Shown: in pieces, positions 1 through 40,339 of the stretch
Position numbering within the stretch: position 1 is the first letter of the stretch
Layout: each line of letters starts with the position of its first letter
Assembly (NCBI RefSeq): GCF_003334815.1
Contig: NZ_QOWO01000034.1
Length of the DNA: 40,339 bases
Reading direction: 5' to 3' (one strand)
Origin: Escherichia coli
Lineage (GTDB): Bacteria > Pseudomonadota > Gammaproteobacteria > Enterobacterales > Enterobacteriaceae
Position numbers and translations under genes: made by a program
The notes under the pieces: generated by a model
Told to the model about the DNA's origin: nothing
Database searches by the model: none
Seen by the model: the letters and a program-made list of their open reading frames with translations, nothing else

Positions 1-158
1 AGCAGGGGATTGACCGGATGGCCGGACGTCACTCCGCCGGGGCACACCGAACAGGCCACGCCGGTGGGGGCACCAATGCGCACCCCGGCTGAACCCTGAA
101 CAATGCTACCGCCATACTGCGTCATGTCGCCCTGACGCGCTGCCGGTTTTCCGCTCAT
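1..158 (-). CDS. rhsA: Rhs-family polymorphic toxin core protein, N-terminal PAAR-like fragment; the CDS runs off the left edge
   Basis: Hand translation of the minus strand from ATG 158..156 gives MSGKPAARQGDMTQYGGSIVQGSAGVRIGAPTGVACSVCPGGVTSGHPVNPL, the conserved N-terminus of E. coli Rhs proteins. At 52 codons it is too short for the ORF track. It lies divergent from yibF, as rhsA does in K-12. Confidence 0.85.
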   Translation of the reverse strand, partial: MSGKPAARQGDMTQYGGSIVQGSAGVRIGAPTGVACSVCPGGVTSGHPVNPL

Positions 159-385
159 TTCTCATCCTTGTTTTATCGGGTTATTTGTCTGCTGACAGGC
201 GAAACCCTACAGATTTATAAGAAAGCCTGAAGTGAGATATCCATCAGAGTGAAATAATTAGGAAAATATTTATATCACCATGATAAATATGTGATTTATT
301 TGGAAGTAACAAACCATCAACATTTTCTGCCCTTTTTCCCATCACCAGGCCATACTGATATTTTTCCTCGCACAAAGGACTCGGC

Positions 386-994
386 ATGAAACTCGTCGGT
401 AGCTACACCAGCCCGTTTGTACGCAAACTTTCTATTCTGTTGTTAGAAAAGGGCATAACTTTCGAATTTATTAATGAACTGCCCTATAACGCGGACAACG
501 GCGTGGCGCAATTTAACCCGTTAGGAAAAGTGCCGGTGCTGGTGACCGAAGAGGGCGAATGCTGGTTTGATTCGCCGATCATCGCTGAATATATTGAATT
601 AATGAATGTCGCTCCGGCGATGTTGCCGCGCGATCCGCTGGAGTCGTTGCGGGTGCGCAAAATTGAGGCACTGGCGGATGGCATTATGGATGCCGGGCTG
701 GTATCGGTGCGTGAACAGGCGCGTCCAGCGGCGCAGCAGTCTGAAGATGAATTGTTACGCCAGCGGGAGAAAATCAACCGCAGTCTGGATGTGCTGGAAG
801 GATATCTGGTCGATGGCACACTCAAAACCGATACGGTCAATCTGGCGACTATCGCCATTGCCTGTGCCGTCGGATATCTCAATTTCCGCCGCGTTGCGCC
901 AGGTTGGTGTGTCGACCGCCCACACTTAGTCAAACTGGTCGAAAACCTGTTTAGCCGCGAAAGTTTTGCTCGCACCGAACCGCCAAAGGCTTGA
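386..994 (+). CDS. yibF: Glutathione S-transferase-like protein YibF
   Basis: 202-aa ORF with a thioredoxin-like N-domain ([21 protein letters not shown]) and a helical C-domain. AAAGGA sits 6 nt upstream of the ATG. Recognised as YibF. Confidence 0.93.
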
Positions 995-1049
995 TGCGCG
1001 ATATGTCCTCCTGACCCATCTCACGTTACAATCCGTGGTTATGTTAAAC

Positions 1050-1071
1050 GCCCTTCTCCGTGTGAGAGGGC
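1050..1071 (+). promoter_or_regulatory. SECIS-like hairpin in the selAB 5' leader (candidate SelB autoregulatory site)
   Basis: GCCCUUCUC/GAGAGGGC forms an 8-bp stem with one bulged U (1054 or 1055) and the loop CGUGU, 21 nt upstream of the selA ATG. A bulged U plus GU in the loop are the SelB-recognition features of the fdhF SECIS. A SECIS-like element in the selAB leader has been described in the literature. Confidence 0.5.
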
Positions 1072-1091
1072 CTTGATCAGCCAGGTTTCCT

Positions 1092-2483
1092 ATGACAACC
1101 GAAACGCGTTCCCTCTATAGTCAACTTCCGGCTATTGATCGCTTATTGCGCGATAGCTCCTTCCTTTCTTTGCGTGATACTTATGGTCACACCCGCGTGG
1201 TGGAATTGTTGCGTCAGATGCTCGACGAAGCGCGAGAAGTGATTCGTGGCAGCCAGACGCTGCCTGCGTGGTGTGAAAACTGGGCGCAAGAAGTCGATGC
1301 CCGGTTGACGAAAGAAGCGCAGAGCGCGCTGCGTCCGGTGATCAACCTGACGGGAACCGTGCTGCATACCAACCTTGGGCGAGCTTTACAGGCGGAAGCC
1401 GCGGTGGAAGCCGTTGCGCAGGCTATGCGTTCGCCAGTGACCCTCGAGTATGATCTGGACGACGCCGGACGCGGACATCGCGATCGGGCGCTGGCGCAGC
1501 TGCTGTGCCGTATTACGGGGGCGGAAGATGCCTGTATCGTCAATAACAATGCGGCGGCGGTGTTATTGATGTTGGCGGCCACTGCCAGCGGAAAAGAGGT
1601 GGTGGTATCTCGCGGCGAACTGGTGGAGATTGGCGGCGCGTTTCGTATTCCCGATGTTATGCGTCAGGCAGGCTGCACCCTACACGAAGTAGGGACCACC
1701 AACCGCACGCACGCGAATGATTATCGTCAGGCGGTGAATGAAAATACCGCACTGTTGATGAAAGTACATACCAGTAACTACAGCATTCAGGGGTTCACCA
1801 AAGCGATAGATGAAGCGGAACTGGTGGCGCTCGGCAAAGAGCTGGATGTTCCCGTAGTGACTGATTTAGGCAGTGGCTCGCTGGTCGATCTTAGCCAGTA
1901 CGGTTTGCCGAAAGAGCCAATGCCGCAGGAGTTGATTGCGGCGGGCGTCAGTCTGGTGAGTTTCTCCGGCGACAAGTTGTTAGGCGGGCCGCAGGCAGGA
2001 ATTATTGTTGGTAAAAAAGAGATGATCGCCCGCCTGCAAAGCCACCCGCTGAAGCGTGCATTACGCGCGGATAAAATGACCCTCGCGGCGCTGGAAGCCA
2101 CGTTGCGTCTTTATTTACACCCTGAAGCTCTGAGTGAAAAATTACCGACCCTGCGCCTGCTTACCCGCAGCGCAGAGGTCATTCAAATCCAGGCACAACG
2201 TTTACAGGCCCCCCTTGCCGCACATTACGGCGCGGAGTTTGCGGTACAGGTTATGCCATGTCTTTCGCAGATTGGCAGTGGTTCGCTGCCGGTTGATCGC
2301 CTGCCGAGCGCGGCATTAACGTTTACACCCCATGATGGACGCGGTAGCCACCTTGAGTCATTAGCCGCCCGCTGGCGTGAATTGCCAGTGCCGGTGATTG
2401 GTCGTATTTATGACGGACGATTGTGGCTGGATTTACGCTGCCTTGAAGATGAGCAACGGTTTTTGGAGATGTTGTTGAAATGA
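1092..2483 (+). CDS. selA: L-seryl-tRNA(Sec) selenium transferase (selenocysteine synthase)
   Basis: 463-aa ORF with the PLP-lysine motif [13 protein letters not shown]. Its stop overlaps the selB start in ATGA. Confidence 0.97.
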
Positions 2484-4324
2484 TTATTGCGACTGCCGGA
2501 CACGTTGACCACGGCAAAACAACCTTATTGCAGGCGATTACTGGCGTAAATGCTGACCGTCTGCCGGAAGAAAAAAAGCGCGGCATGACCATCGATCTCG
2601 GCTATGCCTACTGGCCGCAGCCGGATGGTCGCGTGCCTGGTTTTATCGACGTTCCCGGTCATGAAAAGTTTCTTTCCAACATGCTGGCGGGCGTTGGTGG
2701 TATCGATCACGCGCTGTTGGTGGTGGCGTGCGATGACGGCGTGATGGCACAGACCCGTGAGCATCTGGCGATTTTGCAGCTGACCGGTAACCCGATGCTG
2801 ACAGTGGCGCTGACCAAAGCCGATCGCGTGGACGAAGCGCGTGTTGATGAGGTTGAACGCCAGGTAAAGGAGGTTCTGCGGGAATACGGTTTTGCTGAGG
2901 CAAAACTGTTTATCACCGCAGCAACCGAAGGTCGGGGAATGGATGCCCTGCGCGAGCATCTGCTTCAGTTGCCGGAACGCGAGCACGCCAGCCAACATAG
3001 TTTCCGCCTCGCGATTGACCGCGCATTTACCGTAAAAGGTGCCGGGCTGGTCGTCACCGGTACGGCGTTAAGCGGGGAAGTGAAGGTAGGCGATTCACTC
3101 TGGCTGACTGGTGTAAATAAACCGATGCGTGTACGTGCGCTGCATGCGCAAAACCAGCCAACAGAAACCGCCAATGCCGGGCAGCGTATCGCGCTTAACA
3201 TCGCGGGTGATGCGGAAAAAGAGCAGATTAACCGTGGCGACTGGCTGCTTGCCGATGTGCCGCCAGAGCCGTTCACACGGGTGATTGTCGAGCTTCAAAC
3301 CCATACACCGCTGACCCAGTGGCAGCCGCTGCATATTCACCACGCCGCCAGCCACGTCACGGGACGCGTTTCACTGCTGGAAGATAACCTTGCTGAACTG
3401 GTCTTCGACACCCCGTTATGGCTGGCAGATAACGACCGCCTGGTATTGCGCGATATCTCTGCCCGCAACACGCTGGCCGGAGCGCGCGTCGTGATGCTTA
3501 ACCCGCCGCGTCGCGGTAAACGTAAGCCGGAATATCTGCAATGGCTGGCGTCTCTTGCACGGGCGCAGAGCGATGCCGATGCGTTATCTGTTCATCTGGA
3601 ACGCGGCGCGGTTAACCTTGCGGATTTCGCCTGGGCGCGCCAGCTCAACGGCGAAGGGATGCGCGAATTGCTGCAACAGCCTGGTTATATTCAGGCTGGT
3701 TATAGCTTGTTGAATGCGCCGGTTGCCGCCCGCTGGCAGCGGAAAATTCTCGACACATTAGCGACTTATCATGAGCAACATCGCGATGAACCTGGCCCTG
3801 GGCGCGAACGTCTGCGACGTATGGCGTTGCCAATGGAAGATGAAGCGCTGGTACTGTTGCTGATTGAAAAGATGCGCGAAAGCGGCGACATCCACAGCCA
3901 TCACGGCTGGCTGCATCTGCCAGATCACAAAGCGGGCTTCAGCGAAGAGCAGCAGGCCATCTGGCAAAAAGCAGAGCCACTGTTTGGTGACGAACCGTGG
4001 TGGGTGCGTGACCTGGCAAAAGAGACGGGAACCGACGAGCAGGCAATGCGCCTGACTCTACGCCAGGCGGCGCAGCAAGGAATAATTACCGCGATCGTTA
4101 AAGATCGTTATTACCGTAACGATCGGATTGTCGAGTTTGCCAATATGATCCGCGATCTCGATCAGGAGTGTGGTTCAACCTGCGCGGCGGATTTCCGCGA
4201 TCGCTTAGGCGTAGGCCGAAAGCTGGCAATTCAGATTCTGGAATATTTTGACCGCATTGGCTTTACGCGTCGTCGTGGAAATGATCATTTATTGCGCGAC
4301 GCATTATTATTTCCGGAAAAATAA
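2480..4324 (+). CDS. selB: Selenocysteine-specific translation elongation factor SelB
   Basis: 614-aa ORF with GTPase motifs [17 protein letters not shown] and TKAD, plus a long C-terminal winged-helix extension for SECIS binding. Confidence 0.97.
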
Positions 4325-4377
4325 GGAAATGATTAATTAAGTTTTAAAATAAATTAATACAAAATTCTTATGAATTT

Positions 4378-4416
4378 AAAAAAAGCACATTGTTTAATGA
4401 ATACAATGTGCTTTTT
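4378..4416 (+). terminator. Rho-independent terminator after selB; symmetric, so possibly bidirectional
   Basis: Stem GCACATTGT (4385-4393) pairs with ACAATGTGC (4403-4411) around a 9-nt loop. It is flanked by an A7 run upstream and T5 downstream. Confidence 0.7.
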
Positions 4417-4513
4417 ATTAGATTAATTTTGATAATCAATAATACTGATCATATTTTCGAATGAAAATCCTCAGTAAGCTGCCCGCCCTTTTTTACACTT
4501 TCAGGAGTGTGTT

Positions 4514-5665
4514 ATGGCAGCTTCAACGTTCTTTATTCCTTCTGTGAATGTCATCGGCGCTGATTCATTGACTGATGCAATGAATATGATGGCAGATTAT
4601 GGATTTACCCGTACCTTAATTGTCACTGACAATATGTTAACGAAATTAGGTATGGCGGGCGATGTGCAAAAAGCACTGGAAGAACGCAATATTTTTAGCG
4701 TTATTTATGATGGCACCCAACCTAACCCCACCACGGAAAACGTCGCCGCAGGTTTGAAATTACTTAAAGAGAATAATTGCGATAGCGTGATCTCCTTAGG
4801 CGGTGGTTCTCCACACGACTGCGCAAAAGGTATTGCGCTGGTGGCAGCCAATGGCGGCGATATTCGCGATTACGAAGGCGTTGACCGCTCTGCAAAACCG
4901 CAGCTGCCGATGATCGCCATCAATACCACGGCGGGTACGGCCTCTGAAATGACCCGTTTCTGCATCATCACTGACGAAGCGCGTCATATCAAAATGGCGA
5001 TTGTTGATAAACATGTCACTCCGCTGCTTTCTGTCAATGACTCCTCTCTGATGATTGGTATGCCGAAGTCACTGACCGCCGCAACGGGTATGGATGCCTT
5101 AACGCACGCTATCGAAGCATATGTTTCTATTGCCGCCACGCCGATCACTGACGCTTGTGCACTGAAAGCCGTGACCATGATTGCCGAAAACCTGCCGTTA
5201 GCCGTTGAAGATGGCAGTAATGCGAAAGCGCGTGAAGCAATGGCTTATGCCCAGTTCCTCGCCGGTATGGCGTTCAATAATGCTTCTCTGGGTTATGTTC
5301 ATGCGATGGCGCACCAGCTGGGCGGTTTCTACAACCTGCCACACGGTGTATGTAACGCCGTTTTGCTGCCGCACGTTCAGGTATTCAACAGCAAAGTCGC
5401 CGCTGCACGTCTGCGTGACTGTGCCGCTGCAATGGGCGTGAACGTGACAGGTAAAAACGACGCGGAAGGTGCTGAAGCCTGCATTAACGCCATCCGTGAA
5501 CTGGCGAAGAAAGTGGATATCCCGGCAGGCCTACGCGACCTGAACGTGAAAGAAGAAGATTTCGCGGTATTGGCGACTAATGCCCTGAAAGATGCCTGTG
5601 GCTTTACTAACCCGATCCAGGCAACTCACGAAGAAATTGTGGCGATTTATCGCGCAGCGATGTAA
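4514..5665 (+). CDS. yiaY: Iron-containing (group III) alcohol dehydrogenase family protein YiaY
   Basis: 383-aa ORF with Fe-ADH motifs [11 protein letters not shown] and the His cluster [16 protein letters not shown] sits upstream of the ATG. Confidence 0.93.
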
Positions 5666-5680
5666 TCATCATTTCCACAA

Positions 5681-5707
5681 CGGCTGGCAAATTGTCAGCC
5701 GCTTTTT
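5681..5707 (+). terminator. Rho-independent terminator after yiaY
   Basis: CGGCTG (5681-5686) pairs with CAGCCG (5696-5701) around a 9-nt loop, followed by CTTTTT. Confidence 0.55.
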
Positions 5708-5829
5708 CAACTATCTCTGTAACCCTTGCCCGTAAATTCGTGATAGCTGTCGTAAAGCTGTTACCGACTGGCGAAGATTTCGCCAGTCACGTCTACCCTT
5801 GTTATACCTCACACCGCAAGGAGACGATC

Positions 5830-7368
5830 ATGACCAATAATCCCCCTTCAGCACAGATTAAGCCCGGCGAGTATGGTTTCCCCCTCAAGTTAAAAGCCCG
5901 CTATGACAACTTTATTGGCGGCGAATGGGTAGCCCCTGCCGACGGCGAGTATTACCAGAATCTGACGCCGGTGACCGGGCAGCTGCTGTGCGAAGTGGCG
6001 TCTTCGGGCAAACGAGACATCGATCTGGCGCTGGATGCTGCGCACAAAGTGAAAGATAAATGGGCGCACACCTCGGTGCAGGATCGTGCGGCGATTCTGT
6101 TTAAGATTGCCGATCGAATGGAACAAAACCTCGAGCTGTTAGCGACAGCTGAAACCTGGGATAACGGCAAACCCATTCGCGAAACCAGTGCTGCGGATGT
6201 ACCGCTGGCGATTGACCATTTCCGCTATTTCGCCTCGTGTATTCGGGCGCAGGAAGGTGGGATCAGTGAAGTTGATAGCGAAACCGTGGCCTATCATTTC
6301 CATGAACCGTTAGGCGTGGTGGGGCAGATTATCCCGTGGAACTTCCCGCTGCTGATGGCGAGCTGGAAAATGGCTCCCGCGCTGGCGGCGGGCAACTGTG
6401 TGGTGCTGAAACCCGCACGTCTTACCCCGCTTTCTGTACTGCTGCTAATGGAAATTGTCGGTGATTTACTGCCGCCGGGCGTGGTGAACGTGGTCAATGG
6501 CGCAGGTGGGGTAATTGGCGAATATCTGGCGACCTCGAAACGCATCGCCAAAGTGGCGTTTACCGGCTCAACGGAAGTGGGCCAACAAATTATGCAATAC
6601 GCAACGCAAAACATTATTCCGGTGACGCTGGAGTTGGGCGGTAAGTCGCCAAATATCTTCTTTGCTGATGTGATGGATGAAGAAGATGCCTTTTTCGATA
6701 AAGCGCTGGAAGGCTTTGCACTGTTTGCCTTTAACCAGGGCGAAGTTTGCACCTGTCCGAGTCGTGCTTTAGTGCAGGAATCTATCTACGAACGCTTTAT
6801 GGAACGCGCCATCCGCCGTGTCGAAAGCATTCGTAGCGGTAACCCGCTCGACAGCGTGACGCAAATGGGCGCGCAGGTTTCTCACGGGCAACTGGAAACC
6901 ATCCTCAACTACATTGATATCGGTAAAAAAGAGGGCGCTGACGTGCTCACAGGCGGGCGGCGCAAGCTGCTGGAAGGTGAACTGAAAGACGGCTACTACC
7001 TCGAACCGACGATTCTGTTTGGTCAGAACAATATGCGGGTGTTCCAGGAGGAGATTTTTGGCCCGGTGCTGGCGGTGACCACCTTCAAAACGATGGAAGA
7101 AGCGCTGGAGCTGGCGAACGATACGCAATATGGCCTGGGCGCGGGCGTCTGGAGCCGCAACGGTAATCTGGCCTATAAGATGGGGCGCGGCATACAGGCT
7201 GGGCGCGTGTGGACCAACTGTTATCACGCTTACCCGGCACATGCGGCGTTTGGTGGCTACAAACAATCAGGTATCGGTCGCGAAACCCACAAGATGATGC
7301 TGGAGCATTACCAGCAAACCAAGTGCCTGCTGGTGAGCTACTCGGATAAACCGTTGGGGCTGTTCTGA
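5830..7368 (+). CDS. aldB: NADP-dependent aldehyde dehydrogenase B
   Basis: The ORF-track frame opens at 5692. The ATG at 5830 has a strong SD (AAGGAGACGATCATG) and gives the 512-aa AldB ([11 protein letters not shown]...). ALDH motifs ELGGKSP and [12 protein letters not shown] are present. Confidence 0.95.
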
Positions 7369-7399
7369 TATAAGAAGCTGGTCGCATTGGGTATTCATT

Positions 7400-7482
7400 G
7401 CCTGATGCGACGCTTACGCGTCTTATCATGCCTACGGGAACCTGACCGTAGGCCGGATAAGGCGTACACGCCGCATCCGGCA
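7400..7482. repeat. BIME: two REP elements in inverted orientation
   Basis: GCCTGATGCGACGCTTACGCGTCTTATCATGCCTAC (7400-7435) and GTAGGCCGGATAAGGCGTACACGCCGCATCCGGCA (7448-7482) both match the enterobacterial REP consensus. Confidence 0.85.
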
Positions 7483-7543
7483 TAAACAAAGCGCACGTTG
7501 TTACAATTTACGTTTTAAACCTACGTGCGCAATAACCCAGACT

Positions 7544-7577
7544 ACGCCAACAGAAGTACGTTTCTGGGGCGTGTTTT
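7544..7577 (+). terminator. Candidate intrinsic terminator distal to aldB
   Basis: ACGCC/GGCGT and CAGAA/TTCTG form a split stem with a small internal loop and the apical loop GTACGT, followed by GTTTTG. Confidence 0.4.
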
Positions 7578-7846
7578 GTCAGGAGTTTAATCTCGCGTTT
7601 CGATGGTGAGCGGGCGAACCAGGCCGTAAATCACCATTGGTGATCCGAGGCCAATCAGCAATAAACGGTAGATAATTGAAGGTTTAATACGCTTAATCTG
7701 TACTGTGGATGTTTTACTGGAGTTATTCATTAGTTTGGCCAATAGTTCCACTATTTCAATATGATAAACCTCGTCCTGTTGAAAAACCAGACAGCACATT
7801 TAAGAAAGTATATAAAAAACAATATGTCGTTATATAAATAAGGAAA

Positions 7847-7875
7847 TTGCACTGCATCATGGCATTTCATAATAT
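7847..7875 (+). promoter_or_regulatory. Candidate sigma70 promoter for yiaWV
   Basis: TTGCAC (7847-7852), a 17-bp spacer, then TAATAT (7870-7875), about 38 nt upstream of the yiaW ATG. Predicted by eye only. Confidence 0.4.
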
Positions 7876-7912
7876 GCGTTAATTGTTCTTTTTTATATTC
7901 TTTGAGGGAAAT

Positions 7913-8236
7913 ATGTTCCTGGACTATTTTGCACTGGGAGTGCTTATTTTTGTATTTCTGGTGATCTTCTATGGGATCATTATTTTACATGATATTCCCT
8001 ACCTGATTGCCAAAAAACGTAATCATCCTCATGCCGACGCCATTCATGTTGCTGGTTGGGTGAGTCTTTTTACGTTACATGTTATCTGGCCGTTTTTGTG
8101 GATTTGGGCCACGCTTTACCGCCCGGAGCGGGGATGGGGAATGCAAAGCCATGATTCATCCGTTATGCAACTGCAACAGCGCATTGCCGGGCTGGAGAAA
8201 CAGCTCGCCGACATCAAATCCTCTTCTGCCGAGTAA
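7913..8236 (+). CDS. yiaW: Small inner-membrane protein, DUF3302 family (AaeX/YibI-like)
   Basis: The ORF-track TTG at 7883 is rejected in favour of ATG 7913, preceded by GAGGGA, giving 107 aa. It has two hydrophobic helices and a coiled-coil-like tail. It ends 5 nt before yiaV. Confidence 0.9.
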
Positions 8237-8241
8237 TACTT

Positions 8242-9378
8242 ATGGATTTACTGATTATTTTGACCTATGTGGCTTTTGCATGGGCAATGTTTAAGATCTT
8301 CAAAATTCCCGTAAATAAATGGACCATTCCCACAGCGGCCCTGGGTGGAATATTTATTGTCAGCGGTCTAATTCTGTTAATGAACTATAACCATCCGTAT
8401 ACCTTTAAAGCGCAAAAAGCGGTTATTTCTATTCCTGTTGTCCCACAGGTGACTGGTGTGGTGATTGAAGTGACGGATAAGAAAAATACGCTGATTAAAA
8501 AAGGTGAGGTGCTATTTCGACTGGACCCGACGCGTTATCAGGCGCGGGTGGATCGGCTGATGGCGGATATCGTTACCGCAGAACATAAACAGCGGGCGTT
8601 GGGCGCAGAGTTAGATGAGATGGCGGCGAATACTCAGCAGGCAAAGGCCACGCGGGATAAATTCGCTAAAGAGTATCAGCGTTACGCACGTGGCAGCCAG
8701 GCGAAAGTAAACCCGTTTTCAGAACGCGATATCGATGTGGCGCGGCAAAATTATCTGGCGCAGGAAGCCTCCGTGAAGTCATCGGCGGCGGAACAAAAAC
8801 AGATCCAGAGCCAGCTGGATAGCCTGGTGTTGGGTGAACATTCTCAAATCGCCAGCCTGAAAGCACAGCTCGCGGAAGCAAAATATAACCTTGAGCAGAC
8901 GATAGTGCGTGCGCCGAGCGATGGTTATGTGACCCAGGTACTGATTCGTCCGGGTACCTATGCCGCGTCGCTGCCGCTACGTCCGGTGATGGTGTTTATA
9001 CCCGATCAGAAACGACAAATCGTGGCGCAGTTCCGTCAGAACTCCTTGCTGCGACTGGCTCCTGGCGACGATGCGGAAGTGGTGTTTAATGCTCTGCCAG
9101 GTAAGGTATTCAGCGGTAAGCTGGCAGCCATTAGTCCAGCCGTTCCCGGCGGAGCTTATCAGTCGACCGGCACCTTACAGACGTTAAACACAGCGCCGGG
9201 TTCAGATGGCGTTATCGCGACCATTGAACTGGATGAGCACACTGATTTGAGCGCTTTACCAGACGGTATTTACGCCCAGGTGGCGGTTTACTCTGATCAT
9301 TTCAGCCATGTCTCGGTGATGCGCAAAGTGCTATTACGCATGACCAGCTGGGTGCATTACCTTTATCTCGATCATTAA
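8242..9378 (+). CDS. yiaV: HlyD/EmrA-family membrane fusion (periplasmic adaptor) protein
   Basis: 378-aa ORF with an N-terminal TM helix, a lipoyl-like hairpin (GEVLFRLD ... [12 protein letters not shown]) and a long central coiled coil. Confidence 0.92.
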
Positions 9379-10349
9379 TCTTCGCTTTCCGCCGCTTGTT
9401 CAGGCCGCAGTTGCTGCGACTGAGCAAGCTGGTGGCGAATTTCACGCAGCATTTCATCCAGCACATACTGGACCCGCCAGGGCTGGTATTCCCGTTTACG
9501 GAAGATAGCCACCAGATCCAGCCACCATTCATAGGGTTGCTGAAAGCAGGGCACCAGCGTGCCGTCTTGCAGGTCGCTCTGCACACTTTTGTCTGGCGCA
9601 AACACAATCCCCAGGTGATTTCGTGCCAGCTCCAGCGCAGATTGCGTGTTGTCGCAAACGTAATTTCCCTTCACGCGATAATCCCGCACCTCTTTACTCC
9701 CGGCGACGTTGAAGCGCCAGATATTCGCGTCGTCGATCATCATCGAGTCGATCAAAATACAGGAGTGATGTTCGAGTTCGTCAGGACGGCTAATGGGATG
9801 TTTCTCAAGATAGCGCTGGCTGGCATAAGCGGTTACGGCATATTGGGTAATAAAACTGGCAACCAGCGATTCATCTTTTGGTGGAGCGTAGCTGATTAAA
9901 ACATCACAATCATCAGGAAATTCGACGCCTTCATAAAAGGCATTACGCTCAAGATTGCAGGTTTTTAGCGATAAGGTGATATCACCGATATCTTTAATTT
10001 TATCGATTACATGTTTGGATAAATAGGTAATTATGCCGGTTGGGGCGTAGATGGTGACCCGACCACGTTTCTCATGCTTATAATCTGCAATAAAATTATT
10101 AAGTTGCTCGTTTCTGTCCAGCATGTCGTTGATGTACGGTAACAGCGCGGTGCCAAAAGGTGTGAGCATCAGCTGCCGGGTGGTTCGGTCAAAGACTTTT
10201 AAACCCACTTTTGATTCAAAATCAGCAAGATATTTGCTGACGTTGGCCTGTGCGATGCCAAGTACAGTCGCGGCATGGCTGATATTTTCACTGGCAGCGA
10301 TTACCGAGATAATTTTTAACTCCCGGTACTTAAGTTGTAATTTTGTCAT
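9375..10349 (-). CDS. yiaU: LysR-family transcriptional regulator
   Basis: 324-aa ORF with an N-terminal HTH ([23 protein letters not shown]) and a LysR substrate-binding domain. It is convergent with yiaV, with a 4-nt stop overlap, and divergent from yiaT. Confidence 0.92.
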
Positions 10350-10364
10350 CGCAACAGCCCAATT

Positions 10365-10382
10365 ATATATAATTTTATATAT
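10365..10382. promoter_or_regulatory. AT-rich inverted repeat in the yiaU-yiaT divergent region (candidate LysR-type box)
   Basis: ATATATAA-TT-TTATATAT has 8-bp arms and sits 16 nt upstream of the yiaU start. It fits a loose T-N11-A architecture. The sequence is low complexity, so a chance match is possible. Confidence 0.3.
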
Positions 10383-10472
10383 TACTATATAAATATGAAT
10401 CTTGCACCGGAGAAATTGTAAGCATTATTATGCCGACTCTTTTTTATCTTATTTTAAAATGGAATACCGGAC

Positions 10473-11213
10473 ATGTTAATTAATCGCAATATTGTGGCGT
10501 TATTTGCGTTGCCTTTTATGGCAAGCGCAACTGCTTCTGAATTATCCATTGGTGCTGGTGCGGCTTATAATGAATCGCCTAATCGCGGTTATAATGAAAA
10601 TACGAAGGCAATTCCGCTGATTAGTTATGAAGGTGATACTTTTTATGTTCGTCAGACCACGTTAGGTTTTATTCTGTCGCAAAGTGAAAAAAATGAACTT
10701 AGCCTGACCGCATCCTGGATGCCGCTGGAATTTGACCCTACCGATAATGACGATTATGCCATGCAACAGCTTGATAAGCGTGATAGTACGGCTATGGCGG
10801 GGGTTGCCTGGTATCACCACGAGCGTTGGGGAACCGTGAAAGCCTCTGCAGCTGCGGACGTTCTGGATAACAGCAACGGCTGGGTGGGGGAGCTATCGGT
10901 ATTCCACAAAATGCAGATAGGTCGTCTGTCGCTGACACCTGCGCTGGGCGTTCTCTATTATGACGAGAATTTCAGTGACTATTACTATGGCATTTCAGAG
11001 AGTGAGTCCCGTCGTAGCGGTCTGGCAAGTTATTCCGCGCAGGATGCCTGGGTGCCCTATGTCAGCCTGACGGCAAAATACCCGATAGGAGAGCACGTCG
11101 TATTGATGGCGAGCGCAGGATACAGCGAGCTGCCGGAAGAGATTACCGACAGCCCGATGATTGATCGTAATGAGAGTTTTACCTTTGTCACCGGGGTGAG
11201 CTGGCGTTTTTAA
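10473..11213 (+). CDS. yiaT: MipA/OmpV-family outer-membrane protein
   Basis: 246-aa ORF with a signal peptide (ALPFMASATA-SE), alternating beta-strand pattern and a C-terminal aromatic residue (..GVSWRF) typical of OM beta-barrels. Confidence 0.92.
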   Translation: MLINRNIVALFALPFMASATASELSIGAGAAYNESPNRGYNENTKAIPLISYEGDTFYVRQTTLGFILSQSEKNELSLTASWMPLEFDPTDNDDYAMQQLDKRDSTAMAGVAWYHHERWGTVKASAAADVLDNSNGWVGELSVFHKMQIGRLSLTPALGVLYYDENFSDYYYGISESESRRSGLASYSAQDAWVPYVSLTAKYPIGEHVVLMASAGYSELPEEITDSPMIDRNESFTFVTGVSWRF

Positions 11214-11468
11214 TTCACCGGTGGATGTCGGTGCGGCTGGTGCTCCGTCGTAATGCCACAAAGGTTGTTGCTCTGGATTGCTCTGTTCATACCGGGAACC
11301 TGGCGTCTGAATCAGGATCTTATGGCTGAACAATCCCTTGCCTTCAAATGTCGTAAATGGCGCATCGGCGGGCAGCAACAGGTTATGCAGTGACTCGACG
11401 TTGTCGGCCTGCTCCATGCAATACGGTTTAATGACGTTGGCTATTTCCGGCAGATTTTTCAGAAACAT
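11214..11468 (-). pseudogene. Probable gene remnant downstream of sgbE (K-12 annotates ysaC/ysaD remnants in this neighbourhood; exact boundaries not recalled)
   Basis: The ORF-track frame 10995..11468 starts MFLKNLPEIANVIKPYCMEQADNVESLHNLLLPADAPFTTFEGKG with no SD. It runs antisense into the yiaT 3' end. Only the non-overlapping part looks protein-like. Confidence 0.4.
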
Positions 11469-11529
11469 ACTGGTTTAACGCCAGCAGCGTGGAAGCGGCG
11501 TTACAGCAAGGAACATATCAATTCGTAGT

Positions 11530-11551
11530 GCCGGGGCGATGAAGCCCCGGC
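11530..11551 (-). terminator. GC-rich hairpin 9 nt after the sgbE stop (operon-end structure, non-canonical terminator)
   Basis: GCCGGGGC/GCCCCGGC forms an 8-bp stem with a 6-nt loop. No U-tract follows on the minus strand. Confidence 0.35.
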
Positions 11552-11559
11552 GTGAGGGA

Positions 11560-12255
11560 TTACTGCCCGTAATAGGCATTGGCCCCATGCTTACGCAGGT
11601 AGTGCTTATCCAGCAGTTCGTTTTGCATCGCAGGGAGCTGCGGCGCAAGCTGGCGCGAGAATAGACCCATATAGGCGCATTCTTCGAGTACTACGGCGTT
11701 ATGCACGGCATCGGCGGCGTTTTTACCCCATGCGAACGGGCCGTGAGAATGCACCAGCACCGCCGGGATTTGTGCCGGACTCCTGCCACGTTCTTCGAAG
11801 GTTTCAATGATCACTTCGCCGGTCTGATATTCATATTCGCCGTTAATCTCCTCTGCGGTCATCTGTCGCGTGCAGGGGATGGCACCGTAAAAATAATCGG
11901 CGTGGGTGGTGCCCCAGGCGGGGAGATCCAGCCCGGCCTGTGACCAGATGGTGGCGTGGCGCGAGTGGGTATGCACAATACCGCCAATTTCGGCATAGCG
12001 ACGGTAGAGCGCCAGATGCGTTGGTGTATCGGAAGAGGGTTTTTTGCTGCCTTCCACCACCTTACCGCTGGCTATCTCAACCACCACCATATCGTCGGCG
12101 GTCATCACGTCGTACTCGACGCCGGAAGGTTTGATTACCATCCATTGCCGCGTTTCGTCTACCGCGCTGACATTGCCCCAGGTGAACGTCACCAGATGGT
12201 GAGCGGGAAGCGCCAGATTCGCCGCCAGCACGTCGGCTTTCAGTTGCTCTAACAT
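11560..12255 (-). CDS. sgbE: L-ribulose-5-phosphate 4-epimerase (AraD/UlaF paralogue)
   Basis: 231-aa class II aldolase/adducin-fold ORF (FTWGNVS, HTHS). It overlaps the sgbU stop by 7 nt. Confidence 0.95.
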
Positions 12256-13109
12256 ATAAATCCAGCCTCCTGCATACGCGCTTCAATCCAACGCCGCGCC
12301 TGAATAATCTCCAGCACCGGCTCTTTGGCTTTTTCGGTCCACATCTCAATCAGGAAAGAACCGCGATAGTTCAGTTTATGCAGCGTTTTGAAGATGCCAA
12401 CGAAATCGACGCAGCCTTCGCCAAACGGCACGTCGCGGAACTGTCCGGGACTTTGCCCGGTGACTGGCTGGGTGTCTTTCAGGTGGATCGCGGCGATACG
12501 GTCAATGCCCAGTTTCAGTTCGGCGGGAACATCATTGCCCCAGGCGCTGAGGTTGCCGACGTCCGGGTAGACGGTGAACCACGGTGAGGCGAGCATCTCG
12601 TCCCATTTTTTCCATTTGCTGATGGAGTTCATAAACGCGGTATCCATAATCTCCACCGCCAGCATTACTTGTGATGCCGCCGCCTGTTCGACTGCCCACG
12701 CCAGCCCTTCAGCAAAACGTTGCCGGGTGCCTTCGTCGTGGTCTTCGTAATAGACGTCATAACCTGCCAGCTGGATGGTGCGAATGCCGAGATCGCGCGC
12801 CAGGCGAATCGCTTTACTCATGATTTCCCGCGCCCGTTCGCGCACTGCCTCGTCACGGCTACCAAAGGGAAAGCGACGATGTGCGGACAGGCACATCGAC
12901 GGGATCCCAACACCTGTTTCGATCATCGCGGCAACCAGCGAAGTCCTTTGTGCGGCGCTCCAGTCAAGACGTGAGAGCCGTTCGTCGGTTTCATCCACCG
13001 ACATTTCGACAAAATCAAAACCGCAGCTTTTTGCCAGCACCAGCCGCTCCGGCCAGGAGAGATCTTTCGCCAGCGCTTTTTCATAAATCCCTAACGGATG
13101 ATTACGCAC
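12249..13109 (-). CDS. sgbU: L-xylulose-5-phosphate 3-epimerase (UlaE paralogue)
   Basis: The ORF-track frame extends to 13199. The GTG at 13109..13107 gives the 286-aa protein (M)[12 protein letters not shown] and overlaps the sgbH stop by 8 nt. It has a TIM-barrel xylose-isomerase-like fold. Confidence 0.88.
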
Positions 13110-13764
13110 GCGCACCTCCCCAGATAGCGTCGATTTGCGCATGGAAATCGCCAGCCACTTGCGCCGGATTTGCCGCGCCTGCCAGTGCCCGCCCGGCAAT
13201 AAACGCTTTCACGCGGATATCTTTAAACAGCGGCAGGTCAGCAGGGGTAATCCCGCCAGTAATGGAAAGCTCAAGGCCGATATCTGAAAGCGCCTTCATG
13301 CGTGCCAGATCGGCTTCGCCCCACTGTTGCCCGCTGGCCTGTGCATCACGACCGCGATGATAAATGGCCTGCCGCACGCCAATACGATGCCAGTCGCGGG
13401 CGTCGTCCAGCGTCCAGTTACCGAACAGCTCTATCTGAATTTCACCCCCGCAGCGTTGTGCCATTGCGTGGCCTTTTTCTACCGTCGCGAGCGGCGCGGC
13501 GCAGATGATGGTCATCCAGTTAGCGCCTGCGCCAAACGCCTGTTGCGCGAGCGTTTCACCAGCGTCGGCGACCTTCCAGTCAGCAACGATGATTTTGTCC
13601 GGGCACTGTTCGCGCAAGGCTTTCACCGCGCCAAGCCCTTCGTTTAAACAGAGAATGGTGCCCGCTTCGACGATATCGACGCTGTCTTTTAACAGCGTCA
13701 CGTCGCGCTGCGCGGCTTCAAGTGATGAGTGGTCGAGGGCCAGTTGCAGAAGTGGTCGGCTCAT
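13102..13764 (-). CDS. sgbH: 3-keto-L-gulonate-6-phosphate decarboxylase (UlaD paralogue)
   Basis: 220-aa OMP-decarboxylase-family ORF. Its ATG overlaps the lyxK stop in ATGA. Confidence 0.95.
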
Positions 13765-15257
13765 AATGTGTGCTCCTTAATGCGGGCGTGAAAGCCCTGA
13801 AGTGCGGCAATGAGATGCTGATAACGTTGATATTTTTTTTGGTAAAGCTGATGGGCGGTCATATCTGGCAGCAGGGTGCGCACCGGGTGTCGCAAGTCAC
13901 GTTGGGCTTCGCTGAAGTTGTGATAAACCCCGGTGCCGACGCGGGCGGCAAGGGCCGCACCAAAGCAGCCGGTTTCTTCCACCTGCGGCAGCTCGATACG
14001 CAGACCGCTGACGTCCGCCAGCATTTGCATCCAGACATCGGAGTGCGCCGGGCCGCCAGTGACGCGTAGGGTGTGAACATCAGTAAAACGTTCGCGCATT
14101 CGGTTGAGGTGGGTCATATGGCTGAACACCACCCCTTCATAGATGGCCTGCAACAGGTGCGCGCGGGTGTGAATGGCCTGCATCCCGTAGAAACCACTGG
14201 TCATCTCGAGTCCGGCGTTGCTGCCGTACAGGAACGGCAGGAAAAAGAGATCGCCCCCAGCCTTCGGCAAGCTGGCAACGGCCTGATTGATCTCATCAAA
14301 CGAGATTTCTCCCCACTGTGCGGTAAACCATTCGAGGTTGCCGGAAGAGGTAGGGCTGGCTTCGTGAACGATAAATTCACCATCGTTAACGTAGCGACCA
14401 TAGACATACGGATGCGCTTCACCGTCACGTAAACCGCGGGTTATGCCGCTGGTCACCGCCCAGGTCCCCATCACCGCATTGAGGGTAAATTCGTCTTCGA
14501 TCCCGGCGCAGAGTGCGGTGGAAACCACATCAAACAGGCCGCCAACAACGGGCGTACCCGCTTTCAGACCGGTCAGGGCGGCTGTCTGAGCGGTGATCTC
14601 CCCGCAGATTTCGGCAGATCCGACAACAGGCGGCAGGGCGTGATTGATTTCAGCGATCCCCAGCCAGTCGGTGAGGCACGGGTCATATTCCCCAAGACTC
14701 ATGTTGTAGAGGTTGGACTCGGAAATATTGCTCTCTTCACAGCCTTTGACGCCAGTTAAACACCAGCGCAGGTAGTCGTGCGTCATCATCACGCAGCCAA
14801 TTTGCGCGTAGCGTTCTGGTTCGTGCTCTTTCAGCCAGCGTAACAGCGACACCGGATGCCCGGTCCACAAGGTTTGTCGGGTCAGCGGGTAGAGTTTTTC
14901 CGGGATGCCATCTTCCTGCCAGCGACGAACGATTTCCATCGCCCGGCGGTCCGAGGACAAAATAGCATTCCCGAGCGGTTTGTCGTTTTTATCCAGCAAA
15001 AACAAGCCCTTTCCCTGTGCGGAGATGCCGATACCGACAATTTGTTCCCCGCTAACACCAGAATGAGTAAGCAGGGCGCGAATGACAGCCATGCAGCATT
15101 GCCACAGTTCTGCCATATCGCGCTCTGCCCAGCCTGGCTGCGGGCTTAATGCGCACAGCGGCAGGCGCTGCACGCCTGCCTCCCGGCCTTCGCGGTCATA
15201 CAGCCCGGCTTTCAGCCAGCTACCGCCACAATCTAACCCCAGCCAGTATTGCGTCAT
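13761..15257 (-). CDS. lyxK: L-xylulose / 3-keto-L-gulonate kinase (FGGY family)
   Basis: 498-aa ORF with an FGGY N-terminus (LGLDCGGSWLKAG) and C-terminal motif (GGPAHSDVWMQMLADV). Confidence 0.95.
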   Translation of the reverse strand: MTQYWLGLDCGGSWLKAGLYDREGREAGVQRLPLCALSPQPGWAERDMAELWQCCMAVIRALLTHSGVSGEQIVGIGISAQGKGLFLLDKNDKPLGNAILSSDRRAMEIVRRWQEDGIPEKLYPLTRQTLWTGHPVSLLRWLKEHEPERYAQIGCVMMTHDYLRWCLTGVKGCEESNISESNLYNMSLGEYDPCLTDWLGIAEINHALPPVVGSAEICGEITAQTAALTGLKAGTPVVGGLFDVVSTALCAGIEDEFTLNAVMGTWAVTSGITRGLRDGEAHPYVYGRYVNDGEFIVHEASPTSSGNLEWFTAQWGEISFDEINQAVASLPKAGGDLFFLPFLYGSNAGLEMTSGFYGMQAIHTRAHLLQAIYEGVVFSHMTHLNRMRERFTDVHTLRVTGGPAHSDVWMQMLADVSGLRIELPQVEETGCFGAALAARVGTGVYHNFSEAQRDLRHPVRTLLPDMTAHQLYQKKYQRYQHLIAALQGFHARIKEHTL

Positions 15258-15260
15258 GGT

Positions 15261-16247
15261 TTATTGCACCTCATCCACGGCTTTCAGCAGATCAGCTCCC
15301 TGCGGCACATCTTTAACAAACATGTCGCGAACCTGATTCCCCAGTGCGTCGCTAAAGGCTTTGCGGTCGAGATCGGTGATGACTTCCACGCCCGCTTCTT
15401 TCATGCCGTCGATGATTTTTTGCTGATCTTCAGCAACCAGTTTGCGCTGATAGTTACCCGCTTCTTGTGCAGATGAAACTAGCGCCTGCTGGAACTCCGG
15501 ACTTAAGCCATCAAACTTCGCTTTGTTGATCACCACCAGAAGCGGGGAATAGGCGTGGTGCGTCAGAGAAAGGAACTTCTGCACTTCGAAAAATTTTGCT
15601 GACCAGACGACGTTGATCGGGTGTTCCTGAGCGTCGATAGTGCGGGTTTCCAGCCCGGTATAGACTTCGGCAAACGGCATCGGGATCGGGTTAGCGCCAA
15701 AGACTTTGAATGCGGCGATATTCATCGGGCTATTGTTGGTGCGGATTTTCAGCCCTTTCAGGTCGGCGGGGGTTTTAACCGGTGCGCGCGAGTTGGTGAC
15801 ATCGCGCCAGCCGTTTTCCCAGTAGGCCAGTACTTTCAGTCCTTTACCTTCAAGTGAGGCTTTCAGATCATCACCGACTTTGCCGTCGAGCGTTTTATGC
15901 GCGTGAGCGGTATCGCGGAACAGGAAAGGGACATCAAGCAAGTTCATCACTGGTGATAACCCGGCAAAGTTATTCGAGCCGGACATTTCCATATCGATGG
16001 TGCCGCCACGTACGCCGCTGATCATCGCCTGCGCGTTACCGAGAGTGCTGTCCGGGAACAGTTTTAATTTCAGCTCGCCTTTGGTTCTCTCCTGCAATAA
16101 ATCATTGAATTTTTTCGCCGCAATATGTTGCGAGTCGGTTTGTGATGTTTCATAACCGAAACGTAAAGATTGTGCCGCCAGAGAAGATGTGCTGAATGCA
16201 GCCAGGCCAGCAATGAATAATGCGTAGGTTACAGAGCGTAATTTCAT
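15261..16247 (-). CDS. yiaO: TRAP transporter periplasmic solute-binding protein (DctP family)
   Basis: 328-aa ORF with a signal peptide (AAFSTSSLAA-QS) and DctP-family sequence. Confidence 0.95.
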   Translation of the reverse strand: MKLRSVTYALFIAGLAAFSTSSLAAQSLRFGYETSQTDSQHIAAKKFNDLLQERTKGELKLKLFPDSTLGNAQAMISGVRGGTIDMEMSGSNNFAGLSPVMNLLDVPFLFRDTAHAHKTLDGKVGDDLKASLEGKGLKVLAYWENGWRDVTNSRAPVKTPADLKGLKIRTNNSPMNIAAFKVFGANPIPMPFAEVYTGLETRTIDAQEHPINVVWSAKFFEVQKFLSLTHHAYSPLLVVINKAKFDGLSPEFQQALVSSAQEAGNYQRKLVAEDQQKIIDGMKEAGVEVITDLDRKAFSDALGNQVRDMFVKDVPQGADLLKAVDEVQ

Positions 16248-16259
16248 AATATTTTCCTT

Positions 16260-17537
16260 TTAATTAATCCATTTCAAAGGGAGGATGATGAGATCGGGAA
16301 TAAAAACAAATACGACTAATAATGAATATAAAACCAGGACGTAAGGGAAAACGCCTCTGACTGCATCATCGAATTTGAGTTTTGCCACCCCTGAAATAAC
16401 GTTAAGTACATTACCGATAGGCGGTGTAATTAAGCCGATTGAGCAGTTAATGATAAACATGACACCGAAATAAATCGGATCGATTCCTGCCTCTTTAACT
16501 AAAGGCATTAATACCGGGGTAAGAATTAATACCGTCGGCGTTAAATCCATGACCATGCCGACAATCAGGATAGCCACCATAATGACGATAAACAGCAGAC
16601 GCGGTGAATCGACCAACGGTTGCAGTAAATCAGAAACCATCATCGGCAGTTCAGCAATGGTAATCAGCCAGGCGGAAACTTGTGCCGAGGCCACCAGAAA
16701 CATAACCACTGAGGTGGTTTTCGCCGCGCCAATGAGTACATGCCAAAGTGTGGCGAAGGTCATTTCACGGTAAATAACTGTGGCGACAAACAGCGCATAG
16801 AAAGCAGCAACGGCCCCGGCTTCGGTAGGGGTAAACAGACCGGAGCGAAACCCGCCAATAATGATGACTGGAAGAAACAGCGCCCAGATACCGGAGACAA
16901 AAGAGTGCCAGATTTCCTGCATCGTTGCTTTTTGCTGGCGGGGTAAATTAAGGCGACTGGCCTGCCACCACCAGGTAAGCATCAGCGTTGCGCCCATCAT
17001 CATGCCAGGGGCAATGCCCGCCATAAACAGCTTACTGATGGATAATCCGCTGGAAACGCCGAAGATAATAAACGGAATGGAAGGGGGAATAATTGGCGCG
17101 ATAATGCCGCCAGAGGCAATCAGCCCCGCCGCCCGGTTGACCGGATAGTTGGCGCTGCGCATCATCGGCACCAGTAGAGCGGCAACGGCGGCGGTATCCG
17201 CAACGGCAGAACCAGAAAGGCTCGCCATAATCATAGCTGCCAGCACGCCGACGTAGCCCAGCCCGCCTGGTTTATGCCCCACCAGTTTCATCGGCAGGTC
17301 AACAATGCGTTTTGACAAGCCGCCCGCATTCATGATTTCACCCGCCAGCACAAAGAACGGAATCGCCAGCAGGGAGAAGCTATCGGCTCCGTTCACCAGC
17401 GTTTGTGCCATGATCTGGACATCAAACATGTCCAGCCAGAACATTAACGCCGCCCCGCACAACAACAGTGCCCAGGCAATAGGCAAACCGATAGCAATAC
17501 CACCCAACAGACAGCCCAGAAAAATCAGCACAGCCAT
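16260..17537 (-). CDS. yiaN: TRAP transporter large permease (DctM family)
   Basis: 425-aa polytopic membrane ORF, placed 2 nt after yiaM. Confidence 0.95.
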   Translation of the reverse strand: MAVLIFLGCLLGGIAIGLPIAWALLLCGAALMFWLDMFDVQIMAQTLVNGADSFSLLAIPFFVLAGEIMNAGGLSKRIVDLPMKLVGHKPGGLGYVGVLAAMIMASLSGSAVADTAAVAALLVPMMRSANYPVNRAAGLIASGGIIAPIIPPSIPFIIFGVSSGLSISKLFMAGIAPGMMMGATLMLTWWWQASRLNLPRQQKATMQEIWHSFVSGIWALFLPVIIIGGFRSGLFTPTEAGAVAAFYALFVATVIYREMTFATLWHVLIGAAKTTSVVMFLVASAQVSAWLITIAELPMMVSDLLQPLVDSPRLLFIVIMVAILIVGMVMDLTPTVLILTPVLMPLVKEAGIDPIYFGVMFIINCSIGLITPPIGNVLNVISGVAKLKFDDAVRGVFPYVLVLYSLLVVFVFIPDLIILPLKWIN

Positions 17538-17539
17538 GA

Positions 17540-18013
17540 TTAAGCTCCTTGCGGTGGCGACGTTAGAGAATTGCTACGCGTGATGAGTTGATATAAATGA
17601 CGCAGTTCAAAGAATGCGATAACGAGGCTGGTGGGCAGACAAGCGGCATACATCAGGCCGATGGGTAAACCGAGGATCGGTGAATAATCGCTCCAGTCCT
17701 GAATTGTTTTTAGCGTTGCGCCCCAGGCCAGTGCGCCACAAATAAATAAGATTAAGGAATGGGTAACCAGAGCGACTCGTCGCTGCCATGCGGGGGAGAG
17801 TTTCTCCACCAGAAAGGTGACCTGAACGTGGGCGTTATCCATAAAAGCTACAATCGCGCCAATAAACGTTAACCAGACAAATAAATAACGTGACAATTCA
17901 TCAACAGATAAAATGCTTGTCTGAAAACCATATCTTAAAATAATGTTTATAAATACAATACAGGAAAGTACGGCGAGATTAATCGCCAGTATTGCTTCGA
18001 GTATTTTTTTCAT
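17540..18013 (-). CDS. yiaM: TRAP transporter small permease (DctQ family)
   Basis: 157-aa ORF with four predicted TM helices, immediately upstream of yiaN. Confidence 0.93.
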
Positions 18014-18130
18014 AGCTATTCCTTGAGGCTATGTCTGTCATAATTCAAGTCGCATGTGCAGCAACCTGAATTATTAATATAGTTAGAGCAATAACATTAC
18101 CCAGGCGTTCTGGCGTAGACGATTATTCGA

Positions 18131-18601
<471 letters not shown>

Positions 18602-18609
18602 TTATCTCC

Positions 18610-19608
18610 TCATAACGCCTGGATTTTGGCCCACACGCTGTCATCAACAGTGATGCCGTTACGGCGGTTTTCGGCCAGCAGGGTAGTAAATTCATGGCCG
18701 GGTAAGCGAATGGCCTGATTTTCGTCAGCACGCTCGGCACTAGTAACGTAATCCATGATGCGTTGCAGCTTGGCATCGCGGGTGGGACCGTCGATAAGCT
18801 TGTCCACTTCAATGGCAATAAAAATTTGTGAAATGCCGTATTCGTCGCTGTTGTCCTGGGTGACTTCGGCAACGGATGCGCCGTCGGAAAGGAGAGTAGC
18901 GATCATATCCAGCACAATCGACATGCCAGAACCTTTCCAGTAGCCCATCGGCAAAATGCGGCGATTCTTCTCGATAACGCCAGGTTCTTTGGTCAAATTG
19001 CCCTCATCATCAAAGCCACCATCGACCGGGAGCTGACGACCTGCCAGACGGTTAACTTCTAACATGCCGTAAGAGAACATCGACATCGACATATCGACCA
19101 TGGTGATCGGCGTGGAAGGAATGGCGACGATCAGCGGGTTAGTGCCGATGCGACACTCTTTTGCGCCCCACGGCGGCATTACGGCGATGGAGTTGGTCCA
19201 GCAAATGCCAATATAGCCTTTTTCCGCCGCCTGCCAGCCGTAGCTGCCGCCGCGCATCCAGTGGTTGGCATTACGTAGTGCCACCAGACCAATACCGTGA
19301 TCGGCAGCCAGTTCAATGGCGCGATCCATCATCTTTTTCGCTGTCAGGTTACCGATCGAACGCTGGGCGTCCCACTGTTCAATTGCGCCGAGGCTGGTTA
19401 TACGTTTGGGTTGGGCATCAGGAATGATATCGCCGTTTTCCAGTTGTTGAATGAAACGAGGGAAACGATTAACGCCGTGAGAATAAACGCCGGATTCGGT
19501 GGTGCGGGCGAACATCTCTGCACAGGCGTCAGCCGTTTCGCTGTCAACGCCGCGTGAAATTAAGACCCGATTAAAGGCTGCTTTTAACTGCTCAAATGTC
19601 ACTTTCAT
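18610..19608 (-). CDS. yiaK: 2,3-diketo-L-gulonate reductase (Ldh_2 family)
   Basis: 332-aa ORF and first gene of the operon. Recognised as YiaK. Confidence 0.95.
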
Positions 19609-19808
19609 CCCAGGCTTCCTTGTTTTTTTGATCGCTTTTTTGGCTTAAAATTTCAATATGCGAAACTTGATTTCAAATATATCGATCACTTTTTAACAAA
19701 GCAATCTGATTGATGAATTTCAAAAGACATAAAAATCAATTGGTTATAAATTATCTGTCGAGATCGTGAACTACGGCACACTTTGCGCTACCATCAGGAC
19801 GCGACAAA
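19609..19808. promoter_or_regulatory. Divergent yiaK / yiaJ control region
   Basis: 200-bp AT-rich spacer with three copies of ATTTCAA (19650-19656, 19670-19676, 19717-19723), the first two 20 bp apart. YiaJ, CRP and IHF control of this region is published, but I have not mapped the exact sites. Confidence 0.6.
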
Positions 19809-20657
19809 ATGGGGAAAGAAGTGATGGGAAAAAAAGAGAACGAGATGGCGCAGGAAAAAGAGCGTCCAGCCGGAAGCCAGAGTCTGTTTCGCGGGTTGAT
19901 GCTGATTGAGATTTTGAGCAACTATCCAAACGGTTGTCCGTTGGCGCATCTTTCGGAGCTGGCTGGTTTAAATAAGAGTACCGTCCATCGCTTATTGCAG
20001 GGATTACAGTCCTGCGGCTATGTGACCACCGCGCCTGCCGCAGGGAGTTATCGCCTGACCACCAAATTTATTGCCGTCGGGCAGAAGGCGCTGTCTTCGC
20101 TGAATATCATTCATATCGCCGCTCCGCATCTTGAGGCACTGAACATCGCCACTGGTGAAACCATTAACTTCTCCAGCCGCGAAGACGATCACGCTATTTT
20201 GATTTATAAGCTGGAACCCACAACCGGGATGCTGCGAACCCGTGCCTATATTGGCCAGCATATGCCGCTCTACTGTTCCGCAATGGGCAAGATCTACATG
20301 GCGTTTGGTCACCCGGACTACGTGAAGTCATACTGGGAAAGCCATCAGCATGAGATCCAGCCGTTAACCCGCAATACCATTACCGAGCTGCCCGCGATGT
20401 TCGACGAACTGGCGCACATTCGTGAAAGCGGAGCGGCGATGGACAGAGAAGAAAACGAACTCGGCGTCTCCTGTATTGCTGTTCCGGTGTTTGATATTCA
20501 TGGGCGGGTGCCGTACGCCGTGTCGATTTCGCTTTCGACATCACGTCTGAAACAGGTGGGAGAGAAAAATCTCCTGAAACCACTGCGTGAAACCGCGCAG
20601 GCTATTTCTAATGAACTGGGATTTACTGTCAGGGATGACCTGGGCGCGATCACATAA
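19809..20657 (+). CDS. yiaJ: IclR-family transcriptional repressor of the yiaK-sgbE operon
   Basis: 282-aa ORF with an IclR HTH (LSELAGLNKSTVHRLLQGL) and a C-terminal effector domain. Confidence 0.93.
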   Translation: MGKEVMGKKENEMAQEKERPAGSQSLFRGLMLIEILSNYPNGCPLAHLSELAGLNKSTVHRLLQGLQSCGYVTTAPAAGSYRLTTKFIAVGQKALSSLNIIHIAAPHLEALNIATGETINFSSREDDHAILIYKLEPTTGMLRTRAYIGQHMPLYCSAMGKIYMAFGHPDYVKSYWESHQHEIQPLTRNTITELPAMFDELAHIRESGAAMDREENELGVSCIAVPVFDIHGRVPYAVSISLSTSRLKQVGEKNLLKPLRETAQAISNELGFTVRDDLGAIT

Positions 20658-20758
20658 CGCTTTGGACAAGTGCCAAAACTTTAACATTTCCTTCGTTGGA
20701 TCAAAGCAGTAGGGACGCGCTCTCTGGCACTCTGCTGTTTTAGTGCAAAGGAGTGATC

Positions 20759-21232
20759 ATGAACCGGTTTATTATTGCGGATGCGACGAAATGTATCGGT
20801 TGCCGTACCTGTGAAGTGGCTTGCGCAGTGTCGCATCATGAGAATCAGGATTGCGCTGCGTTGTCACCAGACGAGTTTATTTCCCGTATTCGTGTCATTA
20901 AAGACCACTGCTGGACCACGGCAGTAGCCTGTCATCAGTGTGAAGATGCACCGTGCGCGAATGTCTGCCCTGTTGACGCGATAAGCCGCGAACATGGGCA
21001 TATTTTCGTTGAACAAACACGTTGCATTGGCTGTAAAAGCTGTATGCTGGCTTGCCCGTTTGGTGCGATGGAGGTCGTTTCTTCGCGCAAAAAGGCGAGG
21101 GCGATTAAGTGCGATCTGTGCTGGCATCGGGAGACGGGACCGGCCTGTGTTGAAGCCTGCCCGACAAAGGCGTTGCAGTGCATGGATGTCGAGAAAGTGC
21201 AGCGGCATCGGCTACGGCAGCAGCCTGTTTGA
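20759..21232 (+). CDS. ysaA: Ferredoxin-like protein with four 4Fe-4S motifs (HycB/HydN family)
   Basis: ATG 20759 with SD AAGGAG gives 157 aa; the ORF-track GTG at 20753 is rejected. Four Cys clusters are present: CIGCRTCEVAC, CHQCEDAPCANVCP, CIGCKSCMLACP and CDLC..ACVEACP. Confidence 0.9.
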   Translation: MNRFIIADATKCIGCRTCEVACAVSHHENQDCAALSPDEFISRIRVIKDHCWTTAVACHQCEDAPCANVCPVDAISREHGHIFVEQTRCIGCKSCMLACPFGAMEVVSSRKKARAIKCDLCWHRETGPACVEACPTKALQCMDVEKVQRHRLRQQPV

Positions 21233-21279
21233 AACGTTTTCCGGCGTTTCTCAACGCCGGAACAGTGCGCTTTGTTTAT

Positions 21280-21378
21280 GCCAGATGCGGCGTAAACGCC
21301 TTATCCGGCCTACAAATTCTTCCAAATTCAATATATTGCAGAAATCATGTAGGCCTGATAAGCGTAGCGCATCAGGCA
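21280..21378. repeat. BIME: two inverted REP elements between convergent ysaA and avtA
   Basis: GCCAGATGCGGCGTAAACGCCTTATCCGGCCTAC (21280-21313) and GTAGGCCTGATAAGCGTAGCGCATCAGGCA (21349-21378). Confidence 0.85.
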
Positions 21379-21382
21379 ATTT

Positions 21383-22636
21383 TTAGTGACTTTCAGCCCA
21401 GGCTCTTTCTATCTCTTCCGCCAGAATCTTCACCCCCGCCTCAATTTTCTCCGGCTCTGGTACGTAGTTCATGCGCATACATTGATGCGTATGCGGCCAC
21501 GGTTTATCCAGCCCTGGGAAGAAGTTGTGCCCCGGCACCATCAGCACGCCGCGTGCTTTCAGGCGCTGATAGAGCTGCTCGGTCGTAATGGGCAAATCCT
21601 TAAACCATAGCCAGAGGAAAATGGCTCCTTCCGGTTTATGAATCAGGCAGCGATTTTCCGGTAAATAGCGGCGAATGATGGCGATAGTTTCCTGAACACG
21701 CTGGTAGTAAAACGGTTTGATGACTGTTTCAGACAGGCGCAGCAGATCGTTACGCTTAATCATTTCACACATCATCGCCGGACCAATACCGCCAGGTGCC
21801 AGGCTGATAATGCCGTTCATATTGGTGATGGCGGTGATGATTTTTTCATTGGCGATGATAATGCCGCAGCGGGAGCCAGGTAGACCCAGCTTGGAAAGAC
21901 TCATGCACAGCACGATATTCGGATTCCATAGCGGGCGCGCTTCACTGAAGATGATACCCGGGAACGGGACGCCATAAGCGTTATCAATCACCAGCGGAAT
22001 GCCGTGTTGATTCGCCAGCGCGTCAAGCTTCAGCAACTCTTCGTCAGTAATCACATTGCCTGTTGGATTCGTCGGCCGGGAGACGCAAATCATCCCGGTT
22101 TCTTCGCCAATATGCAGATGCTCAAAATCGACGTGGTATTTAAACTGGCCTTCCGGCAGCAGTTCAATATTCGGACGCGCAGAGACAAACAGATCTTCTT
22201 CCAGTCCGGCGTCAGCATAGCCAATGTATTCCGGTGCAAGCGGGAACAGCACTTTTTTGACCCGACCATCGGCACGGCGTCCGGCAAACAGGTTAAATAA
22301 GTAGAAAAACGCGCTCTGGCTGCCGTTTGTTAGTGCAATATTCTGTGGTTCGATATCCCAACCCAACTTCTCGCGCAGCATTCCGGCAAGCAGTGTGAGT
22401 AGCTCCGTTTTCCCCTGTGGACCGTCGTAGTTACACAGTGCATCAGTCGCTTTGCCACTTTCCAGCATGTCGGTCAGTAGCGTCTGGAAGTAGTCCTGCA
22501 TTTCCGGGATCTGCGCCGGATTACCGCCGCCGAGCATAATCGCGCCAGGCGTGCGTAAACCGTCGTTCAGATCTTCCATCAACAGCGTAATGCCGGAGTG
22601 GCGGGTAAATTTGTCACCAAAAAGGGAGAATGTCAT
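21383..22636 (-). CDS. avtA: Valine-pyruvate aminotransferase (transaminase C)
   Basis: The ORF-track frame extends to 22741. The ATG at 22636 gives the 417-aa AvtA (MTFSLFGDKFTRHSG). The PLP-lysine motif SLSKLGLPGSRCG is present. Confidence 0.92.
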   Translation of the reverse strand: MTFSLFGDKFTRHSGITLLMEDLNDGLRTPGAIMLGGGNPAQIPEMQDYFQTLLTDMLESGKATDALCNYDGPQGKTELLTLLAGMLREKLGWDIEPQNIALTNGSQSAFFYLFNLFAGRRADGRVKKVLFPLAPEYIGYADAGLEEDLFVSARPNIELLPEGQFKYHVDFEHLHIGEETGMICVSRPTNPTGNVITDEELLKLDALANQHGIPLVIDNAYGVPFPGIIFSEARPLWNPNIVLCMSLSKLGLPGSRCGIIIANEKIITAITNMNGIISLAPGGIGPAMMCEMIKRNDLLRLSETVIKPFYYQRVQETIAIIRRYLPENRCLIHKPEGAIFLWLWFKDLPITTEQLYQRLKARGVLMVPGHNFFPGLDKPWPHTHQCMRMNYVPEPEKIEAGVKILAEEIERAWAESH

Positions 22637-22813
22637 AGCGGGATATCTGTCGAACTCTGTAGCAAGGAAGGTAACAATAACGCTACATTTGCTGGGGTGC
22701 AAATCGGTCTGTTGAAGAGTGAGCGGTGCTTTATCCTGCAACGCTGATTAGGGCTGACATTTTATCCTGGTTGGCGGCTTCCCGAGGTACTGACGAACGG
22801 GAAGCCGGAAAAG

Positions 22814-24844
22814 TTACTGTTGCCCTGCCCAGACGACCAGCACTTTATCGTCGCCATGCTCACGAACAAAGCCGTAGCCCTGCTTCAGCAAAAGTGTCGT
22901 TTGTTTGCCCGCGCCAATTGCGGGATGGCGGGCGCGGAACTGGCTGATTTTCTGCCAGTGCGCGACGCTGGCGGCAGATTTACCGCTAACATCCTGCCAG
23001 TTCATATCCGAACGTGTACCTTGCAGCGGATCAGAACCTGTAGGACCGAACGGACGCGAGGATTCATCACCATAAAAGATTTGTACCGCGCCTGGCGCTA
23101 ATAGTAATAACTCTGCTGCTTTGTCGCCCCCTTCACGGAACAGGCGGGTATCATGCGACGAGAGGTAGCTCAACACGTTGAAACCCTGCAATTTCTCCGC
23201 CATTTGCTGCCAGGTCGTATCCATCTGCGCCAGACAGTCGACTGCTTTCGCCGCCTGCTCCTGATAATCGAAATTGATCATCGCATCGAAGCCGTGGCGA
23301 TAGTAGTCACTTTGCATCACGCCGTGGCCCCAGGCTTCACCGGTCATCCAGAAAGGTTTGTCATCTAATGCTTTGTCGGGGTTAGCTTTTTTCCATTCGC
23401 GAAGCGCGGCGCTGGCTTCGGTTTTCAGTTGCTGCCAGGCGGGCAACTCAACATGTTTGGCGGTATCGACCCGAAAACCATCAATCCCATAGTCGCGGAC
23501 CCACTGACTTAACCAGTGGGTTAAGTAATCGCGCGGCGTATAGCCGTCAATGGCTTTGGCGTGGGTATCCATTTTGTTTTTATAGAACACCGGCAGACCA
23601 GAAGCGGTAGTTGATTCGGTTTTGATATCCGGCAAAAAGGCTAGCGACATAGTGAGATCGTCGAATCCAGGATTGTCGTAATCGCCGATATCCGTTCTGA
23701 TCCAGTTTTTTCCCCACCATTTATCCCAGCCTGTTTTGTCGCTGAAATTAATGTAATCGTTAAAGCTATGCCAGGTTTGCCCGGCGGCAGGTTTCCAGTC
23801 GCTCCAGCGTTCACCCAGCGATTTTTTCACTTCGTCACCAGAAAGATATAACGCGCCAAACTGATACTCCTGCATATCCGCCAGCGTGGCATAGCCGGTG
23901 TGGTTCATCACGACATCAAAGAGAATACGAATACCGCGCTGATGTGCGCTATCAACCAGCGTCCGTAGATCGGCTTCGTTGCCCATATTGGCATCAAGAT
24001 TCGTCCAGTCCTGTGTGTAATAACCGTGGTAGGCATAATGCGGGAAATCGCCTTTTGTACCGCCGCCGACCCAGCCGTGAATTTGCTCAAATGGGGCGCT
24101 TATCCATAAAGCATTAACGCCCAACTGCTGGAGGTAATCCAGTTTGTTGGTCAGGCCGCGTAAATCGCCGCCGTGAAAAGTGCCAATTTCCGCCATACCG
24201 TCTTTATGACGTCCGTAACTCTGGTCATTACTGGGATCGCCGTTTTCGAAACGATCTGTCAGCACAAAGTAAACCGTGGCGTTATGCCAGTCGAAAGGGG
24301 CGGATGTGTCAGTTTCTGCCCGTTCCAGCAGGAGTAAACCGTTGCTGGTGGCAGCGGGTTGTAACATTATTTGACCGTTCTTCACTATCGCAATTTGCTG
24401 GCTGTAATAATCCCGTACGGCGGCTCCTTCCGGGAAAGTGGCGCTGACATCCACTGTGAGCGGTAATCCATCCCATTTCGGGCATTCACGGACCAGGCTT
24501 GCTACCGGTTCGGCGGCGTTCTGGATGGAAATCATCAATGTTGGCGTACCGGAGCGGGTGTCTATTTGCAGCGTATATTCGCCGTCCCTGAACAATCGCC
24601 ATTGAGGCGGCGTGTTGCTACAAGGTTGCAGGGAAAGCATCTGATTGAGTTTTATCGCATCCGCAGGCTGCCAGCACTGTTGGTCAAAATTTAGCGTTAG
24701 TGGACGCGTACCTTTGGGCAACTGCGCGTGGCTGACAAATGTTCCTGTCCCCTGTTCGCTAAAGGCGGGAAACCCCGGAGAAGTCCAGCTGGCGGCAACG
24801 GCGAAGCCAGGAAGGAGTGTCAGAAAACAGGCGGCGAGTTTCAT
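22814..24844 (-). CDS. malS: Periplasmic alpha-amylase (GH13)
   Basis: 676-aa ORF with a signal peptide (LLPGFAVA-AS) and GH13 motifs DVVMNHTG, GFRVDTAKH, GEAWG and LSSHD. Confidence 0.96.
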   Translation of the reverse strand: MKLAACFLTLLPGFAVAASWTSPGFPAFSEQGTGTFVSHAQLPKGTRPLTLNFDQQCWQPADAIKLNQMLSLQPCSNTPPQWRLFRDGEYTLQIDTRSGTPTLMISIQNAAEPVASLVRECPKWDGLPLTVDVSATFPEGAAVRDYYSQQIAIVKNGQIMLQPAATSNGLLLLERAETDTSAPFDWHNATVYFVLTDRFENGDPSNDQSYGRHKDGMAEIGTFHGGDLRGLTNKLDYLQQLGVNALWISAPFEQIHGWVGGGTKGDFPHYAYHGYYTQDWTNLDANMGNEADLRTLVDSAHQRGIRILFDVVMNHTGYATLADMQEYQFGALYLSGDEVKKSLGERWSDWKPAAGQTWHSFNDYINFSDKTGWDKWWGKNWIRTDIGDYDNPGFDDLTMSLAFLPDIKTESTTASGLPVFYKNKMDTHAKAIDGYTPRDYLTHWLSQWVRDYGIDGFRVDTAKHVELPAWQQLKTEASAALREWKKANPDKALDDKPFWMTGEAWGHGVMQSDYYRHGFDAMINFDYQEQAAKAVDCLAQMDTTWQQMAEKLQGFNVLSYLSSHDTRLFREGGDKAAELLLLAPGAVQIFYGDESSRPFGPTGSDPLQGTRSDMNWQDVSGKSAASVAHWQKISQFRARHPAIGAGKQTTLLLKQGYGFVREHGDDKVLVVWAGQQ

Positions 24845-24904
24845 GGCGGATGAGTCCTTATTGCTGCGATTTCAGACAGTTTGCCAGCGATAAGCCAAAC
24901 AAAA

Positions 24905-24936
24905 CTCATCCCTGAGCGGTAAGTCCACAGGATGAG
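24905..24936. promoter_or_regulatory. Pair of inverted MalT-box-like motifs upstream of malS
   Basis: CTCATCCC (24905-24912, reverse complement GGGATGAG) and GGATGAG (24930-24936) lie 60-90 bp upstream of the malS ATG. They match the MalT-box core GGA(T/G)GA. Confidence 0.5.
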
Positions 24937-25163
24937 AAGCAAGGGTGAGCGATCTCGCGCAAAAAACGGCTGAATTTTGCGATAACCCCCACATTTTCTG
25001 CGATTTAGCGCCAATCTGAATCGTTAACACGTGACATAGTTTCAGATTTGGACTATTCCTTGGGGTGCTCTTGACAGCTATTTTTGATATGATTTGAGAT
25101 TCAACTCTCAAATTTGTGAAAAATATAAGGTGTTGGAATGATTAAATCCGACCAGGAGACCTG

Positions 25164-25988
25164 ATGATTTTGACTCCCATACGACGATATGGGGCGATGA
25201 TTCTTATGTTACTCACTCTGGTGTTTTCGAGTGAGGTGTTAGCGAAGACGCACACAACAACAGCGAGTCAAAAGTCCCACTTAACTAAAGCTAGTAATAA
25301 ACAGGTAAGCAGTAAACAAGAGTATTCTCGCAATAGTGCAAAGAGTAGTTCACTTCCTGATTTGCGAAAATACCCTTCCGGAACACCAAGGAAAAAGGCG
25401 TTTCTCCGGACCGTAATGCCTTACATTACCAGCCAAAATGCGGCCATTACTGCGGAACGTAACTGGCTCATTTCAAAACAGTATCAGGGCCAATGGTCAC
25501 CTGCTGAGCGTGCGCGTCTGAAAGACATCGCCAAACGCTACAAGGTGAAGTGGTCCGGTAATACGCGAAAAATCCCGTGGAATACCTTGCTTGAACGCGT
25601 AGACATTATCCCCACCAGTATGGTGGCGACGATGGCTGCAGCAGAAAGCGGTTGGGGAACGTCGAAGCTGGCGCGCAACAACAACAACCTGTTCGGCATG
25701 AAATGCATGAAAGGACGTTGTACCAATGCGCCAGGTAAAGTGAAAGGGTACTCACAGTTTAGTTCTGTCAAAGAATCGGTGAGCGCCTATGTCACTAACC
25801 TGAATACGCACCCGGCTTACTCTTCGTTCCGTAAATCGCGTGCGCAGCTGCGTAAAGCGGATCAGGAAGTGACTGCCACAGCGATGATTCACAAGCTGAA
25901 GGGCTACTCGACCAAAGGGAAGAGTTATAACAACTACCTGTTCGCAATGTACCAGGATAACCAACGGTTAATCGCGGCGCATATGTAA
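25164..25988 (+). CDS. bax: Secreted GH73 / FlgJ-like N-acetylglucosaminidase-domain protein
   Basis: 274-aa ORF with a signal/anchor sequence (MILMLLTLVFSSEVLA) and a basic Ser/Lys-rich linker. The glucosaminidase motif AAAESGWGTSKLARNNNNLFGMK is present. Confidence 0.92.
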   Translation: MILTPIRRYGAMILMLLTLVFSSEVLAKTHTTTASQKSHLTKASNKQVSSKQEYSRNSAKSSSLPDLRKYPSGTPRKKAFLRTVMPYITSQNAAITAERNWLISKQYQGQWSPAERARLKDIAKRYKVKWSGNTRKIPWNTLLERVDIIPTSMVATMAAAESGWGTSKLARNNNNLFGMKCMKGRCTNAPGKVKGYSQFSSVKESVSAYVTNLNTHPAYSSFRKSRAQLRKADQEVTATAMIHKLKGYSTKGKSYNNYLFAMYQDNQRLIAAHM

Positions 25989-26001
25989 TTGCATTTCCTT
26001 G

Positions 26002-26037
26002 AGCCTTATCCGACTTGTCAGTCGGATAAGGCTTTTT
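26002..26037 (+). terminator. Strong rho-independent terminator of bax
   Basis: A perfect 14-bp stem AGCCTTATCCGACT/AGTCGGATAAGGCT with the loop TGTC, running into T5. Confidence 0.85.
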
Positions 26038-26103
26038 ACTTTGTCTCAGGCAGTTGAGCTACGAGCCTGAAGCGTTGTTGGTGCGTTTTATCATGCCTGG
26101 CGG

Positions 26104-26139
<36 letters not shown>

Positions 26140-26183
26140 CCACGCAGCGTTACCTGATGTGACGCCGACAATTCTCATCATCG

Positions 26184-27362
26184 CTACAACATGACCTCGC
26201 TATTTACATCGCGATACTCTTTTGGCGTCGTGTCATATGCTTTTTTAAAAACAGAGTAGAAATATTGCAGCGATGGATAACCGCACATTTGCGATATCTC
26301 ATTGATCGACAAGGTGGTTGAAATCAGCAGACTGCGCGCTTTCTCCAGCTTCTCGGCATGAATCATGGCATGGATGGTTTCACCCACCTCTTCTTTAAAA
26401 CGCTTCTCAAGATTGGAGCGCGAGATCCCGACCGCATCCAGTACCTGATCCACTTTAATCCCTTTACAGGCGTGATTACGAATGTAATGCATGGCCTGAA
26501 TAACGGCGGGATCGGTCAGCGAGCGATAATCTGTTGAGCGCCGTTCAATGACGCGAACTGGTGGGACCAAAATTCGCTGTAGCGGCATTTCTTCTTTATC
26601 TAATAATCGATGCAACAGTTTTGCCGCCTGATAGCCCATTTGCCGCGCGCCCTGAGCGACCGAAGAAAGGGCGACACGCGACAGATAGCGGGTCAGTTCT
26701 TCGTTATCGATGCCAATCACGCATAATTTTTCCGGTACGGGAATATGTAGATGTTCACATACTTGCAGAATATGCCGCGCTCGGGCGTCAGTAACGGCAA
26801 TAATCCCGGTTTGCGGTGGTAGCGTTTGTAGCCAGTCTGCCAGCCGATTTTGCGCGTGTTGCCAGTTCTCTGGCGCGGTTTCTAACCCCTGATAAACCAC
26901 TCCGCGATACTTTTCTTCGGCGACAAGCTGACGAAATGCATATTCGCGCTCAGTGGCCCAACGTTTGCCGCTTGATTCCGGAAGACCATAAAAAGCAAAG
27001 CGGTTAACGCCTTTCTCTTTTAAATGCAAAAATGCGCTTTCAACCAGCGCATAGTTATCGGTGGCAATGTAATGAACGGGTGGGTAACTTTCTGCAAGGT
27101 GATACGAGCCGCCAACCCCAACAATGGGGACGTCGACATCAGCCAGCGCTTGCTCGATCTGTTTGTCGTCGAAGTCGGCAATGACGCCATCTCCTAACCA
27201 GTCCTTGATTTTATCAATGCGGGCGCGGAAATCTTCTTCAATGAAAATATCCCATTCCGATTGTGACGCCTGTAAATATTCCCCTACGCCTTCTACTACC
27301 TGCCGGTCATAGGCTTTATTGGCATTGAACAGTAATGTGATGCGGTGACGTTTAGTAAACAT
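26184..27362 (-). CDS. xylR: Xylose-responsive AraC-family activator XylR
   Basis: 392-aa ORF with an N-terminal periplasmic-binding-protein-like sugar domain and a C-terminal AraC HTH pair. Confidence 0.96.
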   Translation of the reverse strand: MFTKRHRITLLFNANKAYDRQVVEGVGEYLQASQSEWDIFIEEDFRARIDKIKDWLGDGVIADFDDKQIEQALADVDVPIVGVGGSYHLAESYPPVHYIATDNYALVESAFLHLKEKGVNRFAFYGLPESSGKRWATEREYAFRQLVAEEKYRGVVYQGLETAPENWQHAQNRLADWLQTLPPQTGIIAVTDARARHILQVCEHLHIPVPEKLCVIGIDNEELTRYLSRVALSSVAQGARQMGYQAAKLLHRLLDKEEMPLQRILVPPVRVIERRSTDYRSLTDPAVIQAMHYIRNHACKGIKVDQVLDAVGISRSNLEKRFKEEVGETIHAMIHAEKLEKARSLLISTTLSINEISQMCGYPSLQYFYSVFKKAYDTTPKEYRDVNSEVML

Positions 27363-27385
27363 GGTTCTTTTCCTGCTGAATCATG

Positions 27386-27423
27386 CAAAAACTCAAAACC
27401 GGTAATACGTAACCGGCTTTGAG
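27386..27423 (-). terminator. Intrinsic terminator between xylH and xylR
   Basis: Read on the minus strand, CUCAAAGCCGGU pairs with ACCGGUUUUGAG (12 bp including one G-U, 8-nt loop), followed by UUUUUG. It starts 16 nt after the xylH stop. Confidence 0.65.
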
Positions 27424-27439
27424 AAAATTTTTATCAAAA

Positions 27440-28621
27440 TCAAGAACGGCGTTTGGTTGCGGAGTCCATCCATACTGCCAGCAACAGAATCGCACCTTTA
27501 ACGATATACTGCCAGAAGGTCGGTACATCCATCATACTCATGCCGTTATCCAGTGAAGCCATGATAAATGCCCCCATTACTGCTCCGGCAACGCTTCCCA
27601 CACCGCCAGCCAGGCTGGTGCCGCCAATCACGCATGCTGCAATTGCGTCCAGTTCGGCGATATTTCCCGCAGAAGGTGAACCAGCGCCAAGTCGAGAACT
27701 AAGGATTAATCCGGCGATGGCTACCATTAATCCGTTAATCGCGAACACGGCAAGTTTGGTGCGTTCAACGTTAATCCCGGAGAGACGTGCTGCTTCCAGA
27801 TTGCCGCCGATGGCATAAATGCGTCGTCCAAATGCCGTCCGCGTTGCCATAAACATTCCGCCGAGTAACAGCAACGTCAGCAGCAGAACAGGAGTGGGAA
27901 CGCCACGGTAATCATTCAACAGCCAGATTGCGCCTAATACGATGATAGCGGTTAAAGCCTGGCGACCGACTACTGCGGTAGAGGCCGGAGACTGTAAACC
28001 CAAAGCCTGACGGCGCATTCTTCCGCGCCATTGCCAACCAACAAAAGCCATTAAGCCAAGCGCGCCAATGATGAAGCCGGTACTGGCGGGGAGATAGCTT
28101 TGCCCAATTTGTGACATCGCGGCGCTGGTGGGGGATACAGTCGTGCCGTTGGTGATGCCAATGAGTATGCCGCGAAATGCCAACATGCCCGCGAGGGTGA
28201 CAATAAATGAAGGGACTTTACGGTACGCGACCCACCATCCGTTCCAGGCACCGAGAAGCAGTCCCAGAACCAGCGTCACAATGATGGTAAGTGGCAAAGG
28301 CCAGCCTAACCAGACGTCACAAATCGCCGCGACGCCACCTAACAGCCCCATCATTGAGCCGACGGAAAGGTCGATTTCAGCAGAAATTATGACGAACACC
28401 ATTCCTACCGCGAGGATGCCGGTAATCGCGGTCTGGCGTAACAGGTTGGAGACGTTACGGGCGCTTAAGTAGGCACCATCGGTGGTCCAGGTAAAGAACA
28501 GCATGATTGCGATGATAGCTGCAATCATCACGAAGACCTGCAAATTCAGTGATTTCAGCCCGGAGAAGCCACCGGATGTCGGTACGGCCAATTTCACTTC
28601 AGACGGATTGCTTTTCGACAT
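27440..28621 (-). CDS. xylH: Xylose ABC transporter permease
   Basis: 393-aa polytopic ORF that overlaps the xylG 3' end by 23 nt. Confidence 0.96.
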
Positions 28622-30140
28622 GATGTTCGCTCCTCAATGCGGCTTCCATCACCTGCTCCTGAGTCAGGTTATGATTTATCAGGTTGGCTTTTAGTTTCCC
28701 TTCATGCATCACCAGTACACGATCGCTAAGGCCGAGCACTTCAGGTAATTCGGAAGAGATGACAATAACGGCAATACCCTGCTGGACGAGTTGGTTAATT
28801 AATTTGTAGATCTCGTATTTCGCGCCAATATCGATACCCCTGGTGGGTTCATCAAGAATGAGAATGCGCGGGTTAAGTAACAGACAGCGAGCGAGGATCG
28901 CTTTTTGCTGATTGCCGCCGCTCAAACGTCCAATAGCAAGGTCGGGGGACGACGTTTTAACTTTGAGTTGCTGGATTGATTCCAGAATACATTTTTGCTC
29001 TGCCGCGTCATCAAGCTGGCTAATGCCACCGGTAAATTTATTGAGTGCGGCGAGGGTAATATTTTTACCAACCGCCATTACCGGAACGATGCCGTCGCGC
29101 TTTCTGTCTTCGGGGACCATCGCAATCCCCTGGGCGATGGCTTGCTGACAGTTACGAATATCTACCTGTTTGCCATCAATATAAATTTTTCCTTCCCATT
29201 GTCCGGGCCACACACCAAACAGGCACTGAATGGTCTCGGTACGTCCGGCACCAACGAGTCCGGCAATACCCAATATTTCGCCACGTTTCAGGGAAAACGA
29301 GACATCATTAACTCGTTTAATATGACGATTAACCGGATGCCATGCCGTCAGATGTTCAATACGTAATATTTCATCTCCGGTGGTATGTGGTTCATTAGGG
29401 TAAAGCGCGGTTAACTCTCGCCCGACCATCATGGTGATAATATCGTCTTCACTCATTCCGGCAGCATCACGCGTACCAATGTGCTGTCCGTCGCGAATAA
29501 CGCAAATCGTATCGGAAATCGCTTTGACTTCGTTGAGTTTGTGCGAAATATAAATACAGGCGATACCGTGCTGTTGTAGATCGCGAATAATATCCAGTAA
29601 AACCGACGTTTCCTGCTCAGTTAATGAGGCTGTCGGTTCATCGAGAATTAACAAGCGCACCTGTTTATTAAGTGCCTTGGCAATTTCAACCAGTTGTTGT
29701 TGCCCAAGCCCTAAATCGCCAACGCGGGTATCAGGTGAAATGGATAAACTGACCTGTGCGAGCAGCTTCTGACAGCGTAGCGTCATCAGGTCATAATCCA
29801 TAATGCCATTGTGGGTTATTTCGTTACCCAGGAAGATATTTTCCAGCACGGTCAATTCTTTCACCAGGGCCAATTCCTGATGAATGATGGCGATACCTTT
29901 GCGTTCGGTATCGCGGATGTGACTCGCCTGAATCTCTTCTCCCGCAAAAATAATTTCGCCTTCGTAGGAGCCATGGGGATAAATACCACACAGCACTTTC
30001 ATCAGCGTTGATTTACCAGACCCATTTTCCCCACAAAGTGAGACGATTTCGCCAGCATTCAACCGCAAGCAGACGTTATCAATCGCCTTCACACTGCCGA
30101 AGGTTTTGGTAATGTTCTTCATTTCAAGTAGATAAGGCAT
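28599..30140 (-). CDS. xylG: Xylose ABC transporter ATP-binding protein (duplicated ABC domains)
   Basis: 513-aa ORF with Walker A motifs GENGSGKST and GLVGAGRTE, and signature motifs LGLGQQQ and LSGGNQQK. Confidence 0.96.
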
Positions 30141-30187
30141 AACGACTCCACCTAAGCCAATTCATTCACGCGGCATGGAGAGAAATC

Positions 30188-30212
30188 ACGCCCCCGCTCC
30201 GCGCTGGGGCGT
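30188..30212 (-). other. Intercistronic GC hairpin between xylF and xylG
   Basis: ACGCCCC/GGGGCGT forms a 7-bp stem with an 11-nt loop inside the 77-nt xylF-xylG spacer. Confidence 0.4.
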
Positions 30213-30217
30213 AACGC

Positions 30218-31210
30218 TTACAGCTCGCTCTCTTTGTGGAATCCGTCTTTAATTACCGTATCTTTGATGTTGTTTTTATTCACATCGATCGGTGTCAGGA
30301 GGCGGGAGGGGACATCTTTCAGGCCATTATTCAGTGTGGTATCTGCTTTTGGTTCCTGACCATTGCCCAACTCAACGGCAATTTCTGCGGCAGTATTTGC
30401 CAACAACGTAATAGGTTTATACACCGTCATAGTTTGCGTACCGGCAGCAATACGTTTAATACCTGCGAGATCCGCATCCTGGCCGGAGATTGCTACTTTC
30501 CCTGATAAACCTTGCGCGCTTAATGCCTGAATTGCCCCACCTGCGGTGGCATCGTTTGAGGCAACTACAGCATCAATTTTGTTATTATTGGCGGTTAGCG
30601 CGTTTTCCATAATTTTCAATGCGTTTTCCGGTAACCAGCCATCAACCCATTGGTCACCAACGACTTTAATTTTTCCGGAATCAACGTAAGGTTTTAACAC
30701 TTTCATTTGTCCGGCGCGGAACAGCTTGGCGTTGTTATCTACCGGCGAGCCGCCCATCAGGAAGTAATTACCTTGCGGAACAATATCGACCAGGGCTTTT
30801 GCCTGCAGTTCACCGACTTTTTCGTTATCGAAAGAAATATAAAAATCGATATCCGCATCGTTAATCATACGGTCGTAAGCTAATACTTTAATGCCTTCTT
30901 GTTTGGCTTCTTTTACAACGTTACTTAATACCTGACCGTTATACGGAATAATGACAAGAACATCGACACCCCGGTTTATCATGTTTTCAATCTGCGACAT
31001 TTGTGTTTCTTCATTGCCATTTGCAGACTGTACAAATACTTTCGCGCCGAGAGATTCTGCCTTTTTCACAAAGATATCTCGATCTTTTTGCCAGCGTTCA
31101 AGACGGAGATCATCAATCGCCATACCTATTTTGACTTCTTTGGCGTGTGCAGCAACGTTGGTAAGCAGGAGTGAGGTGCAAAGGGTGAGTAGAATGTTCT
31201 TTATTTTCAT
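30218..31210 (-). CDS. xylF: Periplasmic D-xylose-binding protein
   Basis: The ORF-track frame extends to 31288. The ATG at 31210 gives the 330-aa XylF with signal peptide MKIKNILLTLCTSLLLTNVAAHA-KE. Confidence 0.95.
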   Translation of the reverse strand: MKIKNILLTLCTSLLLTNVAAHAKEVKIGMAIDDLRLERWQKDRDIFVKKAESLGAKVFVQSANGNEETQMSQIENMINRGVDVLVIIPYNGQVLSNVVKEAKQEGIKVLAYDRMINDADIDFYISFDNEKVGELQAKALVDIVPQGNYFLMGGSPVDNNAKLFRAGQMKVLKPYVDSGKIKVVGDQWVDGWLPENALKIMENALTANNNKIDAVVASNDATAGGAIQALSAQGLSGKVAISGQDADLAGIKRIAAGTQTMTVYKPITLLANTAAEIAVELGNGQEPKADTTLNNGLKDVPSRLLTPIDVNKNNIKDTVIKDGFHKESEL

Positions 31211-31575
31211 GGTGTAGGGCCTTCTGTAGTTAGAGGACAGTTTTAATAAGTAACAATCACCGCGATAAACGTAACCAATTTTTAGCAACTAAACAGGGGA
31301 AAACAATTACAGATTTTTATCTTTCGATTACGATTTTTGGTTTATTTCTTGATTTATGACCGAGATCTTACTTTTGTTGCGCAATTGTACTTATTGCATT
31401 TTTCTCTTCGAGGAATTACCCAGTTTCATCATTCCATTTTATTTTGCGAGCGAGCGCACACTTGTGAATTATCTCAATAGCAGTGTGAAATAACATAATT
31501 GAGCAACTGAAAGGGAGTGCCCAATATTACGACATCATCCATCACCCGCGGCATTACCTGATTATGGAGTTCAAT
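31211..31575. promoter_or_regulatory. Divergent xylA / xylF promoter region (XylR and CRP controlled)
   Basis: 365-bp AT-rich spacer. The best CRP-like site is TGTGAATTATCTCAAT (31463-31478), with a second TGTGA at 31484-31488. XylR and CRP regulation is established, but I have not resolved the exact XylR sites. Confidence 0.65.
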
Positions 31576-32898
31576 ATGCAAGCCTATTTTGACCAGCTCG
31601 ATCGCGTTCGTTATGAAGGCTCAAAATCCTCAAACCCGTTAGCATTCCGTCACTACAATCCCGACGAACTGGTGTTGGGTAAGCGTATGGAAGAGCACTT
31701 GCGTTTTGCCGCCTGCTACTGGCACACCTTCTGCTGGAACGGGGCGGATATGTTTGGTGTGGGGGCGTTTAATCGTCCGTGGCAGCAGCCTGGTGAGGCA
31801 CTGGCGTTGGCGAAGCGTAAAGCAGATGTCGCATTTGAGTTTTTCCACAAGTTACATGTGCCATTTTATTGCTTCCACGATGTGGATGTTTCCCCTGAGG
31901 GCGCGTCGTTAAAAGAGTACATCAATAATTTTGCGCAAATGGTTGATGTCCTGGCAGGCAAGCAAGAAGAGAGCGGCGTGAAGCTGCTGTGGGGAACCGC
32001 CAACTGCTTTACAAACCCTCGCTACGGCGCGGGTGCGGCGACGAACCCAGATCCTGAAGTCTTCAGCTGGGCGGCAACGCAAGTTGTTACAGCGATGGAA
32101 GCAACCCATAAATTGGGCGGTGAAAACTATGTCCTGTGGGGCGGTCGTGAAGGTTACGAAACGCTGTTAAATACCGACTTGCGTCAGGAGCGTGAACAAC
32201 TGGGCCGCTTTATGCAGATGGTGGTTGAGCATAAACATAAAATCGGTTTCCAGGGCACGTTGCTTATCGAACCGAAACCGCAAGAACCGACCAAACATCA
32301 ATATGATTACGATGCCGCGACGGTCTATGGCTTCCTGAAACAGTTTGGTCTGGAAAAAGAGATTAAACTGAACATTGAAGCTAACCACGCGACGCTGGCA
32401 GGTCACTCTTTCCATCATGAAATAGCCACCGCCATTGCGCTTGGCCTGTTCGGTTCTGTCGACGCCAACCGTGGCGATGCGCAACTGGGCTGGGACACCG
32501 ACCAGTTCCCGAACAGTGTGGAAGAGAATGCGCTGGTGATGTATGAAATTCTCAAAGCAGGCGGTTTCACCACCGGTGGTCTGAACTTCGATGCCAAAGT
32601 ACGTCGTCAAAGTACTGATAAATATGATCTGTTTTACGGTCATATCGGCGCGATGGATACGATGGCACTGGCGCTGAAAATTGCAGCGCGCATGATTGAA
32701 GATGGCGAGCTGGATAAACGCATCGCGCAGCGTTATTCCGGCTGGAATAGCGAATTGGGCCAGCAAATCCTGAAAGGCCAAATGTCACTGGCAGATTTAG
32801 CCAAATATGCTCAGGAACATCATTTGTCTCCGGTGCATCAGAGTGGTCGCCAGGAACAACTGGAAAATCTGGTAAACCATTATCTGTTCGACAAATAA
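31576..32898 (+). CDS. xylA: Xylose isomerase
   Basis: ATG 31576 (GGAG 6 nt upstream) gives the 440-aa XylA ([15 protein letters not shown]). The ORF-track start at 31564 is rejected. Confidence 0.96.
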
Positions 32899-32969
32899 CG
32901 GCTAACTGTGCAGTCCGTTGGCCCGGTTATCGGTAGCGATACCGGGCATTTTTTTAAGGAACGATCGAT

Positions 32970-34424
32970 ATGTATATCGGGATAGATCTTGGCACCTCGG
33001 GCGTAAAAGTTATTTTGCTCAACGAGCAGGGTGAGGTGGTTGCTGCGCAAACGGAAAAGCTGACCGTTTCGCGCCCGCATCCACTCTGGTCGGAACAAGA
33101 CCCGGAACAGTGGTGGCAGGCAACTGATCGCGCAATGAAAGCTCTGGGCGATCAGCATTCTCTGCAGGACGTTAAAGCATTGGGTATTGCCGGCCAGATG
33201 CACGGAGCAACCTTGCTGGATGCTCAGCAACGGGTGTTACGCCCTGCCATTTTGTGGAACGACGGGCGCTGTGCGCAAGAGTGCACTTTGCTGGAAGCGC
33301 GAGTTCCGCAATCGCGGGTGATTACCGGCAACCTGATGATGCCCGGATTTACTGCGCCTAAATTGCTATGGGTTCAGCGGCATGAGCCGGAGATATTCCG
33401 TCAAATCGACAAAGTATTATTACCGAAAGATTACTTGCGTCTGCGTATGACGGGGGAGTTTGCCAGCGATATGTCTGACGCAGCTGGCACCATGTGGCTG
33501 GATGTCGCAAAGCGTGACTGGAGTGACGTCATGCTGCAGGCTTGCGACTTATCTCGTGACCAGATGCCCGCATTATACGAAGGCAGCGAAATTACTGGTG
33601 CTTTGTTACCTGAAGTTGCGAAAGCGTGGGGTATGGCGACGGTGCCAGTTGTCGCAGGCGGTGGCGACAATGCAGCTGGTGCAGTTGGTGTGGGAATGGT
33701 TGATGCTAATCAGGCAATGTTATCGCTGGGGACGTCGGGGGTCTATTTTGCTGTCAGCGAAGGGTTCTTAAGCAAGCCAGAAAGCGCCGTACATAGCTTT
33801 TGCCATGCGCTACCGCAACGTTGGCATTTAATGTCTGTGATGCTGAGTGCAGCGTCGTGTCTGGATTGGGCCGCGAAATTAACCGGCCTGAGCAATGTCC
33901 CAGCTTTAATCGCTGCAGCTCAACAGGCTGATGAAAGTGCCGAGCCAGTTTGGTTTCTGCCTTATCTTTCCGGCGAGCGTACGCCACACAATAATCCCCA
34001 GGCGAAGGGGGTTTTCTTTGGTTTGACTCATCAACATGGCCCCAATGAACTGGCGCGAGCAGTGCTGGAAGGCGTGGGTTATGCGCTGGCAGATGGCATG
34101 GATGTCGTGCATGCCTGCGGTATTAAACCGCAAAGTGTTACGTTGATTGGGGGCGGGGCGCGTAGTGAGTACTGGCGTCAGATGCTGGCGGATATCAGCG
34201 GTCAGCAGCTCGATTACCGTACGGGGGGGGATGTGGGGCCAGCACTGGGCGCAGCAAGGCTGGCGCAGATCGCGGCGAATCCAGAGAAATCGCTCATTGA
34301 ATTGTTGCCGCAACTACCGTTAGAACAGTCGCATCTACCAGATGCGCAGCGTTATGCCGCTTATCAGCCACGACGAGAAACGTTCCGTCGCCTCTATCAG
34401 CAACTTCTGCCATTAATGGCGTAA
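32970..34424 (+). CDS. xylB: D-xylulokinase (FGGY family)
   Basis: 484-aa ORF with MYIGIDLGTSGVK at the N-terminus and the C-terminal GGGARSEYWRQMLADI motif. Confidence 0.96.
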   Translation: MYIGIDLGTSGVKVILLNEQGEVVAAQTEKLTVSRPHPLWSEQDPEQWWQATDRAMKALGDQHSLQDVKALGIAGQMHGATLLDAQQRVLRPAILWNDGRCAQECTLLEARVPQSRVITGNLMMPGFTAPKLLWVQRHEPEIFRQIDKVLLPKDYLRLRMTGEFASDMSDAAGTMWLDVAKRDWSDVMLQACDLSRDQMPALYEGSEITGALLPEVAKAWGMATVPVVAGGGDNAAGAVGVGMVDANQAMLSLGTSGVYFAVSEGFLSKPESAVHSFCHALPQRWHLMSVMLSAASCLDWAAKLTGLSNVPALIAAAQQADESAEPVWFLPYLSGERTPHNNPQAKGVFFGLTHQHGPNELARAVLEGVGYALADGMDVVHACGIKPQSVTLIGGGARSEYWRQMLADISGQQLDYRTGGDVGPALGAARLAQIAANPEKSLIELLPQLPLEQSHLPDAQRYAAYQPRRETFRRLYQQLLPLMA

Positions 34425-34427
34425 ACG

Positions 34428-34457
34428 TTATCCCCTGCCTGACCGGGTGGGGGATAA
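34428..34457 (+). terminator. Hairpin after xylB (candidate terminator)
   Basis: TTATCCCC (34428-34435) pairs with GGGGATAA (34450-34457) around a 14-nt loop. The downstream T-tract is weak. Confidence 0.4.
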
Positions 34458-34592
34458 TTCACATCTATATATCTCAGTAATTAATTAATATTTAGTATGA
34501 ATTTATTCTGAAAATCATTTGTTAATGGCATTTTTCAGTTTTGTCTTTCGTTGGTTACTCGTAATGTATCGCTGGTAGATATGGAGATCGTT

Positions 34593-34934
34593 ATGAAAAC
34601 CTCAAAGACTGTGGCAAAACTATTATTTGTTGTCGGGGCGCTGGTTTATCTGGTTGGGCTATGGATCTCATGCCCATTGTTAAGTGGAAAAGGCTATTTT
34701 CTTGGCGTGTTAATGACAGCAACTTTTGGCAACTATGCATATCTTCGCGCAGAAAAACTCGGGCAACTGGATGATTTTTTTACCCATATCTGCCAGTTAG
34801 TTGCGTTAATCACTATCGGTCTCTTGTTTATCGGTGTTTTAAACGCACCTATCAATACTTATGAAATGGTGATCTATCCCATCGCCTTTTTTGTCTGCTT
34901 GTTTGGTCAAATGCGTTTGTTTCGCTCGGCATGA
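34593..34934 (+). CDS. yiaB: YiaAB-family inner-membrane protein
   Basis: ATG 34593 (GGAGATCGTT upstream) gives 113 aa. It has four hydrophobic helices and is paralogous to the adjacent yiaA. Confidence 0.88.
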   Translation: MKTSKTVAKLLFVVGALVYLVGLWISCPLLSGKGYFLGVLMTATFGNYAYLRAEKLGQLDDFFTHICQLVALITIGLLFIGVLNAPINTYEMVIYPIAFFVCLFGQMRLFRSA

Positions 34935-34979
34935 GCAACATAAAGCTCTTACATATTCAGGAATGAAAGGAATACTGTG

Positions 34980-35417
34980 ATGGACAACAAAATATCAACC
35001 TATTCACCGGCCTTTAGTATTGTGTCATGGATAGCTCTCGTTGGTGGTATCGTTACCTATCTGTTAGGGCTATGGAATGCAGAGATGCAGTTAAATGAAA
35101 AAGGATATTATTTTGCCGTACTGGTATTAGGACTGTTTTCTGCGGCGTCTTATCAAAAGACCGTTCGGGACAAGTATGAAGGCATACCGACCACTTCCAT
35201 TTATTATATGACCTGCCTGACTGTCTTTATTATCTCTGTTGCATTACTGATGGTAGGTCTGTGGAATGCGACATTATTACTCAGCGAAAAAGGTTTTTAT
35301 GGACTGGCTTTCTTCTTAAGCTTGTTTGGTGCAGTAGCGGTGCAGAAAAATATTCGTGATGCCGGAATAAACCCACCAAAAGAAACACAGGTTACCCAGG
35401 AAGAATACAGCGAATAA
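34980..35417 (+). CDS. yiaA: YiaAB-family inner-membrane protein (two internal repeats)
   Basis: ATG 34980 gives 145 aa; the ORF-track GTG at 34977 is rejected. The repeated motif GLWNA..L.EKG.Y occurs twice. Confidence 0.88.
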
Positions 35418-35424
35418 CTCACGT

Positions 35425-35456
35425 AAGCCCGGTCAGTCCAATGTGACCGGGCTTTT
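35425..35456 (+). terminator. Terminator shared by convergent yiaA and wecH
   Basis: A perfect 11-bp stem AAGCCCGGTCA/TGACCGGGCTT with an 8-nt loop, followed by TTTT on the plus strand. It lies 3 nt from the wecH stop on the other strand. Confidence 0.75.
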
Positions 35457-35458
35457 AC

Positions 35459-36454
35459 TTAACTCACTAATCTGTTTCTGTCGATTCGTTGTACCAGCAT
35501 AGAAAGTAACAAACTCGCTGCCAACGTCGCGCAAAAGATCCAAATAATATCCAGTATTGGCCAATTTTTAAGCTCAATTCCCCGGGTGCGCAGCGCATGG
35601 ATAATCAAGGCGTGGAATCCGTATATACCCAATGAATGGCGGGAGATTAAGCCAAGTCCGCGAATGGTACGCGTATCCAGCGTGTTTTTAACCAGAGTCA
35701 ATAGCGCGATTGCGCAGATAAAAACCATCGGCCCACAGTAAAGATACCAGGTATCGGCAAAATTTCCGCGCCACTGCAATTCATATAATGTCCCGCGAGA
35801 GATAATAAAAACCCCCGTCGCAAACAGCGCGGCGCTCACCCACGACAGTGCTTTATGCTGTGTGTCCATCATCCCTATAGCGCGGCCCAACATGCCATAC
35901 AGAATGTAGTAAAAAGTATCGCCATTGATATATAAGTTAATTGGCAGCCATTCAAAACCGTCAATTTTCTGCGGCACTGTGTTTGGGTTAGCGATAATGC
36001 CAATCACCGCCATTAGCACCAGCAACATTTTTCCGCCGACGTTCTTCACCTGAATCAGCGGTGAAACCAGATAAATCACCGCAATCGCGAAGAAAAACCA
36101 CAAGTGGTAAAACACTGGCTTTTGCAGCAGGTTTTTCAGCGCTAACTCCATATTGATGGAGGTAAACAGCGCAATGTAGAGCAGTGCGATTGCGCTATAA
36201 AAAATCAGACATAAGCCGATACGCAAGAAATGGCGCGGCTGGGCGCTGCGTTCGCCAAAAAAGAGATAGCCGGAAATCATGAAAAATAGCGGCACGCTGA
36301 CACGAGAGGCAGAATTCAGAACATTGGCGATATCCCATGTGACGGGGCTAACACTATGAGCATTGGTCACATACCAGGTAGTGGTGTGAATCATCACCAC
36401 CATTAAACACGCTATCCCTCGCAGGTTATCAATCCAGTAAATTTTGGGCTGCAT
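35459..36454 (-). CDS. wecH: Acyltransferase-3 family O-acetyltransferase of enterobacterial common antigen
   Basis: 331-aa polytopic membrane ORF. Recognised as YiaH/WecH. Confidence 0.92.
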
Positions 36455-36628
36455 CTGTGTCTCTGTATCTGGTTAAAAAAAGTCTGACCGATAAATCATT
36501 TGGTTGGCGCACTGGAATAATCTGAGTTTTATCACTACAGCTTATAGAGGCTTAAGGAAATTCGTAAGATATCAGCCACTATACCGATATAAATAATAAG
36601 ACTCACCTGCAAACCAGACGGTAATTTA

Positions 36629-36928
36629 ATGATGATGAACGCTTTCTTTCCGGCAATGGCGCTTATGGTGCTAGTGGGTTGTTCTATACCGTCACCCGTG
36701 CAGAAAGCACAACGGGTAAAGGTTGATCCTCTGCGTTCGTTGAATATGGAAGCGTTATGCAAGGATCAGGCGGCAAAACGTTATAACACCGGCGAGCAAA
36801 AAATCGACGTCACCGCCTTCGAACAGTTCCAGGGAAGCTATGAAATGCGCGGTTATACCTTCCGTAAAGAGCAGTTTGTCTGTTCTTTTGACGCGGATGG
36901 CCATTTTTTGCATCTTTCCATGCGTTAA
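36629..36928 (+). CDS. ysaB: Small lipoprotein YsaB
   Basis: 99-aa ORF with a lipobox (MALMVLVG-C). Confidence 0.85.
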   Translation: MMMNAFFPAMALMVLVGCSIPSPVQKAQRVKVDPLRSLNMEALCKDQAAKRYNTGEQKIDVTAFEQFQGSYEMRGYTFRKEQFVCSFDADGHFLHLSMR

Positions 36929-37022
36929 GCCCTGCTTTTTCCCGTTTCGTACTGTATATCTTCCATCCAGCGGGTATACTGATCCCTTCCTTTAAATCCA
37001 CACGTATCCAGCACGAAATAAT

Positions 37023-37934
37023 ATGCAAAAGTTTGATACCAGGACCTTCCAGGGCTTGATCCTGACCTTACAGGATTACTGGGCTCGCCAGGGCTGCACC
37101 ATTGTTCAACCATTGGACATGGAAGTCGGCGCGGGAACCTCTCACCCAATGACCTGTCTGCGCGCGCTGGGGCCAGAACCGATGGCGGCTGCTTATGTTC
37201 AGCCTTCTCGTCGCCCGACCGATGGTCGCTACGGCGAAAACCCCAACCGTTTACAGCACTACTATCAGTTCCAGGTGGTCATTAAGCCATCGCCGGACAA
37301 TATTCAGGAGCTGTACCTCGGTTCTCTGAAAGAGCTGGGCATGGACCCGACTATTCACGACATCCGTTTCGTGGAAGATAACTGGGAAAACCCGACGCTG
37401 GGTGCCTGGGGACTGGGCTGGGAAGTGTGGCTGAACGGCATGGAAGTGACGCAGTTCACTTACTTCCAGCAGGTTGGTGGTCTGGAGTGTAAACCGGTTA
37501 CCGGCGAGATCACCTACGGTCTGGAACGTCTGGCCATGTACATTCAGGGCGTAGACAGCGTTTACGACCTGGTCTGGAGCGACGGCCCGCTGGGTAAAAC
37601 CACCTACGGCGACGTGTTCCATCAGAACGAAGTGGAGCAGTCCACTTACAACTTCGAATACGCGGATGTGGACTTCCTGTTCACCTGCTTCGAGCAGTAC
37701 GAGAAAGAAGCGCAGCAGCTGCTGGCGCTGGAAAATCCGCTGCCGCTGCCAGCCTACGAGCGTATTCTGAAAGCCGCCCACAGCTTCAACCTGCTGGATG
37801 CGCGTAAAGCCATCTCCGTCACCGAGCGTCAGCGCTACATTCTGCGCATTCGCACCCTGACCAAAGCAGTGGCAGAAGCATACTACGCTTCCCGTGAAGC
37901 CCTCGGCTTCCCGATGTGCAACAAAGATAAGTAA
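37023..37934 (+). CDS. glyQ: Glycyl-tRNA synthetase alpha subunit
   Basis: 303-aa ORF. Recognised as GlyQ ([25 protein letters not shown]). Confidence 0.97.
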
Positions 37935-37943
37935 GAGGCGGCT

Positions 37944-40013
37944 ATGTCTGAGAAAACTTTTCTGGTGGAAATCGGCACTGAAGAGCTGCCACCAAAAGCA
38001 CTGCGCAGCCTGGCTGAGTCCTTTGCTGCGAACTTTACTGCGGAGCTGGATAACGCTGGCCTCGCACACGGCACCGTTCAATGGTTTGCTGCTCCGCGTC
38101 GTCTGGCGCTGAAAGTAGCTAACCTGGCGGAAGCGCAACCGGATCGTGAAATCGAAAAACGCGGCCCGGCGATTGCCCAGGCGTTCGACGCTGAAGGCAA
38201 ACCGAGCAAAGCGGCAGAAGGTTGGGCGCGTGGTTGCGGTATTACCGTTGACCAGGCTGAGCGTCTGACTACCGATAAAGGCGAATGGCTGCTGTATCGC
38301 GCCCATGTGAAGGGCGAAAGCACCGAAGCACTGCTGCCGAATATGGTTGCGACTTCTCTGGCGAAACTGCCGATCCCGAAACTGATGCGTTGGGGCGCAA
38401 GCGACGTGCACTTCGTGCGTCCGGTGCACACCGTGACCCTGCTGCTGGGCGACAAAGTCATTCCGGCAACCATTCTGGGCATTCAGTCCGATCGCGTGAT
38501 TCGCGGCCACCGCTTTATGGGCGAGCCGGAATTCACCATCGATAACGCCGATCAGTATCCGGAAATTCTGCGTGAGCGTGGGAAAGTCATCGCCGATTAC
38601 GAAGAACGTAAGGCGAAGATTAAAGCCGATGCCGAAGAAGCAGCGCGTAAGATTGGCGGTAACGCTGACTTAAGCGAAAGCCTGCTGGAAGAAGTGGCTT
38701 CGCTGGTGGAGTGGCCGGTCGTTCTGACCGCAAAATTCGAAGAGAAATTCCTCGCGGTGCCGGCTGAAGCGCTGGTTTACACCATGAAAGGTGACCAGAA
38801 ATACTTCCCGGTGTATGCGAACGACGGCAAACTGCTGCCGAACTTTATCTTCGTTGCCAACATCGAATCGAAAGATCCGCAGCAGATTATCTCCGGTAAC
38901 GAGAAAGTCGTTCGTCCGCGTCTGGCGGATGCCGAGTTCTTCTTCAACACCGACCGTAAAAAACGTCTTGAAGATAACCTGCCGCGCCTGCAAACCGTGT
39001 TGTTCCAGCAACAGTTGGGGACGCTGCGCGACAAAACTGACCGCATCCAGGCGCTGGCTGGCTGGATTGCTGAACAGATTGGCGCTGACGTTAACCACGC
39101 TACCCGTGCGGGTCTGCTGTCTAAGTGCGACCTGATGACCAACATGGTCTTCGAGTTCACCGACACCCAGGGCGTTATGGGGATGCACTATGCGCGTCAC
39201 GATGGCGAAGCGGAAGATGTCGCGGTGGCGCTGAATGAGCAGTATCAGCCGCGTTTTGCTGGTGATGACCTGCCGTCCAACCCAGTAGCTTGTGCGCTGG
39301 CGATTGCTGACAAGATGGATACCCTGGCGGGTATCTTCGGTATCGGTCAGCATCCGAAAGGCGACAAAGACCCGTTTGCGCTGCGTCGTGCCGCGCTTGG
39401 CGTGCTGCGAATTATCGTTGAGAAGAACCTCAACCTTGATCTGCAAACGCTGACCGAAGAAGCGGTGCGTCTGTATGGCGATAAGCTGACTAATGCCAAC
39501 GTAGTTGATGATATTATCGACTTTATGCTCGGTCGCTTCCGCGCCTGGTATCAGGACGAAGGTTATACCGTTGACACCATCCAGGCGGTACTGGCGCGTC
39601 GTCCGACTCGTCCGGCTGATTTCGATGCCCGTATGAAAGCGGTATCGCATTTCCGTACCCTGGATGCAGCTGCTGCACTGGCGGCGGCGAACAAACGTGT
39701 ATCTAACATTCTGGCGAAATCTGACGAAGTGCTGAGCGACCGCGTGAATGCCTCTACCCTGAAAGAGCCGGAAGAAATTAAACTGGCGATGCAGGTTGTG
39801 GTGCTACGTGACAAGCTGGAGCCGTACTTTACGGAAGGTCGTTACCAGGATGCGCTGGTCGAACTGGCTGAGCTGCGTGAACCGGTTGATGCTTTCTTCG
39901 ATAAAGTGATGGTCATGGTTGATGACAAAGAATTGCGTATCAACCGTCTGACCATGCTGGAGAAACTGCGCGAACTGTTCCTGCGCGTTGCGGATATTTC
40001 GCTGTTGCAATAA
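37944..40013 (+). CDS. glyS: Glycyl-tRNA synthetase beta subunit
   Basis: 689-aa ORF placed 9 nt after glyQ. Recognised as GlyS. Confidence 0.97.
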
Positions 40014-40030
40014 TAACGCCGTTATTAAAT

Positions 40031-40057
40031 AGCCTGCCATCTGGCAGGCTTTTTTTA
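40031..40057 (+). terminator. Rho-independent terminator of glyQS
   Basis: AGCCTGCC/GGCAGGCT forms a stem with the loop ATCT, followed by T7. Confidence 0.85.
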
Positions 40058-40187
40058 TCGCTAAATAATACAGCAACCTTTAATAATCTTCTGCTGAATA
40101 AAGATTATCTCATATATTAATTTTATGAGATTTTTTTAGGATTATATCAAGGAGAAGAAACAAACTTATTAAGCTAGAATAGCCACG

Positions 40188-40265
40188 GGTGCTTGAGACT
40201 GTTTGTCTCAGGTATTCACCGAAAGGCAGACAGAGAAAAGCCCCACCTGACTATAAATCAAAGTT
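40188..40265 (+). pseudogene. hokA: 5' leader fragment of the hokA (hok/sok-type, type I toxin-antitoxin) mRNA, truncated by IS150
   Basis: GGTGCTTGAGACTGTTTGTCTCAGG...GGCAGACAGAGAAAAGCCCCACCT aligns by eye with the 5' end of plasmid R1 hok mRNA (GGCGCTTGAGGCTTTCTGCCTCATG...GGCAGAAAGAAGATAGCCCCGTAG). It includes a 5' stem-loop, TGAGAC/GTCTCA at 40194-40210. A TAGAAT -10 lies at 40175-40180. Confidence 0.65.
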
Positions 40266-40339
40266 TGTACTGACCCCAAAAAGTTGGACAGTTAAACACG
40301 AGGCATATAGGTCTGATTCCGATATTCAATTGGAGTCAG
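40266..40339 (+). mobile_element. IS150 (IS3 family) terminal inverted repeat and first 74 bp; the element runs off the right edge
   Basis: TGTACTGACCCCAAAAAGTTGGACAGTTAAACACGAGGC matches my recollection of the IS150 end, with the TG... terminus typical of the IS3 family. K-12 carries IS150 between glyS and hokA. Confidence 0.75.

Follow-up and report, generated by a model that had tools for sequence, protein, structure and literature searches.

yiaW-yiaV of Escherichia coli: a second copy of a DUF3302-adaptor gene pair with no adjacent pump gene and a control motif shared with yiaT

The yiaW and yiaV genes of Escherichia coli are a lineage-restricted copy (Escherichia and some Citrobacter) of yibI-yibH, and both pairs represent a cassette in which a DUF3302 gene and a periplasmic adaptor gene occur together with no pump gene beside them. 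This cassette is present in two copies in E. coli K-12 and is widespread in Proteobacteria. An operator-promoter motif upstream of yiaW is also found upstream of yiaT, an outer-membrane protein gene in the same four-gene block. The explanation we favor, which taken as a whole has about an even chance of being correct, is that yiaWV is a second copy of a pump-less cassette, that YiaW serves as the inner-membrane partner of the adaptor, and that YiaU controls the pair jointly with yiaT. All four genes are already annotated in K-12; the literature search found no paper assigning a function to the DUF3302-adaptor cassette.

The yiaWVUT block and the distribution of the cassette

We analyzed the block within a 40,339-nt stretch of E. 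coli DNA (the window; Table 1). The four open reading frames and gene identities in the original prediction agree with Pfam matches and with RefSeq, which annotates yiaW, yiaV, yiaU, and yiaT, and the block is 100% identical to that of E. coli K-12 MG1655. The predicted layout is likewise evident: the yiaW stop codon (TAA, 8234-8236) and the yiaV ATG at 8242 leave a 5-nt gap, the TTAA at 9375-9378 holds the overlapping stop codons of the convergent yiaV and yiaU genes, and a 123-bp spacer separates yiaU from the divergent yiaT. The yiaU-yiaV pair has been catalogued as an excludon (PMC12288877). Position 7847, given earlier as the start of the block, is the first base of a -35-like TTGCAC and not the yiaW start codon (ATG at 7913). 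The block is flanked by aldB upstream and by pseudogene fragments and then sgbE downstream. No transporter gene is present among its open reading frames or RefSeq annotations, and it had no match to known RNA families.

Table 1. Genes and predicted control elements of the yiaWVUT block (positions in the window)
Feature	Position	Strand	Description	Basis
Predicted LysR-type operator, yiaW	7809-7840	+	ATAT-N8-ATAT dyad 7809-7826, TATATAAATA box 7831-7840	
Predicted sigma-70 promoter, yiaWV	7847-7875	+	-35 TTGCAC 7847-7852, 17-nt spacer, -10 TAATAT 7870-7875	
yiaW	7913-8236	+	107-aa DUF3302 protein	Pfam
yiaV	8242-9378	+	378-aa EmrA-type periplasmic adaptor	Pfam, PDB and fold matches
yiaU (published as CsuR, LpsR)	9375-10349	-	LysR-type regulator	Pfam
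Matching predicted operator, yiaU-yiaT spacer	10366-10395	+	dyad 10366-10383, TATATAAATA 10386-10395	
Predicted yiaT promoter	10402-10431	+	-35 TTGCAC 10402-10407, -10 TTATTA/TATTAT 10425-10431	
yiaT	10473-11213	+	MipA/OmpV-family outer-membrane protein	Pfam

The block had been described as more AT-rich than its neighbors, and this difference is modest but real. GC content is 0.47-0.51 in the four genes and 0.29-0.41 in the spacers, compared with 0.55 in aldB and 0.57 in sgbE. At third codon positions it is 0.49-0.54 in the block genes, 0.63 in aldB, and 0.61-0.62 in the paralogues yibI and yibH.

YiaW is 75% identical to YibI and YiaV is 77% identical to YibH. The yibI-yibH pair, absent from the original prediction, lies ~17 kb from yiaWV, adjoins mtlA, and is the copy present throughout Enterobacterales. 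The two pairs have the same lengths and architecture and both lack a pump gene, but yibI-yibH has no yiaU or yiaT neighbor and does not carry the common operator motif upstream. In a neighbor-joining tree built without support values, the YiaV clade (Escherichia, Citrobacter, and one further enterobacterium) falls outside the whole YibH clade. Within E. coli, yiaWVUT are either all present or all absent together; the whole block is missing from ~31% of complete genomes, and the aldB-sgbE interval is a variable region. In five Enterobacter/Lelliottia loci, whose compared sequence ends inside yiaU, yiaU abuts aldB with no intervening yiaWV. Where it occurs, in Escherichia and part of Citrobacter, yiaWV lies between aldB and yiaU-yiaT, a pair that probably exists without it too. 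In the paper that names yibH repeatedly, the gene serves only as an integration site.

The pairing of a DUF3302 gene with an adaptor gene is obligate. The DUF3302 gene is directly followed by the adaptor gene in 80/80 species-level loci of Enterobacterales and in four distant proteobacterial loci, including those of Dongia, Marinobacter, and Aeromonas. The pair is also found in 64 of the 65 metagenome loci whose sequence runs far enough past the DUF3302 gene, where the gap ranges from -8 to +23 nt and overlaps of 1 or 4 nt are frequent. The original prediction noted that a pump gene is missing beside yiaWV and proposed a synteny survey for one. This absence holds beyond E. coli, wherever the cassette was found: across ~150 loci no efflux transporter family recurs near it, the 79 and 51 neighbor proteins matching 93 and 47 Pfam families. 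The cassette occurs as a two-gene unit in many differing contexts, and nearly all pairs other than yiaWV have neither yiaU nor yiaT as a neighbor. Serratia offers a parallel, in which a LysR gene resembling yiaU (36% identical, E = 2e-61) adjoins an operon encoding an outer-membrane lipoprotein (DUF3313), a DUF3302 protein, and an adaptor.

YiaW and YiaV compared with known adaptor systems

Against Pfam DUF3302 (PF11742), a family of 881 representatives at 50% clustering, YiaW scores 146.7 bits (cut-off, 32). An AlphaFold2 model (pLDDT 84.5, and for the hairpin >90 across residues 1-60) contains helices at 2-35, 41-68, and 82-105. YiaW is predicted to be an inner-membrane protein in which two helices form a hairpin and a short third helix makes up the C-terminus. 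Its charge distribution is ambiguous as to topology. The DUF3302 core has 32 invariant positions, five His and two Asp among them; invariant residues of YiaW include H26, D27, R36, H38, P39, D42, H45, and H56. A single yiaW disruption had no phenotype in phagosome maturation in macrophages, the one assay reported (PMC5495878), and a yiaW deletion is reported to increase the efficiency of Ca2+-mediated transformation (as cited in PMC12844161).

YiaV carries the Pfam domains CusB_dom_1, HlyD_D23, and HlyD_3 of an HlyD/CusB-type adaptor, with the lipoyl (barrel-sandwich), alpha-helical hairpin, and beta-barrel domains in canonical order. From its hydropathy profile, the predicted anchor consists of hydrophobic helices at 1-22 and 27-50 joined by a Lys-rich loop, and both helices are kept across Alpha- and Gammaproteobacteria, as expected for an inner-membrane anchor. 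Among PDB sequences YiaV is closest to EmrA (8zar, E = 7.5e-12), where YiaV 53-298 aligns nearly without gaps with EmrA 51-293, and the top Foldseek matches are the EmrA chains of EmrAB-TolC (probability 1.00). The YiaV model (mean pLDDT 58.9) is confident in the alpha-hairpin at 97-152 and 161-218 and poor elsewhere, and because the underlying alignment contained homologues of at least 74% identity it is read here for helices and domain order alone. Conservation of the adaptor is highest in the N-terminal double helix, where the NYNHPYT motif lies, and in the C-terminal helix, which bears a conserved R-K...R common to YiaV and AaeA. YiaV scores below the NCBIfam cut-offs of the named adaptor equivalogs EmrA, MdtN, AaeA, and MacA (MdtN, 112.2 vs 376; EmrA/EmrK, 112 vs 390.8; AaeA, 63.4 vs 400; EmrA, 52.5 vs 563). 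By eye, its hairpin tip has no clear match to the TolC-binding 'RLS' motif, and EmrA departs from the AcrA pattern as well.

EmrAB-TolC, an MFS-type tripartite pump (EmrA 8zal, 8zar), is the closest structural comparison. Both adaptors have an anchor, a lipoyl domain, a long alpha-hairpin of nearly equal length, a beta-barrel, and a C-terminal helix; neither has a membrane-proximal domain. In EmrA, the beta-barrel loop at 294-317 grips the periplasmic helix bundle of EmrB (PMC13139468), and YiaV has a long loop at the equivalent position (~299-323) that is unstructured in the model. EmrA has one N-terminal hydrophobic helix (PMC13139468), whereas YiaV has two. YiaV also differs in having an obligatory DUF3302 partner and in lacking an adjacent inner-membrane transporter gene (MFS, ABC, RND, or PET); no EmrB-like gene adjoins the cassette at any of the loci surveyed. 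Because the C-terminal helix of EmrA packs on the hairpin and not in the membrane, the conserved tail of YiaV may not be membrane-proximal. Hairpin length varies among YiaV homologues, and the Aeromonas-type hairpin, ~33 residues shorter, sits awkwardly with a fixed TolC-docking geometry.

The cassette comes without a transporter gene, and some of its strongest conservation lies in the membrane-embedded parts; YiaW is therefore most likely the obligate inner-membrane partner of the adaptor. By analogy with EmrAB-TolC, six YiaV subunits would form an EmrA-length tube able to reach TolC, and the protruding His/Asp-rich tip of the YiaW hairpin may replace the periplasmic extension of the pump. 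If a DUF3302 protein is indeed the inner-membrane partner, the cassette would be an exception to the general dependence of adaptors on pumps and would explain a set of 'orphan' adaptors. It is conceivable, though improbable in our estimate, that DUF3302-adaptor pairs are a distinct class of minimal envelope-spanning machine, possibly without a classical pump. A ring of two-helix proteins with the invariant His/Asp cluster, in place of a conventional transporter, would then be the inner-membrane base of an EmrA-like tube, which would act either as a valve or as a conduit, passive or proton-coupled. In yiaWVUT this machine would be induced along with an outer-membrane partner dedicated to it (YiaT in E. 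coli, the DUF3313 lipoprotein in Serratia).

The original prediction held that yiaW-yiaV mirrors aaeX-aaeA, but the resemblance is limited to layout. In both cases a small two-helix membrane protein is followed by an EmrA-like adaptor, with a LysR regulator nearby (AaeR for aaeXAB). AaeX is a DUF1656 protein with no BLASTP similarity to YiaW, and we rejected a remote homology between DUF3302 and DUF1656 (hhalign probability 0.3%). AaeA shares only 21% identity with YiaV and has no counterpart of its first membrane helix, YiaU scores 33.7 bits against an AaeR cut-off of 425, and the pump AaeB (FUSC) has no counterpart beside yiaWV. YdhIJK, like AaeXAB, combines a PET/FUSC pump with an adaptor and a small membrane protein. 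With neither a DUF1656 subunit nor a FUSC/PET pump, yiaWV is not an operon of this type, and yibI-yibH is a closer comparison than aaeX-aaeA.

The control region shared by yiaW and yiaT

The predicted yiaW and yiaT promoters have the same layout and are alignable over ~110 nt. In the 40-kb window, the 22-nt pattern TATATAAATA-N6-TTGCAC occurs only upstream of these two genes, with 0.01 occurrences expected by chance. The operator-promoter pattern is kept at both sites across genera and was absent upstream of yibI and at every other DUF3302 locus compared. In Escherichia and Citrobacter, the operator is the sole conserved block in an otherwise unalignable yiaW upstream region. The operator in the yiaU-yiaT spacer, 17-46 nt ahead of the start codon of yiaU, does not vary among the 8 species-level loci compared. 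Both promoters were read directly from the sequence and are candidates; a consensus promoter scan did not list that of yiaWV, and promoter and terminator counts in that scan were near the shuffle expectation. The common operator-promoter argues for co-regulation of yiaW and yiaT, most plausibly by YiaU, to which we assign these putative sites. It gives a vague neighborhood argument a concrete form, with a single candidate regulator and two promoters that each have a defined 30-bp site, and provides a handle on the inducer and hence the substrate.

A classical LysR regulator has a recognition site near -65 and an activation site near -35. YiaU is similar in having both LysR domains (Pfam HTH_1 and LysR_substrate) and in its autoregulatory layout, with conserved spacer boxes in which a dyad and a second box abut the yiaT -35 just upstream of yiaU. 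The divergent target also responds, with the yiaT transcript up 2.8 log2 in a yiaU deletion (PMC9068703). YiaU differs from the classical arrangement in that a second predicted operator-promoter would drive an operon convergent with the gene for the regulator itself, the stop codons of the two overlapping, and in that its published in vivo binding list omits these sites. ChIP or SELEX of YiaU had been suggested, but studies of the regulator, as LpsR/CsuR, with genomic SELEX, ChIP-exo, and RNA-seq are already published (PMC8464067; PMC9068703; Shimada et al. 2022, Microbiology 168:001166, as cited in PMC9308461). Neither yiaT nor yiaW has a site in the ChIP-exo list. The RNA-seq table includes yiaT and not yiaW or yiaV, and the supplements contain no yiaV or yiaW data (PMC9068703). 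The published regulon concerns LPS core genes and cell-surface properties (PMC9068703; PMC9308461).

YiaT matches Pfam MipA (PF06629) with 174.7 bits against a cut-off of 24.2, over model positions 1-221 of 221, and its N-terminus, MLINRNIVALFALPFMASATA, resembles a signal peptide, as expected for the MipA/OmpV family. We know of no link between YiaT and MltA or PBP1B. On the OmpV equivalog model YiaT reaches only 90 bits (cut-off, 400); in published work it serves as an outer-membrane display anchor.

Because yiaWV carries the operator-promoter of yiaT, YiaU probably switches yiaWV and yiaT together, which may be part of a cell-envelope response. The original prediction grouped yiaU and yiaT with yiaWV as a module with its own regulator. 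The grouping gains from the common operator-promoter and from joint presence and absence in E. coli; the idea that yiaU is yiaWV's own regulator loses ground, given the Enterobacter/Lelliottia yiaU genes without yiaWV and the many pairs without yiaU or yiaT.

Alternative explanations

The original prediction implied that YiaV is the adaptor of a pump encoded elsewhere. This could be an orphan PET/FUSC or DHA2-MFS protein, with YiaW as an accessory subunit like AaeX or AcrZ, and would form a tripartite efflux system with TolC. The best family matches of YiaV, including EmrA in the PDB, are indeed pump adaptors, the FUSC-family proteins YccS, YhfK, and YeeA of E. coli have no known adaptor encoded beside them, and EmrAB-like or RND operons, though unrelated, lie near the cassette in a few loci (L060, L061, L070, and L087). 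However, known adaptors are nearly always encoded beside their own pump, and no transporter family recurs beside this cassette in the ~150 loci from Alpha- and Gammaproteobacteria. The two genes move together into many contexts, YiaV misses all curated adaptor cut-offs widely, and YiaW is conserved far above expectation for an accessory subunit. We consider a distant pump unlikely, with a small but appreciable probability. Alternatively, the pair may have no role in transport and instead span the periplasm as a structural or sensing assembly. Together with YiaT, which is related to the MltA-PBP1B scaffold, it would then serve envelope or peptidoglycan maintenance under YiaU. The control region shared with a MipA-family gene, the surface-directed YiaU regulon, the reported transformation phenotype, the differing hairpin lengths, and the link of the Serratia paralogue to a lipoprotein and not a pump are consistent with this. 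However, the fold and domain order of YiaV are those of closed-tube efflux adaptors, most cassette copies have no MipA or lipoprotein neighbor, and we know of no experimental tie of the pair to peptidoglycan, so that a non-transport role appears improbable.

It may also be that yiaU-yiaT is an independent divergent LysR-target pair beside which yiaWV landed with no functional or regulatory tie. The Enterobacter/Lelliottia loci, the many pairs without yiaU/yiaT-type neighbors, the variability of the aldB-sgbE interval, and the ChIP-exo study, which reported nothing at yiaWVUT, would all fit such an accident. It accounts poorly for the alignable yiaW and yiaT promoters and for an operator and -35 pattern that is confined to them in the window, kept at both across genera, and missing at every other DUF3302 locus; we regard it as very improbable.

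Two candidate natural YiaW-YiaV fusions were rejected: P0124 (501 aa) is a read-through into antisense yiaU, and P0130 is an internal duplication. A phage moron or superinfection exclusion function was ruled out as a general explanation, as defence-system models gave no PADLOC match, PHROGs gave nothing specific, and a DUF3302 gene is found on no more than 2 of 2.9 million viral contigs. A phage collection gave doubtful or distant matches only, and two 77% 'Campylobacter phage' matches resemble E. coli yibH DNA. In Yersinia, the pair sits between int-xis and recT of a prophage.

The DUF3302-adaptor pair and its neighbours

The DUF3302 family, to which YiaW belongs, comprises 881 representatives at 50% clustering and was sampled in three ways. 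A DUF3302 gene was followed by a gene for a 378-aa adaptor in 80 of 80 GTDB species-level loci (all Enterobacterales), and the same pair was present among unrelated neighbours in all four distant loci (Dongia soli, Marinobacter, Aeromonas and one further). Among 80 metagenome loci, the adaptor gene lay directly downstream in 64; 15 were too short and one was unclear. Gaps between the two genes in the metagenome loci ranged from -8 to +23 nt with many overlaps of 1 or 4 nt, which is the pattern expected under translational coupling. We tallied flanking proteins by Pfam (79 proteins, 93 families; 51 proteins, 47 families). No ABC, RND, FUSC or outer-membrane-factor family recurred among these 79 and 51 proteins; MFS made three appearances within the 79, each as part of an unrelated EmrAB-like operon. 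The survey of Enterobacterales, distant and metagenome loci bears out the original prediction that yiaWV lacks an adjacent pump gene. Because the pairing held in all samplings and no transporter family recurred, the 'adaptor-only' arrangement is a rule of the family rather than an oddity of E. coli.

The proposed parallel with aaeX-aaeA holds for layout only. AaeX belongs to DUF1656, and neither BLASTP nor a comparison of profiles (hhalign probability 0.3%) detected any similarity to YiaW. AaeA shares a mere 21% identity with YiaV and lacks its first membrane helix. The true relatives are YibI and YibH, encoded by a K-12 pair about 17 kb from yiaWV that is likewise without a pump gene; they are 75% and 77% identical to YiaW and YiaV and equal in length. 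YiaV scored well under every curated adaptor cut-off, the top scores being MdtN and EmrA/EmrK (about 112 bits against cut-offs of 376-391), and it has been catalogued as an uncharacterised MFP (TCDB 8.A.1.1.4; PMC10971958).

Several loci showed additional features. In Aeromonas (L093:6001-9244) and five metagenome loci (L098, L108, L115, L125, L128), a 586-622-aa ORF follows the pair, which may simply reflect conserved local gene order. L093, L098 and L108 have a DEAD/ResIII helicase gene at this place, starting 5-7 nt past the adaptor gene in L093 and L108, and the adaptor is shorter (345 aa) in L093, L108, L115, L125 and L128. In three Yersinia loci (L006-L008, gene 7673-9137), a YdgH/BhsA-like gene comes after the pair, with phage integrase and excisionase genes on one side and recT-type early genes on the other, which places the pair inside an intact or decayed prophage. 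Serratia proteamaculans CCUG 14510 carries a second, divergent pair (L087:6234-9494; 71% and 60% identical to YiaW and YiaV) in an operon-like row, preceded by the gene for a DUF3313 protein whose lipobox reads LTAC, with Ser at +2. A divergent LysR gene upstream encodes a protein 36% identical to YiaU, the spacer contains the palindrome TGTATATCA-N4-TGATATACA, and the locus resembles yiaWVUT in its arrangement of regulator and outer-membrane protein. DUF3313 genes also lie beside the pair in L053, L049 and L033.

Gene layout and a predicted control region common to yiaW and yiaT

The window is E. coli K-12 DNA, and its positions 7500-11500 are 100% identical to MG1655, where RefSeq gives the order yiaW, yiaV, yiaU, yiaT flanked by aldB and sgbE. 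The four-gene block was described correctly, as ORFs, Pfam domains, the 5-nt gap from yiaW to yiaV read from the sequence and the MG1655 annotation all agree. A TTG at 7883 is only the mechanical longest-ORF start of yiaW. The block is also more AT-rich than its neighbours, if modestly (GC 0.47-0.51 in the genes and 0.29-0.41 in the spacers versus 0.55-0.57 in flanking genes). Since its genes are already annotated and its regulator already studied (as CsuR and LpsR), the block is not a new-gene discovery. The TTAA at 9375-9378 holds the overlapping stop codons of yiaV and yiaU, and a convergent transcript overlap ('excludon') is listed for these genes (PMC12288877), a possible second coupling between them.

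Features of the yiaWVUT block and its predicted control elements
Feature	Position	Strand	Length	Basis
yiaW	7913-8236	plus	107 aa	ORF; Pfam DUF3302
yiaV	8242-9378	plus	378 aa	ORF; Pfam HlyD/CusB adaptor domains
yiaU	9375-10349	minus	324 aa	ORF; Pfam HTH_1 + LysR_substrate
yiaT	10473-11213	plus	246 aa	ORF; Pfam MipA
ATAT-dyad box	yiaW side 7809-7826; yiaT side 10366-10383			from sequence
TATATAAATA box	yiaW side 7831-7840; yiaT side 10386-10395			from sequence
-35 TTGCAC	yiaW side 7847-7852; yiaT side 10402-10407			from sequence
-10-like hexamer, 17 nt past -35	yiaW side TAATAT 7870-7875; yiaT side TTATTA 10425-10430			from sequence

Phylogenetic footprinting across Escherichia and Citrobacter left one conserved block upstream of yiaW, and the yiaU-yiaT spacer contains an invariant block very similar to it. 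The pattern TATATAAATA-N6-TTGCAC has exactly two sites in the 40-kb window, even with two mismatches (chance expectation 0.01), one at 7831-7852 ending 61 nt before the yiaW ATG and the other at 10386-10407 ending 66 nt before the yiaT ATG. The two upstream regions can be aligned across about 110 nt, and their boxes with -35 and -10 elements match the textbook layout of a LysR-activated promoter. When 177 loci were searched with the pattern minus its final C and zero mismatches, it was limited to loci with the yiaWVUT block, in positions that agreed with the yiaW and yiaT sites wherever coordinates were checked, and was absent upstream of yibI.

We infer from these sequences that a promoter cassette was copied between yiaT and yiaWV, in one direction or the other, and that a single factor governs the two. 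The obvious candidate for acting at both predicted operators is YiaU, and the yiaT-side boxes sit 17-46 nt upstream of the yiaU start codon. The literature supports such control in part: yiaT was up 2.8 log2 in a yiaU deletion (PMC9068703), but the YiaU ChIP-exo site list contains no site at the yiaWVUT locus (PMC8464067 supplement).

Just past the predicted operator and divergent from yiaW starts a small ORF (7587-7799, minus strand), which RefSeq lists as a hypothetical protein of 47 aa; read mechanically it is 70 aa long, with a hydrophobic stretch. It matched no Pfam family, has a 104-aa counterpart in Citrobacter (L004:7168-7482) and might also be controlled by the operator upstream of yiaW. 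REP/BIME-like palindromic repeats (gcctgatgcgacgcttacgcg... and ...ggccggataaggcgtacacgccgcatccggc) lie just downstream of aldB at 7395-7490.

Protein anatomy and a proposed mechanism

The predicted structure of YiaW is a confident one (pLDDT 84.5): a long helical hairpin (2-35 and 41-68) turns tightly at RNHPH and leads through a linker into a further helix (82-105). Comparison of 42 diverse homologues showed 32 invariant positions, among them H26, D27, R36, H38, P39, D42, H45 and H56, and the tryptophan-rich second helix is among the invariant features. A global topology study reportedly placed the YiaW C-terminus in the cytoplasm, in which case the conserved loop would be periplasmic; that study is also the source of the label 'inner membrane protein' that UniProt gives these proteins.

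YiaV begins with two hydrophobic helices (1-22 and 27-50) that flank a Lys-rich loop, and its N-terminus is therefore probably periplasmic. Next come the motif NYNHPYT, which is invariant, and a hairpin (97-152 and 161-218) that is modelled with confidence. A beta-barrel region, which contains a long loop lacking structure (about 299-323), and a conserved amphipathic C-terminal helix complete the protein. Both ends are the best-conserved parts among distant homologues, and hairpin length differs between them (the Aeromonas hairpin is about 33 residues shorter). EmrA is the closest solved protein, and YiaV 53-298 aligns to EmrA 51-293 nearly gap-free. In EmrAB-TolC, six EmrA subunits form a tube, the EmrA beta-barrel loop 294-317 grips a periplasmic helix bundle extending from two EmrB membrane helices, and the EmrA C-terminal helix packs against the hairpin base (PMC13139468). 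In both YiaV and YiaW an N-H-P motif adjoins a membrane helix (NYNHPYT after helix 2 in YiaV; RNHPH at the hairpin turn in YiaW), and the C-terminal region of YiaV has several invariant histidines, including the last residue, H378; these residues hint at metal or proton chemistry.

By analogy with EmrA, we consider it most likely that YiaV would form a hexameric tube long enough for TolC with YiaW as its inner-membrane partner, the protruding conserved tip of the YiaW hairpin taking the role that the periplasmic bundle of EmrB has for EmrA. YiaU would switch on yiaWV and yiaT together upon an envelope signal. Of this scheme, the pairing, the lack of a pump gene, the paralogy with yibIH, the EmrA-like fold and length and the common cis-element are observed, whereas contact between the proteins, dependence on TolC, the orientation of YiaW and binding by YiaU are proposed. 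The family resemblance of YiaV to pump adaptors would also suit service to a distant orphan pump; however, transporters were never co-located with the pair in about 150 loci, and we regard this as rather unlikely. It is improbable that the proteins have a non-transport role in the envelope or peptidoglycan, exercised jointly with YiaT. An accidental juxtaposition of yiaWV with yiaU-yiaT is contradicted by the operator-promoter common to yiaW and yiaT and seems very improbable.

The literature says very little about function. Disruption of yiaW alone left phagosome maturation unaffected, and the clone with IS1 in yiaW was macrophage-adapted (PMC5495878). Mixed biofilms induced yiaV mildly (PMC3646849), yibH is a neutral integration site (PMC5852967), and yiaW deletion is reported, in work cited by PMC12844161, to give higher transformation efficiency. 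Three findings are apparently undescribed in the searchable literature: that DUF3302 is universally paired with an EmrA-type adaptor in the absence of a pump gene, that yiaWV has a lineage-specific origin, and that it has a promoter cassette in common with yiaT. Jointly they make the question of function directly testable.

Origin and variation of the yia copy

The context mtlA / yibI-yibH / yibF-selA-selB-(yiaY)-aldB was found in 40 Enterobacterales loci, and the pair occupied varied other contexts in 35. Pairs at least 87% identical to YiaV occurred only in Escherichia, some Citrobacter and one further enterobacterium, always in the order aldB / yiaW-yiaV / yiaU / yiaT. The YiaV clade branches outside the entire Enterobacterales YibH clade in a neighbour-joining tree without support values, and third-position GC is lower in yiaWV than in yibIH. 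The yia copy fits either an old duplicate kept in few lineages or a horizontal acquisition.

The original prediction, partly supported overall, also held that yiaU and yiaT go with yiaWV. The common promoter cassette and the E. coli block speak for this, with yiaWVUT acting as one block in E. coli (3722 of 5426 complete genomes at ≥80% coverage). However, five loci from Enterobacter and Lelliottia have a yiaU orthologue (68-71% identical) whose stop abuts or overlaps that of aldB, with yiaWV missing in between; yiaU can therefore occur without the pair.

In other E. coli genomes, aldB leads straight into a GH127-MFS-AraC cluster, which survives in K-12 only as fragments. Remnants of the glycoside hydrolase 127 gene and an AraC-family gene lie at about 11235-11530 of the window, and the full cluster occurs in other E. 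coli (L177:6894-11315) with or without yiaWVUT. These strain differences mark the aldB-sgbE interval as a variable region in E. coli. IS1 copies interrupt yiaW or sit in the block in several natural isolates (strains E70, VTB97584v and GF4), and an IS1 insertion at yiaW nt 263 arose during laboratory macrophage adaptation (PMC5495878), which makes yiaW a possible hot spot for IS1. In Shigella flexneri SFBU0723, yiaV, yiaU, yiaT and aldB appear fragmented and pseudogene-like.

Follow-up and report, generated by a model that had tools for sequence, protein, structure and literature searches.

An IS150-disrupted hokA/sokA locus at the end of a stretch of Escherichia coli DNA, and recurrent IS150 insertion at one position of hok leaders

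The window analysed here, a 40,339-nt stretch of Escherichia coli DNA, ends in what we take, with a probability of about 95%, to be the chromosomal hokA/sokA type I toxin–antitoxin locus in its IS150-disrupted state. The glyS gene closes at 40013 (stop codon included) and is followed by these features:

40031–40050, plus strand: glyS intrinsic terminator, an 8-bp G+C-rich stem and a T-run (consensus terminator scan).
40175–40180, plus strand: TAGAAT, the probable hokA −10 element, with a weak −35 (position 6 nt 5′ of the leader start).
40187–40264, plus strand: hokA mRNA leader, nt 1–78 (Rfam RF01794 and identity to intact hokA loci).
40230–40264, minus strand: what remains of sokA, its 35 3′-terminal nt, in which the terminator hairpin is cut short and the promoter is missing (annotation of b4614).
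40265, no strand: an orphan T that is part of neither the leader nor IS150 (intact loci and strain CREC-544 carry G).
40266–40339, minus strand: right end of IS150 (IRR, TGTACTGACCCCAAAAAGTTGGAC...), running off the window (100% identity to annotated IS150).

An A+T-rich spacer separates the glyS terminator from TAGAAT. The first-pass annotation, made from the sequence alone, had placed this hexamer just after the terminator; it is indeed present, but lies 125 nt past the terminator, so that wording was loose. In pairwise alignment TAGAAT falls opposite the TATGAT that precedes the plasmid R1-type hok leader, and it is probably the −10 element of a hokA promoter whose activity is predicted. 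The −35 candidate is poor (GAGAAG, at 17-nt spacing from TAGAAT); because of this, a simple sigma-70 consensus promoter scan of 39950–40339 did not call the TAGAAT promoter, and the assignment therefore comes from position and from homology to the R1-type locus. Sub-threshold Rfam matches to STnc370, Phe/Trp leaders, istR and others around the end of glyS were set aside as look-alikes of its terminator.

The hokA leader sequence, which from 40187 opens with GGGTGCTTGAG, is recognized on the plus strand by the Rfam model RF01794 (40187–40326; 70.1 bits, gathering score 59, E=3.3e-15), one of just two above-threshold Rfam matches in the entire window. A rescan ended at 40265 keeps 67.0 bits over model positions 1–84 of 157, and therefore the whole signal lies within 40187–40265; the alignment past 40265 is padding over IS150 sequence, with low posterior probability. 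The intact hokA loci of strain 1919D62 and O157:H7 EDL933 give full-length RF01794 matches (124 and 119.6 bits, respectively) that stop exactly at the hokA ATG, from which it follows that the model, named ‘sok’, describes the sense strand of the hok leader; relative to these loci, about half of the model is lost from the window. Folding of the 79-nt RNA yields a 5′ stem-loop of −26.7 kcal/mol (z=−3.88; 0 of 200 shuffles as stable), which in the isolated fragment spans nt 1–58 (40187–40244) and pairs GGGUGCU with AGCCCC. Leader nt 1–78 are identical to uninterrupted hokA loci, while nt 79 (40265) is T here and G there.

Scoring above the curated threshold, the leader RNA is a member of the RF01794 family. 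The proposal of the first-pass annotation that a hok-family leader of about 78 nt with a 5′ stem-loop is present, for which it had suggested a covariance-model alignment, is borne out both by the significant alignment over 40187–40265 and by the fold. Its boundaries shift slightly: the leader starts at 40187 and not at 40188, and although the homology does stop abruptly, it ends at 40264 and IS150 runs from 40266, where a single border at 40265 had been given. The observation as such is confirmed, with all four of its elements present and correct to within one base.

At 40266 IS150 begins TGTACTGACCCC, and the final 74 nt of the window show 100% identity to elements that thousands of records label as IS150; in the 5426 E. 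coli genomes searched, IS150 ends match at 5884 places. Since the window stops 74 nt into the element, the sequence past it was read from genomes identical to the window over its last 400 nt (39940–40339; 100% identity to MG1655, REL606 and many other genomes), and all that is said here on the right of the window is taken from those genomes, not from this molecule. There we expect 1369 bp more of IS150, closing ...GGGTGCAGTACA, and then tactcgttggaaatcaacacaggaggctgggaATG (hokA), as in MG1655, where IS150 is followed by tactcgttggaaatcaacacaggaggctgggaATG and a 50-codon hokA ORF. The other IS150 end, which had been anticipated rightward, is found in these genomes. The element has the same length, 1443 bp, in the four strains MG1655, W, Sanji and REL606, and 0 mismatches separate the K-12 copy from those of W and Sanji. 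Its imperfect terminal inverted repeats start TGTACTG and match between the two ends at 22 of the first 31 positions (MG1655). The overlapping transposase genes insJ/insK lie on the minus strand, opposite to glyS and hokA, and point away from hokA; for MG1655 and further strains, RefSeq names the product, which lies beyond the window, ‘IS3-like element IS150 family transposase, programmed frameshift’. Identity, length, inverted repeats and the insJ/insK programmed frameshift thus all identify the element as IS150 of the IS3 family. Base 3722076 of the MG1655 annotation, equivalent to window position 40265, is unassigned to any feature.

Beyond the element, the hokA ORF is present and intact, as had been expected: it begins 32 nt past IS150 in both MG1655 and REL606, comprises 50 codons, and its product scores 76.2 bits against the Pfam model HOK_GEF (cut-off 22), which makes it a Hok/Gef ORF, located outside the window. 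The NC_000913.3 record lists hokA (b4455), a mokA pseudogene, IS150 (3720633–3722075) and a 35-nt sokA pseudogene. The Shine-Dalgarno region of hokA (aggagg) is likewise intact beyond IS150, and so is the 3′ fbi element. This fbi-like element (L001, about 5498–5515) pairs with the 5′ 20 nt of the window's leader at −21.5 kcal/mol, compared with −13.4 ± 2.4 kcal/mol for shuffles (4 of 500 equally good), and the minimum free energy fold of the intact hokA mRNA also pairs its 5′ and 3′ ends. The tac/fbi complementarity is therefore found at this locus, with the two partners on opposite sides of IS150 in this allele. A scan of the 170 nt upstream of hokA found no consensus promoter directed from the left end of IS150 toward the gene.

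The K-12 junction reads ...aaatcaaagtt/IS150/tactcgttgg.... Its flanks, gtt and tac, do not form a direct repeat, so the 3-bp target duplication predicted by the first-pass annotation is absent from the genomes identical to the window end. Alignment of the K-12 sequence minus the IS against intact 1919D62 and EDL933 shows instead that 37–39 nt of the leader (mRNA nt 79/81–117) have been lost: gaggctaccctATGcctgaacaccataaggttagcctct (39 nt) of the intact loci is replaced by a single T and IS150, and homology restarts at tactcg (mRNA nt 118). Strain CREC-544 carries the K-12-type allele but has G where K-12 has T at the junction, which makes its loss 37 nt, and this G shows that the junction base itself has been altered since the insertion. 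The missing duplication fits IS150-del events, discussed below, and is no argument against the identity of the element as IS150.

The deleted stretch contains parts of both partner genes. In intact loci the mokA ATG lies at mRNA nt 90 and opens a frame of 70 codons that is in frame and continuous with hokA; this start codon falls inside the deletion, mokA is annotated in MG1655 as a pseudogene (b4647) ending at the IS, and a mok leader ORF coupled to hok is absent from the window's allele. On the opposite strand, intact loci carry a sokA promoter, TTGATT-17-TAACCT, which was placed by alignment with an R1-type plasmid hok/sok locus and is homologous to the R1-type TTGCGC-17-TATCCT. Its −10 element spans mRNA nt 106–111, within the deletion, and the sokA transcription start and first ~20 nt are deleted as well; the leader of the window's allele holds no antisense Sok gene with its own promoter. 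What is left of sokA in the window is the pseudogene b4614 (NC_000913.3 3722077–3722111, equivalent to window 40230–40264; both the conversion and the sequence identity were checked), and this remnant lies on the glyS side of IS150. The sokA −35 survives past the element, as do hokA, fbi and what is left of mokA. The location of mok and most of sok beyond the IS, as first proposed, does not hold, for the mokA ATG, the sokA −10 and ~20 nt of sokA are gone and the sokA remnant is in the window. The related claim that promoter and leader are separated from the mok/hok frames stands for hokA and the remainder of mokA, but not for the mokA start, which no longer exists.

The plasmid R1 hok/sok model of the Gerdes laboratory provides the template for how an intact hokA locus would work. 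By this analogy, a weak promoter would give rise to a stable mRNA of roughly 370 nt, a length estimated from the distance between the 5′ end and fbi. The 5′ end of the mRNA (tac) would pair with the 3′ fbi element and lock translation; trimming of the 3′ end would let the 5′ end refold, so that mokA could be translated and synthesis of HokA, a predicted 50-aa membrane toxin, would be allowed. An antisense RNA of ~56 nt, SokA, transcribed from a promoter inside the leader, would pair with the mokA initiation region and block mokA translation. In the window's allele, a 1443-bp IS150 sits after leader nt 78–79, with the predicted promoter of hokA and its tac/ucb stem-loop on one side and mokA, hokA and fbi on the other; the deletion has removed the mokA start codon, and from sokA the −10, the transcription start and the 5′ recognition part. 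With the promoter split off and the mok start and sok promoter gone, we infer that toxin and antitoxin were disabled together, whether by a single event or by two that were closely linked; with both partners disabled, an insertion in the antitoxin gene would be tolerated. We likewise infer that hokA is silent in this allele. The allele cannot revert through precise excision, because 37–39 nt are gone.

The R1 locus shares with the hokA locus the −10 box, a GG(C/G)(G/T)GCTTGAG 5′ end, a GGCAGA.AGA..A.AGCCCC box and, around the mok start, the pattern GAGGC..CCC..ATG. Both loci also have a Hok/Gef ORF, a sok promoter on the antisense strand (TAGCCTCTTAC region) and, at the 3′ side, an element with complementarity to the 5′ end. 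In contrast to R1, the locus described here is chromosomal, split by IS150 and devoid of the mok start and the sok promoter −10, and mokA is in frame with hokA.

The IS150-split hokA locus is already known and annotated in RefSeq, and its arrangement of pseudogenes is at textbook level. The first-pass annotation had itself called it a published K-12 inactivation state and not novel, in agreement with the NC_000913.3 annotation, PMC11551753 and PMC7232551. We see no visible difference from MG1655 hokA/mokA/sokA with IS150, which has the same last 400 nt, junction, orphan T and 35-nt sokA remnant. A passage of PMC7232551 that cites Pedersen & Gerdes 1999 describes the five K-12 hok loci as non-functional owing to insertion elements, a point mutation or rearrangement, and a passage of PMC11551753, citing the same work, describes MG1655 sokA as disrupted by IS150. 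As relayed in bioRxiv 10.1101/2025.08.07.668861, Pedersen & Gerdes found that the IS-free chromosomal hokA from E. coli C does not mediate post-segregational killing. An insertion that lacks a duplication and is bordered by a short deletion fits the pattern described as ‘IS150-del’ in the Lenski long-term lines. In three LTEE populations, 14 of 68 IS150 movements (also given as about 17%) deleted between 14 bp and 49 kb and left no duplication behind (bioRxiv 10.1101/2024.06.02.596822). Both those events and the present one leave an IS150 copy flanked by a deletion and no target duplication; the LTEE events were observed in real time, whereas the event in the window would be ancient and is reconstructed from the comparison of alleles, as one event or two.

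The leader–IRR junction is widespread. A 60-nt query centred on the junction, at least 80% covered, finds it in 1644 of 5426 complete E. coli genomes (about 30%), a count that takes in a few CREC-544- and WP3-type variants. Most of the sampled carriers are natural isolates (people, cattle, poultry, pigeon, goose, frog, seawater), and in E. coli B REL606 the junction is exactly of the K-12 type. The window thus need not come from K-12, and the junction fails as the strain marker that the first-pass annotation took it for, as it does not tell K-12 from E. coli B or from ~1600 other sequenced strains. In sum, that annotation was right in outline, and is partly supported, with errors on the duplication, the location of mok and sok, and the value of the junction as a marker. 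The locus in the window matters little in itself; the corrections matter to users of the allele.

An uninterrupted hokA locus, searched with a reconstructed intact query, is present in 2813 of the 5426 genomes. Three further IS150-carrying hokA alleles were recovered, written here with IRL and IRR for the left and right terminal repeats of IS150:

E. coli W: ...aaatcaAAG/IRL...IRR/AAGtgaggct, opposite in orientation to K-12, with a 3-bp duplication.
G3/10: ...aaagtg/IRL...IRR/aagtgaggct.
WP3-S18-ESBL-08: AAG/IRR...IRL/AAG, in the K-12 orientation, with no deletion.

The W/G3/10-type junction occurs in 922 genomes, and in one form or other IS150 occupies the hokA spot in about 47% of complete E. 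coli genomes. Derivation of the K-12 allele from any of these three by simple deletion was considered and rejected: the left flank of WP3 lacks the ‘tg’, and W and G3/10 are reversed. NCTC86 has no IS and a 46-nt gap (aaatcaaa/gttgg), the remainder that loss of the IS from a K-12-type allele via GTT microhomology would leave. A query for the NCTC86-type scar matches 172 genomes, which is not a count of scars, since in intact loci BLAST bridges the 46 nt and merges both halves into one match.

Three other accounts of the window's allele have to be weighed against the disrupted locus described above. Clean insertions at this spot do exist, namely AAG/IS150/AAG in E. coli W and the same in WP3-S18-ESBL-08, the latter in the K-12 orientation and without a deletion. 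Were the window's copy of this kind, with a 3-bp duplication and with mok, hok and most of sok complete beyond it, precise excision would restore the locus. The K-12/REL606-type junction (...aaagtt / tactcg...) has no repeat and is short of 37–39 nt, among them the start codon of mokA and the −10 element of sokA, and what survives of sokA lies within the window; a clean insertion is refuted for the genomes that share the window's end, and we give it next to no credence. The fragment on the glyS side could conceivably be alive, either because the hokA promoter and the 78-nt leader drive a chimeric transcript into IS150 or because the leader is kept as a small RNA. The promoter-proximal part and its stable 5′ stem-loop are intact, a chimeric transcript from 40187 would run antisense into insK at the 3′ end of the transposase mRNA, and the allele is old and widespread, with 1644 genomes. 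However, the 78 nt are identical to intact loci, with no change that points to a new function, the broad distribution is accounted for by descent, and the scar allele of NCTC86 shows that the locus can shed the element together with further leader sequence. We regard a live fragment as very improbable.

On the other side of the element, hokA might still be expressed, from an outward promoter at the IS150 left end or by read-through, in which case the toxin would be orphaned and not silenced. Its ORF, Shine-Dalgarno region and fbi element are all in place, and HokA cloned from MG1655 is toxic on overexpression (bioRxiv 10.1101/2025.08.07.668861). Against this stand the lack of a consensus promoter toward hokA in the 170 nt upstream, the direction of the transposase genes, the deletion of the mokA start, which the R1 model requires for coupled hok translation, and the fact that carriers of the allele are healthy although sokA is destroyed. 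Continued expression of hokA thus seems improbable, if somewhat less so than a live fragment, and we retain the reading of a locus in which both partners are disabled.

Looking beyond the window, we observed that IS150 or its relatives sit at the homologous position of hok leaders, to within about 2 nt and directly 5′ of YGAGGC, and that this spot is occupied in at least four hokA alleles, in hokE, in hokX and in hok loci of six other enterobacterial genera, in Enterobacter on chromosome as well as plasmid. The insertion in hokE of strain Sanji reads ...tatcaaCCC/IRL...IRR/CCCtggggct, and that in hokX of REL606 ...tatcaACC/IRL...IRR/ACCtgaggct. sokE::IS150 has been described in XL1-Blue and more than 400 natural isolates (PMC11551753). 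sokE::IS150 and E. coli B hokX::IS150 resemble the window's allele in the homologous leader position of IS150; they are clean, with 3-bp duplications and IRL on the promoter side, whereas the window's copy is reversed, without duplication and flanked by the 37–39-nt deletion.

A survey of one genome per species with the 24-nt IS150 terminal motif, which matched at least 120 stretches and is read as a sample of sites among the matches listed and not as a census, returned mostly IS150-group relatives in Streptococcus and Clostridia. It placed IS ends at hok leaders in the following genomes:

Shigella flexneri, with the duplication AAC.
Superficieibacter electus.
Another Enterobacteriaceae genome.
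Enterobacter adelaidei, on a plasmid.
Enterobacter bugandensis, with the duplication ACC.
Enterobacter chuandaensis.
Two Kluyvera species.
[Erwinia] mediterraneensis, with the duplication ACC.

Among the matches listed, 14 of 15 enterobacterial-type insertion sites, an arbitrary sample, were at the hok spot; the site in Enterobacter sp. Cy-643 bears no obvious resemblance to a hok leader. Rfam hok leaders were confirmed beside several of the surveyed IS ends (72.4, 63.6 and 63.7 bits). IRL faces the promoter at every surveyed locus for which either the complete element or its junction on that side was retrieved; at the remaining loci only the IRR end was recovered, adjoining YGAGGC, which is consistent with the same orientation. 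The IS150 site in hok leaders coincides with the boundary between the loop and the 3′ arm of the sok terminator palindrome.

Could selection alone have produced this pattern, through loss of toxin and antitoxin together and retention of IS150 in a harmless site, without any target preference? Only one kind of single event, an insertion that parts the hok promoter from mok/sok, disables both partners, and in laboratory evolution IS150 lands at many unrelated sites (68 events in three LTEE populations). Selection fails, however, to explain a precision of about 2 nt across hokA, hokE, hokX and six other genera, or the fact that the insertions are mostly in one orientation with differing 3-bp duplications (AAG, CCC, ACC and AAC), and we consider it an unlikely sole cause. 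Recurrence at nucleotide level, with differing duplications and in paralogues as well as orthologues, argues that neither descent nor selection for inactivation is enough and that there is a target preference. We therefore think it likely that IS150 and relatives sharing its 24-nt terminal repeat have a strong site and orientation preference for one spot, the 3 nt that directly precede the conserved YGAGGC of the mok initiation region, and the preferred spot probably sits at the foot of the sok terminator hairpin.

Related behavior is known from the IS3 family, in which IS1397 and ISKpn1 insert specifically into palindromic units (REP) (PMC1525189). As in that case, an IS3-family element appears to have a strongly preferred, hairpin-forming intergenic target; the target sequence differs, and in laboratory evolution IS150 has landed at many further sites as well. 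We considered whether the hok target resembles the IS150 terminal repeats, as in IS911-type targeting, and saw no convincing match: judged by eye, they have just TG and a CCC close by in common. Our literature search found no biochemical evidence for IS150 target recognition. A further paralogue, hokB/sokB, is a recurrent LTEE target; these hokB/sokB events are reportedly IS150 insertions, and our literature search found nothing linking hokB with IS150. Of these results, only the hot-spot pattern might merit further work, and the literature already covers parts of it, namely sokA::IS150 and sokE::IS150.

If the preference is real, it would explain the leader insertions in several chromosomal hok loci (hokA, hokE and hokX), and IS-inactivated chromosomal hok loci would stem mainly from transposon targeting, not only from selection. 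Work on how IS3-family elements choose their targets would gain a defined natural site, and the history of IS150 copies could be read from hok loci. Hok leaders would then be the long-term home of IS150 in enterobacteria.

Comparison of hok loci from other genomes (L-numbers, with coordinates local to each locus) reveals that the homologous position of the leader, NNN|YGAGGC to within ~2 nt, is occupied by IS150 and by relatives with the same terminal repeat, and that several hok paralogues and several genera share this type of insertion. The copies are mostly oriented with the left terminal repeat (IRL) facing the promoter, and their 3-bp duplications differ (AAG, CCC, ACC and AAC). The insertions are:

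L002 1529-2971, IS150 in the hokA leader of E. coli W
L003, IS150 in the hokA leader of G3/10
L011, IS150 in the hokA leader of WP3-S18-ESBL-08
L010 1880-3322, IS150 in the hokE leader of Sanji
L013 ~14450-15900, IS150 in the hokX leader of REL606
L020, L021, L031, L092, L109, L122, L131, L132 and L135, further IS150-type insertions in hok leaders

The NNN|YGAGGC position of hok leaders looks like a site-specific hot spot for IS150 and its relatives.

At a hok leader of Shigella flexneri SFBU1023 (L031 3433-5415), the IS150 ends lie 1983 bp apart versus 1443 bp in the standard element, and this copy therefore holds ~540 bp extra. Short contigs of non-enterobacterial assemblies also carry hok::IS150 junctions, of the E. 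coli hokE, K-12-type hokA and W-type hokA kinds:

L060, 2.3-kb contig, Marinobacter sp. B9-2
L065, 454-nt contig, Methylobacillus sp. MM3
L134, 3.4-kb contig, Moraxella osloensis

These three contigs probably represent E. coli contamination of the assemblies. Many genomes of Streptococcus, Clostridia, Alistipes and Fusobacterium also contain the 24-nt IS150 terminal motif TGTACTGMMCCCAWWWWGTTGGAC (among the L016-L135 matches listed, from a scan of one genome per species), and in them it often sits at contig ends. Because the adjoining interiors are unlike IS150 (<66/74 identical), we take these elements to be IS150-group relatives with conserved ends.

Two strains carry further changes in hokA. 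The NCTC86 leader (L005 ~500-520) contains no IS and lacks 46 nt (aaatcaaa|gttggaaatc), a gap that is the expected product of IS150 loss from the K-12-type allele via flanking GTT microhomology. In WP3-S18-ESBL-08 (L011 ~3440), one A fewer is found directly 5' of the hokA start (ggctgggATG versus ggctgggaATG), and this deletion coexists with IS150 in the leader. Upstream, between glyS and hokA, a palindrome with 8-nt arms (window 40107-40131; atctcata tattaattt tatgagat) lies ~45 nt before the putative hokA -10 and is kept across all strains compared.

Rfam family RF01794 bears the name "sok antitoxin (CssrC)", but what it describes is the hok mRNA leader in the sense orientation, covering +1 up to the hok ATG. 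Its matches fall on the opposite strand from the genes annotated as sokA and sokE:

window 40187-40326, + strand, RF01794 match
L004 429-580, RF01794 match

The sole other above-threshold Rfam match in the window is the ES036 (CssrF) sRNA at 21314-21356 (+), with 46.1 bits against a gathering score of 37.6.

Directly downstream of the hok ORF, an IS186/IS421 element is found at hokE (MG1655, Sanji) and at hokX (REL606):

L009 2008-3352, IS186/IS421, MG1655 hokE
L010 3623-3681, IS186/IS421, Sanji hokE
L013 12912-14024, IS186/IS421, REL606 hokX

Sanji hokE and REL606 hokX combine this downstream element with IS150 in the leader of the same locus. The arrangement suggests that the 3' part of hok loci is a second recurrent insertion site.
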